From the NCBI GenBank assembly GCA_965113315.1, contig OZ220377.1: DNA of 64,000 nucleotides; one strand, written 5' to 3'. How positions within the stretch are numbered: position 1 is the first letter of the stretch; each line of letters opens with the position of its first letter. A model generated the notes under the pieces. The model had not been told where the DNA came from, searched no databases, and saw only the letters and a list, made by a program, of their open reading frames with translations. A program made the position numbers and the translations under genes. Source of the DNA: Podarcis vaucheri. Its lineage: Eukaryota. Positions 1-64,000 of this stretch are shown here, one piece after another.

Positions 1-13
1 GTTGACAGCTATG
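1..13. mobile_element. Right terminus of a CATAGCTGTCAAC-type MITE (runs off window start)
   Basis: GTTGACAGCTATG is identical to the right TIR of the elements at 6300-6388 and 44499-44676. Confidence 0.6.
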
Positions 14-43
14 AGAGTTGTAATAGCCAGATTCCTTTCCTAG

Positions 44-130
44 GAGCTGCAACAGAGACCTTTATACCCACATCCCCAGAAGAACCCATTCCTGAAGTTG
101 CAACCAATAAAACGTTCAAAGAAGCTAAAG
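44..130 (+). CDS. LAYN: Layilin internal coding exon (extracellular stalk)
   Basis: Acceptor ttcctttcctag|GA, donor AAAG|gtaggc; 87 nt, phase 1-1; translates (G)AATETFIPTSPEEPIPEVATNKTFKEAK(E), matching the layilin stalk ending KTFKE(S/A)(R/K)E. Confidence 0.9.
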
Positions 131-379
131 GTAGGCACTGTCATTCATTACCACAGACTGTAATGCAACATTTGATTTCCTGGAGAACACCACAGCAGAG
201 ATAGTTAAAACATCCTGATACTTGTGCTAATTATATCCTCTCTTCCTGCCCCCATTGCTAAAGTTAAAAGGAAAAAGGGGAAATTATGCACAGAGAACCT
301 GGAGCGCAATAACTGCATGAAAAAGTAATGCCTGTTAATTTTTCCACTGAAAGTTAGAGTATCTTTTCCCCCTCAACAG

Positions 380-482
380 AGCCTGTTTGGAGCCTTGCCT
401 ACTTCTTAATCCCCAGCATTCCTGTTTTGCTTCTCCTCGTGGTCATCACAGCCATTTTCAGCTTTTGGCTTTATGCAAAGAG
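380..482 (+). CDS. LAYN: Layilin transmembrane exon
   Basis: Acceptor ttttccccctcaacag|AG; translates EPVWSLAYFLIPSIPVLLLVVITAIFSFWLYAK(R), matching the layilin LAY(I/F)LIPSIP TM segment; ends at GC donor AG|gcaagt. Confidence 0.93.
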
Positions 483-679
483 GCAAGTCACAATATATGA
501 TACGCTGTCATAGATAGCATCTGGTCAGGACCAAGGGGCAGTGTGAATGAATGTAGAACAAAACTGGGAGTGGGGTTGTAATGGAAGAGGAGGGATGTGA
601 AATAGGCTGTAAGAAGCTCAATGAAATTACTATTACACACAACTGGAATGAAATGTTTTTGGTGGCTTTCAAACTATTT

Positions 680-803
680 TAAAATGCTTTAAACATGTTC
701 ATTTTTATTCTGTTTCAAATTGTATTGTTTTAACGTGTTGATGTTTGCTGCCCTGGGCTCCTCTGGGAGAAAGGGTGGGATATAGATTTAATTAATGAAT
801 AAA
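680..803 (+). mobile_element. L2 LINE 3' end fragment
   Basis: gctgccctgggctcctctgggagaaagggtgggatatagatttaattaatgaataaa resembles squamate L2 3' termini; boundaries approximate. Confidence 0.55.
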
Positions 804-1208
804 CATTATTTTGAGAAAGGGGCATGTTAAGTTAACAAATGTGCACACACATAAACATCTGCTGCTATCACTTTTAGGTGTCCTTCCTGTTGCTAGCTTG
901 TATGTGCTTCCAGGGTAAAATTCTACGTTTGGATAAAGGAAGTTATTTTATTGCCTGCAGTTATTATTGCCTTTCTTTTTCCTGCTACTGCTAAGTTCAG
1001 ATTGGATTGTGCCACTACATACTACAGTAAACAAATCTGACCATACCTGAAGTATTCTCTCCCTTTATGTGGCCACAGACTCTGTGTGTGTGTACACACA
1101 CACATTTTCTCTGCACTAACACCACTAGATTAGTTTCTTAGTAAGTGTTTTGTGGTCCAGTGGAAGATAATGGGAAGCTAATACCTTTTTATTTACTTCC
1201 CTTCTAAG

Positions 1209-1569
1209 GAGACGGGAGCAAACGGAGATGAACGCAAAGGAACAGGATACCTGGCTGTCCCCCAAGAGACAGAACAGCCCCAGTTTGGAGATATACAATG
1301 TAATCAGAAAACAGTCAGAAACAGATCTCGCTAGGACCAGACCAGACATTAAGAACTCTTCTTTCCGGGCCCGTCCTGGAGAAGATACTCCCGATGACCT
1401 CTCTGGGGACTATGACAATATGGCTGTCAACACCTCAGAGAGCGGCTTTGTGACTTTGGCCAGCACCGAAAGTGGATTTGTCACCAATGACATATACGAA
1501 CTGTGCAATGACCGAGTGGGGCGAAGCAAAGAATCAGCCTGGGTAGAAAATGAAATCTATGGCTATTAA
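1209..1569 (+). CDS. LAYN: Layilin terminal coding exon (cytoplasmic tail)
   Basis: Acceptor ttacttcccttctaag|G; reads RRREQTEMNAKEQ...LEIYNVIRKQSETDL...DYDNMAVN...ESGFV...ESGFVTNDIYE...ESAWVENEIYGY, stop TAA 1567-1569; diagnostic layilin C-terminus with repeated ES(G/A)(F/W)V motifs. Confidence 0.96.
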
Positions 1570-2957
1570 TGAAGACAGTGCTTTGGCTATTGAGCTAAGT
1601 GGACACTGGAACTAGCTCTGGCACACAGGGATGCGCGCCTTGTAGGCAAAGGAATGTGATTTCTGCATTTGGCAGTGTTTATGTTTTTATGATAAAGGTT
1701 TTCCTTTTTCTGAAAGTGGAATGTGAGGGAATTTATATATGTAGAGCTCTTACTCAGCTAAGGAATATGGCCTTGTGCAATCTTGCTTCCATTCCTTGAC
1801 AGACAGACATCATTCCCTAATAATCTACAGCTTGACAGTATTTCTGTCTTGTGACAACATGCACTTAAATCAAAACTCCTGTCTTTTAAGCTAATTGCCT
1901 AAGCCCAGATGGAGCTTGTGAGTTATTCAGTGATGGTTTTTCCAGCTCCAGGCTAAAAATACTACAGGTGTCACAGGTGACCATCAGTACCTAGTTTTCA
2001 CCAGCTGCCTAGTATCCATCTTTTGTCATCCTGAAAGCCATCAGTTTTCCAGCAAGGAGGGGGCTGTTCCTCTATTGTGCTTTGCTCTTATCCACCCAGC
2101 CTACTTTTGCAACAACTGATTAGCTTTCTTATACCAAAGGCCTCCCAACACAGGACATGGACATCAAATGACATCAAAAACCAACAAAGCAATATGTTTC
2201 GGATGTTGGATGTAACACGTTAAGCAAAAAGACTCATTCCAAGAACCTAAATATAAAGAACTTGCAGTATCTGTGCAGGCAATGCGTTCACCATAGGAAT
2301 GGCGACAATCCCTAACCACTCTTTTTGGAAAGATTGCTAAAGCAAAAATTTATAGACACATCTGCATCTGTAGAGCCAAGAAGGCACTTATATGCTGCTG
2401 TACAATAGACCTCTGTGCCAGGTTTGCTCATATGCCTTGAGGGAAAGATTAAACACTGGTCACTTAATTTTGGAGGAAATAGGTGGCCAGCTACTGTTAC
2501 GTTATTACCTCTTTTATGCTTTCTGCTGCCGGCAAGGGTGTTGAAGACCAGCACAGCTGCACTCCTAGAAGTCCTGATGCAGATGAGATTACTGTGCAAG
2601 GTTAGTGAATGTAATGGGGAGTAGAAAAATACCACCAGTCTGAAACACATAATAACACATTCTGTATAAATCTGTTGTGGTAGAAGCCAATGCATCAGTG
2701 CACTTTTGAGAGGCTAGTAGTGACACCTGGAGATCTGTGGTTGGATTTCCTAATGGTTTTGTGTTGTTGCTTTTTTAGGAAGGGGGAGGGATTCAGATCA
2801 GGGTGGTGGCACTGGGAGATGAAGACTTAACCCTTCCCCTGCCAGTATTTTCTTAATCCAAATTTGCCCACCCCAACAGCTGCTATTTTCCTCCCAGGAG
2901 CAAACATACTTGTATCCATTTCAAACTAATATGGAATGTCCCCTCCCCAACATTAGG

Positions 2958-2978
2958 GTTGTTGTTGTTGTTGTTGTT
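2958..2978. repeat. (GTT)n microsatellite
   Basis: About 7 GTT units read directly. Confidence 0.9.
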
Positions 2979-3149
2979 CATACTGCTGCAAATCTCAGGA
3001 CTCCCCCAAACTTTGTGCTTGGATTATGCCATTTGGCTACATCACTGGAGACTCTTCCTCTTGAAGACTTGAAATAGGACTTAAGGTAAAATGTGATAGT
3101 GCCTCTGAACATTAATTCCATATAGCCAACTTCAGTAATGGGCATTTTT

Positions 3150-3400
3150 AGACCTCTTTGATGAATTTGATTAATCCCGTTTAAAGGCCCTTTTAAAAAA
3201 AAGTCTAACTCAGTGGACATCACTAGATATTATGGCAGCAAATCTAGTGAAGTTAGCAATTATGTATTATGCAAAGCAGCACTTTCTCTTTTCAGTCCTG
3301 AACTGACAGCTAATCAGTTTAATAATTAGATGACCCTGAGTTCTAGTATAATGGAAGAGACAGAAGAACTGCTGTGCGCACTTTCTCTGCTACATGGGTG
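3150..3400 (-). mobile_element. Degenerate CR1 LINE 3' fragment
   Basis: Reverse complement contains actagaactcagggtcatc...ttcaggactgaaaagagaaagtgc, the same CR1 ORF2 C-terminal segment seen at 51070-51150; boundaries approximate. Confidence 0.55.
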
Positions 3401-6299
3401 ATTAATGTCATGTACGGTTTGAGCCTGATAGCATTAACTCTTATATTCTACCCAGCCTTGTGAATGTCCACAAAAAGTACCAAAGCACACAAAAAATTGC
3501 TAGCTCACCTATCCATGCATGCAACATGATTTGGCCAAGGTACAATTTTGAACCCATTCATATCCATGGGAGGATGCTTATCCCATTTATATACTTTTGC
3601 ATAGAAATCAATAGACCGGTGTGTGGCTATTTACAAGTCTTGTTTATCTGTTACATATTTATAAATTTGTTGAATGCACAATTGCAATGTAAGCGTAACG
3701 GGAACTTGACAAGAGCTTCCAAATGCAATTTTTGTGTGTGCGGAATGTGATTTCCTGAACAGTGAAGGTGGAAAGTAAGTCTCTGCATGCCTTTAGCCTC
3801 TTTTTCTTATTACTATTTCTTGTTCCTTTCGTGTTTTACAGTACAATTTTGAAAAGATTTTAAAGTCTAGCAACAGGACAAACACAAGTGATGGAAATAA
3901 CTGAAAGCAAATCTTCATGAGCAACAGTCTTCTGGAAGCAGCATCTAATCCTGATTTTCTACCATCAGTCCTAAGACAGAGGGAAACAAATGAAATTCCT
4001 CCTTTGCCATCGGATATCGAATACATTATACTTTGATTTTGATTTTTTTTAAAAACCATTGATCCTTAAGTGGAATTTTTAAACTTTGACCTCTAAATGA
4101 GCCAGGACTGACAAGACTTCCTCCAGTGTCAAAAAAGGGCCTGATATCTGTTTTTGGAAGCACAATACTAAATGAGGGACTGAAGAAGATGTCGGTTTCA
4201 GGAAATGTAATAAAGTTCCCTGAGATCCTTTCCTCCATGTTTCAGTGAGTTTCTGCCTCAGGTGATGAGAGACCCACACTGGAAAAAGTAACAAAGTGAC
4301 TGGGGCTATGTTTGTACAGTGGTGTCAAAAGTAGTCCTATTGAATTCCATGCTGTAATTCCTGGAAATGTCCAAACCAAACAATCAATGCATTATTTGTT
4401 GACATGTTTAGTTGAGGCCTGCAGTTTTTAACCTGAATGCTACAACTCCTCCGGTTTTCTGCTCCAAGGAAGAAGCTGTGAATTGGAATAAGACCGGGGG
4501 GAAATTGTTTTTTGTTTTGTTATTTGACATGTGACAGAAAAGAAAAGATGCTTAGTAATAGCAGCAGTCTGTTATCGTGTACTGAGTGGAACAGTGTTAC
4601 CATATGAGGCCACAATTTTTTTAAATTATATTGTAAGGTGATATTTGTGGTGGTGTTGGGTTGTATGCATGTGGACGTCTGAAGCCTCTGACTGTGGGTG
4701 GCTGAGTTGCTGTGATGTCATGGAATGTCTGTGAACATTCTAACTTGGAAAGAATGGCACTGAAGACAATAGAATCCCCACAAACAGACCAACTTTTGTG
4801 ATGAAAATAAAGATCAGTTTTGATGGGACTCTTCTCTTCAAGAGGCAGAGAACACAAGGGGTGGAGGAAAGAAAGGGCAGAGAGAAGGGGCTGAAAAGCA
4901 GAGACCAACAGAGCTTTTTCTTCTTCTAATCTAGCACACAGGGATTTGGGGGGATTCCGTGGAAGGGTTAAACCTCACTTCCCACATTCATATCCAGTTA
5001 TAAGAAAAAGGGGTTTGTGCCAAGTATTTTTTTTAACCTAAAAATGATGTGGATGCTAACCACAGGGAAAAAGTAACATCAAATTTGACACTGAGGCAAA
5101 GATTAGCCAAAAAGACATGAGGTCTTGCTTGAGTAGCTAGAAAGCAGGCTAGGCCACTTGGAACCTTGTGGTCAGGGCATAAGGAAATGGGTGTTTATAC
5201 TCCTTACCAGAGTGTATTACTTTGTGTGACATGCAGGGTGTTCAGAGCATATTTTTTCCTATATGTGCAATTCAGCACAAATAGCTGTAATGGAATCTGA
5301 TGACAGCAATTCTCACTGCGTGATTTTCAGACATGTGAGAACTGGCAACCATGTTATGTGAATGGCTCAAACAGAGAAGTTGCTTCCTGCACTTAATGGA
5401 TAGAAAAGGAGCAATTGAATACGCACAATCCGTTAACCCACATATGAATGAGAATCCCCTATAAGGGAAATTCCCTCTCCAGATGATTCCAGTTGGAATG
5501 TAGGGTAGTAGGATCCTGGAATTGGTATCAAGATAGCCTTGGGCACCTTTCAAATTTGATGACTGACAAAACTCTAGTAACTTTTAGTTTACAAACCTTA
5601 GTGTACAAACAGCCACAAACCTTCACTGTATTTTCAGTTACTTTTCCCGTTATCCTGGACATGGGTATTATTGCACTGCTGTCAAGTGCATGTCTGAATG
5701 CAACCTTATATGTTGTTTATCAAGGAATACACATGTTTTGCTGGTGAACTGTTTGCTGGACTATAACTCCATGCTATTAAGATGGCCAGGGTTACTAAAC
5801 ATGTGTGCACATCTACTTCAATGGGCTGAGTCCTCCTGACCACCATTGAATTAGTCAGCACACATCGCTGAATGTGTGAAATTCCTCTACTTAAGTGCAT
5901 TGTGTTTGATCTGTGATGATACAGTCCCACATGCAAGTCGCGTCTTGATGAGCAAGGGATGAGCATGCATGTGTGAATCAGCCATGTGTTGCTTAAAAGC
6001 AAAGGCAACAATAATGCCAAGATTGCTGCCCATGAGCAACAGTCAAAACAGTGCTAGGCAACAGTTGCCAGGTTGCACCAAGGAAGTGGTAGTTAGTTGA
6101 GTGATGCCTCTTGCTTGGTTTCCCAATTGCTGTGCTAAAGGTACCTTTTCCATTAAGTAGTTAGATGCATTTCAATTTTTATTGCTATTTTTAAAAAGTT
6201 AATCAATCTCACTAGCATTTCTTTATTTGCAAGTTATGGCATTGGGGATACCAAGGTTAGTTTCTCATATCACAGGAAATTTCAACATTGCAATGTAAA

Positions 6300-6388
6300 C
6301 AGACTGTCAACTTTTCCCTTTTCTTGCAAGGAATCCTTTTCAGAATAAGGGAATTCCCCTTTAAAAAAGGGAAAAGTTGACAGCTATG
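6300..6388. mobile_element. Short TIR MITE (CATAGCTGTCAAC family)
   Basis: ctgtcaacttttcccttt ... aaagggaaaagttgacag inverted termini; 89 bp. Confidence 0.7.
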
Positions 6389-7457
6389 TATTTTCCCTTA
6401 AAACATGCCTGAGGGTGGATATAGGAAATGCACAGTGCACATCTGTGGAACTATAGCAGACCTAAGATCACAGTCTGCTATTTAGTTTGGATAGGGTCCC
6501 CCCCTTGCTTCTCTGAAGATAAATAATTGCCCACCTCCCATCTTTCATGAAATCAGCAGACATGTAATGCTTACAAAGCAACTGTACCCTCATTAGAAAC
6601 TGGCATTGTTAATATGATGCTTGGGGTTCTACTTATTTTGCATCAAAAGTAGCTAAACCACAATATAAAATTAAAATCAATACCCAGAAGCTACCAGGAA
6701 GTTAAAGAATGAAAAGAAGCCTTGAGAAGAATGTGTGTGGCATGGGAATGAAACAACCATAAAAGTGAATGCTGCTATGATTTTGCTTTGCCAGTATAAA
6801 CACTTCAGGCAGCCAGTTTTCTGGAAAGGAATCCTAGCATTTTTCAACCATTGTAGTCCTTTTTACATTTCTGCTGGCCTTTCCCTGTCAATTGGTCAGC
6901 ATTATTCTGTGACTCCTTCCTTCCTAGCTAGCAGCCTTTGAGAAATGCCTGCTGGCTAAGTTCTGCAAGGCTCAAAATTCTCTGGAAAACTACAGCCATT
7001 TGCATAGGGAGTTCAACGCCAGATAAATGACTACAAGCAGCCTGAACAAAGCTAAGCAGTGTCTGCCAGGGAAGTGTTAGCCAGCAGAATGATAGCCGTT
7101 GGCTGTTCCCCCAATTTTTAACTACATTTCATGAAGCAGTCAGATGCATTTGCTTTTTTAAAAAAGGTTTTAATCATTCTCAACTTTTCTTTTTTAGCTG
7201 GTCCAGCATCATCTGTTACTGGTTTAGGAAAACAGGAAACGAGAGCTGTGCTGGGGAAAGCCATGGCCCCAACCTTTGTGTGTCTTATTCACTCTCAAAG
7301 TGGGATGGCAGCATTTTTAGACGGCTTGGGTCACATGCTGCCTGTGCGCAAGGGTCAAATTAGCTATTTCACACACAGATTCTTTGGTGGCTTCACCACA
7401 AGTTGCTTTTCCAGAGATTTTTTTGGCACAGATGAGCAGCCTTGCAAATGCTATTAC

Positions 7458-7608
7458 CATGGGCATAGCCAGGATTTATGGTTGGGGGGGGGATAGGCTT
7501 TATGTTAGGAGGGGGCAGAACCTTGGTTAGTTTAGAATTTTTACTGATTTACTTGATTATGGGTGGGGGCAAATGCCCCCTGCCCCCCCTCCATTATCTG
7601 TGTCCATG
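7458..7608. mobile_element. Non-autonomous hAT-like element
   Basis: Termini CATGGGCATAG / CTGTGTCCATG; 8-bp TSD GCTATTAC (7450-7457) / GCTATTCC (7609-7616), one mismatch. Confidence 0.75.
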
Positions 7609-8667
7609 GCTATTCCTGAATTTCATAGTAACACTAATTAAATGCCCAACTGTGTATCAGGTTGCTACCCACTTACGTTGCCCATATAACTCAGTGTGAA
7701 GCAAGGAAGTCTGTCCTCATAGCCCTGCCCTGAGTTCTATTTCATACATGTTGATAAAATTGTTGATTAAATCTACATATGGGAAAGTCAATATTTCTGA
7801 AGCAAGAAGCATAATTTGTTTTCAGATATTGCACGCATAGGAGGCATGCGAGAGAAAAGGGGGGATGCCTCTTTTAAGGTAGTGCTTGCCATCTGCAGTT
7901 TTTATAAGCACTTGTATTTTTTTTAATACAAAAACCCAACAACAACTTGTTACATTAACCACTTTCTTGAATATCAAAGACCTACTGTAGAATGACAGAA
8001 TAGTGATCTATGGTAGTGATGGTGGAGACAGTTTTATACTGTTTGGATAGGCTTGGGAGAGCCCAGTAGCTATAGAGTAGGTAAGGGTAGGATAGTCTAG
8101 GAAAGGATCCAAGGGGGGGAAGCAGATAGGAAGAGGGAGATTGCAGGGGAGGCAAGACTAGTCTGGGCATAAGGAACAGCAGGGCTAGAAGCATGAAGAT
8201 GAGAGCAAGAGAGGGAGAGGAATTGGGCTCTGCAACAGATAGTATTTTAGAAGCCAGGTGCAGATGGCATGTATGCTTGAAATGCAAATACAGTATATAT
8301 CAGAAACCTGCAAGAATAGCAGCTGCAGTGTCTGTTTTTTAAAAAATCTGTGTAGGAATTGTTGGGTACTCAAGGCTTCTTTTAAAACAACTTTTTCATG
8401 CTTGTATTGTTTTTGTTATTTGAAGGCTGCATACCAAGTAGATTGGAGCAGAAATTTATGAGGATATTATGATAAAAATTTGGAGTTTCTTCTTCTTTTC
8501 CTGCCTCTGAACTGTAAAATTTCTGTGTGCATGTGCACACAGAAATATTCCACAAAATGCCCCCCACTCCCAAGTCTGCTGCCTGCAAATAAGAGTGGAG
8601 AATTATGGGAGGTCATTTATGCTCAACCCTAAGAACTAGAAAAATAATGTATGAAGAGGAAAAAATG

Positions 8668-8686
8668 TGCACCACTAGAGGGCACC
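8668..8686 (+). promoter_or_regulatory. Candidate CTCF site between LAYN and SIK2
   Basis: CCACTAGAGGGCAC at 8672-8685 is a near-perfect CTCF core consensus. Confidence 0.65.
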
Positions 8687-11600
8687 TTTGTTTCAGATTT
8701 GGCATAGCTGAGACTAATGTCCTGAGCGTTCTGTAGTGTAGGCCACACACTTGACTGGTGAAGGGTTCTGAGCAGCAGAACTGTGTTTGCAAAATGTAAA
8801 TTCTATATGGGATTAAAAACACCCGTGGAAAGGAGGTCCTTTTCTGTCTCCCATGAAAAAGTTGCTGCAAGTATCATTTGATCTTTCCTGTTTCCTCAGC
8901 TGTGCCTCCCCACTGTCACGAAAGGGCACACCCATTAAGAACATTTCATCCAGCCTGCTAAAGTTGGCTCTGCTATTTTTATTGCTGATTTAGCTGCCAA
9001 TAAAAGGACATCAGTTTCTAAAAATGTGCACCAAAGGTTTCCCCAACCTGGAGCCCCCCGGCTCTGGGTGTTTGAGATTATAACTCCCATCGGAGCCAGC
9101 TAGCTAGGTCCACCACATCTACAGCAGATGTTTGGGGAAGGCGGTTGTGCATGTATTACAATTGCATAAAAAGCTGAGTTTGGGGACAATCTACTAAAGG
9201 AACTTTTCTGTCACTTTAATAGCATGAAAGAATAATTACAGGTGAATGAATGAAACACTACAGCAAGGAGGGATAATGAATGGGTTTAAGAGCAGAGTAC
9301 AGCATCTGGTACCATATCATACCATGAGAGGCACTATTCTTAGCTTGCTCTTGCTTAGCTCAACCATCTCTGAAGGTGGATGGCTGACTAATTCCATTCA
9401 GCAGCTTCCATTCATCCACCGGAACTTTTCAGAATGGATAAATCTAGAAGGCAGTAAAGCAAATGTTAGCCATATAAAATAAGTACTGACAGAAATGCCC
9501 AGATGAAAAATTATCTGAGCCCACGTTTAAGGGAAAAGTGGGCAGAAGAGAGCTCCACTTTGATTCCATTACAACACGGGCATCATGTACAAAAACTCCC
9601 TGAAATGGCTGCCTGCCTTTTTGTTTGTTGCTACCCATGAAACATCCTGAAGCGATTAACAATAAAAGTTTGAAATCCAATACAGATACAGACTCAAAAG
9701 GCTTGTTGAAAATGTAAATTCTTCAATATGCAAAACAAAACAAAAACCCAATAGAGACAATAGGCAACCAGCTGTAACATTATTTGAGTTGTATGGTGGA
9801 ATTTAGGAGATGGCTGAGGCATATCAGTTCTGGTTTCTTTTACCTGTACAGTATGTGCATTTTTTTGTCTTGCGTTTTTCAACCCTGAGAAGAAAACCAA
9901 AGAGGGGCTATTCTGGTAAAGTCTTGGCAATCCATGGGAGACAGTGGCGGTTTGGAATCTGTCATTAGGCCAATTGTATAGTACAACTAACACACCAGAA
10001 CTGGATGTGGCACAATACTTGCTTCCAAACCTTTGGACTGGATGGCTACTGAGCTCCAGAGTCCAGAAAGTGGTTAATTTGACTGTATTCAGCAGCAGAC
10101 TAGCTTGGGAGCACATCTTTTGCTGGGGTTAAAACAGTTGTCAGTTTAATCATCAGGGAAACTTGAAGTTAAGCAGAGAAGCCAGAAGCTCTGGCAAATA
10201 TCACAGGTCACAAGAATTGCCAAAACTGGGAGCACTGAACCAAGGGTGGAAGGAGTACCCAGACGGCAAGGAGAAGAGCAAAACCAAAAAACAGGGCAAT
10301 GTTCAGCTTAAAATTTGATGTAGAGGGACTTATTTTACAACTAGATCCATAAATCAGCTTTGTGATGCCTTGGAATGTCACACTAAATTTATAATTTATT
10401 CAGATTTTTATACTGTATAATCATATATCCATATGGTGTAAGAACAGCTTGCTGGATCAGACTTGTGGCTTAGTATTGTGTTCTCAGTGGCCAACTATAT
10501 ATCTATGGGAAGCCCGCAAGAAGGACCTCAGTACAACAGCGCTTTCCCCATAACAACTGACTTTCATAGGCATACTGCTTCCACCTGTGGAGGTAGACCA
10601 TAGTCATCACAGTGTACAAAACAGAGAATCTTGGGTGCCAAATCCCCTCTGAAATAGCCCTTTACAGAAGGGTTCATTGTTGAATGGAGGTTGCAGAGGT
10701 GGACATCAGCTGAAGTTTGCCCCACATAAAACTTCCAGCTGCTATCTGACCAGCTGGTTTTTGTTGTTGCTGTTAGCGTCCAGGGCTCATAGTTGTAGAT
10801 ATGTAAACAAATTGACACTTGCAAATTAATTATAGGCTTTTGACACCATGCAGTAATGACCATGGATAGATTAAAGAAGAATTTGAAGTCAGACATGGGT
10901 AAAAACATGAGAACTAAAGCTCTCAAAAGTAGTTATTAGTTATTTAGATTTTCTCCTCACAACGGTCACACAAGATAGACCACTATGATTTCTACTATGG
11001 AAACTGAGGCTAAAAAAATCAGCCACACAAACTGTAGCCTGGTTCTGTACATAATTAGGCATCCCAAAGCACGTTAAAACTAAGTAACTTAAATTTATTG
11101 TTGTAGGATCCACAAAAAATATAGTCTGCCCTCTGGCTCATACTAGTTCTATCTCCAGAAACAGGATTATGCTAGAATTTGTCTTCTCTCCATATTAACT
11201 AAAAAAAAACTCAGACTCAAAAATACCCTTCAACTCTTTCTGTTTAGGTGGCACTGGCTAGTAGCTACCATACCATTGTTCATCTATCACCCTCCCATCT
11301 AGTTCAACAATTATGGGTATGATAAATCAATAAAGTAAGTGCTGCACAGTTATTAAGATTTAAAACAAAGCAGGATCAAAATAAGTATCTTTTTAGCTAC
11401 TTATTTTGGATTAAAAGGCAGAAATATCTCCATTACTCAATATCCTCTCATGCCCAGACTGTCCTAATCTCTTCCAAACAAGTGCTAGCTCAGTTTTGCC
11501 TTATAATTAGGAATGGTTTTGCAATCATCCAAGTAGGTTTGGAGTCCCCATCGGCTGCCAGGAGTAAATTGGGGGGAATTATAGGATCAAGACAGAAGAT

Positions 11601-12769
11601 AAAAGACACTATGGCACCTTGGAGACTGGTTTTGTTAGGCAATCATCTCTTTGACCTATGTCAGCGATATCACAAGAGTTATATATTTCAGCATCACAAA
11701 CAGACAACCCCTCTTCTGCTCCTTCTCCTTTTCCATAATGCCATGGCCCCACTGGTTGGTATTTATGTTGTAGTATAAATACAATATAGATGCAGGAAGC
11801 ATTTCCTAAGGTGTAACTATTCTCCCTCAAGTCTGCAATTTTGCTTTAGATTAGGATGTTGGTCTGTGGTTTTGTTGCAGAGTTGTGAAGAAGGTTCTAG
11901 GGCACGCATAGTATATGGGGCACTGGTCCTCGGCCTGTTGGGCTTTACCATTCCCCCCCTCCCCCGACAACTTTAGCAATTGGGAAAGGTTGTCTTCCAT
12001 GAGTGATCTTATTAAGAGGGGGAAACCTAAAATTCATTCTTAGGGCAGCACCTTTATCAAGTCAACTAAAATATCACAAAATGCAAGTTTTGAGTTCTCA
12101 TATAGGAATCTATGTTTCCAAGGAAACCCAGGATTACCCAGCACATAGTTTGCAAAAAAAAAAAACAACACCTAAAAACAACAGCTCATTGTGTGCATTA
12201 TTTATTATTCCCATTTAATGGAAGCAGACGGATCACTTCCAAACAACCTAATGAGTATTTGTCCGGTTTTGTTTGCACTAAGTTTGCAAGATTATATACA
12301 ATACCCAACCCAATTTATTGGGCATCCATTCCTCTGTTTGCAAGGTTACATGGCATCAATGTCTAGTAATTAGTGTCCCACTTTCCAGTTTTAACATCAC
12401 TTTCCTTGCTGCAAAAAGGCTGAGGGGGGCGGGGTGTGCTGTTTACTGAATCACTTTCACTGTGCAATCTGAATTTGCCAATATGCAGTTGAATCCCATT
12501 CACAAGCTTTCCTGGTGACTCGAAAATCTTAATCAGGACAAAACAAAGTTTCCAACTTCATTAGGGCAAACTAAAGCATCTCACTGTGAGGGAAACAGTA
12601 GAAGAGAAAGAATCTTCTCCCTCTGTAGAATGGCTATGCACCAAAATGTGTCCATAAAAGTACATTGGGCACATTTATCAGGCAGGCCATTAGCTTGATC
12701 CAGTGAGGCTCTTCTGATGTTATGAAGCTCACCATATTCAAACATTTCGGTATTGAAAGGGAACAACGA

Positions 12770-13990
12770 AACTAATCTTTCGCGTCACAAAATTTGCCCT
12801 CCCATTGTGCCAAGCGGCGAGGGAGATGGTGACCACACGCATCAGGTGCGAAATGCGTGCAGCAAAATTATATCAGAGAACGTGAGGTAAAACGCGAGGC
12901 AAACCGCGTTTTCTGTGAACGTGTGGTAAAATGACGTGGCTGGCGAAGAAAAACGGTCCCTCGCAGGACGACTCGATAAGGAACTGGGGAGAGAAGTTAT
13001 CAATGTCAAAAAAAGAGCGCCTGCCCCCCCCCCCATTTTTAAAGCCAGAGCCGCTTCTCCTGATGCTTATGGCACAGCGAGGGGTGCTCGGTGCTAAAGC
13101 ACAGTTTGAGAGAGGCGATAACACCTCGCGCAGCCCCACAAACGGGAAGGCAAAAAAGGGGGGGAGGTGGCAGGAAAGCCCCTCAAGTATCGCGCGGGGG
13201 TTGATGGGGATTTTCCCCCTCCCCCCCCCCATTGGCGGGAACGGCCCCCTGAACTGAGAAGTGGCGCGCGCGCGCGGCGGGAGGATAGAGAGCGATGGCG
13301 GGTGGGAGAGGAGATGGCCGTTGGAACATTCGCCCGCGGTTGGCTCCGGTTGCCGCGGCGACGCGCGCCCCCTCCCTCTCCGATGACGCGCGCCGTGACG
13401 CGCGGAGCCTGGGCGGAGCCAAGGGGGAGGAGCCAAGCGCGGCGGCGGCTGGGAGGGCGCCGGGCTTCAGTGGCGGCTGCTCAGTCCTTCGTGAGGGAAA
13501 GAGCGAGAGGGAGAGGCGGAGGGGAAGGAGCGGGGAAGCAGCCCCGGCGGCAGGAGGAGGAGGAGGTGGCGGCGGCGAGGAGGAGCGGGGAGCCGCCCGG
13601 GCAGCATGGTGATGGCCGAGCCCCGGCGGCTTCCCCCTGCTGCTGCCGCGGCGCTGCTCTTGCAGCCGCCCCGCGGAGGGTCGGGCCCCGTCCGCGTCGG
13701 CTTCTACGAGATCGAGGGCACCCTGGGCAAGGGCAACTTCGCCGTGGTCAAGCTGGGCCGGCACCGCATCACGCGGAGCGAGGTGGGGAGAGGCGCCTGA
13801 GAGGAAAAGGGGAGCGCGGTCGTGGCGGGGGGGGGGTGAGAGAGAGAAGGGAGGTGGGCATAGCGAGCCCCCCACCCTCACCTTTCTCTGGCACGGTTGA
13901 GAAGGGGGAGAAGATTTTCCCCCCTGAACAACACGCGTGTTGGGTGAGGATAACGTGTGAACGCGGGCGCCCCATTCTTCTTCCAACCAA
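12770..13990 (+). promoter_or_regulatory. SIK2: SIK2 CpG-island promoter and 5'UTR
   Basis: Abrupt rise in GC and CpG around exon 1; TGACG half-CREs at 13384 and 13396, TGACGTGG at 12932-12939, GGGCGG box near 13411, Inr-like TCAGTCC at 13481-13487; no TATA box seen. Confidence 0.85.
13606..13782 (+). CDS. SIK2: Salt-inducible kinase 2, coding exon 1
   Basis: Strong Kozak AGCATGG; MVMA...[33 protein letters not shown] (Gly-rich loop); donor GAG|gtgggg, phase 0. Confidence 0.96.
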
Positions 13991-14659
13991 GGGGGCGTTT
14001 CTCTATTTTCCCCCTTGGTGGAGGTTATGTTTGAAGGGGATCGAGCTGTGTCCCGCCTTATTTTCTTCCTTCTCTCCAACCACGGGTAGAGGGGGGGGGA
14101 GCATTTCTATCAATCTCCTGCTTTCCCTCTTCCCCACCCCCTTCTCCTTGAGGTGTGCTGATGAAAGAAAGGTAAATGCTCTTTTTTCTCCCCCTTTCTT
14201 TCTGCATCCATGTGTCTTTTCTCCTTGGGAAACTATAATAATGTGGATTCCGGGAAAGGGGAAAGGATTGTGGTGGGTCCTTTTTTGGGGGTGGCCCATA
14301 ATACAAATATTAACAAGAGGAAAGAGGCAGTATTTTTCCTTCCCCCCCCCCCATTCCTTTTTCTAAAAGTACTAAAGTCTTTGGGTGGGTGGGTGCTCTG
14401 GGAGCTTCTTTTCCACTTCATGGCCTTGCCCTTTGGGGTGCCTCAAGGTTGTGTCCTGTTTCTCTGTCATCTTTAACATCTGCAAGAAACCATTGGTGGG
14501 GGAAGTCATCATGAGGTTCAGGCTAAATGTCATTCCTATGCAGATGACACACAGCCTTACCCCTCTTCTCTACCTGCAAGCCCTAGGGGGAGGCTGTCTT
14601 GGAATGGATGCAGGTGGCCTAGTTGAAGCTGAATTAGGATAAAGAGAGAGGCAGTGTGG

Positions 14660-15462
14660 GGTGGGAAATTTGCTGATCTGGATGGAGATATGCAGCCAGT
14701 TTGGGATGGGGCCGCATTCCCCCTGAAACATCAAGTATGTGGTTTAGGGGTTCTCTTGTACAGTACTTGGTACTGTCACTGGGAGCTTGGATCCTGCCAG
14801 TGACTAGGGGTGCCTTTTTACCAGCTTAGGCTGGCTTCCAGTTGCAACCATACCTGGAGAAAGCAAACCTTAACAGTTACACATGTTTTGCCTATATCCC
14901 GACTAATGCACAATTCCTAGGGCTGTGTTTAAAGACACTCAGAAACTTCGACAAGTACAGAATGCAGCTGCAAGAACGTCGGGGTGGGTGGGAGGGATGG
15001 CAGTCAAAGCATACTAGACTGATACTATACCAGTTATCTTGGGTTACTTATTTATGGGCTCTAAAGTGCTGCATTTTACATTTAAAGCCATAACCTAGTC
15101 CCAAGCCTGCTCCTATATTAGCTGCCTGGGCATTAAGGTTGCTTCCAGGCCTGTCATCAAGGTCCATCAGCTAGTGATGGGGCACTTGTAGTGGTGGCCC
15201 CATATGTCTCGAGCTTGCTTGTGAAAGAAATATGTATGTTAGCTTTTAACATACCTTTAAAACTTTTTTTGTTTCAGTCTTCATTTTTCTAAATATGTGA
15301 CGAGATTCTAAACGGCTGCTGCTTTTAGTTTTGTAATTGAATCATTTTGTATGTACAGTAGTTTAAAATTTGTTTCATACTGCATTAATTATAATTTATT
15401 AGCTGCCTTGGGAGGGCTTTACCTTAAAAGGTAGTGTATACATTTTTCAAGTAAATAATAAA
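14660..15462 (+). mobile_element. Degenerate L2 LINE (ORF2 C-terminal part and 3' end)
   Basis: Decayed match to L2 DGVALPLK..V..LGVLL...AFYQLRL...LQPYL (gatggggccgcattccccctgaaa...taccagcttaggctgg...ttgcaaccatacctgg), ending in an A-rich tail; boundaries approximate. Confidence 0.7.
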
Positions 15463-16304
15463 AAGCAAGCAGCAGGGTTCTCCCTCCTTCCCATCTCACC
15501 ACTTTAGAAAGTATTACGTTAAAATGATGCTAGAAATGTTGCGAGGGAAGGGGGCAGTTTAGTAACGAAATGAAAGCCAGCCTAATAAAAGGCAGTCTTG
15601 GGTTTCCTAAAAGGAACATTTCCTTCACTAGAGAAGGTGCATCCCCACAAGTATACTTCCCACACACCCCTTCCAAAATGTACTTCTTCCAGGTATACAC
15701 ACATGAGAAGGATGCTGGCTTCATTAATGCTGCAGGACATAGTTCTGAGAAGGTATGTGTGGTGGTGATACAAAAGGGATGTCTCCTTATAAAGCCCCCC
15801 CCCATTTAAATCAAGAGGTGTTTGCTTGTCATGGCCTGCCCCTTCAGAAAGAAGAACCACACCCTGGAAAAGAGGTTTTTGTGATAAAGCGAGATTTTCA
15901 CTAGGAGGATGATCTTCGCTTTCCTCTTACCTTGGAGAATGGACCATTATATCAAAGGAAGTGCTTGTTGGTGTGTTCTTGAAACATAGTCTCCATGGGT
16001 GGTCTTTTAGAGGAAGTTGTGGTAGGAGTGTCAACCCCCCCCCCCCAAGCTTTCTTCGGACCTTGATCATTTTGTCCAGGAAATGAGCCTGGGCAATATG
16101 GAAAGGGTGGTGGAGTCAGTTTATGTCTCATGGCACTCTGAAATATCCTCCCACAGGAGACCTGATCCTCAAAAGTAGGTGATAAAGGTTGTTCATAACA
16201 GGGTGATAAGTGGAGGGTGCTTCCTCAAAGTAAAAACTAAACAAAATGTATCCAGAGAAGAAGGCTAATAGGCGATAATGGAGCATGGCATCAAGGGTTT
16301 AGAG

Positions 16305-16551
16305 CAGGAGTCAGCAAACGTTTTCAGCAGGGGGCTGGTCCACTGTCCCTCAGACCTTGTGGGGCCGGACTATATTTTTGGGGGGAAATGAACGAATTCC
16401 TATGCCCCACAAATAACCCAGAAATGCATTTTAAATAAAAGCACACATTCTACTCATGTAAAAACACGCTGATTCCCGGACCATCCGCAGGCCGGATTTA
16501 GAAGGTGATTGGGCCAGATCCGACCCCCGGGTCTTAGTTTGCCTACCCATG
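16305..16551. mobile_element. Non-autonomous hAT element
   Basis: Termini CAGGAGTCAGCAAAC / GTTTGCCTACCCATG, GGGCC(G/A)GA subterminal motifs; left flank GTTTAGAG fits a hAT target site but the right-hand TSD is missing. Confidence 0.75.
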
Positions 16552-16564
16552 CAGCGGTTCGCAG

Positions 16565-16655
16565 CCTGTGTTGGACTACAACTCCCATCATCCCTGAGCT
16601 CTGGCCTTGCTAGCTGGGGTGATGGGAGTTGTAGTTCAACAACATCTGAGCCCCC
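16565..16655. mobile_element. Hairpin MITE fragment (ACTACAACTCCCATC family)
   Basis: Perfect 15-bp inverted repeat ACTACAACTCCCATC (16575-16589) / GATGGGAGTTGTAGT (16621-16635); decayed relatives near 9035-9144, 27281-27401, 29960-30090, 35383-35462, 57015-57110. Confidence 0.75.
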
Positions 16656-17180
16656 AAGAAAGTGTGATTAGAGAGAGAAAGAGAGATGGCAGTCTTCCTT
16701 GTTGTGCAGGGTGGGTTGGAGTATTCTGAAAATGGTTGACACGTCTAAAAGGGACTCTGTCTCAGAAGGACATGGCTGTGCTAATTTTGAGGTGGTTATT
16801 TGCAAATGGGCAGTGGCTTCAATGACTGGAGTTGGGGGAAAGGGTCTAATAAGGCCATTGGGAAGCAGGAACTGGTATTTAGGCATCACATGGTGAACAT
16901 GATTATATTTTCCCTTTATGAAATTTGGGATTGGAAGGGAGGCTGCACCCAAAGAAAAGGCAGTTTTATTATAATTGTAGGCATAAATATGGGGAGGAAG
17001 AAGAGGGGACATAGACGTTTACCTGAGAAGTGAGTTGGGGTGGGTTGTAGCAGAGAAAGGCTGTTGTAATTTAAAACAAGGGGGATTAGTATGTAGGATG
17101 TGGTATGAAAAAATGGCTTTTTAAAAAAGAAGGGAGTTCCTGAGCACAATGAGGTAACAAGGTCAGTCGTGTGCCTAGCA

Positions 17181-17406
17181 CAGTGTTTCCCAACTGGTGT
17201 TCTGCGGCACACTAGTGTGCCGTGAGACACCGGCTGGTGTGCCGTGGGAGGGAGGCGGGCGAGTCGGGCGGCGAGAGGCGGCGGCGGCGAGGATCCGCGT
17301 CGAGCCGGGGGCGGCTCCGCGGTGGTGGTGCCGAGCGGCGGGGCAGCGCGCGCAAAAGGGAGGAGCGCGAGACAGCGGAGGAGGAGGAGGAGGCCGGCAT
17401 GTCCGG

Positions 17407-17438
<32 letters not shown>

Positions 17439-17698
17439 TCCCGGCGACGGCTCCTCCTCCGCCCGCTATCGCCGCCACCACCACAACAGCCGCCGCCGCC
17501 TCAGCTGCCGCCGTCCCTCGCTCTGCTGCCTCCTCCCACCCCGGCAAGGGGAAGGGAAAAAACGTTCACTTTTGTGCGTCCCTCCCGGCGTGACGCTGCG
17601 CGCTGACGTCACGGGGCGGGGCTTTAATGGTGGTGTGCCGCGAGATTATTTTCCGGTAAACAGGTGTGCCGTTGCCCAAAAACGTTTGGGAAACACTG
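17181..17698. mobile_element. hAT (Charlie-like) non-autonomous transposon carrying captured host-gene-like cargo
   Basis: TIR CAGTGTTTCCCAA / TTGGGAAACACTG; perfect 8-bp TSD GCCTAGCA at 17173-17180 and 17699-17706; subterminal GTGTGCCG repeats at 17215, 17237, 17633, 17664. Confidence 0.93.
17399..17593 (+). pseudogene. Captured first-exon-like fragment, 64-aa ORF MSGQ(Q)9LPATAPPPPAIAATTTTAAAA... (donor possibly RANBP9)
   Basis: ATG in GCCGGCATGT context after about 150 nt of GGC/GGA-rich 5'UTR-like sequence; in-frame polyQ/polyP/polyT/polyA with mixed codons; stop TGA 17591-17593. Donor identity is recalled similarity only. Confidence 0.55.
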
Positions 17699-20600
17699 GC
17701 CTAGCAAACTGATCAGAATGATTCCCGGCACTCAGGAAGATTTCCTAGCAGGGTATCTTGTCCCTTTCTCTCAGCTGATTTTGATCTTCAGTGGTATAAC
17801 TGAACTCTGCTATTGTCCTTGTAGCCTCAACCACAGTCATTTCCTTTCCAGTAACTGGGAATGTGATGGGGAAGCGTAACTTCCTTTGTCCCTTTTTTTC
17901 ATTCCAGCAGCAAATGAGGTTAAGAAGCTAGCCCAGGCCTGGCATAATGTTGGCACCTGTCAGTTTTTCTGCAACCAGAAGAATGAATGAGAGTTTATTT
18001 TTCTACTTCTCAGAAGAACTCTCAAGGCAAAACATGCTGGGATACCTTGTCAAACTTTACTGCCTTTGCTCTTAGTCCATTTTTCATGCAGACATCCCTG
18101 GCAGCATGCCCTTGGCTCATTCCATGACTGCATCTTGGAAGTGGGGAGGTGGTACATGCTGCCCATTTAGTTGTCTCAACTCTTCGGTAGTTATACCTTG
18201 GATGAGAATGATAGCAATTCTGGACGCTGGGTTTGCTATTTATCTTTTTGGAAATCACAAAAGTCAAACCTCAGAGTGCTAAGCTCCCATCTATTTTGGA
18301 AAGATCACAAAACTTAGTTCCTTTGACCTGGAGTCAGTTCTATTTTACCTCCCAATCATATGAATCATTCTGTCTGTGTACTAAATTAAGGCCATGAGAA
18401 TCTTTTTGAATGCAAACTACACATTAAAGAAGATGCAAGTCTCAAGGGGGAAAAGCAGAGGGTACACGTAATTACAGTTTATTGGATAAATAGGTAGCTT
18501 GGTTAAGTATTAAATGAATGACTGAAGTAGTTTTTGTGGGATTTTATTAAAGTATCTAAAACATGCTAGATTTTATTTAAGCAACTGAAAAGTTTGTTCC
18601 TAATAGAGGCTAGTACCTTGGCTGGTTTTATGCATCTTTATAGCTGTTTGTGTTCCTAGCATTTTTGCTTATGTTTTCTGAAGGACCCAAACAGTTGAGA
18701 AACTACTTACATTTTTTAAGTAAAGTTGGTGGGAAGGCTAACTTAATTACAGCATTATGTTCTGTAGGTAGAAACAGATGAAAACTAGCGAGTTTTTAAT
18801 GCCTTTAATACATAATGCTTTATTCACTTAATTCATTCACTTTGGGTTGCACTTTCCATATTACATTGTAGTGACTGCTAGGTAATTTTGTACAAATTAT
18901 TCCCTGCTTGATTTTTGACCCATTTTTTTGTCTAGTGTACCAATGTAATGTTGTTAGGGGAGGTTTCAACGTTTGCTGAAAATAATGAAAAATGTTACAT
19001 TGTAAATAACTTTACTTGGAGACTGCAAGATCCATTAATAAAAACACCTCTCTGAGCACTTGCAATTTTTATGTAAATACCTGGCACTATATTTAATATC
19101 TGTCAATAATAAGATTGGATTTGGCAGTAACCTACAGGACATTGCACAGAAAGTGTCAAATACAGCAAGGATGCATGAGTAGCCAGAGATTGATGTATGA
19201 ATGGAAAGAACCAATTTTGGCTTCTGTAGTTGTAGTTGTTGGACACAACAGGGCTCAGAGCGTAAAATGTGCAAAAATAGATGTTTGTAAAGAAGCTTTC
19301 TGTTGCTAAAGGGGATCATAAATTCAAATGGCATTCCTTCATGCTGACAGCCATGCACCTTGTTCAAATTTCAAATAAGAAATTCACCTCTGTTTCTGAT
19401 GTTAAGTCAAGAGATTACAATGTTATGCCATCCTGGTGGTAGTTTTTTGAAATTATTTTCTTCAGCTTTCCTTTTTATAATTCCATACTTTAAAATTCTG
19501 CTAAAATGGAACTTGATCACCTTGTCTCATGACTTTTCTTGACAACCTGATATACACAGGGGTGTCTTATACATGGAAAAGTATGGTAAGCAACTTGAGG
19601 GATTCATGAGCTCTGCTGGTACAGCTGGATTGGTGAGAGAGGATTGTATAAAACCATGCATGGCTCCGCTTTATCTCCCCACTCCCAGTTCTGCTTTCCG
19701 CAATGCAGGAAGCCCCTTTGAGATAATGTTTCTGTTTCAAGTATTTAGTGCATACTGTATTATTATTATTATTAAGAACATAGAAATTGCCTGATAAATC
19801 AGTGTTGGTTTCATCTACCCAGTATCTTGATGGATGGTGGTCACTACTTTAATGTTTTGCAGTGGGTTGCAGTTTTTTCTTCCTATCTGTATGTTACCAT
19901 TTGCAGCTGTCACAGCATCTCTAGAAAGAGGCACATTTTGGTTATGGCACAGAGGTGTGTGGCAATTAGGGTTGCAAAGATACAGAAGCTATATGCTTTG
20001 GTTTGCCTCTACAAGTGAGAGGAACCAAAACAAGAGAAGGAAATAGATTCGGGCAAAACTCCTATGATAATCATGTTGATAAATTTCTGTGAACAAAGAT
20101 TTAGTATGCATATTCAAAAGAAGTATTAACAGTGGTGAATTGTATTTAGATTGGGTAGACTAGACTGCTATGGTTCAAGCATGTGGTACTGTGTTTCTCA
20201 TAACTGGCATAAGTTTTGCTTCCTAACTTTTGCTGCTTTATTAAGGCTGAAAAATTATTATATTCAAGGATATCTTAAAATCATTCTCAAAAGAAATCAG
20301 AAGCGGACCAAAACACTATGAACTTTTGAAATGTAGCATTAACAATCCACAACTACAGTGTTGGTGACAAAGTGTTCTGTAAAAAAAATTTGACAGTGAA
20401 GACTAGAACTACAACAGAATGTATGCAGTTTTCCCCTCCCTTCTCATGTTTCAGAATTAGAGGAAATAAGTGAAAGTTAGGGAAGTAACTTGGTTGACTT
20501 ACTGAAAACTAATTTTCTTGGAACTGTATAGCTTACAGACCTTCAAATTTATTTCATCATTGTTTGGAAAGGTTATATTACTAGCAGATATCCATAGCAT

Positions 20601-21715
20601 GGAGAGAATGAGGGAGTAGCAGCAAGATGGATTAGCACTTGTCAATCTGGAACCAAGTTTACAGGAAAATTGCAGGTATTTCCACACTTTTAAAAATGTG
20701 GTCTCTATTCTGGAGGTTCTTCCTGGAGTTTCATTGTGCTCTTGGCCACAAATAAATGCAAGGAAAAGGAAGATCTTCCTTTTTATTAAATTGAAATAAA
20801 GAACAATTGAAATACAACTCAAATGCATTTGGACAGATCAGCTATGATTGCCAAGTCACGATATGTTCTTCTTTTTCAGCAATTTTGATCCTTGCTGAGC
20901 TGCCCGACCACTTTTTAAACTGGATTTCAGTTTTGTAGTGCCTCCCCAACCCGAACTTCTCCTTTGTACTTAATCAGCTTTCTAAATTGTAGCTTAAACT
21001 TGTGGTCACCTCTTTGGGAGTTAACCTGATTTGAAGTTTCTGCCATCAGCTAGTTATTTTGTACTGTTTCAAGCTAGATGGGCTCTTGGAGAAATGTTCT
21101 GAAGACACCACATCTTCTTAGAGTTTGATTCTTAAACATTATAGAGAACATAGACATATCCTTTTGCCACTTCAGGAAATATCAGGCTGTAGCAAAAGAA
21201 ACTGTTGTGCCAAACATTTATAAATAATTAAGCTTTTTGCTCAATCAGGATTTGTTTTCCTTGTAGCCAGGAGCTGCTTCCAAAGTTACAAGAAGAAATG
21301 GTTGTGTTTGCCTTCTGAGTCCCTCCTTGGCTTGTAACCACTTTGAAGTCAATGCTGCTGCATGGTTTTATGCATGATGAAGAGGGTGATTATCGATGAA
21401 TACCCTTGACTTGCAAGACAGATGTACCTGCAATCTCAAAATCCGTTGCGGTGTCATAGCATGGCTGGGGTGGGATAAGAAGAATTCCTGCTTTCTGAAT
21501 GAGTGAGCAAAAAGAAGAGTGGTGTATGGGTGAGAGATGAGGATGCCCCCAGATTTTAGTTTAATTAAAATGTTCTTTAGTAGCACAATAGTAGCAGGAC
21601 TGGAAAAGATCTCTACTTGAGCTCCCAGAGACAGTCAGTGCCTTGCCTGACTGTTGACAATATCTGACTCCATATTGTTTTTAATAGGACTATGTAGCTT
21701 AATGTACCTTTATAC

Positions 21716-22207
21716 CAGGGGTCTGCAACCTTTAAGACAAAAAGAGCCACTTGGACCCGTTTCCGAAGAAAAAAAACTGGGAGCCGCAAAACTCGTCATT
21801 ATAAAAATAACATTTTTGTCACTTTTTAAAATTATTTCTTTGTTTGACCCCTCAGAATTACTCCTCCTCATAGAAATAAACATTCAATTAACAAGTTACC
21901 TTTTTGTGTGTGTGTGTGTTCTTCACTCCCCTTCAAAACAGTGACCAGCATACACGCCCCCTTTCAATGCAGTGACCAGCGTACATGCCCCTTACAATGT
22001 AGCGGGCGGGAAGGTGACGTCAGAACGGTGCGTGACTAATGCACCCACCGCCCCCATGCGACGTCACAGCCAGTACAGCGCCCGTCACAGTGGGAAGTGT
22101 TGGGGCGCACAATGCGCCTCCTCCCCTCGCTAGTATCCGCCCCGGAGCCGCGGCAAAGGTGTAAAAGAGCCACATGCGGCTCCGGAGCCGCGGGTTGCTG
22201 ACCCCTG
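21716..22207. mobile_element. Non-autonomous hAT element, 492 bp
   Basis: TIR CAGGGGTCTGCAACC / GGTTGCTGACCCCTG (1 mismatch); perfect 8-bp TSD CTTTATAC at 21708-21715 and 22208-22215; GAGCC(G/A)C subterminal repeats. Confidence 0.93.
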
Positions 22208-24866
22208 CTTTATACACTTGCATGGCAGCTGAGGTGTCTAGGAAGGATAAAAATTCTACTAGCTTCTGTTTCTAGTAAGTTTTTATGTTTCAATGATTCA
22301 TCAGTCTTTCACCCTTCTTTAAAAGCATTGCTAATCTTAATGATACTTTGTGACATTTTCACAGGTTAGTTATCTATTGGGTAAACAAAGGAAGTGGGGG
22401 TTTAATTCCTCTTCAAAAGAGTGTTGACATTCACTTTTCCTGAATGCCTGTTTGGTCTTAAACAAAGAAAATAGAAGCTTTAAGCAGCTTGATGCAGAGT
22501 TGGAGCTTTAAACTCTGGTTACATGGTCACTTAAGTCATTTATTATAAGTTGTAGCACTTCACATATATATGGGAAGATATAGGTCTCTATATAGGACCA
22601 GATAGTTGTCTAAATTCAGTGAGTGAAGTCTTCTTAATTTGCTGTGGGTATGCAACTAAATTTGCTGTGATTATACTGCTACGGGGAAGTTGATCTCTCC
22701 AACATGCTCATAGAGATCTTAGATCAAGAAGATTTCATAGTAGATTTGTAAGATTATAAGAGACCTGAAGATCCATTTCTAGATCAAGGCCTGCACTGAA
22801 TCAGGATCCTGCGTGCTCCTTAAAACAAAATGTATTATTTAATATAGCAGTTTGAGATCATTCCAGATGATATGGTATATCGTAATAGCAAGGGCCACAC
22901 AGCAATCAAAATAGATGTCCACTGGAGAAGAAACAACTTAATACAAACACAGAACATTCAAGCAATCAAGAATCATTCCTTTTTCTTCAGTCTTCTGCTC
23001 TGCACCTTCTCAAATGCTTGGGGCATATAATGGAAAAAAGTAGGCATATAGGAATAAATGGAAAAAGTAGAAACACAAAATGCAAATTAACACACACCCC
23101 ACAACCCAGTAGGTTCTTAATATTTAAACATCATAACAAATGACAGTGATTCTGAAAGATCCTTCAGCTTGGGTGAATCCTGCCAGAAGAAGGTTTTCTT
23201 CTGTTGAAGGGACTGCTGAGAATACATCTTTGTCCAATTTTGTAGTCTCCATGCTTTCCATATCAAACCAATTCCATGCCACAAAGATTTTGTGCCATGC
23301 TTGTATATGTTGTTGGTAACCATTTCTACAGTTTTTCAGAGGTCATTCAGCTCAGGCACTGAATCAAGATTGTCCACTGATCCATGTAGTATTTTCAGTT
23401 GCACATTCACACATTCATTTGCATTTGAAATGTATCTGTGAACTCATTACTGCATTTCTTTATAACTCCTTCCACACCATTGCCTGAGAATTGGGGTTTT
23501 GCAAGCCCAAAACTAGAGTGTGTTTTTTAATCATCATTATTATTAATTAAATTTCTATACTTCCCTTCATCCAAAGATCACAGGGCTGTTTACAATAGAA
23601 AAACTCAAAAATATGTGCAGTAATAACAACCAAAAACAACAACCTGCCCACACTGTAGATAAGCTGAGCTGTATTTAAGTGGGGTGAGTTTCCCTAAGGA
23701 GAGCTTATTCTCAAGTCCTAACAGTGTGGTTATAAATTACTTTATGTATGAGACATTAATCACAGTTAAAATAAGGTGTATGCAATAATTCAAACTACAC
23801 TGATTTTGTTTTTGTACTAAATATGAAATACTATGTGAATTTCTGCTTAAATTGTATTTTTGTATTCAACAACATCTATTGGGGGGTTAGTACATGGGGG
23901 TTCATTAATAGAGTAGGCACACGAGATTTTTTTTTAAAAAAATCAAGTTGTCTATTACTAGTGGGAACAAGCTTCTAAGCAATTTGGCTGGGATGCAAAA
24001 AGCTACCTTAGGAAAACTTGCATGTGCCAAGTAGCTTTTGGTTTGTTGATTGTGGTCCCACCCCACCCCCAACCTGCAACAGCCCCCAATAAGTAATGAT
24101 TTCTTATTTAGCCTGTGGACTGCTACTCAAGGAGCACTAATTCAAAGCGGCCTTGAGGTTGCAGAATGAGTTGCAATATCTATTATTCACTTGTGAATGA
24201 TCATATATTGCCTTCTTCAGCCAAAATGTGTGCAAGTCTTTTTGCCTTTGCAAAGGCACATGCTACAGCCTTTCTTAACTACGGTTTCCTGGTTTGTCTG
24301 AACTGGGCCACGATAGATATCTGCTTTGGAACAAGCCAGGATGTTGAACCATGGTTTGAAGTTGCTTTAACATTATGAGTTTTTGCAAAGTTGGTTCAGA
24401 CAACATCAAGACAAAGTGCAAAATTCTGTTCATATCTATTACTAGAAAGCAACAGATAGAATGGAATGGCACAGGGAAAATGCTATAGAGATCTTCATTT
24501 CCATGGCATCCTGGCCCTCGGGACTTTCCTATTGGGGTCCTGTTTGTTTTGAAACACCTTGTTCCTCTTTAGCATAAAATGTGAAAGTAGACTCTCCTGT
24601 GTATAATAAAATGTAATCATGTTTTACTAAAGTTCTGGCCAAGTGTCTGAACTTGCTCTTTCTGTTACAAAGGAAGTGTTGAGCACCTGCGCGCTAACAT
24701 GTTAAGAGTATTTTCAAATTCCCTCCAAAATACTTTGTTTTGTGAGTATAACACTGTAGTTCTCTTAGAAAAAATAAAGAAAAAATTGGGTCATAACCTA
24801 TATACTGCCTTTTTGACCTGGTTTGGCAAAGCCAACTTTTAAAATTCTTCTTGTAATTGGTTCTAG

Positions 24867-25004
<138 letters not shown>

Positions 25005-26109
25005 TAAACCTTCATGTTAAGGGTTTGAGTTTGTGAGAATTAAGCGCTGTGTCCCATGAAGTCCTGTATTGTAAGTTTTATCTTGTTGCTGTTGGTTGGA
25101 GTTTTTATGTGGCAGTTTTATAAATCTGGCAGGTTTATAAATCTGGAAATAATTAAAAATCGGTATATATGAGATGAGGTTTTTACTTGGTTGTTTGTGA
25201 ACAATGACATCATAATGGTTTTGAATAATTCATTAATTCACAGGGACTGAACTCCCATTAACTTGAACAGCCACAGACAAGGAAAGCTAGACATCTGGCA
25301 GATTCCCCAGTCAGCCCAAGACCCTTGTTGACAGGAACAGACACCCAGTAGGTTTTAAGTTAGAGTGCAGGGAATATGTTTAGTGTGGAAGTTCAGCCAC
25401 TTGATGATACTGCCTCTCTCATAGCCACCATAAGGCCAGGTCCAGATGGGTCAGAATTATTTCATCTTTTATAGCATCCTGTTTGTTATGAAATATGCAA
25501 TTTGACCTGAATGCTTCTGTGACAATGGCCAGGTTTGCCCATCGCAGTCAGGAGCTCCAAGTGAATCTGATGTCTAGCCAAAGTGAAACAGTGCGAATGC
25601 AAGCTGTACTTGCAAAGGAACAATTAAGAATGTACCCTACAGTTACTGATTGTTCCTTTCTGAGCTCAGCTTGCAATCAGTGCTGTTTAACTTTGGTGCC
25701 AAAGGGAAGCCACCCTGTTTTTGCCTGGGGGTCAGAGTCACCTGATGATGTCAAAAGGGTGACCTCACCCATTCATCAGACGTGGCCCATGGAGGGTTGG
25801 CTGCAATGTGATCTGGTTCTCTGGCAGAAAATAGTTGCATATGCCTATGTCAAACCATAGTTATATTTACTGAGAATAAGTAGCATGCTTCTGCACACTG
25901 CTTAAAAGTGCCCTCTTCACACTATTCCTATTCCTGGCCATGCCACACGGGGAGCAACAGACCACAAGCTATGGCTTGTTGTGTCACCTAACCCAGGCTT
26001 GTGGTTTGTTTCTCTCCAAACTGCAAGCTGTAAGCCAAGGTAGGGGAAGAGTGAAGCAGGAATTTTGAGCAGCGTGTACAAACCCACAGCTTGCTTGCAT
26101 CTGCTATTA

Positions 26110-26363
26110 CAGTCATACCTCGGGTTGAATACGCTTCGGGTTAGGCAAATTCGGGTTGTGCTCCGCTGCGACCCGGAAGTAACGGAGCACGTTAATTCTA
26201 GGTTTCGCCACGCGCGCATGCACAGACCGTCAAAATGACGTCACACGCATGCGCAGAGGCGCCAAAATGTGGCATGCACAGACACGCGGACATGGGTTAC
26301 ATTCACTTCGGGATGCGAACGGGGCTCTGGAACGGATCCTGTTCGCATCCTGAGGTACCACTG
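26110..26363. mobile_element. Tc1/mariner (Tigger-like) MITE
   Basis: TA TSD at 26108-26109 and 26364-26365; termini CAGTCATACCTCGG / CTGAGGTACCACTG. Confidence 0.85.
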
Positions 26364-26895
26364 TATGTAATGTGATGTGTGATCACAGCCAATTAGAATT
26401 CAATACAGTAGTACAATCTACAAAATAAATTTCCTAGAGTGGAAAAGAGAACTGTCTAAAACTGAGCTAAAGCTTTGGATGTGGATTTTGCTAGTGTGTG
26501 TTTTAACTGGAGAACTTTTTTTAGAAATCTGCTTGGTTTAACCTGATTTTCTTTCCCCCATTATGGTACTTGATTTGCTCTAAACCTTGATTGTGTGAAG
26601 GTGGGAAATCATTCTTTCAGGCATGACTCCATCACTTTGTTTTAATGTGTTAGCCTGATGCTGCTAGAGTGTTTGGGTTGCTAATGCTTAAATCTGAACC
26701 CAAGGGCCCATTTATGCTACAGATGTGACTAGTATAGATTTGTTTTCAATGTCATTGCTTCCCCCAAAGTTTCCAGGAGGTGTTGTTTGTCAAGGTTCTG
26801 AGAACTATTTTGTAGGCTTCCCTAGTTCTCAGCTTCCTTATGGGGAGCCATTAAATTTGCTTAAAATGTTTACATGCCCTAAACTGTTTGTTATT

Positions 26896-26900
<5 letters not shown>

Positions 26901-26928
<28 letters not shown>
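26901..26928. repeat. (CA)n microsatellite
   Basis: About 14 CA units. Confidence 0.9.
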
Positions 26929-26931
<3 letters not shown>

Positions 26932-27280
26932 AATTCAGTGTCACAGGCAAGATTTTCATTGTAAGCACAAGTTAAGCATAAATTAAGTCTCCATCAAAGC
27001 TTTTCAAAGGCCGCATCCCCCCTATTAAACCTCACGTGCCTGATGGCAGGGCACATGCAGGAATCGGTCCAAATTATTATGTGATCAAGCATTCATCTCT
27101 ATATCAAAGTTAAAGCAGTGTTGTTTGTTTGTTTGTTTGGTGAACTTAGCTTTTATTTTGAGTAGGTAGCTGTTTGAAATGTGAAACAAAATATTAAGCT
27201 GAAGCTGAGAATGGGCATTCAGGTTTTGCTGTTCTATTTTGCATTTGGTGCCTTACATGAGCTGAAACATCATAATAGAG

Positions 27281-27401
27281 CAGGGGTAGCCAATGTAGTG
27301 CTGTTGGTCTTAAATTCCCATCATCACTAGCCATTAGCCATGCTGGCTGGGACTTATGGAGTCCAATGATATTTGGGAGGGAACCTTGCTGGCTGTCCCT
27401 G
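27281..27401. mobile_element. hAT-type hairpin MITE, decayed full-length copy
   Basis: Termini CAGGGGTAGCCA / TGGCTGTCCCTG, imperfect 8-bp TSD TAATAGAG / CAATACAG, internal aattcccatcatc. Confidence 0.65.
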
Positions 27402-30400
27402 CAATACAGTAAACGCATAATCAAATATAGATGCTGAATATGTGGATAAAGGATACAGTTCAAGAATGCTTCCCGAACTATGCCTAATGAATTGAACAGA
27501 ACTTATTCCAGAACACATCTGCGTGGAATAAAATGCCAGTAGATTGTATCCAATGTAAATTTAAACAGGAGTTTTAGTTCTGAGCCATCTTGTATGCTCT
27601 GTGTCCCAGTGACATTAATGGATTGTTCCCATTAAGTGTTGATGCCTCAAGCAAAATAGGAATCTTCCTGCTGTTTAAGAGGGAAGATTTGATTTAATGA
27701 GGTCTGTCTTGTTAGTTTTAATTTTACCATCAGAAATAGTCTAGTGGTTCAGCTTTATTAAATCAAGTCTTAATCTTGACAGCAACCTATAATTCAAGGG
27801 ATACAATTCTAATAGTATGAAACAAACATGTTACTTTGGGCTGTTTTTTAAAAAAATTAACCTGGAGTGCACAAAGGAGAGTTGTTCCAGTAGTCAAAAG
27901 AATATAATAACTGTCTTGCAGTCTGCAATCTTGATGTAAAAGTGGCTAGTTACCACCACTCATATTTCCCCACCCCAAAACAATCTCCACTTTTCAAGAA
28001 TTTGCAGTTTTTATTAATAAGCAACCTCCTTTTAAAACTCCTATGCATGTTGGGATTGCAGGTAGACGTTACTGCTCACAGGTCAGCTAGGAGCCAAATG
28101 TGCATGCAAACAAGAAATATATGGTGACTAATCTCACATTGAGCAATAATGAGAGGGTATCACACTCATTCCCATTATATGCTTATATAATGATTTCATA
28201 TTTAAAAGAGGGAAGGGAGAGTAGGCTAGGTTAATGGCAAGGTTAATGTGACCTTTTCCATTTGCTTTGGACACCATAGCAGATAGATCCTACCGCTTTG
28301 GGTTCCCTTTTTATTTCTATCTGCCTGTGAATCATTTCCCTCCAAGGTAGCCCCCGTTAGCCTTTTCTGCAGGAAAGGAAGGCAGAAAACATACTGACCT
28401 GCCCCTCTGTTGGATGGAGGCATCTGGTGCATCCCCTAGCACTGCCCAAGAAAACCTGCAAGAGAGACCAGCAGGAGCTAAGTTAGTGGGGAAGCTTAGC
28501 AGCTTGGGCACCACTTTTCTCCTGAGAAAGGCCACTGGGGAGCTTTCAGGTATAACCTTACCTCCAAGCAGCCAAGAAACCTTCCTGCAAGAAGGGTGGG
28601 GAGCTTGCTACCTTGACTTCTTTGAAGTATCTCTCCTCCAGCAACCAAACCCTCCCAGTCTTGGAACTGGGGAGAGGGCAGAGATAGCTGCTTAAGCATT
28701 GGGATTATCCCTACCCACCTCTACAGCTTCAGATTTGGGGGCGTGACTGACTGCTTGTCACCCTTACCAGAGGGTGGTTACACAGTTACCTTGGCAATAG
28801 AAAAGGTTGCCACCTGAATTCTGATACCAAAACTGTTCACTTTGGGCAGGACATGAAACTTGATTACGGAATCCAGATTAAATTCTGGTCATGTTTTGTT
28901 GATGGTGGTACAAAATAATGTTATGACTTCTGGTAATTCACTAATACAATTTATTACAATTATTAAAAGCATTTCTATCTTGCCTTTTATTGGTAAGCCC
29001 ATTGGATATTTTAACATTAAATGAACTTAACATTCATTTAGTGCCAGCAGTGCACTCTCTGTCATGATGGTTTGCAATCTGTATTAGATTGAGCAGAGGC
29101 AGAGGCCAGATTTGGAAAAAGTATTTGAAATTCTCAGGAGATGATACAATTCCACAGCATTAGCCCTGCACAGAGCTGAAAAATAGTTTGCGTTCCTAGG
29201 TGCCAACATCACATTTTTTTGTATTCAGTTAGGGTCCTGGTAAAAGAAGCTTCATAAAAGAGTAGAGAGGATGTATTAACTGAAAATACAAAAAGCTAAA
29301 ATCTATTGTAGCATCAGAGCTAGTAGACTAGCTTTTTGCTTAGGTTTATGTGGATTCCTAAGAATATGTATTGTAAAATAACCAATTTTAAAAGGAATCT
29401 TAGTTTCAAGACTGAAAAATCCTGATCAGCACTTCAGAGTTTAAGGAGAGTTTATTCTGCAATCTCATTCTATGAGCTGTTAAAAAAGTTACCAGCCAGA
29501 TAACCTATTCGGTGAGAACTTTGAGGCTCACTTTGTGTTTTGTCTTGTGTGACAAAGCAAGGCTTAAAAGAAAGTGTCCAGGAAAAAGACGACAATGTAA
29601 TGAGAGGATAATCGGGGCCAACATACCTTGGATATGTATGTAAAGATATTTGAGTTCCTTAACAAAAATAGTTAAAATTAAAATAAATAAACTTAAGTAG
29701 GAAAAAATGCACAAGGAAGACTTAGCATGCCGTGTGTGAATGAATGAATGAAGAGTAGAATGCACCATTTGAACTTCCAATCATTTATTTGGTTTTGCTT
29801 TCTTATGTTAATGTCCTTTGTCATGGAACCCAAGATGGTGTACGTGTGGTTCCCAGGTGGCCACTATGCAGGTGCTGATTTGACCCAGACCTGCCTTGCA
29901 GACCTGCTTAGCTTCAGCAGGGCAGCGATCTCATGTGCATTCACATCATACTCATATAGCAAGGGTAGTCAATGAGATGTCCTCCAGATGCTGTTGAATG
30001 ACAACTCCCATTATCCTTCACCATTGGCCATACTGGATGGGGCCGGTGGGAATTGTCCATTAGCATCTGGTGAAGCACCACATTGACTGTCGTATAATAC
30101 CAAGGAGGAGAACATGGCTGTCAGACAAGAGCATTCCCATTACTAGGGGATGCGTGTACACTACTGTTCATTGTTAATAAGGTCCCATTTATTAGATATA
30201 GCTTTTGATTTACATTCATGTTGCTGTTTTATAAGAGTACTTACTCAACTTGACCTTCCCAGAGAGAAGGCCTGAATAACAATGATTCTGATATTGTATA
30301 AGTGGATTCTCATGATTCATCAAACTCTTGAGACCCTGTCTCCAAGATTAAGAACACATTGCATTGTGGTGGTTTTTTCTCTTTTTCCCTCCCACAGTAT

Positions 30401-30796
30401 CTGTTACTTACCTTAGAGCATCATGAACACCCATGCTAAGACCCCAGATGCTATCTAGTCTCCTGGTAATTTAGGAGTTGAGCAAAGCAATTGCTTGGGT
30501 GTATTGGCTGAAGTCCTGCTGCCTTTAGACTAAGTCTTAAAATTGGTCCTGGGAAATCTCAACATCCTCTTAACGAACTTCATGGCCAAGAAACAAAAAC
30601 TCTGTCTAGGCACTAATTTAAGGAGCTGCTTAATCATACTTTTAAATTAGAATATTTGTAGCATGAGAATATTAGGCTTTTAAAGGCCACCTGTGATGTG
30701 TTTTGTGAGACAGGGGTGTTACTGAGAAATTTCTAGGGTTTTGTTTTTAAAATTCTTTTCACCTATTAAACTAATGTGTGATTTTTCCATCAATAG

Positions 30797-30860
30797 GTAA
30801 TGGAGACCAAAAGCATGTTGTACCTTGTGACAGAATATGCCAAAAATGGAGAAATTTTTG
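30797..30860 (+). CDS. SIK2: SIK2 coding exon 3
   Basis: caatag|GTA...TTTG|gtaagt; 64 nt; [21 protein letters not shown](D) (gatekeeper/hinge). Confidence 0.97.
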
Positions 30861-31829
30861 GTAAGTCTTTTCGCTTAAAAATAGCTTGATAGTTTATTTC
30901 AGCAGCTAAATACTGTGAGTTGTGGGAGGATTGTTTTCATTCTAAAAATAGAAGCTTTAGATCAACTTTTTACTGCACTCACTTCTCTTTTAAAGGAGGT
31001 TTTCATATAAAACTAATTCATGAGCATTACGTCTTGCTCAGTAGGTTAGCAAATAAAATGTGTTGTAGGCCAGTTTGTCATTTCACAATAGTGTTGACTC
31101 TTGGCAGTTGAAAGTTGTTAAAATATTAGTATATTTCCAATCAGAAAACTGGTTTTCTTGTCTTTCCACTTATCTATTATTGTTCTTATATGGAGTTCTT
31201 ATCATTTAGCCTTGCCACTGAATAAATAGAAGTTCCCCATTTGTACAAACTGACCTGTGCTTTTGATAAATTTGTAAGACACTGTGTAGTGGCAGGATTG
31301 CCATGCAGCTTGTCAGGGAAATGCTGTGGAGCTTTTAGAGACAGGGCTATTCTCAAGATGGCAACTTAACATCCATAAGTGAAAGTGGTAGCTTTGAAAA
31401 TAAATTGTCCTGAATATGTATTGCATATAAGTATTTGAATCAACCACTTTTCAACAACAACAAATTCAGAGCAGTTTCCATAAGAAAATAGGGCAACAAT
31501 TTCATTTGTCCTGTTCCATCAGCAGCTCCTGACTTTCCGAACCTGTGGAGGAACCTGCTGGAGATGAGGAAGGGTTTCCATAGGGAAGAAAATAGCCCCA
31601 TACCTTAGAAGGTTGTTGCCAAGCACCAGGCCTGAATAACACTATGTTAGTGTCCAAAGAGGGCAAGGGCTTCTGGTTTCCTGCACAGATGTTATCATTG
31701 GCCCCTGGCTCCCAGAACTCTTGGTGGAATAAGTTTCTGGAGGTGCTGGGAGAACAGTGGTGTAAAAATAAGTCCTCTTCTTTCCCCTACCTGCTTCCAA
31801 CAGTACCCCAAGGCTTTTTTTGAATAATG

Positions 31830-33680
31830 ATACATAATTTTGGTCCAGGAGCAGAGTTCAGGAACCTGGTATATTGGGATAAAGAACCTGTTGACATCTC
31901 TGGGGAATCAATAGCTTTTTGTTACCTTTCCTTTGGATACTTCATTGATTTTATTCTGCATTTTAGTCAGGGAGGCGATTGTACATTCCCAGTACTTAAT
32001 TACTGTTGGGTCCCAGTATCACCATACACAGTGATTCTGCGGAATCTGCCCCTTTTGAAGTTTCTACATTGACAATATTTTCTTTAATGTACAATGACAC
32101 TACCCCCAGTGTGCCCTTCCCTATTCTTTCTGTAGAGTTTGTATCCAGAGATAACTGTGTCCCACTAGTTCTTTCTTATGTCACCAAATTTCCATTAATA
32201 CCCCCTATATCCGTGCTCTTTCTTAGTACCAAGTACTTCAGCTGGCCAGTCTTGGCTTTGGCATTGTGTTTACCCTATGGTCCTTTGGGATCTTTGAATT
32301 GCTATCGTGTACCCTTGCACTTGAAATGCCTAGTTCTTCTCTCTCCTTTGAGCAATCATGAACATTTTCACCTTCATCCCTGGAGGATAATTTGTTCTGA
32401 ACTGGATGCTCCTCAGCTGCTGTTGGCTCTCCCCTAGCAATCAGTTTAAAAGATGCTCTGCCACCTTTTCAATTTAAAGCACCAACAGTCTGGTTCCATT
32501 CTGGTTCAAGTGGAGTCCATCCATTTTGTACAAGCCAAACTCATTCCCAAACATTTCCCAGCACCTAAGGGACGCGGGTGGCGCTGTGGGCCAAACCACA
32601 GAGCCTAGGATTTGCCAATCAGAAGGTCGGCGGTTCGAATCCCCATGACGGGGTGAGCTCCCATTGCTCGGTCCCAGCTCCTACCAACCTAGCAGTTTGA
32701 AAGCACCTCAAAGTGCAATTAAATAAATCGGTACCGCTCTGGCGGGAAGGTAAATGGTGTTTCCGTGCCAGAAGCGGCTTAGTCATGCTGGCCACATGAC
32801 CCAGAAGCTGTACAATGGCTCCCTCAGCCAATAAAGCGAGATGAGCACCGCAACCCCAGAGTCGGCCACGACTGGACCTAATGGTCAGGGGTCCCTTTAC
32901 ATTTTTAACAAATCAATAACCTTTTCCTAACACCACCATCCCATCCATAAATTGAGATTGCACCACTATGTCTGTCTATCTTGCTCTCTGCATGGAACAG
33001 TTAGTTCTTCTGAGAAAGCTGCCTTGAAGCTCCTGGCTTTCAACCTCCTATCTAGTAACCTAGATTTGTTTTCTAAACACCAGGACAGCATGATTACAGT
33101 TCCCCACATCACTGGTGCCAAGAGGCACCATAAGCACTGACTCCTCCCCAGAACCATCTAACAGGCCATCAAAACAACTCATAACATATGCAGCCTTCAC
33201 ACCAGCCAGGCAAGTCACTATGCATTGACCTCCATTGCTTATCTAATTATGTCCCTAATGTTCAAATCACCCACTAATAAGAAGGTTATCATCAGTGTGA
33301 GAGGATAGCTGCTTAGACTATCCCCCAAACCCCGGGATTATTTCCTGAGAGTGACATCTTCCTCCCAGAGACCATTATTCGCGGTAACAGCAGAGAAGCT
33401 TTCGCCTTGCGAACCGGGTGCAGGTATCACAACCCTGAAGGCCTTAGCTACTAACCTCTGGCTTTCTCAGCTTCTTAAGGTCAACCACCATGGCCTCAAG
33501 GGAACAAAATCATTCCCTGTGGGCCAGGAGCTTATTGCTCTGAACACCTACCCACAACTGCATCCAGCATGCAGATAGTCGTATAGTCCCCACACTTGAT
33601 CTTGCATGTATAGCAAGCTTAGTTATTGAAGCCTATCCATGTCTTAGTGACAGGATCTCCTCCTAGGGAGCAGTGGGCCA
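31830..33680 (-). mobile_element. Decayed CR1 LINE, 5' portion (ORF1 esterase plus ORF2 endonuclease), interrupted by a Sauria SINE
   Basis: Minus-strand translations: LLVGDLNI (GDSL-like, near 33270), LENKSRLLDRRLKARSFKAAFSEELTVP (33000-33080), GLYKMDGLHLNQNGTRLL (32480-32540), then ISGYKLYRKNREGHTGGSV (APE domain, 32095-32155). Boundaries approximate. Confidence 0.8.
32569..32900 (+). mobile_element. Sauria SINE
   Basis: GGGACGCGGGTGGCGCTGTGG A-box head, GGTTCGAATCC B-box, 3' gactggacctaatggtcaggggtccctttac; near-identical to three other copies in the window. Confidence 0.92.
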
Positions 33681-34649
33681 GAAATAGTTCCACCAAAGAA
33701 TCAGAGCTCATGTTCTAGTAAGTAAGTTGTGGTCATTGATGACTTACATCATGGTAGAAAACATGGTCCATGTGAATTTTCAGGATTGGTGCTGAATAAG
33801 ATTGCTCAACCTCTGTCACAAGATGGCTGTCTCTTTGCTCCATGGTTTATTTTCTGTTGCTGTTTGCAAGTTTTTGTGGGCTTCTTTAAAACCTGATAAA
33901 ACAAAAACCTGTGAGATGTTCTGTTGTGAGCACACATTTGAGTCAGGGTCTCTGTTATCACCAACTGAAACTCAGAAAACTCTGGTCATTATTCAGTACT
34001 GATTTAAACTTAAAAACAAGTTCTCTGGAAACCAAATGTTCTGGCATTGGTGGTCTTAGAAGAGACTAGGTGAATTTGAAGCCATGCTTCTTTAATTTCT
34101 AAGGTGCTTATTTAATTTCTAAAATGATGATTACGTCTCTATGTGAATCCTGCCTATCTGACCTAGAAACACTTTCCCATCATTGCCTTATTCCAGATGT
34201 ATGAGGGCAGATTGTTGTTAGTGGTAAGAGAAAAGCACTGCATACGTTCAGGAATACTGTATTATTTTGCTGGATTTTTATTGCAGCAGTATAGGCTTAA
34301 ATGGAGCACTAGTTGTACAAGAAAGTTATGGAAGCTCTTTGGAGAAAGATGTTGAAGCATTGTTTTGAGCTGGCTTTAATCTACTTAATCCACCTTCGTG
34401 TGTGGTGGCAGGATAGGATAACCCTTTGGGTGCCTTCCAGACTTCCATTTGGTTTGGGCAAAAATATGGCAGATGATGGATGATACAGCTAAATGAAACT
34501 TCCTCATATACCATGTATCTCAGGCATGCGTTACAGTATAATGCTTCCAAGCACATGGTTTGAATAATGAATAATTGTGCGTTAAAAATTGCTGCAGATG
34601 GACTGTTCTGGGTAGCTTCAATTTCAGAGCAGCATTTTTGGTTTACTAG

Positions 34650-34800
34650 AGCCAGTGTGGTGTATAGGTGCTAGAATGTTGGATGAAGATCCGGGAGACA
34701 CTAATTCCAAGTCCTCACACAGACATGAAGGTCACTGGGTAATCTTGGGCCAGTTGCCATCTCCCAGGATTGTTGGGATTAAAATGGTGGTTGTGGGGAA
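34650..34800 (+). mobile_element. Old tRNA-derived (MIR/CORE-like) SINE
   Basis: gtgtggtgtataggtgctagaatgttgga...ccgggagac...tcactgggtaatcttgggccagtt resembles a CORE-SINE head and core. Confidence 0.5.
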
Positions 34801-34971
34801 ACCCATGTATGCCACCCTGAGTTCTATGCAAGTAGAGATAAAATACAAGAAGCAGAGATAAAATACAATAAGGAAATAAATGAGAGCTCTTCTGGGAAAG
34901 CACAATGATATGTGGCAATTTTATTTATAGTCTGTTGTCATAATGTTCTCCCTGCTAGATGTAACCATGTA

Positions 34972-35196
34972 CAGTGGTACCTCAGGTTACAAACACCTTG
35001 AGTTACAAACACTTTGGGTTACAGACTCCGCTAACCCAGAAGTAGTACCTCGGGTTAAGAACTTTACCTCAGGATGAGAACAGAAATCGTGCAGCGGGAG
35101 GCCCCATTAGCTAAAGTGGTACCTCAGGTTAAGAACGGTTTCAGGTTCAGAATGGACCTCCGGAACTAATTAAGTTTGTAACCAGAGGTACCACTG
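34972..35196. mobile_element. Tc1/mariner MITE, 225 bp
   Basis: TA TSD; TIR CAGTGGTACCTC(A/T)GGTTAC / GTAACCAGAGGTACCACTG; same family as 51153-52490 in opposite orientation. Confidence 0.92.
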
Positions 35197-36316
35197 TAAA
35201 TCGTTCACACCAGTTTCTGCGTAGCCTAAATTGGGAGAATTTCAGTTATACCTTTCATACCTCCACAGCAGGATGGGGTAAACTCCAGGAGTCCGTTGCT
35301 GGTTTTGAGGATGTTGTGTGTTGTGGTATTGTACTCCTTAAATATCCTCCAATATGGCAGTGTGGCCCTCTAGATTCTATCCCTGACCATTGGCAGTGCT
35401 GGCTGGGGCTGATGGGAGTTGGAATCCAACAATGTATAGAGGGCCAAAGATTCCCCACTCCTTCTTTAAAGGTCAAATCTTACTGTGCATACTTGTGTTA
35501 AGTATATATCACATGCTCCTCTGGCATAGTATGGAAGGCAGAATTCCTTGGTTCTGGCTCACTACGAGGAAGGTAGCCTGATGTGTAGTACTCCTTGTTT
35601 TCTGTGCCCTGAAGTATGAAATGTGAGCAAGTCCCTGCTGTCCCTTCTTTGCATACTGTATCTTCAGTGCTTAGCAGAAAATCCCATGGGAGGAAATTCC
35701 AGTTTGCAAGGACAAAGCTCATGTTCTTTTATTTTTGATCAGTTTCTCTTTCTGCAGTGGTGGTAGTTAGATTATATCTGTGTAGTGTAAATGAGATTTC
35801 CTGTAATTCAAGGGTGCGGAACCTTTTTCACTCAAAGGCTGCATTCCCTTGCAGCCAGCCTTCTAGGGGGAGCGTGCCGATGGGGGTGGACCCCAAAGTG
35901 GTGTTGCTAAAGTGGGCAGGGCCAGAACTGGTAGTGGGCAGGGCTAACTCACACATCCACAAAGCCTGCGCCCCCATTCATTTTTTTCCTCACCCAAACT
36001 TCCATTTACTAGGTGTACAACTTCCCACCACCACAATTATGGTTGGAAGTTCATCCCCCCTCCAAGTCTCATTGTAATGTGGGTGCATTTTCAGTATAGA
36101 AGTCATAGGCCAACCTTTCCCTCCCCGACTGCAGCCCATCAAATGTATTTCACACCAAATACAGGTTTCAAGAAACCCTCCTGTTGGGTTTGGTTGGTGG
36201 TGGGGCAAGGAGGGGACGTTCTGGACCAAGTCTGGAGTCTCTGTGGGCCAGTGGTTCCTCATCTCTTCTGTAACACAGTGGTAATTATATTTAATGAGGT
36301 TAAGTACCAATAATAT

Positions 36317-36675
36317 GGGGACGCGGATGGCTCTGTGGTCTAAACCACAGAGCCTAGGGCTTGTCGATTGGAAGGTTTGCAGTTCTAATCCCCGCAACGG
36401 GGTGAGCTCCCGTTGTTCAGTCCCAGCTCCTGCCCACCTAGCAGTTCAAAAGCACGTCAGGTGCAAGTAGATAAATAGGTACCACTTCAGCGGGAAGGTA
36501 AACGTCATTTCCGTGCGCTGCTCTGGTTCGCCAAAAGCAGCTTAGTCATGCTGGGCACATGACCCGGAAGCTGTCTGCAGACAAATGTTGGCTCCCTCAG
36601 CCTATAGAGCGAGATGCGTGCGCAACCCCAGAGTCGTCCGCGGCTGAACTTAACGGGCAGGGGTGACTTTACATT
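36317..36675 (+). mobile_element. Sauria SINE with TSD
   Basis: Full-length copy; 12-bp TSD TACCAATAATAT at 36305-36316 and 36676-36687. Confidence 0.92.
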
Positions 36676-37020
36676 TACCAATAATATTGTATTTCTATAA
36701 TTGCTGAACATTGTGTGAATGTTCTTAGCCAGCTGCATGTATACAAGTAGAAAGGGGCAAGGCCATCAGTGTGAAGGGAGATAATGCCTTTGTGTTTTCA
36801 TTTTACCCCCCAATGTTTCAACCATGGAGGTGTTGGAATGGTATCTTTATGAAGTACACTGAAATAAACGCTCTTGAATAAGGTAACAAACTTGAACCTT
36901 TTTGATTAAAAACTTGCCTTTAAAAATCTATGAAAAAGCTCACTTTCAATACCGTATCCAAGGAATGGCTTAATAAGCTGTATATGCTGGCAGTTGTATC
37001 ATATCAAATTAAATACACCC

Positions 37021-37022
<2 letters not shown>

Positions 37023-37054
<32 letters not shown>
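37023..37054. repeat. (AC)n microsatellite
   Basis: About 15 AC units. Confidence 0.9.
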
Positions 37055-37055
<1 letters not shown>

Positions 37056-38855
37056 AGTGTAATTTTTTTAATTAAAAAACTGTTGGTAGGGTTTATTTTT
37101 TCATTAGGCAAAGAACTGGATGCAGTGGAGGTGACTAACAAAAAGCTGTTCATCTTTTTAAGAATAAGTTATTCTTTATGTACCTCCTGCAGATCAAGAA
37201 TGTAGTTACATCATCCAGGAACTGGATAGAATCAGAATTCATTCCAGAAATCGTGACTCAAATTTGGCTTCATGTCTAGAACTATTTCCTTGCTGATCTA
37301 CGTTAGACATTTTAGAAAGGGCAAAGTGACACTGCAGCAATAAGGAGATAAAATCATTGTTAACTTACTGTCACTATTATAATTTGTAGGCACTTGGTGG
37401 TGATTCAAGTTGTCAAGGGTGAGGAAGGGCCTAGCTTGGTAGAAAGGGAGCTCGTTGGTTGCCAAGAAGAGGAGCTAGAATAAAGTTCACTGGCTTGTGG
37501 TAATGAGACCTCCAATGATTGGAGAACAGAGGAGGAGGTGGCTGGCTGATGATGCCATCTTGTTTGTTTAGTGGCTTGGCTTTTAAGCTGAACTTGCAGC
37601 AGTTTGGTTTTTTTAAAGTCTGTTTTAGTCTGTCTGTATTTTCTCTAAAACTTTATCGTTGAGCTGTGCTTGTCAGTGCCCTGGGTGTTGGTCAGTCAAA
37701 TGTCTACCAAAACTTTGTGTAAGAGCCAAAAAGGAAAACTGGTGTTGATAACAAGACAGCAAATAAAAATGAAATTGCCTTTTGCAGGCAAAAGACTTCC
37801 TTGTTTTTTGCCATGTATTTAATTGGGTGATTTAAAAGAAAATAAATTTGCCATATAACCATTGAAATGGAGCCCTACTTCATGTCATGTATTAAGTACA
37901 GTACTCAAAACTGCTGCTTAGCTTTCTGGCGTTTGCCATTTCACCTGGACACTTAGACATTTGTATAGTCAATAATATTTGTACATTTGCAAAGGGTCTT
38001 TCCAACAGCATCTTCTGTTTCTTAAGTTGACCTCAATGTCTCTCTCTCCAGCTCTTCTACCTGAAACTTTAAAAAATCATTTCAATCCCTTCCTTTGCTG
38101 CCAGCCTTCAGTCATCTGATAATTATAAGGAGTCTGTTCTGCAGTAATGTATCATCAGATCTCTCCATCAGTATTTGGCTATTTCACTTGGGAGAAGAAA
38201 CCTACAAATTGCCATATTCTAAATACACCTTCTGCTAAACATAAGATATGAATCAGACCAAAGGCATTCTTTTCTCACAGTTGCCAAACAGATGCCAATG
38301 GGAAACCTGCAAGTAGGGCATTATAGCATTCTCCTGCATATGATCCTCAGCAACTGGTATTCAAAGCAGTGTTAGAAACTCAGATATATAAGTTAGGGAC
38401 CAAATGGCTCCTTAAACCAAGGTTACAGTTTCCAAAATGGAAAGTCTACTTGCCATTTTGGGGCAAGATGGCTCTTAAGTCTTCTTTTTCAAATGATGGA
38501 CTGGGTATGATTGATTATCAGTTAAACACCTGGCTGGTTCAGATGACAACCTTGAGCTGGTTTAAGAACTTTGAGAACTGAAAAAAGAAAAGTCACATTA
38601 TCTAGGGACAGTCCACATATATATTGGCCTATTCCTACCTCTTTTTCTTAATGATGACACACACCATTCATAACGTAAGAATATCCTTCACAACTGTGAG
38701 CACAGCAGTGCGGTGGTGTAAGTGAAGACAAGCCACGATAGTTAACTAGAATGTCGTTCGCTGCTGCTGCTCAGGCTGCACAGAAAAGCATTTTGGTTCC
38801 TGAAATTCATTCTGATCATGCACATAAAATATAACTGATAGTATTCTACAGGATG

Positions 38856-39204
38856 TCGGACGTGGGTGACGCTGTGGGTTAAACCACAGAGCCTAGGACT
38901 TGCCAATCAGAAGGTCGGCGGTTCAAATCCCCGCGACGGGGTGAGCTCCCATTGCTTGGTCCCTCCTCCTGCCAACCTAGCAGTTCGAAAGCAAGTCAAA
39001 ATGCAAGTAGATCAATAGGTACCACTTCAGCGGGAAGGTAAACGGCGTTTCCGTGCGCTGCTCTGGTTTGCCAGAAGTGGCTTTGTCATGCTGGCCACAT
39101 GACCTGGAAGCTGTACGCCGGCTCCCTCAGCCAATAAAGCGAGATGAGCGTCGCAACACCAGAGTCGGTCACGACTGGACCTAATGGTCAGGGGTCCCTT
39201 TACC
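38856..39204 (+). mobile_element. Sauria SINE with TSD
   Basis: Full-length copy; 14-bp TSD TATTCTACAGGATG at 38842-38855 and 39205-39218. Confidence 0.93.
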
Positions 39205-40470
39205 TATTCTACAGGATGGGGTATTAGTGTGAAAAAAACAGTCAAGATCCAATGATCTCCAGGCATTCACCTCCAGATGGTGGAGATGTCAGGTGCCATA
39301 CAAGTGCCCAGGCATCTTCACTTGGTTGCAAGTGGTCAATAGCCAGGTGCAAGATGCACCTGGCTAATTTTGGACGCTAATTCAAAGGCATGTTGCCTCT
39401 GACAGTGGAAGTAGAGAACATAGCTCTCATGGCTAGTAGTCCTTGACTGCTTCTTCTCTGTGGTTTGTTTAATTCCCTTTTAAAGCTCTCCAAGCTGGTG
39501 GCCAGCACTATATTTTGTGGCAGCAAATTCCATAATTATTCAATAGCTTGGTTATTTGGTCATAGAAATGAGGAAACCATGAGAGGGGTGTACATGAAGC
39601 AAATGGGCAAGGAATATATGAGGTCCCATTTATGTGGTTTCCCCCATTACTCCAAATGAAATTTAACCAATACTTGTTTGCTATGGTTATGCTGTTTTTA
39701 TACAATGCCCTCAGGGTCAGAATGGTCAACTTCATTCCCCGTCAGAAATCCTAAGCATGTCAGTCTCATAAGACATTGAATTGAGTCGTGAATAATGCTG
39801 TGATTGTGCTGCTATGGACTTAAAACTTATTTTACAGTGTGAATCCCTGTTGACAGCGGAACATGTTGCTCTTGGCCAAGATTCAGAGCAGAGAATTTCT
39901 GTCCTCAGCTTTGCTTTTACAAGTGGTCTGTAGTTGGACTGTGCACAGGGCACTTTAAAAAATAAAGAACTAGTAAAGCAACATGTCCTGCTGCCACCAA
40001 GGCTTCATTGAAATAGGGATATTTCTTAGGTGCATAGTTATCTGAAAAGAAGTTAATTGCGACTATGAAACTGTCCAATTTAACTGCTTATTGTATCCAT
40101 TAATCATAGTGCTAATTACTTTTATTGCTTCCCACAACTGAGTGACCTGAAGTTATTTCTAAGAATAAAATACAGTAACACAGTAAAAAAAAAGGAATAA
40201 ATGTAATCAGAGTAAAAACATCAGATCAGATATATTGAGTTAAACCAGCCTGCCTTGAACATTTAAAGATGTCATTCCTACTCCACATTAACATAATCAG
40301 AATGAAAACTGGTATCGTCATGGTCCAGAAATTTATGTAAGAGAACATAGCTTGCAGTTTTTTTTCAGTTTTAGGGATACCACCACCAAACATCCCCAGA
40401 CTTTCAGAGTGTCATTCAGTACCTGGGAATCTTGTTCTGGGGTTCCTAAGTCAGCCTCCCATTTTATGTA

Positions 40471-40754
40471 CAGTGAGGGGGGAAAGTATTTGATCCCCTG
40501 CTAAATTTGCCAATTTGCCCTCAGACGAAGAAGTGACCAGTCCATAATTTTAATGGTAGTTTTATTGCAGCTGTGAGAGACAGAATAACAACAGGAAAAC
40601 CCCCAGAATCCCAGAAGACAAAAGTCAGAGATTGATGTGCATTACAATGAGTGAATTAAGTATTTGATCCCCTATCAACCAGCCAGATGTCAGGCTACTT
40701 AGTATCTTCACTGTATGTAACAAGCTGAGATTAGAATACCTTTTTCCCTCACTG
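40471..40754. mobile_element. Tc1-like (IR/DR type) internally deleted element
   Basis: TA TSD; termini CAGTGAGGG / CCCTCACTG; 16-bp direct repeat AAGTATTTGATCCCCT at 40484-40499 and 40658-40673. Confidence 0.85.
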
Positions 40755-40756
40755 TA

Positions 40757-40990
40757 TGTATTATGTATGTATGTATTTCCCACCTTTGCCCTAATGTCCC
40801 AGGGCAGATTGTAGCATTAAAACGCAATATTAAAAACAATTTAAAACAACATGCAACCAAAAACATACACCCCAAGTATTAAAAGCCAGGGTAAAGAGCT
40901 GCATCTTCAGCATTCTTCAAAAGCTGTATAATGAAGGTGCCAGAAACAGCTTTGTGGGGAGAGCGTTCCACAGCTTAGCAGCCACCAGTA
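40757..40990 (-). mobile_element. L2 LINE 3' fragment
   Basis: (TATG)n tail then tcccacctttgccc...cccagggcag...aaagccagggtaaagag...gggagagcgttccacag, typical of a reverse-strand squamate L2 end. Confidence 0.55.
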
Positions 40991-41075
40991 TAGAAAATAA
41001 ATAGATAAATAGATAAAAACAACTTTCCTCTTCTTCCCAGGTGATGATTATCCTTTTATCTCACTTCCTAATTCC

Positions 41076-41646
41076 AGGTCCCCAAAAGTTCTAATTAGAA
41101 CTAGAAGATACTTGACTTCCCAAATGCCATACATATCTAATCTTGAAATACCAAAATAGCGAAGGTCTTTCACCTTGGCCCATTGTCAGGCCCTCCCTTC
41201 AGCAATTCAAGAAGGCTGTTATAGGAAGATACCATATGAGGAGAGGAAATGCCCGTGTGGCTCTGGGCAGCAGGAAACAACGGAGCATGCCCTTCTTCAT
41301 TGCCCGTATTATATAGACATTCGAGCCAGGTTTATCCAGCCCATCCTTTATAGATTCCCAGGGTGATCAGAACAACACAACATCTCCCTATTACTACAAG
41401 ACAAAAGCCCACAAGTCACATATTCAGTCCCCAGATTCTGTATAGCTGTTTTAACTGGTCTTTTAAAATTCTTCTTATTAGTTTTTATTCACCCATTATT
41501 TATGCTTAATCAAGTATTCTATGTATATGTTCTAATTCATGGTTGGTTTTTGCTCTCATTTATTTAATTATTTGCTTAGATTCATACTATTTATTTAGAT
41601 GTTTTGCTTATGCTGGTCTGTGACCAAATAAAGTAAATTCAATCAT
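41076..41646 (+). mobile_element. 5'-truncated LINE (RTE-X-like C-terminal zinc knuckle)
   Basis: 15-bp TSD TCACTTCCTAATTCC at 41061-41075 and 41647-41661; RRSFTLAHCQALPSA..EG.YRKIPYEERKCPCGSGQQETTEHALLHC with in-frame stops; AATAAA near the 3' end. Confidence 0.8.
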
Positions 41647-44498
41647 TCACTTCCTAATTCCTTCCATCTTACCCTACTATCCTCCCCCACCAAGTTTTTG
41701 GTGCTTGCGGTGACCCAGCCAGAAGGCTATGTCATGACCAGGAAATGGAGCAGGCACATGAGGAGGTATTCTACAGGCAGTAGCACTGAGGCCCACCTGA
41801 AAATCTTGGGCCATGATTTTAAAAACATTTTATCAGTTGATGTGCTTTGCAGTATTGGCTTATTCCAAATTTTTCCACATGTTTGACTACTCCACATAGG
41901 AGCGTGCTGCTGATACAGGAAACTGTCTTGCTTCCAAGTGAAAGGCCTCTTTGTTCCAGCTATTGTTCTCTCTAAGGTCTAAGGAGATTTCTAGTTTCTG
42001 CTGAATTACCCTAAATAAAACTACATAAGGAAGGTGAAATGTGCCTGTAATATAAGTGTAAAGCAGCAGCATTGAGGCTTCTCAGAATAAAATATTAGGG
42101 AAAAGAAGTTTAGATGTAACAAACCAACTAGCTGGTTTATACATAACAGGATGTTATGGTTTGTTTAAGCCATCATTTATTTACATACCACACGTTAACC
42201 ACAAACAAACAAACAGTGGCTTGATTCTCCAGACTTTACTTTCTAGCTGCTATTGCTTCATGCCTTTGTAGTTTATTAAGTGTCATCAGTGGTCACAGGG
42301 CACTGGGTTCAAACACAGTGCCAAACCATAGTTAAAATTGATCAGGCCCTGTTTTGCGCAGAAGCTGCTTTGGTTGCCCTGTATGTTGGGAGAGAGATAG
42401 GGGAAATTTGTCCTTGCTAATTCTCCTCAACAACATACTATGGCTTCAGATTGTGGTTTGTTGGCTGTAAGCAAACCATGGTTAAGCTGCTGGGCAGGGT
42501 TCGTACATAACACTTGTTGTAAGTTGTTGGCATCCGTCTGTCTTGAGAAACAATGGAAGAGTGCTAATAAGCCAGGCCAAAGGAAGGTGCAGTTGCTGAT
42601 TTTCGAGTGTAAAGTTGGAAAATGTGCATATCAAGTACAGTATTTCCTCTTTGTACTGAATTTGTTTATTTTATTTTTTTAATCTTACATACCATCCATC
42701 AGAAGGCTGCAGGTTAAGTGTATGACTAAACATGGTTGCTAGAGGTTTGCTTCGTGTTTCCCCCTTAAGATGTCTTCCCCGCCTGCATATATTGGTAAAT
42801 CGGCTCTTTCACTTGGTCTTACAATATCCCTAATAAGCAAGCCGTCATCCTTGGAGAAAAGCTGCAGCTTAAATTATTATCTTGCAGTCGGCTCTTCCAA
42901 ATCTCCTTAAGAGCAAGGTCCAGCTGGTATGTAAAAATGCCTGTGGTGAGCAGTAGCTGCTTGTCATCATCACCTTCTAGTTGGCTTCTGTCTAGAATCC
43001 TGTTCAATTGTACTTGTAATACAAGTTAACACCCAACAGTTCTATCCCAGCTGGAAATTTTATATATACTACTGAAAGCCGAAAAGCACCAACAGCATTT
43101 GGAAGCTTGGTTTCCTAAAGCAAATGGTCAGGCTAGGTTTTAATTGCCTTGCAACCTCCTTTAGCATCAATCTTTGCTATGCCTTCATCACAGCCTAACC
43201 TATAGTTCTGCCTTTGTCCCTGTCTGTATTTTAATGTTTCTGTTTCTGCTGTAGCATCTAATGCATTATAGATGCTAAATAAATGTATATTGGTGATTTT
43301 AGGCAGGAACCATAGCCCAGAACAGAACAATTCTGATACAGGAACATGATGTAAAGTTGGAGTGTCAAACATCAACCTGTTTATCTGGCTCTTTAGTGTC
43401 CCCAGTATTTATTTCCTTTTAAAATATTTCAACTCTGCCTTTTGGCCCAAAGACCTACAAGGCAGCTCACAATGCCAATAAAAGCAGTCTGCAATAATAA
43501 AACATAAAGGATAAAATGAGAACTGGAACAGAATTTCGCAGGACAGAGTCATGACATAAAAGACAAGGGAAACTAATGAATTGCAGTGGAGTAAAAAGAT
43601 CTTAAATGCTTATCTGAATACCAATAATAAGGTGACTAATTAGACTCCTAGTGGAAGAGAATTCCACAACCTGTGGGCAGTGTACAAAATTTGACCAGGC
43701 GCCAGGCACATTTTGCACTTGGCTATTGGCAACTTGTGACCAAATGAAGATGCCCTGGAGCCAGGATAGAGGCATATGCTTGGGATCCTTGGATGTTGAC
43801 TGTTTTCACACTAACAAGACATCCTGTAGAATTCTATCCCTGATATTTTATCTGAACAATCAGAAATAATTTCAGGAACCAAAGAGTCGTCTGGCCCCAA
43901 AATGGAAACTAGAAATTTGTTTCGGTGACTGTAGACCTGGTTTAAGGAGTCATTTGATGCCTAGCTTATATATATGAGATTCTAACACTACAGCGAAAGT
44001 GCTGGTCCTGCATCCTGGCCAGTTCAGCAGCATGTAGAGGAAGATGACAAACTCAAAGAGTGGGCTGCTCCATGTGGGAAAAGACAGCCATTTAACATTG
44101 TCTATGTAATCATGTAGCACACCAATGGAAAACCTTTTCAGCTCAAGGACTGCATTCCCTTCTGGGAGCCCCATGCCAGTAGGGGCAAAAGTGGACACAG
44201 CAATTAATATACATTTACCTTTGTACAGTACGTTAACATGTGCCTCTCTTTGCTCCATTCGGACAAGCAGGAGGCATCATCAGAATGCAAAGACACATTC
44301 CAGGCAGGCAAAAATATTTCAGTTGAAAGTAAGGAAAATATATTTGTACAGGCTCTGCGGCATCAAGCACAAGGTCCAGAAATCAAGATTCCAAGGTACA
44401 TGAGCAAGGCAAGAGTTTCATAACTGAATGGAAGCTATGAAGATACCCTAACAGTTGACACTCCCCACCCAGCATGCAGGACTCTCCTGCCCTATGAG

Positions 44499-44676
44499 CA
44501 TAGCTGTCAACTTTCAGATTTGAAAATAAGGGATCAGCAGCCTCGAAAATAAGGGATCAGCAGCCTCACCTGTCCCGGGGACAGTCTACGGGATATCTAA
44601 CAATCCAGGATAGCAGCGGGAAACAGTGCTGGAATAAGGGAATTTCCCACAAAAAAAGGGAAGGTTGACAGCTATG
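44499..44676. mobile_element. TIR MITE (CATAGCTGTCAAC family)
   Basis: Perfect 13-bp TIR CATAGCTGTCAAC / GTTGACAGCTATG; flanks CCCTATGAG / CCTTATGAG; internal 23-bp tandem duplication at 44522-44567. Confidence 0.85.
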
Positions 44677-46653
44677 CCTTATGAGTCTGCTACTTGCAAG
44701 CATACACACTCACTCTGGGTGTGTGCTTCTGATGTCACCTGAGCATGGCAGCTGGTTCAGCTCTGCCCCCTGCTCTTGCCACCTCCTGTTCAGCACCACC
44801 CCAATGAGTCTCTGTGCTTGGCAGGAGGGGTGGGGGGAGAGAGCTGGCAGATATGCTTCCTCCTCCGACATCTATAGACACAAGGGGAGGAACTCGGCTC
44901 CTTCCTCCTGCGTCTCTGGCTGCCAAATCATGCCAGGAACTGCTGGAACCAAGAGGCTCATGTCATGCCTAATAATGACCTGACTTGACCTGGCTTCTCC
45001 AGCTGATGCACAAGCTAAAGCGGTGCGAAGGGACTCTTAATACTGGCTGTGACATCCCTGCTACACACTACATATTTCAAGCGCTTTCAGGGCCAAGAAG
45101 CCACAAACAGCAGGCCTGAGTGCTTCATCACAGGTATAGAAAATACAGTGTATTGTGGAACCTTAAAGACTAACAATTTTGTTTCATAGATTCTAGCCCA
45201 GGAAAGCTTAGGCTGTAATAAAAATTGTTAACTTTTAAGGTGCCACAAGACTGTGTTGTTTTTATTGCTACAGACTAACACAGCTACCTGTATGGAAAAT
45301 GTAGAAATGGCCCTAGCATTACTGTTTGAACTGCCATTGGTACTTATTGGAAACTTCAGTCTACAGGGCAGCCAGGGTACTCGTGTTGTGGAGAGAGGCA
45401 GATAGTGGCCTAGCAGTGGATCCTCTTTCAAAGACGTTCTTTCTTCCCTAACTTGGCAATGTTTTCACTGCCTGGGGTATAGGCAAGGAAGTAAACATTG
45501 GCAGGGGGCACTTGGTGGAATCAATAAGAGGAATTTGAAGGGCTGAGGTTCATCTAATCGAGTCAAAATTGATATTTTTGGCGAAAAAGTACAGATGCAA
45601 CACTTAGACATTTGCTTGGTGGGAAAATGGATATTTCCTATCTTTCGCATCCCCAATGCAAAGTTTGTGTCTGATAAATTGTGTGGTCTTCATAGCTCAT
45701 CTGGTTAATGGAAAAGGACACAATAAGCAAAAAATGTGAGGGTGCAAGGAAAGATGCTTTTCTGACAGCATGTCAATGAACTAATCCTGTCAAAATTGCC
45801 CTGCTTAGTTTGAGGCTTCCCAAACCTGTCGCTATTGAGAAATTAAATTTTCTAGGCCAGCTCTGTTTGGCCCACTGCAATTACATAACCTGTTTGACTA
45901 AAATCTGTAAGTAAAACCATTAATCAGATCTTACGATGAGATTATTACAAACAGAAGCAGGGCTTGCAGCCATCATTACATCATCTCCCTTCATTTACAT
46001 TAAAAGCAAATGCTTTTTGTGTGAATTCATCTGAGCTTTAGTGCAGGGAAATTCCTATCTTGGTATTAGTACCAGAGCCCTGTGTTTATACAATACTGCT
46101 TATAAAAGTGTATTTTTCAAGCTAGAATGCCCATGTCTAGTTAATTAAGTATATTTTAAAAGGAAAAGGGAATTTCTATTCCCAAAGTATGTGGCAGATA
46201 TATTTTTCCAAAATGCTTTCAAAGGCAATTTTAAATAATTAGCATTAAAAAAAAATTAATTCAAGTCACCATTATGTTACTCATCAAAACCTGTACCATA
46301 ATGCTAGGAGTTTGTTGCATAGACTTCATCAATGAAGGACCCCTGACTTGCTTCCTCTTTGTAGAAGGCTCTCTGATCATGTCAGTTCAATAAAATATTT
46401 CTGACAATCTGTACAAATAAGCAAAACACAAGCAATAAGCTTCTCTGTTAATATACAATATGAGCATCAATGATGGAGAGGTGTATCGAGTTTGATGTTT
46501 TATTTATCTTCTCTGTCCACTGTTGTAGATTGGTATTAAGCAACAGTTCATGGTTTTTTTTTAAATGCTAATCAGAAATAGTACATCAATAAACTAATGT
46601 AGTTCCCGTAACTTCCTGGCTCCTTCTCAGTGAAAGAAATATTTGTTTACTAA

Positions 46654-47036
46654 AAGGTAAAGGTAAAGGACCCCTGACAATTAAGTCCAGTCGCAGACGA
46701 CTCTGGGGTTGCAGCGCTCATCTTGCTTTACAGGCCGAGGGAGCTGGCGTTTGTCTGCAGACAGTTTTTCCGGGTCATGTGGCCAGCATGACTAAGCTGC
46801 TTCTGGTGCAACCGAACATCGAAACCAGAGCAGCACACGGAAACGCCGTTTACCTTCCTGCCACAGCGATACCTATTTATCTACTTGCACTTTTTGGTGT
46901 GCTTTTGAACTACTAGGTTCGCAGGAGCTGGGACCGAGCAACGGGAGCTCGCCCCATTGCAAGGATTCGAACTGCTGACCTTTTGATTGGCAAGCCCAAG
47001 GCTCAGTGGTTTAGACCACAGTGCCACCCACGTCCC
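46654..47036 (-). mobile_element. Sauria SINE (antisense) with TSD
   Basis: Reverse-complement head at 47015-47036, (ACCTTT)n tail read as aaggtaaaggtaaagg; 11-bp TSD TTGTTTACTAA at 46643-46653 and 47039-47049. Confidence 0.92.
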
Positions 47037-47192
47037 ACTTGTTTACTAACGTGTGAAAATAGTATGCCCATTTTGGGTATTCCAGTTGTAGGTATACTAA
47101 ACTGTAGTTGAAACACAGATTTATTTCCTTTTTAATCTTCTTGAAAAACAACCTCTGGTCTGCTGCAGATTAATCTTTTCAAATATTTCAAG

Positions 47193-47387
47193 TGGGGAAG
47201 AGCTGTGATCGAGCATCTGCTTTGCATGCAAAAGACCTCAGGTTCAAGTCCCTGGCATCTGCAGGGATGGGTGAGAGAGACCCTTGTCTGAAACCCAGGA
47301 GTGCTGCCGCCTGTCAGTGTAGTAGACAATCCTGAGGCAGATGGACTGATGGTCTGACTGGATAAGGCAGATTCCTGTGCTCCTGTG
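47193..47387 (+). mobile_element. Squam3-like tRNA-derived SINE
   Basis: gagcatctgctttgcatgca...caggttcaagtccctggcatct head; 3' gtagacaat...agatggac...ggtctgact...taaggcag.ttcct CR1-like tail. Confidence 0.7.
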
Positions 47388-50000
47388 TGTTTATTAGTTG
47401 TTGCTTAAAACCCCTAAAGGAGATCTTTGTCTTTCTGTGTGTATATACATACACATGCATGCGTTTTTTTGGCTCTGCTTGACCTTGGTTCTCTGCCTGT
47501 TCTTATGACCAGGGGGCAGGCGTGGGGGTGGGGAAGCAATTGGTTTGAGCATTGCAAGTTGTACTAGGTCTAAGCCTCTGCAGAGAACCTTGACCTCAGG
47601 AGAACCTGCTCCTTAGAGCAATGTTTCCTTCACTTCTAGGTTATTGCTGAAGTGCTGAACCAGGAATACAAGAAGCTGCTACACAACCACACCTTTGCTC
47701 CCTTGAAAAAATATCTGCACAGAATATCAGAGTAGGCAATGGTTATTTAGCAAAGATGTGTCACATGGCTGGTGTGTATATGTGCTCTCTGTGTATGTTA
47801 TTTCTTGGGAAAGAGCAGGATTTAGTGCCTGCCACCACATAGGTTGACTTAGGTAATTTGTCTTTACACTTTGCAAAATAACACCTCGTTGCAAAGAAAA
47901 TAAGAACTTGAAGTTGTTCGAAAGAAACAACAAATGGATCTTCTTTCAGTTGTTGAAAGCTGAAGGCAGCGATGAGTAGTGCTGTTGACAAAGCTCTTTG
48001 TCGTGTCTTACATAGTGAGCGGAGAGAGAATTAAGGAAACTTTCTGAAGTAGTCAGCAAATTATTGCTGCGAAGCTTGAGATGTGTCCATGGCGATGCGA
48101 ACAATTCATTCAGCATAATGCTGCACATGTTAGCCTTGGTTTTGCTTTGAAATTACATTCTACAAGTAGAATACTTTTAGTTGTAATTTATTGTGTAGGC
48201 CCTATTATTAAGAGAAAGTTGGTTAAGATGATTCATTAAGGAAAGTTTAAGTATTTGAAAGATGCATAAGCTTTATACTTGTGGCTGGCAAAACAGGTGA
48301 GCAACTAGACACCCCACTTCAAAAGGACTAGACCCCAATCCACATTTCTTTTTCAGTATATTTGATACTGTTTCTTGTAGGACTAATGTAACTTGCCAGC
48401 ATCTCACATCTCATTAAACCAGCACTTTTATAGTGTAAACCATTGTTTGCTTTGGTTTTAGTGTGACATGGAAGCCAGGTCAGTGATTTCACTTGCTGTG
48501 TGTGTTTTATGTCAGGGTGGCTTCAGTCCCTTCTAGCCACAGGAGCATAAATAAGGGTGGCTCTATCAAAAATATCTATATAATGGGGGAAGACAGCACT
48601 TTGTGTATGGTCACACGTACATCGTGATTATGTGCATATTTATCGGGTTGGAAGTTCAGCGCAATTCAGTGGGATTCATAGGTTTTGCATCCGTTTAGTG
48701 TCTGTAATACAGCCACTCTGTTTAGAGAATAATTGGGCATATATGTCTAACACAAGACTTATTATAGTTCTGTTGAAGCCTTCCTTTTCTCATGCACTTG
48801 CAGTAGTCACGATCTACCCTGTTGACCAAGCAGAAACCCTTGGCGCCATCCTTTAAATCCCCTCTCTTTTTTGTTCTCCATATCCAGTCTGTTACGTTGT
48901 GTTGCTTCCCTCTGCACAGCCTTCCAAAACTACTACTGCCCTTTCCTCTCCTTCCTCCTCAGGGAAAGCTCTGGCTCACACTTCATTCATATTCCACCTG
49001 GTCAACTGCAGCCTTCTCTTTGCCCTTCACTTGTCATGTCTCAGCCCTATCCAGAGCTCTACCACCAAAATAATTTCTCTTGTCAATCAAACCATGTGAC
49101 ACCCCTCCCTCAATCTGAATGCTGGCTTACTAACGCTTCTGGCACAAACTCCTCATACATACTTACAGCCCCCTGTGGCCTTGACCATCCTCTCTCTCTG
49201 CCCTTCGGTCCAAGTGTATATCTGCCATTGTCTATGACCCACCTTTCCTGGGAATCCGTTGGGAGTTGTCCTGAGCCCCTGGTAAATACATGTAACCAAA
49301 TGGCATGCATCCTTCCCTTGTTTACACTCACCTCCATTACCCACCCCTTGATTTATTGTCTCTCCTATGTTGAACTTCCATATTGCCAACCCTTTTAGAT
49401 TTCCAGGGAGCTGCCTTTATGATAACCTGCAAAATGCCGTGACATCATCATTTCACCTCAAATACTGAGCGCTAAGCAGAGGGGAACATCCGTAGATATC
49501 ATTTTCTTCCAGTCCATCACATTAACAGTAAACTGATGAACAGACGTTTTAAAAAACTAATGCCCTGTGGGATATCTTGTGCTTTCAGCATTTCATCCCT
49601 TCTCTTCTCCCCCACTCCTTCTTTAAGACTAATGTTGTTTTTGAATGGGCGCTGACACTAGCTGAGAGTTCTCATTGCAGCCTCTTAGAACTGCCCTAAT
49701 TTTATGATGTTTATAAAATCTTCTTACGTAATTGTTACCCAAGTCTCCCTCCCTCATGCACATGCACATGCACCATAAACACATCCCCATCTTCTGGATT
49801 GATTATTGTGATGTATATTGTATTCTAACATGTCAAGACGATGGTGGAAACTGTCTTATTCATTAAGTGCTTATACTAATGGGGTTCTAAATGGGGATCC
49901 ACATCTCTTTATTGTTACTGAAGCTGAACCCTTTTTGATGTAGATGTTATTTTTCTAAAAATTCCACTACTGTGGCTGATACTTAGATGAAATATTATGT

Positions 50001-50122
50001 TAGGGTTGTCGCCAATGACATTTTACTCGGGGTAGACCCATTGAAATGAGTGGATCTGAATCATGTCCATTCATTTCAATGGGTCTATTCCCTGAGTATG
50101 ACTATCACTGCATACAACTCAG
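50001..50122. repeat. Palindromic MITE-like hairpin
   Basis: GTAGACCCATTGAAATGAGTGGA (50032-50054) is inverted to TCCATTCATTTCAATGGGTCTAT (50066-50088) with 2 mismatches, with weaker outer arms. Confidence 0.7.
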
Positions 50123-51152
50123 TGTGTTCCACTTGAAAAAATATGCCTATTTATCTGCAAAAATGTGCAAGGAAGGACTGTGATGGAAAATGACATGGGA
50201 GTGCAGTAAACATGAGAAAGATGGGGCGGGGGGAGAATGTTTGCATTGCTGTAAAAAGTTCGGATGAATTAATTGGCCTGTTGTTGCTGGAAGGCAACCA
50301 CTCTCTGCATAGCCTGCCTCCAGGACCAACAGAGTTAAGGTACCGCGAGCAAAGGGCTGCTTTGGCTTGAGAAACACTTTGTAAAGAGGAATACTGAAAG
50401 TCTGACATTCAGGGAAATCCCTGATAGATTTTCTCTAGTGAGATTCCAATCTAGTGTAGTTGTGGTTATTCTTATTACTAAAAATATGCTTATGAGAAAT
50501 CTAAAAGTCCACCAGAAAAATACTCTCGGGATTTGTGTTAAAAGTTCAGAATTCTGCTTTTATGTATGCTGATATCAGGTTAGAAGAATGACCACATGTT
50601 CAGTAAGATTATTTATTTTCAAGCAACATATAATGGACTCTCTCTTGCCTCCTAATTTATAGCAACCTGCTCTGGGATAGATGCAGTAAAGTCCAGTGCA
50701 ATTATTCTATAGCAAGCAGATTTCAGAGTTTTTTCCTTGAGGTTCTTTGCCAGCTCTGTTCTGTACCATAAACAGACAGCTTAGCTTACTGTAAATTAGA
50801 CTTGTTCTTTGACTTTTTTTGTATTTGAAATATTGCTGGAGGAACATATTTGTTCCTACTCCCTGTGTATTAAGTTTCATTGTGCAAGTTGCAAGATGTA
50901 GAATGCTGTTTTTCTTTGCTGCTAAATTTCCCCTCCAGCAAAGTGTGGATTGCAGCCCTTGTCCATTATCTATCTGTAGCATCTTAAAAGTATTTCAGTC
51001 ATCAGTTAGTAATTGTTAAGGCTTCATTCATCACTTGCGGGTGAATGGAAAAGCAAGAACAGCTAACACCCTCTCTCATAATACAGTACTAGAACCCAGG
51101 GTCATCCGAAGAAGCTGCATGGTGGGAGATTCAGGGCAGAGAAAAAGAAGTA

Positions 51153-52490
51153 CAGTGGTACCTCAGGTTAAGAACTTAATTCGTTCCGGAGGTCTGTTCT
51201 TAACCTGAAACTGTTCTTAACCTGAAGCACCACTTTAGCTAATGGGGCCTCCCACTGCCACCGTGCTACCGCCGCATGATTTCTTTTTATATATATATAT
51301 AATAATATTTATTAGTTTTCCAACAAATTGAACACAACACTACAAAAAACCAAAAAAAGAAAAAAACATACAATAATACAATACAAAAAACCTGCAAAAC
51401 ACTAACATACAACTAACAAAACAAAACAAAAACCATTTAAAATACAGTCCAATTTCAATATCTTTCTTTCACTAATTTCCACGACCTCCTCACACCTCCC
51501 TTTTTGTATTCCACTTCTATTAATTGTTTCAGCATTTCCTTTCCATCTTCCTCTGTTTTCTATCCTATAATTGTCTTAACACATTCTAACCTTATTTTTC
51601 CCTTTAATGCTCTAATAATCTATTTATACTTAATTCCTTATAACATTTCTACTAAAGCCATATAACTTCATTCCAACATCTTTCTAACATTCATTAATTT
51701 TACAGTATTTCTGTAAATAGTCTTTAAACTTTTTCCAGTCTTCTTCCACCGACTCTTCTCCCTGGTCTCGGATTCTGCCAGTCATTTCCGCCAATTCCAT
51801 GTAGTCCATCAACTTCATCTGCCATTCTTCCCTGGTGGGTAAATCTTGTGTCTTCCAATATTTCGCGATGAGTATTCTTGCTGCTGTTGTTGCATACATA
51901 AAAAAAGTTCTATCCTTCTCTAACACCAATTGGCCGACCATGCCCAGGAGAAAGGCCTCTGGTTTCTTAAGGAAGGTATATTTAAATACCTTTTTCATTT
52001 CATTATAAATCATCTCCCAGAATGCCTTAATCCTTGGGCACGTCCACCAAAGGTGAAAGAATGTACCTTCAGTCTCATTACATTTCCAACATTTATTATC
52101 GGGCAAATGGTAGATTTTTTGAAGCTTAACTGGTGTCATGTACCACCTATAAATCATTTTCATTAAATTTTCTCTTAAGGCATTACATGCTGTAAATTTC
52201 ATACCTGTGGTCCATAACCGTTCCCAGTCAGCCATCATTATGTTATGTCCAACATCTTGTGCCCATTTAGTCATAGCTGATTTCACCGTTTCTTCCTGAG
52301 TGTTCCATTTCAACAGCAGTTATACATTCTTGACAAATTCTTAGTTTTTGGATCTAACAATTCTGTTTCCAATTTTGATACCGCCGCATGATTTCTGTTC
52401 TCATCCTGAAGCAAAGTTCTTAACCCGAGGTACTATTTCTGGGTTAGCGGAGTCTGTAACCTGAAGCGTCTGTAACCTGAGGTACCACTG
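51153..52490. mobile_element. Tc1/mariner MITE interrupted by an L1
   Basis: TA TSD at 51151-51152 and 52491-52492; TIR CAGTGGTACCTCAGGTTA / TAACCTGAGGTACCACTG; the two halves together reconstitute the 34972-35196 family. Confidence 0.92.
51285..52378 (-). mobile_element. 5'-truncated L1-clade LINE (ORF2 C-terminus, 3'UTR, tail)
   Basis: Open frame 52313-51684 with CWKC-x8-H-x4-C zinc knuckle; minus-strand AATAAA then AT-rich tail; 18-bp TSD TACCGCCGCATGATTTCT at 51267-51284 and 52379-52396. Confidence 0.93.
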
Positions 52491-55400
52491 TACTTTGCTC
52501 AGTTGAATGTTCATTACCACAAATTCCCTAACAAGACATGCTTATAGTGACCAGATTGAGCAACTTTAAAAGGGGATTAGATTGTTTTGTGGAGGAAAGA
52601 CTGTCAATGGCTATTAGTCATGATGGGCATCCATTACCCTCTATCAGAGGCCGTATGCATCTGAATACCAGTTGCTGGAGAACATGAATTTCAGTGCATC
52701 CTGCATATGAGTATAGGTATCTGATTGGCCACTGTGGGAACACGATTCTGGACTGGGTGCACCTTATCCTCTTGAGCTCGTTGAGAGTAGCAGGCAAAAT
52801 GTAATGCAGAATGATTTAGGTCTGTCATCTGAATAAGAAAGACATTTTCAATTTGATTTTTATATTTGCATAGATTTTGATATGGCTAGAGTATGGCTAA
52901 ATTCTAACTTGTTGTGCTTTTTATCATATCTGAAGCTTTTTTTAAAAAATCACATATAGTGCTTCTGCACTTGGAGGTTCTATATGATATCCCACAAAGG
53001 TCAGAACAACTCTCTTGATTAGTCACCCCAGACATTATCTTTCTATATAGTATGCTTTTCTTAGTGGAAGCCAGCTAGCTGGCTTCAACTTTGCCACCCA
53101 AAGAAAGGACATAATGATTAATGTTTTGTTAGGTCTTCATTAGACTGCGTATGTCAAGCTGGCTGATTATTCCTTTGATGAGAATGTTTTTGCTGCTGTA
53201 GTTTTTTTGTTGGTTTATGGGTCTTTTTATGGGTTATTAGAATGGTTTTATGGAAATGTGTTGTTATATGTTGCACCCTTTTGACTTTTGACATTTTGTA
53301 AATAGCATTTTATGTACTAAGCAACTAATAAGTCAAATAATAATAAAGAATAATGGCAACTTGTTACTGGAGACCTAATTAATTTTAAGTTTTATCGATC
53401 AATTTAATTGACATCACAGCCCCAGCATTAAGAACACTAAGGGTAGTTTCCATCTGTCTCTCCATACAGGTAGGCAGCTATCTAACATGGGATTGAAAAT
53501 TGCAGCTGGATACCTTTCAGAAAAATAAAGTTTAAGATTTGTTGCAAGTGAAGTGTTACTGACTTGGGTGGTAAATTGGAGCTTTAGTGAATTACACTAG
53601 GATAGCATGAGGTTGGCAGTTTTGTTTCAGAATTTTTCAGTGTGCATTGCTGCATTGGAGTATATGACAGATCTAAAAGAGTTTTGTCATAGTAATGCAA
53701 AGGGGAAATAAAGCAATTAAACATGCATAAGTTGTTTAGCAGTCAAACATACATAAGTAGATGTGGACATCAAGCCCTGCTTGAACAGAAATATGCCCTT
53801 TATTTCAGAATACAGAAATCAGAATTAAAATATACTACATTGCTATCTTTATTATTTTGCTATTTTCCTTGCAACCTATAAGCATATACATTTTTTGCAA
53901 GGAATGAAGATGTTTTCTGCTTCGTGACCAAATTTGCTGTAGTGGCTAAATAAAGGCATAACTGTTATCGTAGTGAATGTATTGGCTGGTCTGTTAGCAA
54001 CCTACTTGGTTACTTCTCATTTTTGTCTTGTTCCAATTCACTTGTCCTGCTAAGTATATTGTTGAGGTGACGATATCATTTGGGGATGTAAGAGGTGTAA
54101 ATGAAATATTTCATGTTCTTTCTTGAAAAATGTATCTATGCAGAGCAGATTGCATATCCTCAGTAGAGTAGATGGTCAGCATTACTTCCATAAAAGGTGC
54201 ACTTGGGTGAAATCAGTTTTGATCAGTAGTTGTTTATTACAATTGATTAATACAGTTCACATAGGTAAGTTCTCCCCTTCTCTAAGGAAATGAATTGTGT
54301 TAAACTCTAACAAGAATGTTGTATTACTATATGCTTTAATCTGTATCTGTCACGTCCAGATCTATTGGGCAGGTTTGTTTCTTTGTTTCAATAATGTGTA
54401 TGTGCTTCCTTTCAGAGCAAAACTCTCCCAAGGTAGCTTGCATCAAAAACATATTGCACCATTTCAATAAAACTGCAATATAAAACTAAAACTTTATAAC
54501 CTGAAAACAGAGGCAGTTAAAACAATACCGGCTACCACATATTAAAAAGAAATGTGATTTTTTTAAAAAAAAAATCAAGCTCAGTTTATAAACCAATAGA
54601 GTAGGATTCATTCACAATCAAGAAAGAGAATTCTACCAAGAAGTCTCCTTTACCCTTGTCTCACAAACCTAAGAGTTCTTGATGGCAGGCCATCTGAGAG
54701 CAACCTCAAGGTCCAGGCAGGTTAAGATGGATGCAGCCATCCTGCAAATAACTGGTCCAAAACTATGAATCTATAGTCCATTAATATGTGTCCCTACTTT
54801 TCTTTTCTTTTTTTAAAAAAGGCCAAAAATCACTTCTCATAATAAGCCACCTAATCAACAAATCAGTGCCATCTTCCAGGTTCTTGACAGTCTACTTCCT
54901 GATTCTTTGCAACTGTGTTTTATATGTCAGTTTGCCAGGATGGAATGTGTGGTTGGGGCTGGGGTCAGGAGACAGGGTGATGGACAAGGAGAATAATTTT
55001 GGGGAGAAAACTTTTCTGGGCCTAGTATAGCCACAGACTTTGCATTGCCAACTCCTCCTTTAAGAAGCAAGACATTTGGTTCTGAAAGTAGCACGTTACC
55101 ATTTCCTTTCTGAAAGGGGATAGGGAGAGATGCATCTGTCTTCATGTTGCAGTGAGAGCACACAGCATGTGTTAAATGGGCTTCTCTTTTCTGCACTCGA
55201 CAGGAAGAACACTGTCCTCAGCCATGTTTCATGCGCAAAAACCTTCTTCAGGGCTTGCTTTTTATGTGGATATCATTTTTCCAGTTAAGATACATCCTTA
55301 ATGTTCATGCTTTTGGCTTGGTCAACTGGCCTTTATACAATTTACTGCTCCCCATTACTGTGCTGCCACCATAAATTTATGTTAACATTTACTTATTACT

Positions 55401-55961
55401 TGCAAACTAAATAAAAAGTCCCACTCTATAGCAGTGTAAATCAAAGGAGAGTGGAGGGTCACCCAAATGCCTCGGAAATACTGACTCCTGGAAATGGTTT
55501 GCACCATTACAGATGTCCTTTACTGCAGAATCCTTAACTAGAAAAAAAACATACCAGATTGCTGTCTTTATTATTTTTCTTGGAATCTATAAGGCTGTAT
55601 ATTTTTGCTTTCCATTTTTGTGAGGAAATGACTAGTTCAGTCTACTTCCCCTCTCTTTACCTGCTCTGTTTCGCCTCTTTGTGCCACATATAGGAAACTT
55701 AAGGCAAGCCCCAAGCAAAGACATCACCTCTGGTTACTCTAGTAAACAGTCAGGACAGAATGTACTATGAAGGAAGAGTGAAACATCCAGTCTCTGGTGA
55801 ATGAGGAGGTTACTGTTTTTTGTTCTTGTCAAAACAAGAATGTGCAAGGCTTTCTCCTAGTGACTAAACTTTGGAGCAGAAAAGTTAACCTCACATAATG
55901 GGCAAGTATCACAATGCAGTTTGCTAGTGAACTTGGGGAGAGCATAACATACTATCTCTGA

Positions 55962-56237
<276 letters not shown>

Positions 56238-58819
56238 TAGTGCCTGGGAAATAAATTCCTCTTTCCTCCAAGTGACTTTGGCAAACTTCCTATAGCAGCC
56301 CTAGAGAAAGTGGAAAGACAGAGAGGATTTCCTGATATGCCCCCTTTGCATTATGGGTGGTGTAGGCTTTTGACACTAAGTTCTTACTAAAAATAGCTGC
56401 TGCTTGTATTTCTTTCTTGGGGGAAAATGGCAGTAATTTTGTAGGGTTTTATGATTTTTTGTAGTGTCATGACAACTTGTTAGCATAGCCAGATGTGCTG
56501 GCTACAATCAAATTTAATCAAATAATTCTTGAGTATAAAAAAGCTCAAAATGGAAACTCTCTGGATTATTTTAGCATGCTTGATTTAATTTTAATTACAA
56601 ATTTAGACACAGCAGATGTTCCTTGCAATAGATAATTTTCTTTTGCCTCAGTATAATACTAAGGATCCTTGGATTGCCAGACCAGAATTTCAAAAATGAG
56701 GGACACTCATTTTTAAGCTGCTGAGAGTTCTATAGAGCAGTAGAGTTCTTGGAATAAAAGATGTCTGGCAAGTTCTCCAGATGGTGTTTAGCTTCAAGGA
56801 GGAGGGAATAATGACTGTTTAAGGCTTCTTAGCATTTTCTTACGTAGGGATAGATGACAGAGAAAGAAGAGCAGCTGCACCAAGGAAAAAAAGTTGGCAG
56901 GAAAGTTAGCTTGTTAAAAACAAATCCCCATGAAATTAAAAATCACTCTGAAAGACACACAGTGCTGGTATCAAACAGTAGCACTTCATACAGGAGGGAA
57001 AGATACAAGAGGCCAGCCTTTCCCAACGTGGTGCTCTCCAGATGTGATAGCTGGGGCTGGTGAGCATTGTGCTCCAAACCATATGGAGGGCACCTGGTTG
57101 GGGAAGACTGCAATAGCCCATGCACTGTGGTGCTGCGGTGAATCCAACCCCCACACAACACACATACCCTACCCAAGCCTGGCTTGATGGGTTTTACAGA
57201 GAAGACTTACTCCTTCCACTGAAATGAGTGAAATTCAGTGGACCATTAAGCACTGGCCTTAATGCATGAAAAAAACCAGGATATTAAGAGGATATTGGAA
57301 TGAGATTTTCTTTTGCAGGGAAGTAAGTAGTTTGCCCCTATAACAAATGAACCACTTGCATACAAAAAAGCCTGCAGACTATTTTCTTTTCTATTTTTTT
57401 CACTTAAAACATCTCCAATAGACACATTTCAAACGGGAAGTTGGGAAATGGGGAAGTGTTCGATTCCTCACACTATGTAGTTTGCCGTGCTGAGAAAAAT
57501 GGGGATCCTCTTAGGGCAGCAAATAAAGGGTTGAAGGACAGAAAAACCACACAGCAAAAGATCTGTGTGTAACTTGTTTGCATTGATGAACTTTGATGAC
57601 AAGAATCCTTCATATGCTGTTGTGTGGCAGCGGCAGCAGCATTTTATTTATCAATTTGGGCTGCACCATTGTCCGTTTTTAAAGACACACCTGTGTGCCT
57701 TAAGGATGGATTTGGCAGTCTGGGACATCTGCATGAGGTAATCAAGTGTCTTGGTTTTTCATACCTCTGTCAGAATGGGTGATGCTTTTTTGTTTGTTTG
57801 TTCTGTTGCAACCCATGTTCTTTGGAATTCTGGCACTTGTCAGATTCTGTATCCTCCATGATGATTTCAGCGCTGTAAAAATGAACACTAAAATTGAAAT
57901 ATTTGGACACTGTGACCTGAAGGCTCAAAGTTTGTGCTGAGTTCCCACTCCATGGGTTCTTGGCATACTTACTACATTTTTATTCTGCCCTTTCCCTAAG
58001 AAATGCACGACAGCCACACATAGCCTTGCTTCCTCCTCACCAACACACATTTTATTTTCACAATGATATTGGGAGGTAAGTTGGGCTGGGAGTAACTGGT
58101 CCAAGGTAGCAGTGCAAGGATTTGATTCTGTGTAGCTCCTATCTTTAATCCAGCATGAAATTCACTATACTGCATTGAAATCTAAATTATATTTCAAAAG
58201 GGTCCTGGGATCAGAACAAGCGCCCATCTAAACCAGCAACCTGTTCCTAACGCTTACTAGCCAGATGATTCCTGAAAGTTCACATCAAAGATATGAAGGC
58301 TCTAGCTCTCCCATATTAATTCCCCAACTACTAGTAATCGCAGGAACATTGCCTCTGAAAGTGCAGGCTCGACTCGGCTATCCTTGTCAGTTTTCATTGA
58401 CAGGCCTATACCCCCCAGGAATTTGTCTCTTTTTAAAACTGCTTTAGCCATCGTCAATCACTACATCATTTCATACTATTTTTGCTCAGTATATGAGCTA
58501 TGTATTTTTCAATGGCTTTGGGCACTCCCTTTTGAAATTCAAATGACTGTCTGTGATACTGTTTCTGTCTTGCTGCTTGAAGATCTCTGTACTTCCTTTA
58601 ATTACCCAAATTAATACTGACCTTATTTTTAAATACTTTAAATATGACCATTTATCATATGGTAACATATGACATTGGGTCATGTAGCCACTTGCTACAA
58701 TGATAATCTCTCTGGTGAATTTTACACTCCTGGTTCTTACCCAGATTTCTGAATAGTTTGCTAAAATTCTGTTAATGCTAGGATGGGTGGTTTGGATGAC
58801 TGATCTAAGCAAGTTCTAA

Positions 58820-58878
58820 TGTATATGTGTTGGAAGCCACCCAGAGTGACTGGGGCAACCCAGCCAGATGTGTGGGGT

Positions 58879-58910
<32 letters not shown>

Positions 58911-58930
58911 CATTGTTATTGTCATTGTTC
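58820..58930 (+). repeat. L2 3' terminus followed by (GTT)n microsatellite
   Basis: ggaagccacccagagtgactggggcaacccagccagatg..tggggtat then about 10 TGT units. Confidence 0.7.
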
Positions 58931-61900
58931 TTGATAAATGGTTGCATGGACTCTATGTGAATTTTCCTATGGAGAGGGGCACGGTTTGGTGCAAGCCTGG
59001 CAATTTTTCTCCCAGACTTCTTGGGAGAAAACACAGTTCTGTTGGCTATTCTGAGAAAATACTTGTCCTTCTGGTTAGCTTTTGAGGGGCTTGTGAAGAC
59101 TGTTAGGCACATCAGTCTTCCAGGTGCTGTGAAAGTGATGACACAGAATTGTGTTTCAGTGGGCCCCTTTATAAAAGGAAGCAACCGTCTGGGCCTGACA
59201 TTGTAATTGCAGCACTTCAGAGCTGGCAGAAATGTTGCTGTCTTGCGTGTTCTCGACCCACTCCTTAAAGTCCACATTAGCCTCTTTAAAGGCCAGGAGG
59301 GTTAAATCCAGCAAAGCAGTTTGAGCATCAGTGTGATGCTGTGCAGAAGACAGGACTCCATGATTTGAATGCAGTTAGGTCATTTGAAGGAAAGTGGGGA
59401 CGGGAGACTGTTATTTTGAAAGGGCTCACAGCAGCCTTTTCTGCTGGTGGACCGTGTAACATGCATTGACGTCAGAACTGGGTGATCAGTGATCAGTATT
59501 CAGTTCCTGCAGTGGGTCAGGTTTATGCCTCTCACTCATTCCTTTCCTTTTATCAGCACCTCTCTTTGCAATTACTGCCTTGCTCACATTACCAAATAAC
59601 AAAAGATCCACACATCTCCCTCCTGAAGCTGAGGAGAGATGCCTTCTGCTAGCAAACAAACCCAATTTCTTAAAATTACTCCCCTTTAAAACTCATTTGC
59701 TCTTTTTAGACAAAAGAGTTTTCAAATTCTTCAAACTGTAGGGGAAGGGAGCTTATTTTGCTCTGGAGCCCTTTGCTGTGGATTGCTGTATCTCGTACAT
59801 TAGTATTAAATAATAAACATCACAGAAAACTGGTGGGTGGGTGAATTTGACATGCAGTATTGCCCAACAGGTGTTCCCTGGTTGTACAAGGCTCTGTAAT
59901 TTTACCTTATCAAAAGTATTGCATAATCTGGTTTGGAAATTTCCCAAGTAAGATGCTTTTTAAAAAGCTTTAATTCATATGGAAATATTGTTGTTTTCCT
60001 GTCTGTCTCTGTGTTGTTGTTTTTAAAATCTCAGCTCAGTATCGCAGATTTGTGGGGAAAGTGTCTTTACACCTGCATAGGAAGCAAGGTGGGAATAATT
60101 TGCTTCATCTCTTTTCAAAGTTTGCTAGGGGGGATTTTTGAAAAGTTCACAACAAAGACGGTAGTAGAAACTGACTAACAGAGGGCATTAGTTATCATAG
60201 ATTAATTTTCCAGCTTCTAGGGTGAAGGAAGATAGAATGAATGGGGAAATGTGACATGAACAGCCATCTGGGTTTCCCAGCAGTGTTCAAATAAAAGGAG
60301 AACAAGTTTCTTCCTTACTAGAAGATTATCACTTCACGGCTGGGAAGGACCTCAAAGTAAATTAGCCAGTCCCCTGCCATTAAAAAGATCAATACCTTTA
60401 CAGCCCTCAGCAAGTATTTAATTTATTTCTATTCTATTAGTGACTTCATAAGATCCCTTTTGCAATTAATTCTGTGGCTCTTCTTCCTTTCTTGACATTC
60501 CTTTTTATTATAGCCATCCTTAAAGCAGCCATTATGAGTGTGAATGTTTAGCATATTGCCCCTTCAGCCACCCACTTCTTTTAAAGCTAAAACAGTTTCA
60601 ATGCCTTTTGTTATCCTCTTAGGTTTTGCGTTGGATTTATCTATATCTAACATTCTTAAATAACTCAAACTTAAGGCTCTAGGTGGGCCACAAAATTTAT
60701 AAGACATAATCTCAGCAGTCACCATCCAAAGTAAAACAAGCAATTACATACCCTGGGGAAAATAGTGAAGCAAAAACCACTCTTGCTTGGCACTGACTGT
60801 GTTAGCAGGCAAAAACCTGTAAGCAAAACCTTCCAGTCTCCTTTTCGCAACCATGCCCAAGGAGGAGACAAGCCTGAGGTTCACTGTGTGTGGCTCATTC
60901 TTGTAATGCTAAACTTTGGTCTAGCATTACATGCACACCAGGCCATCTGCTTATCTGGTCAAAGAGCAGCAAAATCAGATGATTTTTCTTGCGCCACTGG
61001 CATTTTTCTTCTGACATATCAAATTTGAAAATAGTGATGTGTACTGTACTCTTGAAATGGTTTTTAAAATGGCTGTTTTTAAGTGGAAAGTCGGTTAGGT
61101 CTGTATTCCTATATTTGAGGTGCAGGTGCAGAACTGCTTGGAAATCAGTTCCACCTTTGTATATTGTTTCCAGTGTTGGACATGTTAGACCCTGAGGTGT
61201 GTGATTAGGGCCGTCTGAAGGCCCCTACCTTTGAATGAAATATGGAGGCAGAGTTTGTCAGTATCACACTAGGAGTCCATGTCAGTCTGCTTCTAGTAGC
61301 ACAGGTCATGCAAGGTAAACTGGGATCTCGCTCTCCAGCATAATGCAGCGTGTTCACCACTGGACCAAAGTCTCTATGATGCCTGTACAACTGCAGCATT
61401 TATCCAGTCATGCTGTCTGCTGACCAATGCCACATGGCACTTGCATGCCTTGGCTTAGAACTATGCAGTTGGGAGATAAGACTAAACAAACATCTGTTAC
61501 CAAACTCGCTTTGAGTTTCGCTTCAAAGTTTCTGGAACTTCACAAGTGAACAATTTTGCTCAAGAATATATGAGGCTTGTTAGTCTGAGGTGTGATTCTT
61601 TGCAACGACACAGTTGGAAACCTAGCTTGTGTGCCTCTGTGCTCCACGGAAAAGTAGTAAGAGCAGCTCTTTTAGAGAGGCCATTATGAAGTAATAGTCG
61701 GTGCACCTTACTATGCTAATAGCAAGTGTGCATGAAGTCATGCTGTACAAATCTTGCATTACAAACACTATGCAAACGTTGTGTGTTATACTTTTGACAG
61801 CAGTATTTGATGGAATAAAGTGTTGAGAGAACTGGAAACATACACTAGCTTGTCTCCTGGAGCCTTTTAAACCAAGAATACTATACTGGTTCACATTGGT

Positions 61901-63369
61901 GCCCTTAGGATCCTTTGTTTCCACTATCATGCCAGCTTTGCAGGTGACATTAAAATGTACAAGAGCACAAATGGGCTCTTGCATTCACTCCATTGTGTCC
62001 TCTTCACCAAGCTGCTTAATTGTTCACCTCTGTGTTTGCTCTTGAGCTGTGAGTTCTGCCCTTGAAGCTGTTCTTACTATTCAGGTTATATTTTAGCTCC
62101 TTTTAAGGCTCTCATGGTAAAGGTAACTTCAGTCGCTTCTTGGGAATGGATCTGCAATGCATATAGGTGGGCTGGTAGTAGTTAACGCAGTTGCAACTTC
62201 CTGCTGAGAGTTTTCATCACATGGCAGAGACCCCATGCTGAGCAGAACTTGGAGTACCCAGAGAAGAGTGGCAAGAAGGGGGTAGGAAAACAGGAATCCA
62301 GACCACCTGCATTCTCAGGATCAAGGCTAAAAACTGCTTTCAGATTCCTAACACCATCATCACAGACACCTGTGATTGTTCTAGCCATGTCTTCCAGAAA
62401 AAAATCTTTTTCATAGGATCAAACAAAATGAGTGACCATGGACAACGCCATTGTGTAAAATTGTACCCTGTTTCTACAATGTCTTTATAGTTTTAGGCTA
62501 ATTATCTTAGCTGTGTGCTAGTTACACATCTCTGATTGATATATAAAAATAATTGGGGCTATACGTAGTACCCACACAGTGAAGTCACAGTACTTAATTG
62601 TACGCAGCAGCACCAACAGCACAAGCAGCCTTTAATGGAAACTCATAAACTGAAGGCCTGGAAGTACCAAACGCTGCTATTGTTCTACAAATGTTCAATG
62701 CAGCTCCTAACGTTAGTTCGTAACAGGAAGGGAAGGAGATGCCTTTCCTGTACTACTCTGTGTCTAACCTTTGATGGTGCTTGGTAGGAACCAGGCCTGG
62801 CCCATTGATAAGGCAGAGCAGGGTGAGGCACCCGCCCCAAGCAGTGGAAGCCCAAGAGGTGGTGCCGACCTCTCCTCTGCTACCCGTCCTACCACTTCCA
62901 GAGGGCATGAGATGCCAGCAAGATCTCAGTGGAAGGCACCACTGCTGCTGTTGCTTCGTGGGTAAGAGAAGTGTGGCAGCAGGGGCATGTTGCCATTTCT
63001 CCTCAAGGGGCAAAACAGGGCACGGTGCACCTGGAATGAAGTTAATATGACTTGCCTTGATGGTGTGGGGTCTGGTTAAAATGACACGATGGGAGAAGTC
63101 TGCTCCTGAATTTTCTTCCTCGGGATTTGAAGTTTTGCTAGAGCCCAAACTCTTATTGAAGCATTAGAGAAATTCTCTTGAGCTGCTAAGACATGAGCAT
63201 ATGTCATATGACATATAGTGTTTTTGTATATCGTTTGGGCTCAAACCAGGGCCCCCACAAATGCAAAGAGCTCACAGGGATTTGGGGGCTTAATATACAT
63301 TAGGTTCCATTTTGTTTTGTTGAGCATACTAGATAAATACATTCAGCCTGGACTTAAAAATATAGCTAA

Positions 63370-63543
<174 letters not shown>

Positions 63544-64000
63544 TAATTGTATTAAATTGAGCGTCCCTTTTAAAAAACTGCTAAATTTTAGTTAACATGT
63601 TATATTGCTCTTCCTAATTGGTAGATAAGTTGGTCTTGCTTTTAAAGACAAGTCATAAAGGCCCCAGTAGCTTTGAGAATGGGAAGCAAGAGTTACTTTG
63701 AAACTTGTCTTTATTGTATTAGAGGAAACAATTTGGCCAATGCAGAAATCTGGTCCTGTCTTACTGAATCTATGCACTTATGTCTATGCTGCAGTTTAGC
63801 TTGCTAATTCCTCCTTCTTGGGAGTTCAAACCAAAGTTAAGATTCTAAATTCTCTGTATGGCCAGAGGGATTGTCTGAGTCATTTGCACATGGCTGCTAT
63901 CCATCCTCTCTTTCAGTTGAGAGGACAAGACAGTTTGCCTTGAACAATTCTGCTGCAGGCAGGTGCCCGTGGCTGAACCAAAAAGAGTGTGTGTGTGTGT

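What the first reader, a model, noticed from the sequence alone, without database searches (positions are those of the whole stretch)
17181..17698. Candidate Pack-hAT: a DNA transposon carrying a host gene's 5'UTR and start-codon region into SIK2 intron 1
Seen: a cleanly delimited 518-bp hAT (13-bp TIRs, perfect TSD GCCTAGCA). Its transposon-like arms are only about 65 bp each, with GTGTGCCG repeats and the 18-bp palindrome CGGCACACTAGTGTGCCG. The roughly 380-bp interior is very GC/CpG-rich, reads like a 5'UTR (GGC and GGA runs), then has an ATG at 17399 opening MSGQQQQQQQQQQLPATAPPPPAIAATTTTAAAASAAAVPRSAASSHPGKGK. Known: gene-fragment capture by TIR elements (Pack-MULE/Pack-TIR) is well described in plants, favours GC-rich 5' gene ends, and is much less documented in amniotes. 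Inference: this is a captured first exon, and intact CpGs imply a young insertion. If multi-copy, it is a mobile CpG-island/polyQ-ORF cassette in a lizard genome.
Basis: partly seen in the sequence, partly recalled or inferred. Interest (0 to 1): 0.88.

Follow-up and report, generated by a model that had tools for sequence, protein, structure and literature searches.

The report
Gene-fragment-carrying hAT transposon in SIK2 intron
A small cut-and-paste (hAT) transposon sits in the first intron of a SIK-family kinase gene in a lizard. Its ends are genuine transposon ends and its middle is CpG-island DNA of host-gene type. It is an animal example of a gene-fragment-carrying ("Pack") transposon, but the donor gene and the copy number could not be checked here.

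Summary
Positions 17181-17698 are bounded by a perfect 13-nt terminal inverted repeat and an identical 8-nt target duplication, GCCTAGCA. This is the only such configuration in the window, and none arose in 100 shuffles.

Both ~67-nt arms share their architecture with hAT MITEs found in 64 metagenome contigs. They also carry the CAGTGRTTCCCAA-type end of the Anolis hAT-HT3 family.

The interior has GC 0.69-0.76 and CpG o/e 1.0, against 0.13-0.31 in the flanks. It is not one piece:
- **Block B (17488-17630).** Two Podarcis muralis gene models also end in its peptide, but there it follows PPAT residues 1-42. B is therefore family-shared sequence.
- **Block A (17248-17487).** Only this block can be copy- or subfamily-specific cargo. 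It has 151 nt of leader-like sequence, an ATG and 30 codons.

The RANBP9 origin of A rests on memory and one paper's description. Every sequence search was blank.

Untested first-reader notes from this scan list at least five more RANBP9-like copies on other pieces of this genome. They also list many other cargos.

Verdict: a Pack-type non-autonomous hAT, probably one copy of an amplified subfamily.

The parts
17173..17180 (.). Left copy of the 8-bp target-site duplication GCCTAGCA.
   Evidence: It directly abuts the left TIR. The central CTAG fits the nTCTAGAn / NYYTARRN target consensus listed for Anolis hAT families.
17181..17193 (+). Left terminal inverted repeat CAGTGTTTCCCAA.
   Evidence: It is a perfect complement of 17686-17698. 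It differs at one position from the first 13 nt of the Anolis hAT-HT3_AC TIR CAGTGRTTCCCAAA.
17181..17247 (+). Left arm: TIR, then a palindromic pair of the subterminal motif (CGGCACAC / GTGTGCCG, 17205-17222), then a third GTGTGCCG at 17237-17244.
   Evidence: The layout of palindromic motif pair, roughly 12-nt spacer and third motif is the same as in the metagenome MITE consensus. After shuffling everything beyond the TIR, 15 of 500 shuffles reach the alignment score.
17248..17398 (+). Block A, upstream part: 151 nt of GGC/GGA-rich, CpG-rich sequence that reads like a 5'UTR or core promoter, with a GC box near 17308-17315.
   Evidence: block A as a whole: GC 0.76, CpG o/e 1.02. There is no match elsewhere in the window beyond short simple repeats. 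The assignment as a leader is inference.
17399..17487 (+). Block A, coding-like part: ATG plus about 30 codons (MSGQ, ten Q, LPATAPPPPAIAATTTT). This is the candidate captured start-codon region, RANBP9-like.
   Evidence: The RANBP9 resemblance comes from memory plus the description of the RanBPM 1-25 poly-P/Q motif in PMC4319831. No sequence search confirmed it.
17488..17630 (+). Block B: a CpG-rich module shared with relatives that carry a different cargo. It encodes ORF codons 31-64 with the stop at 17591-17593, and holds a half-CRE at 17591-17595, a full CRE TGACGTCA at 17604-11, a GC box GGGGCGGGGC at 17613-22 and a TTTAAT at 17623-28.
   Evidence: P0002 and P0004 (Podarcis muralis) match 17510-17590 by tblastn with 25 of 27 residues identical, E 5e-14. 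The P0004 string SRRRLSCRRPS equals the +1 frame of 17488-17520. The left limit is at or before 17488. The stretch 17591-17630 is assigned to B by position only, because the protein evidence ends at the stop codon.
17631..17698 (+). Right arm: GTGTGCCG motifs at 17633-40 and 17664-71, then the terminal 22 nt and the TIR (17686-17698).
   Evidence: The last 22 nt are identical to the ends of MITE-like elements in 64 metagenome contigs. The whole arm aligns to their consensus, and only 2 of 500 shuffles reach the score.
17699..17706 (.). Right copy of the target-site duplication GCCTAGCA.
13606..13785 (+). Host gene exon 1 (MVMAEPRR...[20 protein letters not shown]) within the gene's own CpG island at about 13000-14000.
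   Evidence: The assignment to SIK2 rather than SIK1 or SIK3 is from my memory of the human sequences.
24870..24986 (+). Host gene exon 2 ([39 protein letters not shown]). It places the element in intron 1.
   Evidence: The best solved-structure match is SIK3, E 5e-15, followed by the MARK kinases.

Best explanation
This is a 518-bp non-autonomous hAT transposon inserted, in sense orientation, into intron 1 of a SIK-family (SIK2-like) kinase gene.

Mobility. A hAT transposase supplied in trans would recognise the 13-nt TIRs and the GTGTGCCG subterminal repeats. Integration made the 8-bp duplication.

Structure. Between two ~67-nt arms that are true hAT ends lies foreign, CpG-island-like DNA in two blocks:
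- Block B (17488-17630) is a CRE/GC-box module common to the family. In Podarcis muralis it follows PPAT exon 1 instead.
- Block A (17248-17487) is the part specific to this copy or its subfamily. It reads as the leader, start codon and first 30 codons of a gene with a poly-Q/poly-P N-terminus, most plausibly RANBP9.

Origin. The element is therefore a Pack-type hAT. The foreign DNA was most likely copied in by template switching during repair synthesis, either after an excision or at a stalled fork. The composite was then mobilised as a unit. This copy is probably one of several in the genome rather than the site of the capture.

Shown: the ends, the duplication, the arm homology, block B adjoining a different gene fragment elsewhere, and the intron position.
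Inferred: the donor identity, the capture mechanism, the multicopy status, and any promoter or splice activity.
For: - TIR and duplication are exact and unique in the window; 0 of 100 shuffles gave such a configuration.
- The TIR belongs to the CAGTGRTTCCCAA clade of the Anolis hAT-HT3 / hAT-N3 families, and the target has the same central CTAG.
- The terminal 22-mer is identical in 64 metagenome contigs. There it ends 0.4-1.5-kb elements; for 23 of them a left end and 8-bp flanks matching within two mismatches were found. Both arms share those elements' motif layout.
- The interior is unlike those elements' AT-rich interiors. It has CpG o/e 1.0, against 0.13-0.31 in the flanks.
- P0002 and P0004 consist of PPAT residues 1-42 plus the block-B-encoded tail. 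The PPAT part matches PDB 9q0n at E 1e-14 with identity stopping after LQH. The tail matches at 25 of 27 residues, E 5e-14. Two different gene 5' ends therefore adjoin the same block.
- P0002 and P0004 differ by substitutions and a 15-nt indel, so at least two PPAT-bearing loci exist.
- Nothing in the 64-kb window could have served as a local template.
- Untested leads: first-reader notes list five more RANBP9-like or polyQ/polyP-plus-CRE hAT copies of 507-682 bp, and other cargos, on other pieces of this genome.
Against: - No TIR-less donor was found, and no search linked block A to RANBP9 or to any other gene. These searches are nearly blind to a 30-residue low-complexity match and to proteins outside the allowed length range.
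- It is not shown that the Podarcis PPAT models are flanked by the same TIRs.
- If those models are spliced, block A could also be family-shared. Both junctions follow an AG in the window sequence, so splicing is plausible.
- The autonomous partner is unknown, so a native origin of A or B cannot be excluded.
- Copy number rests only on unchecked notes.
Confidence: 0.6

Rival explanations
1. Internal-deletion derivative. Blocks A and/or B would be native parts of the still unseen autonomous element, namely its promoter, leader and first transposase codons, or its 3' region. In that case nothing was captured in this subfamily and the MSGQ/poly-Q ORF is the remnant of the transposase start.
For: Non-autonomous hAT elements commonly keep both ends plus short native internal pieces (general knowledge; Novick 2010). 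Block B is family-shared. The notes suggest the A+B interior recurs in several copies, as a family consensus would. No donor was found.
Against: The interior has 69-76% GC with CpG o/e 1.0, which is unlike the AT-rich interiors of the related metagenome elements. The family does carry real host gene 5' ends: the PPAT part matches PDB 9q0n at E 1e-14. CRE and GC-box motifs lying downstream of the ORF do not fit a simple layout of 5' end followed by 3' end of one gene.
Confidence: 0.17
2. Host-derived cargo, but the ORF is accidental. Block A would come from another CpG island, or would be carried in antisense with block B acting as promoter on the minus strand and the CAG run read as a CTG-rich leader. 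The RANBP9 likeness would be a coincidence of low-complexity sequence.
For: All protein searches for the first 30-40 codons were blank. Every frame on both strands is open across the interior, as expected for GC-rich non-coding DNA. CRE and GC-box motifs act in either orientation.
Against: [quoted passage not shown] Several first readers independently gave the same reading on other copies (unchecked). The ATG has a G at position -3.
Confidence: 0.15
3. Filling in place. A plain ~280-bp MITE inserted here first. The foreign DNA was then copied into it at this locus during repair of a break, without transposition. This is the main route proposed for single-copy Pack-TIRs in animals.
For: Tan et al. 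2021 infer this gap-filling route for most animal Pack-TIRs. A perfect target duplication does not say when the interior arrived.
Against: No template exists within the 64 kb around the site, whereas in that paper's model spatial proximity favours the template switch. Block B in the same position relative to another cargo in Podarcis implies that composites move or are inherited as units. The notes report sister copies with the same interior elsewhere (unchecked).
Confidence: 0.05

Closest known systems
Pack-TIR / Pack-hAT elements of animals (Tan et al. 2021, Nat Commun, PMC8277862), for example Pack-hAT-N8_XT carrying the CAPSL 5'UTR in Xenopus tropicalis
   Same: It is a TIR transposon whose interior is replaced by a short host fragment; the median there is 224 bp and block A here is about 240 bp. 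hAT is the commonest carrier (208 of 370). The multicopy cases there favour GC-rich sources, and one carries a 5'UTR.
   Different: Most elements in that survey are single-copy and are explained by filling in place; only 4 multicopy cases were found in 100 genomes. The only lizard in that survey (anoCar2) had 0 Pack-TIRs and only 77 annotated TIR-TE copies (none of them hAT), so squamates were effectively unsampled. Here the interior is composite, with a family-shared promoter-like block plus variable cargo. According to unchecked notes, the family carries many different first exons.
Pack-MULEs of rice and other plants
   Same: Both show recurrent capture of GC-rich 5' gene ends by one transposon lineage, amplification of the composites, and transcription as chimeric RNAs (general knowledge).
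   Different: The superfamily differs: Mutator has 9-bp duplications and long TIRs, whereas this is hAT with an 8-bp duplication and a 13-nt TIR. The host is an animal with CpG methylation, so the cargo stands out as a CpG island.
Anolis carolinensis hAT-HT3_AC, hAT-HT3N1/N3_AC and hAT-N3_AC (Novick et al. 2010, PMC3014272)
   Same: The TIRs are CAGTGRTTCCCAAA and CAGTGGTTCCCAACCT, against CAGTGTTTCCCAAC here. Both have an 8-bp duplication with central CTAG, and both are short non-autonomous derivatives of a few hundred bp.
   Different: The TIR differs at one position and the subterminal motifs could not be compared. That paper reports 'extraneous DNA' mainly in hobo elements, as fragments of other transposons, and not as gene first exons.
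MITE-like hAT elements in JGI metagenome contigs (loci L001-L064)
   Same: The terminal 22 nt are identical. The arm architecture is the same: TIR, palindromic motif pair and third motif on the left, and two motifs on the right. They have 8-bp flanking repeats around nTCTAGAn.
   Different: The subterminal motif there is GGATCCG(T/C)G rather than GTGTGCCG. Their interiors are AT-rich and carry no CpG-island block. The source organism is not given by the tool; the sequence looks like insect host DNA, which is my guess.

Membership tests
hAT superfamily, non-autonomous element | 8-bp target-site duplication flanking the element | tested here: met
   GCCTAGCA lies at 17173-80 and 17699-706, abutting the TIRs. 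No such configuration arose in 100 shuffles.
hAT superfamily, non-autonomous element | Short TIRs (about 10-25 nt) of the CAG...CTG type, resembling TIRs of recognised hAT families | tested here: met
   The TIR is a 13-nt perfect repeat, CAGTGTTTCCCAA. It has one mismatch to the first 13 nt of hAT-HT3_AC CAGTGRTTCCCAAA in Table 1 of PMC3014272.
hAT superfamily, non-autonomous element | Subterminal short repeats on both arms (presumed transposase-binding sites) | tested here: met
   There are five copies of GTGTGCCG/CGGCACAC confined to the two arms. The layout is conserved in the metagenome relatives. Binding itself was not tested.
hAT superfamily, non-autonomous element | An autonomous partner with the same ends that encodes a hAT transposase (BED finger plus hAT dimerisation domain) | not testable with these tools
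   No lizard genome DNA beyond the window was reachable, and there is no such ORF in the window.
Pack-TIR (sense of Tan et al. 2021) | Internal sequence that is not transposon sequence | tested here: inconclusive
   The interior is CpG-island-like and unlike the interiors of the related MITEs. Relatives carry a bona fide PPAT exon-1 fragment. No consensus of the lizard family or of its autonomous element was available.
Pack-TIR (sense of Tan et al. 2021) | A parental, TIR-less copy of the internal sequence elsewhere in the same genome | not testable with these tools
There is no local parent in the window.
Pack-TIR (sense of Tan et al. 2021) | For a transposition-dependent (multicopy) Pack element: several copies with the same cargo and different duplications | not tested
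   Only unchecked first-reader notes report further RANBP9-like copies. The window holds a single copy.
RANBP9 (RanBPM) 5' end as donor of block A | Significant sequence match of the cargo to RANBP9 exon 1 or its leader | tested here: inconclusive
   No hit came from PDB, from 1.84 billion representative proteins, from the word-indexed protein searches or from the ESM Atlas. The region is low-complexity and only 30 codons long, and length windows excluded full-length proteins.
RANBP9 (RanBPM) 5' end as donor of block A | Extreme N-terminus with a glutamine run flanked by proline stretches | tested here: met
   The ORF begins MSGQ, then ten Q, then LPATAPPPPA. [quoted passage not shown] This is a compositional likeness, not proof of origin.

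The most novel reading that the evidence does not exclude
One lizard hAT lineage behaves like an animal counterpart of rice Pack-MULEs. It would repeatedly pick up CpG-island promoters and first exons, sometimes with their splice donors (PPAT shown here; RANBP9-like, POLR2H, PKD2, CDK5R2 and others per unchecked notes). It would place them next to a fixed CRE/GC-box block and amplify the composites. This would scatter portable unmethylated promoters and first exons through introns, and these would be transcribed and spliced into chimeric RNAs that annotation pipelines already call genes in Podarcis muralis.
Probability: 0.35. Interest if true: 0.8.

Novelty: new member of a known kind. Interest (0 to 1): 0.55.

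Why it matters
Capture and spread of gene fragments by cut-and-paste transposons is well documented in plants. In animals it is known mostly as rare, single-copy, old events, and the one broad animal survey effectively had no squamate data.

A young-looking, probably multicopy hAT family that moves CpG-island 5' gene ends in a lizard would offer a live amniote system for three questions: how such capture happens, whether transposed CpG islands stay unmethylated, and how often they create new promoters, first exons or chimeric transcripts inside host genes. Here the insertion lies 3.4 kb downstream of the SIK2-like promoter, in sense orientation.

There is also a practical point. Short 'genes' such as UniProt A0A670KLX4 and A0A670HW21 are probably transposon-borne exon-1 copies rather than true paralogues.

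Tried and rejected

**Donor searches, all blank**
- PDB with the 64-aa ORF and with its first 35 aa.
- phmmer of the ORF against 1.84 billion representatives. Apart from P0002, it returned only two huge repetitive proteins, P0001 and P0003, which I regard as compositional noise.
- The search for homologous proteins with the 123-aa in-frame ORF (P0002 only), with the 171-aa frame that spans both arms (nothing), and with residues 60-99 alone at E up to 10 (nothing).
- ESM Atlas and NCBIfam on P0002 and P0004.
- Literal peptide strings in the paper library.
- These blanks say little. The match sought is 30 low-complexity residues, and the word-indexed protein searches consider only proteins of similar length to the query.

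**DNA pattern scans**
- Lizard-specific arm and block-B patterns found nothing in bacterial/archaeal genome contigs or in viral contigs.

**Other checks**
- Rfam found nothing in the element except a chance sub-threshold sRNA hit.
- A local origin of the cargo from the SIK2 CpG island is rejected: only 12-19-nt simple-repeat matches were found.
- A chance origin of the TIR plus duplication is rejected.
They were searched singly by reference.

Full report
**1. The observation**

- CAGTGTTTCCCAA at 17181-17193 and its reverse complement at 17686-17698 are the only perfect matches in the 64-kb window.
- GCCTAGCA directly flanks both ends.
- A scan of the whole window for 13-nt perfect inverted pairs within 5 kb flanked by identical 8-mers returns this one element. 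The same scan on 100 dinucleotide-preserving shuffles returns none.
- The 18-nt palindrome at 17205-17222, the GTGTGCCG repeats and the ATG at 17399 are as described. GGTGTGCCG has three matches, all inside the element, against 0.13 expected.
- The ORF runs 64 codons to a TGA at 17591-17593.
- The element has GC 0.68 and CpG o/e 1.00. The flanking intron has o/e 0.13-0.32.

**2. Host context**

On the + strand, exon 1 of a SIK-family kinase lies at about 13606-13785, inside that gene's own CpG island (MVMAEPRR...[20 protein letters not shown]). Exon 2 lies at 24870-24986 (AIKIIDK...[10 protein letters not shown]). Later kinase exons lie near 56.1 and 63.4 kb.

Exon 2 alone matches SIK3 best among solved structures (E 5e-15), followed by the MARK kinases. 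My call of SIK2 rests on memory of the human paralogues. The exons were searched singly by reference, and I did not build or search a joined model.

The insertion is therefore in intron 1, in sense orientation, 3.4 kb downstream of exon 1.

**3. The arms are genuine hAT ends**

Table 1 of Novick et al. 2010 lists the Anolis hAT-HT3_AC TIR as CAGTGRTTCCCAAA and the hAT-N3_AC TIR as CAGTGGTTCCCAACCT, with 8-bp targets NTCTAGAN / NYYTARRN. The TIR here differs at one position, and the target shares the central CTAG.

A scan of JGI metagenome contigs with the terminal 22-mer gave 64 loci.
- In these loci the 22-mer ends an element and is followed by flanks such as CTCTAG.., CTATAGAG and GTCTAGAG.
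- In 23 cases a left end of the CAGTGGTTCCCAA type lies 0.4-1.5 kb upstream, preceded by an 8-mer that matches the right-hand flank within two mismatches.
- Their consensus left arm has a palindromic pair of a subterminal motif, a roughly 12-nt spacer and a third motif copy. The window's left arm has the same layout, with GTGTGCCG in place of GGATCCG.
- The right arms also align over about 65 nt.
- With the TIR held fixed and the rest shuffled, 15 of 500 shuffles (left) and 2 of 500 (right) reach the observed score.
- Beyond about 67 nt the two families share nothing. The metagenome elements are AT-rich inside and this one is CpG-rich.

**4. The interior is composite**

A phmmer search of the 64-aa ORF against 1.84 billion representative proteins found one meaningful hit, P0002 (74 aa), matching ORF residues 36-64.

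P0002 and its cluster mate P0004 (79 aa) are UniRef entries A0A670KLX4 and A0A670HW21 from Podarcis muralis. Both are named 'Glutamine amidotransferase type-2 domain-containing protein'.
- Their first 42 residues are the N-terminus of amidophosphoribosyltransferase (PPAT). Residues 12-42 align to PDB 9q0n at E 1e-14, and identity stops right after ...GLVGLQH.
- The rest is encoded by this element. tblastn places P0002 residues 48-74 on 17510-17590 with 25 of 27 identical, E 5e-14.
- The P0004 string SRRRLSCRRPS is the +1-frame reading of 17488-17520.
- The frame change between the two stretches is explained by one extra copy of an 8-nt unit (GTCCCTCG) in the Podarcis copies. This is my inference from the codons.

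Sequence from 17488 onward therefore sits next to a PPAT exon-1 fragment in Podarcis and next to the MSGQ/poly-Q fragment here. That makes 17488-17630 a shared block (B). It includes ORF codons 31-64, the half-CRE, the full CRE at 17604-11, the GC box at 17613-22 and a TTTAAT. It is not cargo specific to this copy. The protein evidence itself ends at the stop codon (17591-17593); the rest of B, up to the right arm, is assigned by position.

This agrees with, and sharpens, the sibling note that the promoter module downstream of the ORF suggests chimeric cargo (s1-849687).

**5. A caveat on the left limit of B**

Both Podarcis junctions follow an AG in the window sequence (...ACAG|CC at 17489/17490 and ...CTCAG|CT at 17504/17505). 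PPAT identity also ends at ...CAC AG, which is a typical exon end.

The models may therefore be spliced from the captured PPAT donor into block B, rather than being contiguous DNA. The 15-nt difference between P0002 and P0004 can equally be a slippage deletion between CAGC repeats.

If the models are spliced, B could extend further left than 17488, and block A might also be present in those loci. This cannot be settled without the DNA.

**6. Block A (17248-17487)**

It contains 151 nt of GGC/GGA-rich sequence, an ATG with G at -3, and 30 codons: MSGQ, ten Q, LPATAPPPPAIAATTTT.

A sibling note proposed RANBP9 (s1-849635). From memory, human RANBP9 begins MSGQ, then a proline run, a glutamine run, L, S and a second proline run. 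[quoted passage not shown]

That is a good compositional and positional likeness, but I could not turn it into a test. Searches of PDB, the representative library, three word-indexed searches and the ESM Atlas were all blank. These methods cannot be expected to see a 30-residue low-complexity match, and the word-indexed protein searches consider only proteins of similar length to the query.

Nothing elsewhere in the window resembles A or B beyond 12-19-nt simple repeats, so there is no local template.

**7. Family picture from this scan's own notes (unchecked leads)**

On other pieces of the same genome, first readers listed:
- four hAT elements of 507-682 bp with a RANBP9-like first exon, one of them 'plus a CRE/GC-box promoter piece';
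- a fifth element with an 'ATG-polyQ/polyP ORF and a CRE' in a MUTYH intron;
- hAT elements said to carry POLR2H, PKD2, CDK5R2 and other promoter or first-exon fragments;
- one note of 'identical transposon ends carrying different cargo'.

I could not read those sequences. If the notes are right, the A+B interior defines an amplified subfamily. The capture would then have happened once in its ancestor, and this locus would be simply one insertion. That changed my reading from 'a capture event seen here' to 'one copy of a mobile composite'.

**8. Mechanism**

Shown: a composite flanked by exact hAT ends and an exact 8-bp duplication, and the same internal block adjoining two different gene 5' ends in two lizard genomes or lineages.

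Inferred:
- Mobilisation in trans by a hAT transposase that recognises the TIRs and the GTGTGCCG repeats.
- Acquisition of the foreign DNA by template switching during repair synthesis after excision, or at a stalled fork. These are the gap-filling and FoSTeST models discussed by Tan et al. 2021.
- Open, GC-rich promoter regions as preferred templates.
- The intact CpGs mean either a recent insertion or a CpG island that stays unmethylated in the germ line.

On the + strand, block B reads CRE, GC box, TTTAAT. This is the usual order of a core promoter pointing out through the right arm, towards SIK2 exon 2, and a CAG|GTGTGC donor-like site lies at 17661/17662. This is speculation and is not part of the claim.

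**9. Comparison with known systems and novelty**

Pack-TIRs in animals are established: 370 in 100 genomes, of which 208 are on hAT elements. Their median cargo is 224 bp. Only four multicopy cases were reported, one of which carries a 5'UTR. This element fits that kind.

What is less ordinary:
- The lineage. The survey's only lizard had essentially no annotated TIR elements and 0 Pack-TIRs.
- The composite interior with a fixed promoter-like block.
- The hint of many different first-exon cargos on one set of ends.

Full-text searches found no description of such a family in lacertids or other squamates. The library is incomplete, however.

**10. Verdict**

It is a real hAT insertion and very probably a Pack-type element. 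Donor, copy number and age remain open.

I file it as a new member of a known kind, of moderate interest. A family-level reading would deserve more interest if a genome-wide BLAST confirms it.

Noticed in passing
L001-L064 (JGI metagenome contigs), e.g. L035:3643-4083, L059:1047-1493: These contigs hold a family of 0.4-1.5-kb MITE-like hAT elements. The ends are CAGTGGTTCCCAA... and ...CAAAAACGTTTGGGAAACACTG, with GGATCCG subterminal motifs and 8-bp flanking repeats around nTCTAGAn. The contigs are AT-rich and look like eukaryotic (insect?) host DNA. The shared 22-nt terminus and arm layout with a lizard element hint at an old common lineage or at horizontal transfer, as proposed for the Anolis hAT-HT families.
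   Followed up: partly
P0002 / P0004 (UniRef A0A670KLX4, A0A670HW21, Podarcis muralis): These two annotated 74- and 79-aa 'genes' consist of PPAT residues 1-42 joined to a peptide encoded by the transposon's block B. They are probably transcribed transposon-borne exon-1 copies rather than PPAT paralogues. Both junctions follow an AG in the homologous window sequence, so the models may be spliced.
   Followed up: partly
window 16567-16644: A near-perfect hairpin with a stem of about 30 bp (GGACTACAACTCCCATCATCCC... and its complement). Folded as DNA it gives -29.3 kcal/mol, z -7.9. It has sub-threshold hits to the mir-769 and mir-5408 models on both strands. It is most likely a small inverted-repeat transposon, not a microRNA gene.
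   Followed up: partly
window 16600-17200: There is a strong G-over-C skew (up to +0.57) in the roughly 600 bp just left of the insertion site. The cause was not examined.
   Followed up: no
window 17246-17256 and 17576-17586: An 11-nt inverted match (GGGAGGGAGGC / GCGTCCCTCCC, one mismatch) joins the first bases after the left arm to the middle of block B (I22). It could be a trace of longer subterminal symmetry in the backbone, or chance in GC-rich DNA.
   Followed up: no
P0001, P0003: The other two hits of the representative search are 2022- and 1622-aa proteins built of long tandem repeats. They match the ORF in 23 and 11 stretches. I read this as compositional noise, not homology.
   Followed up: no
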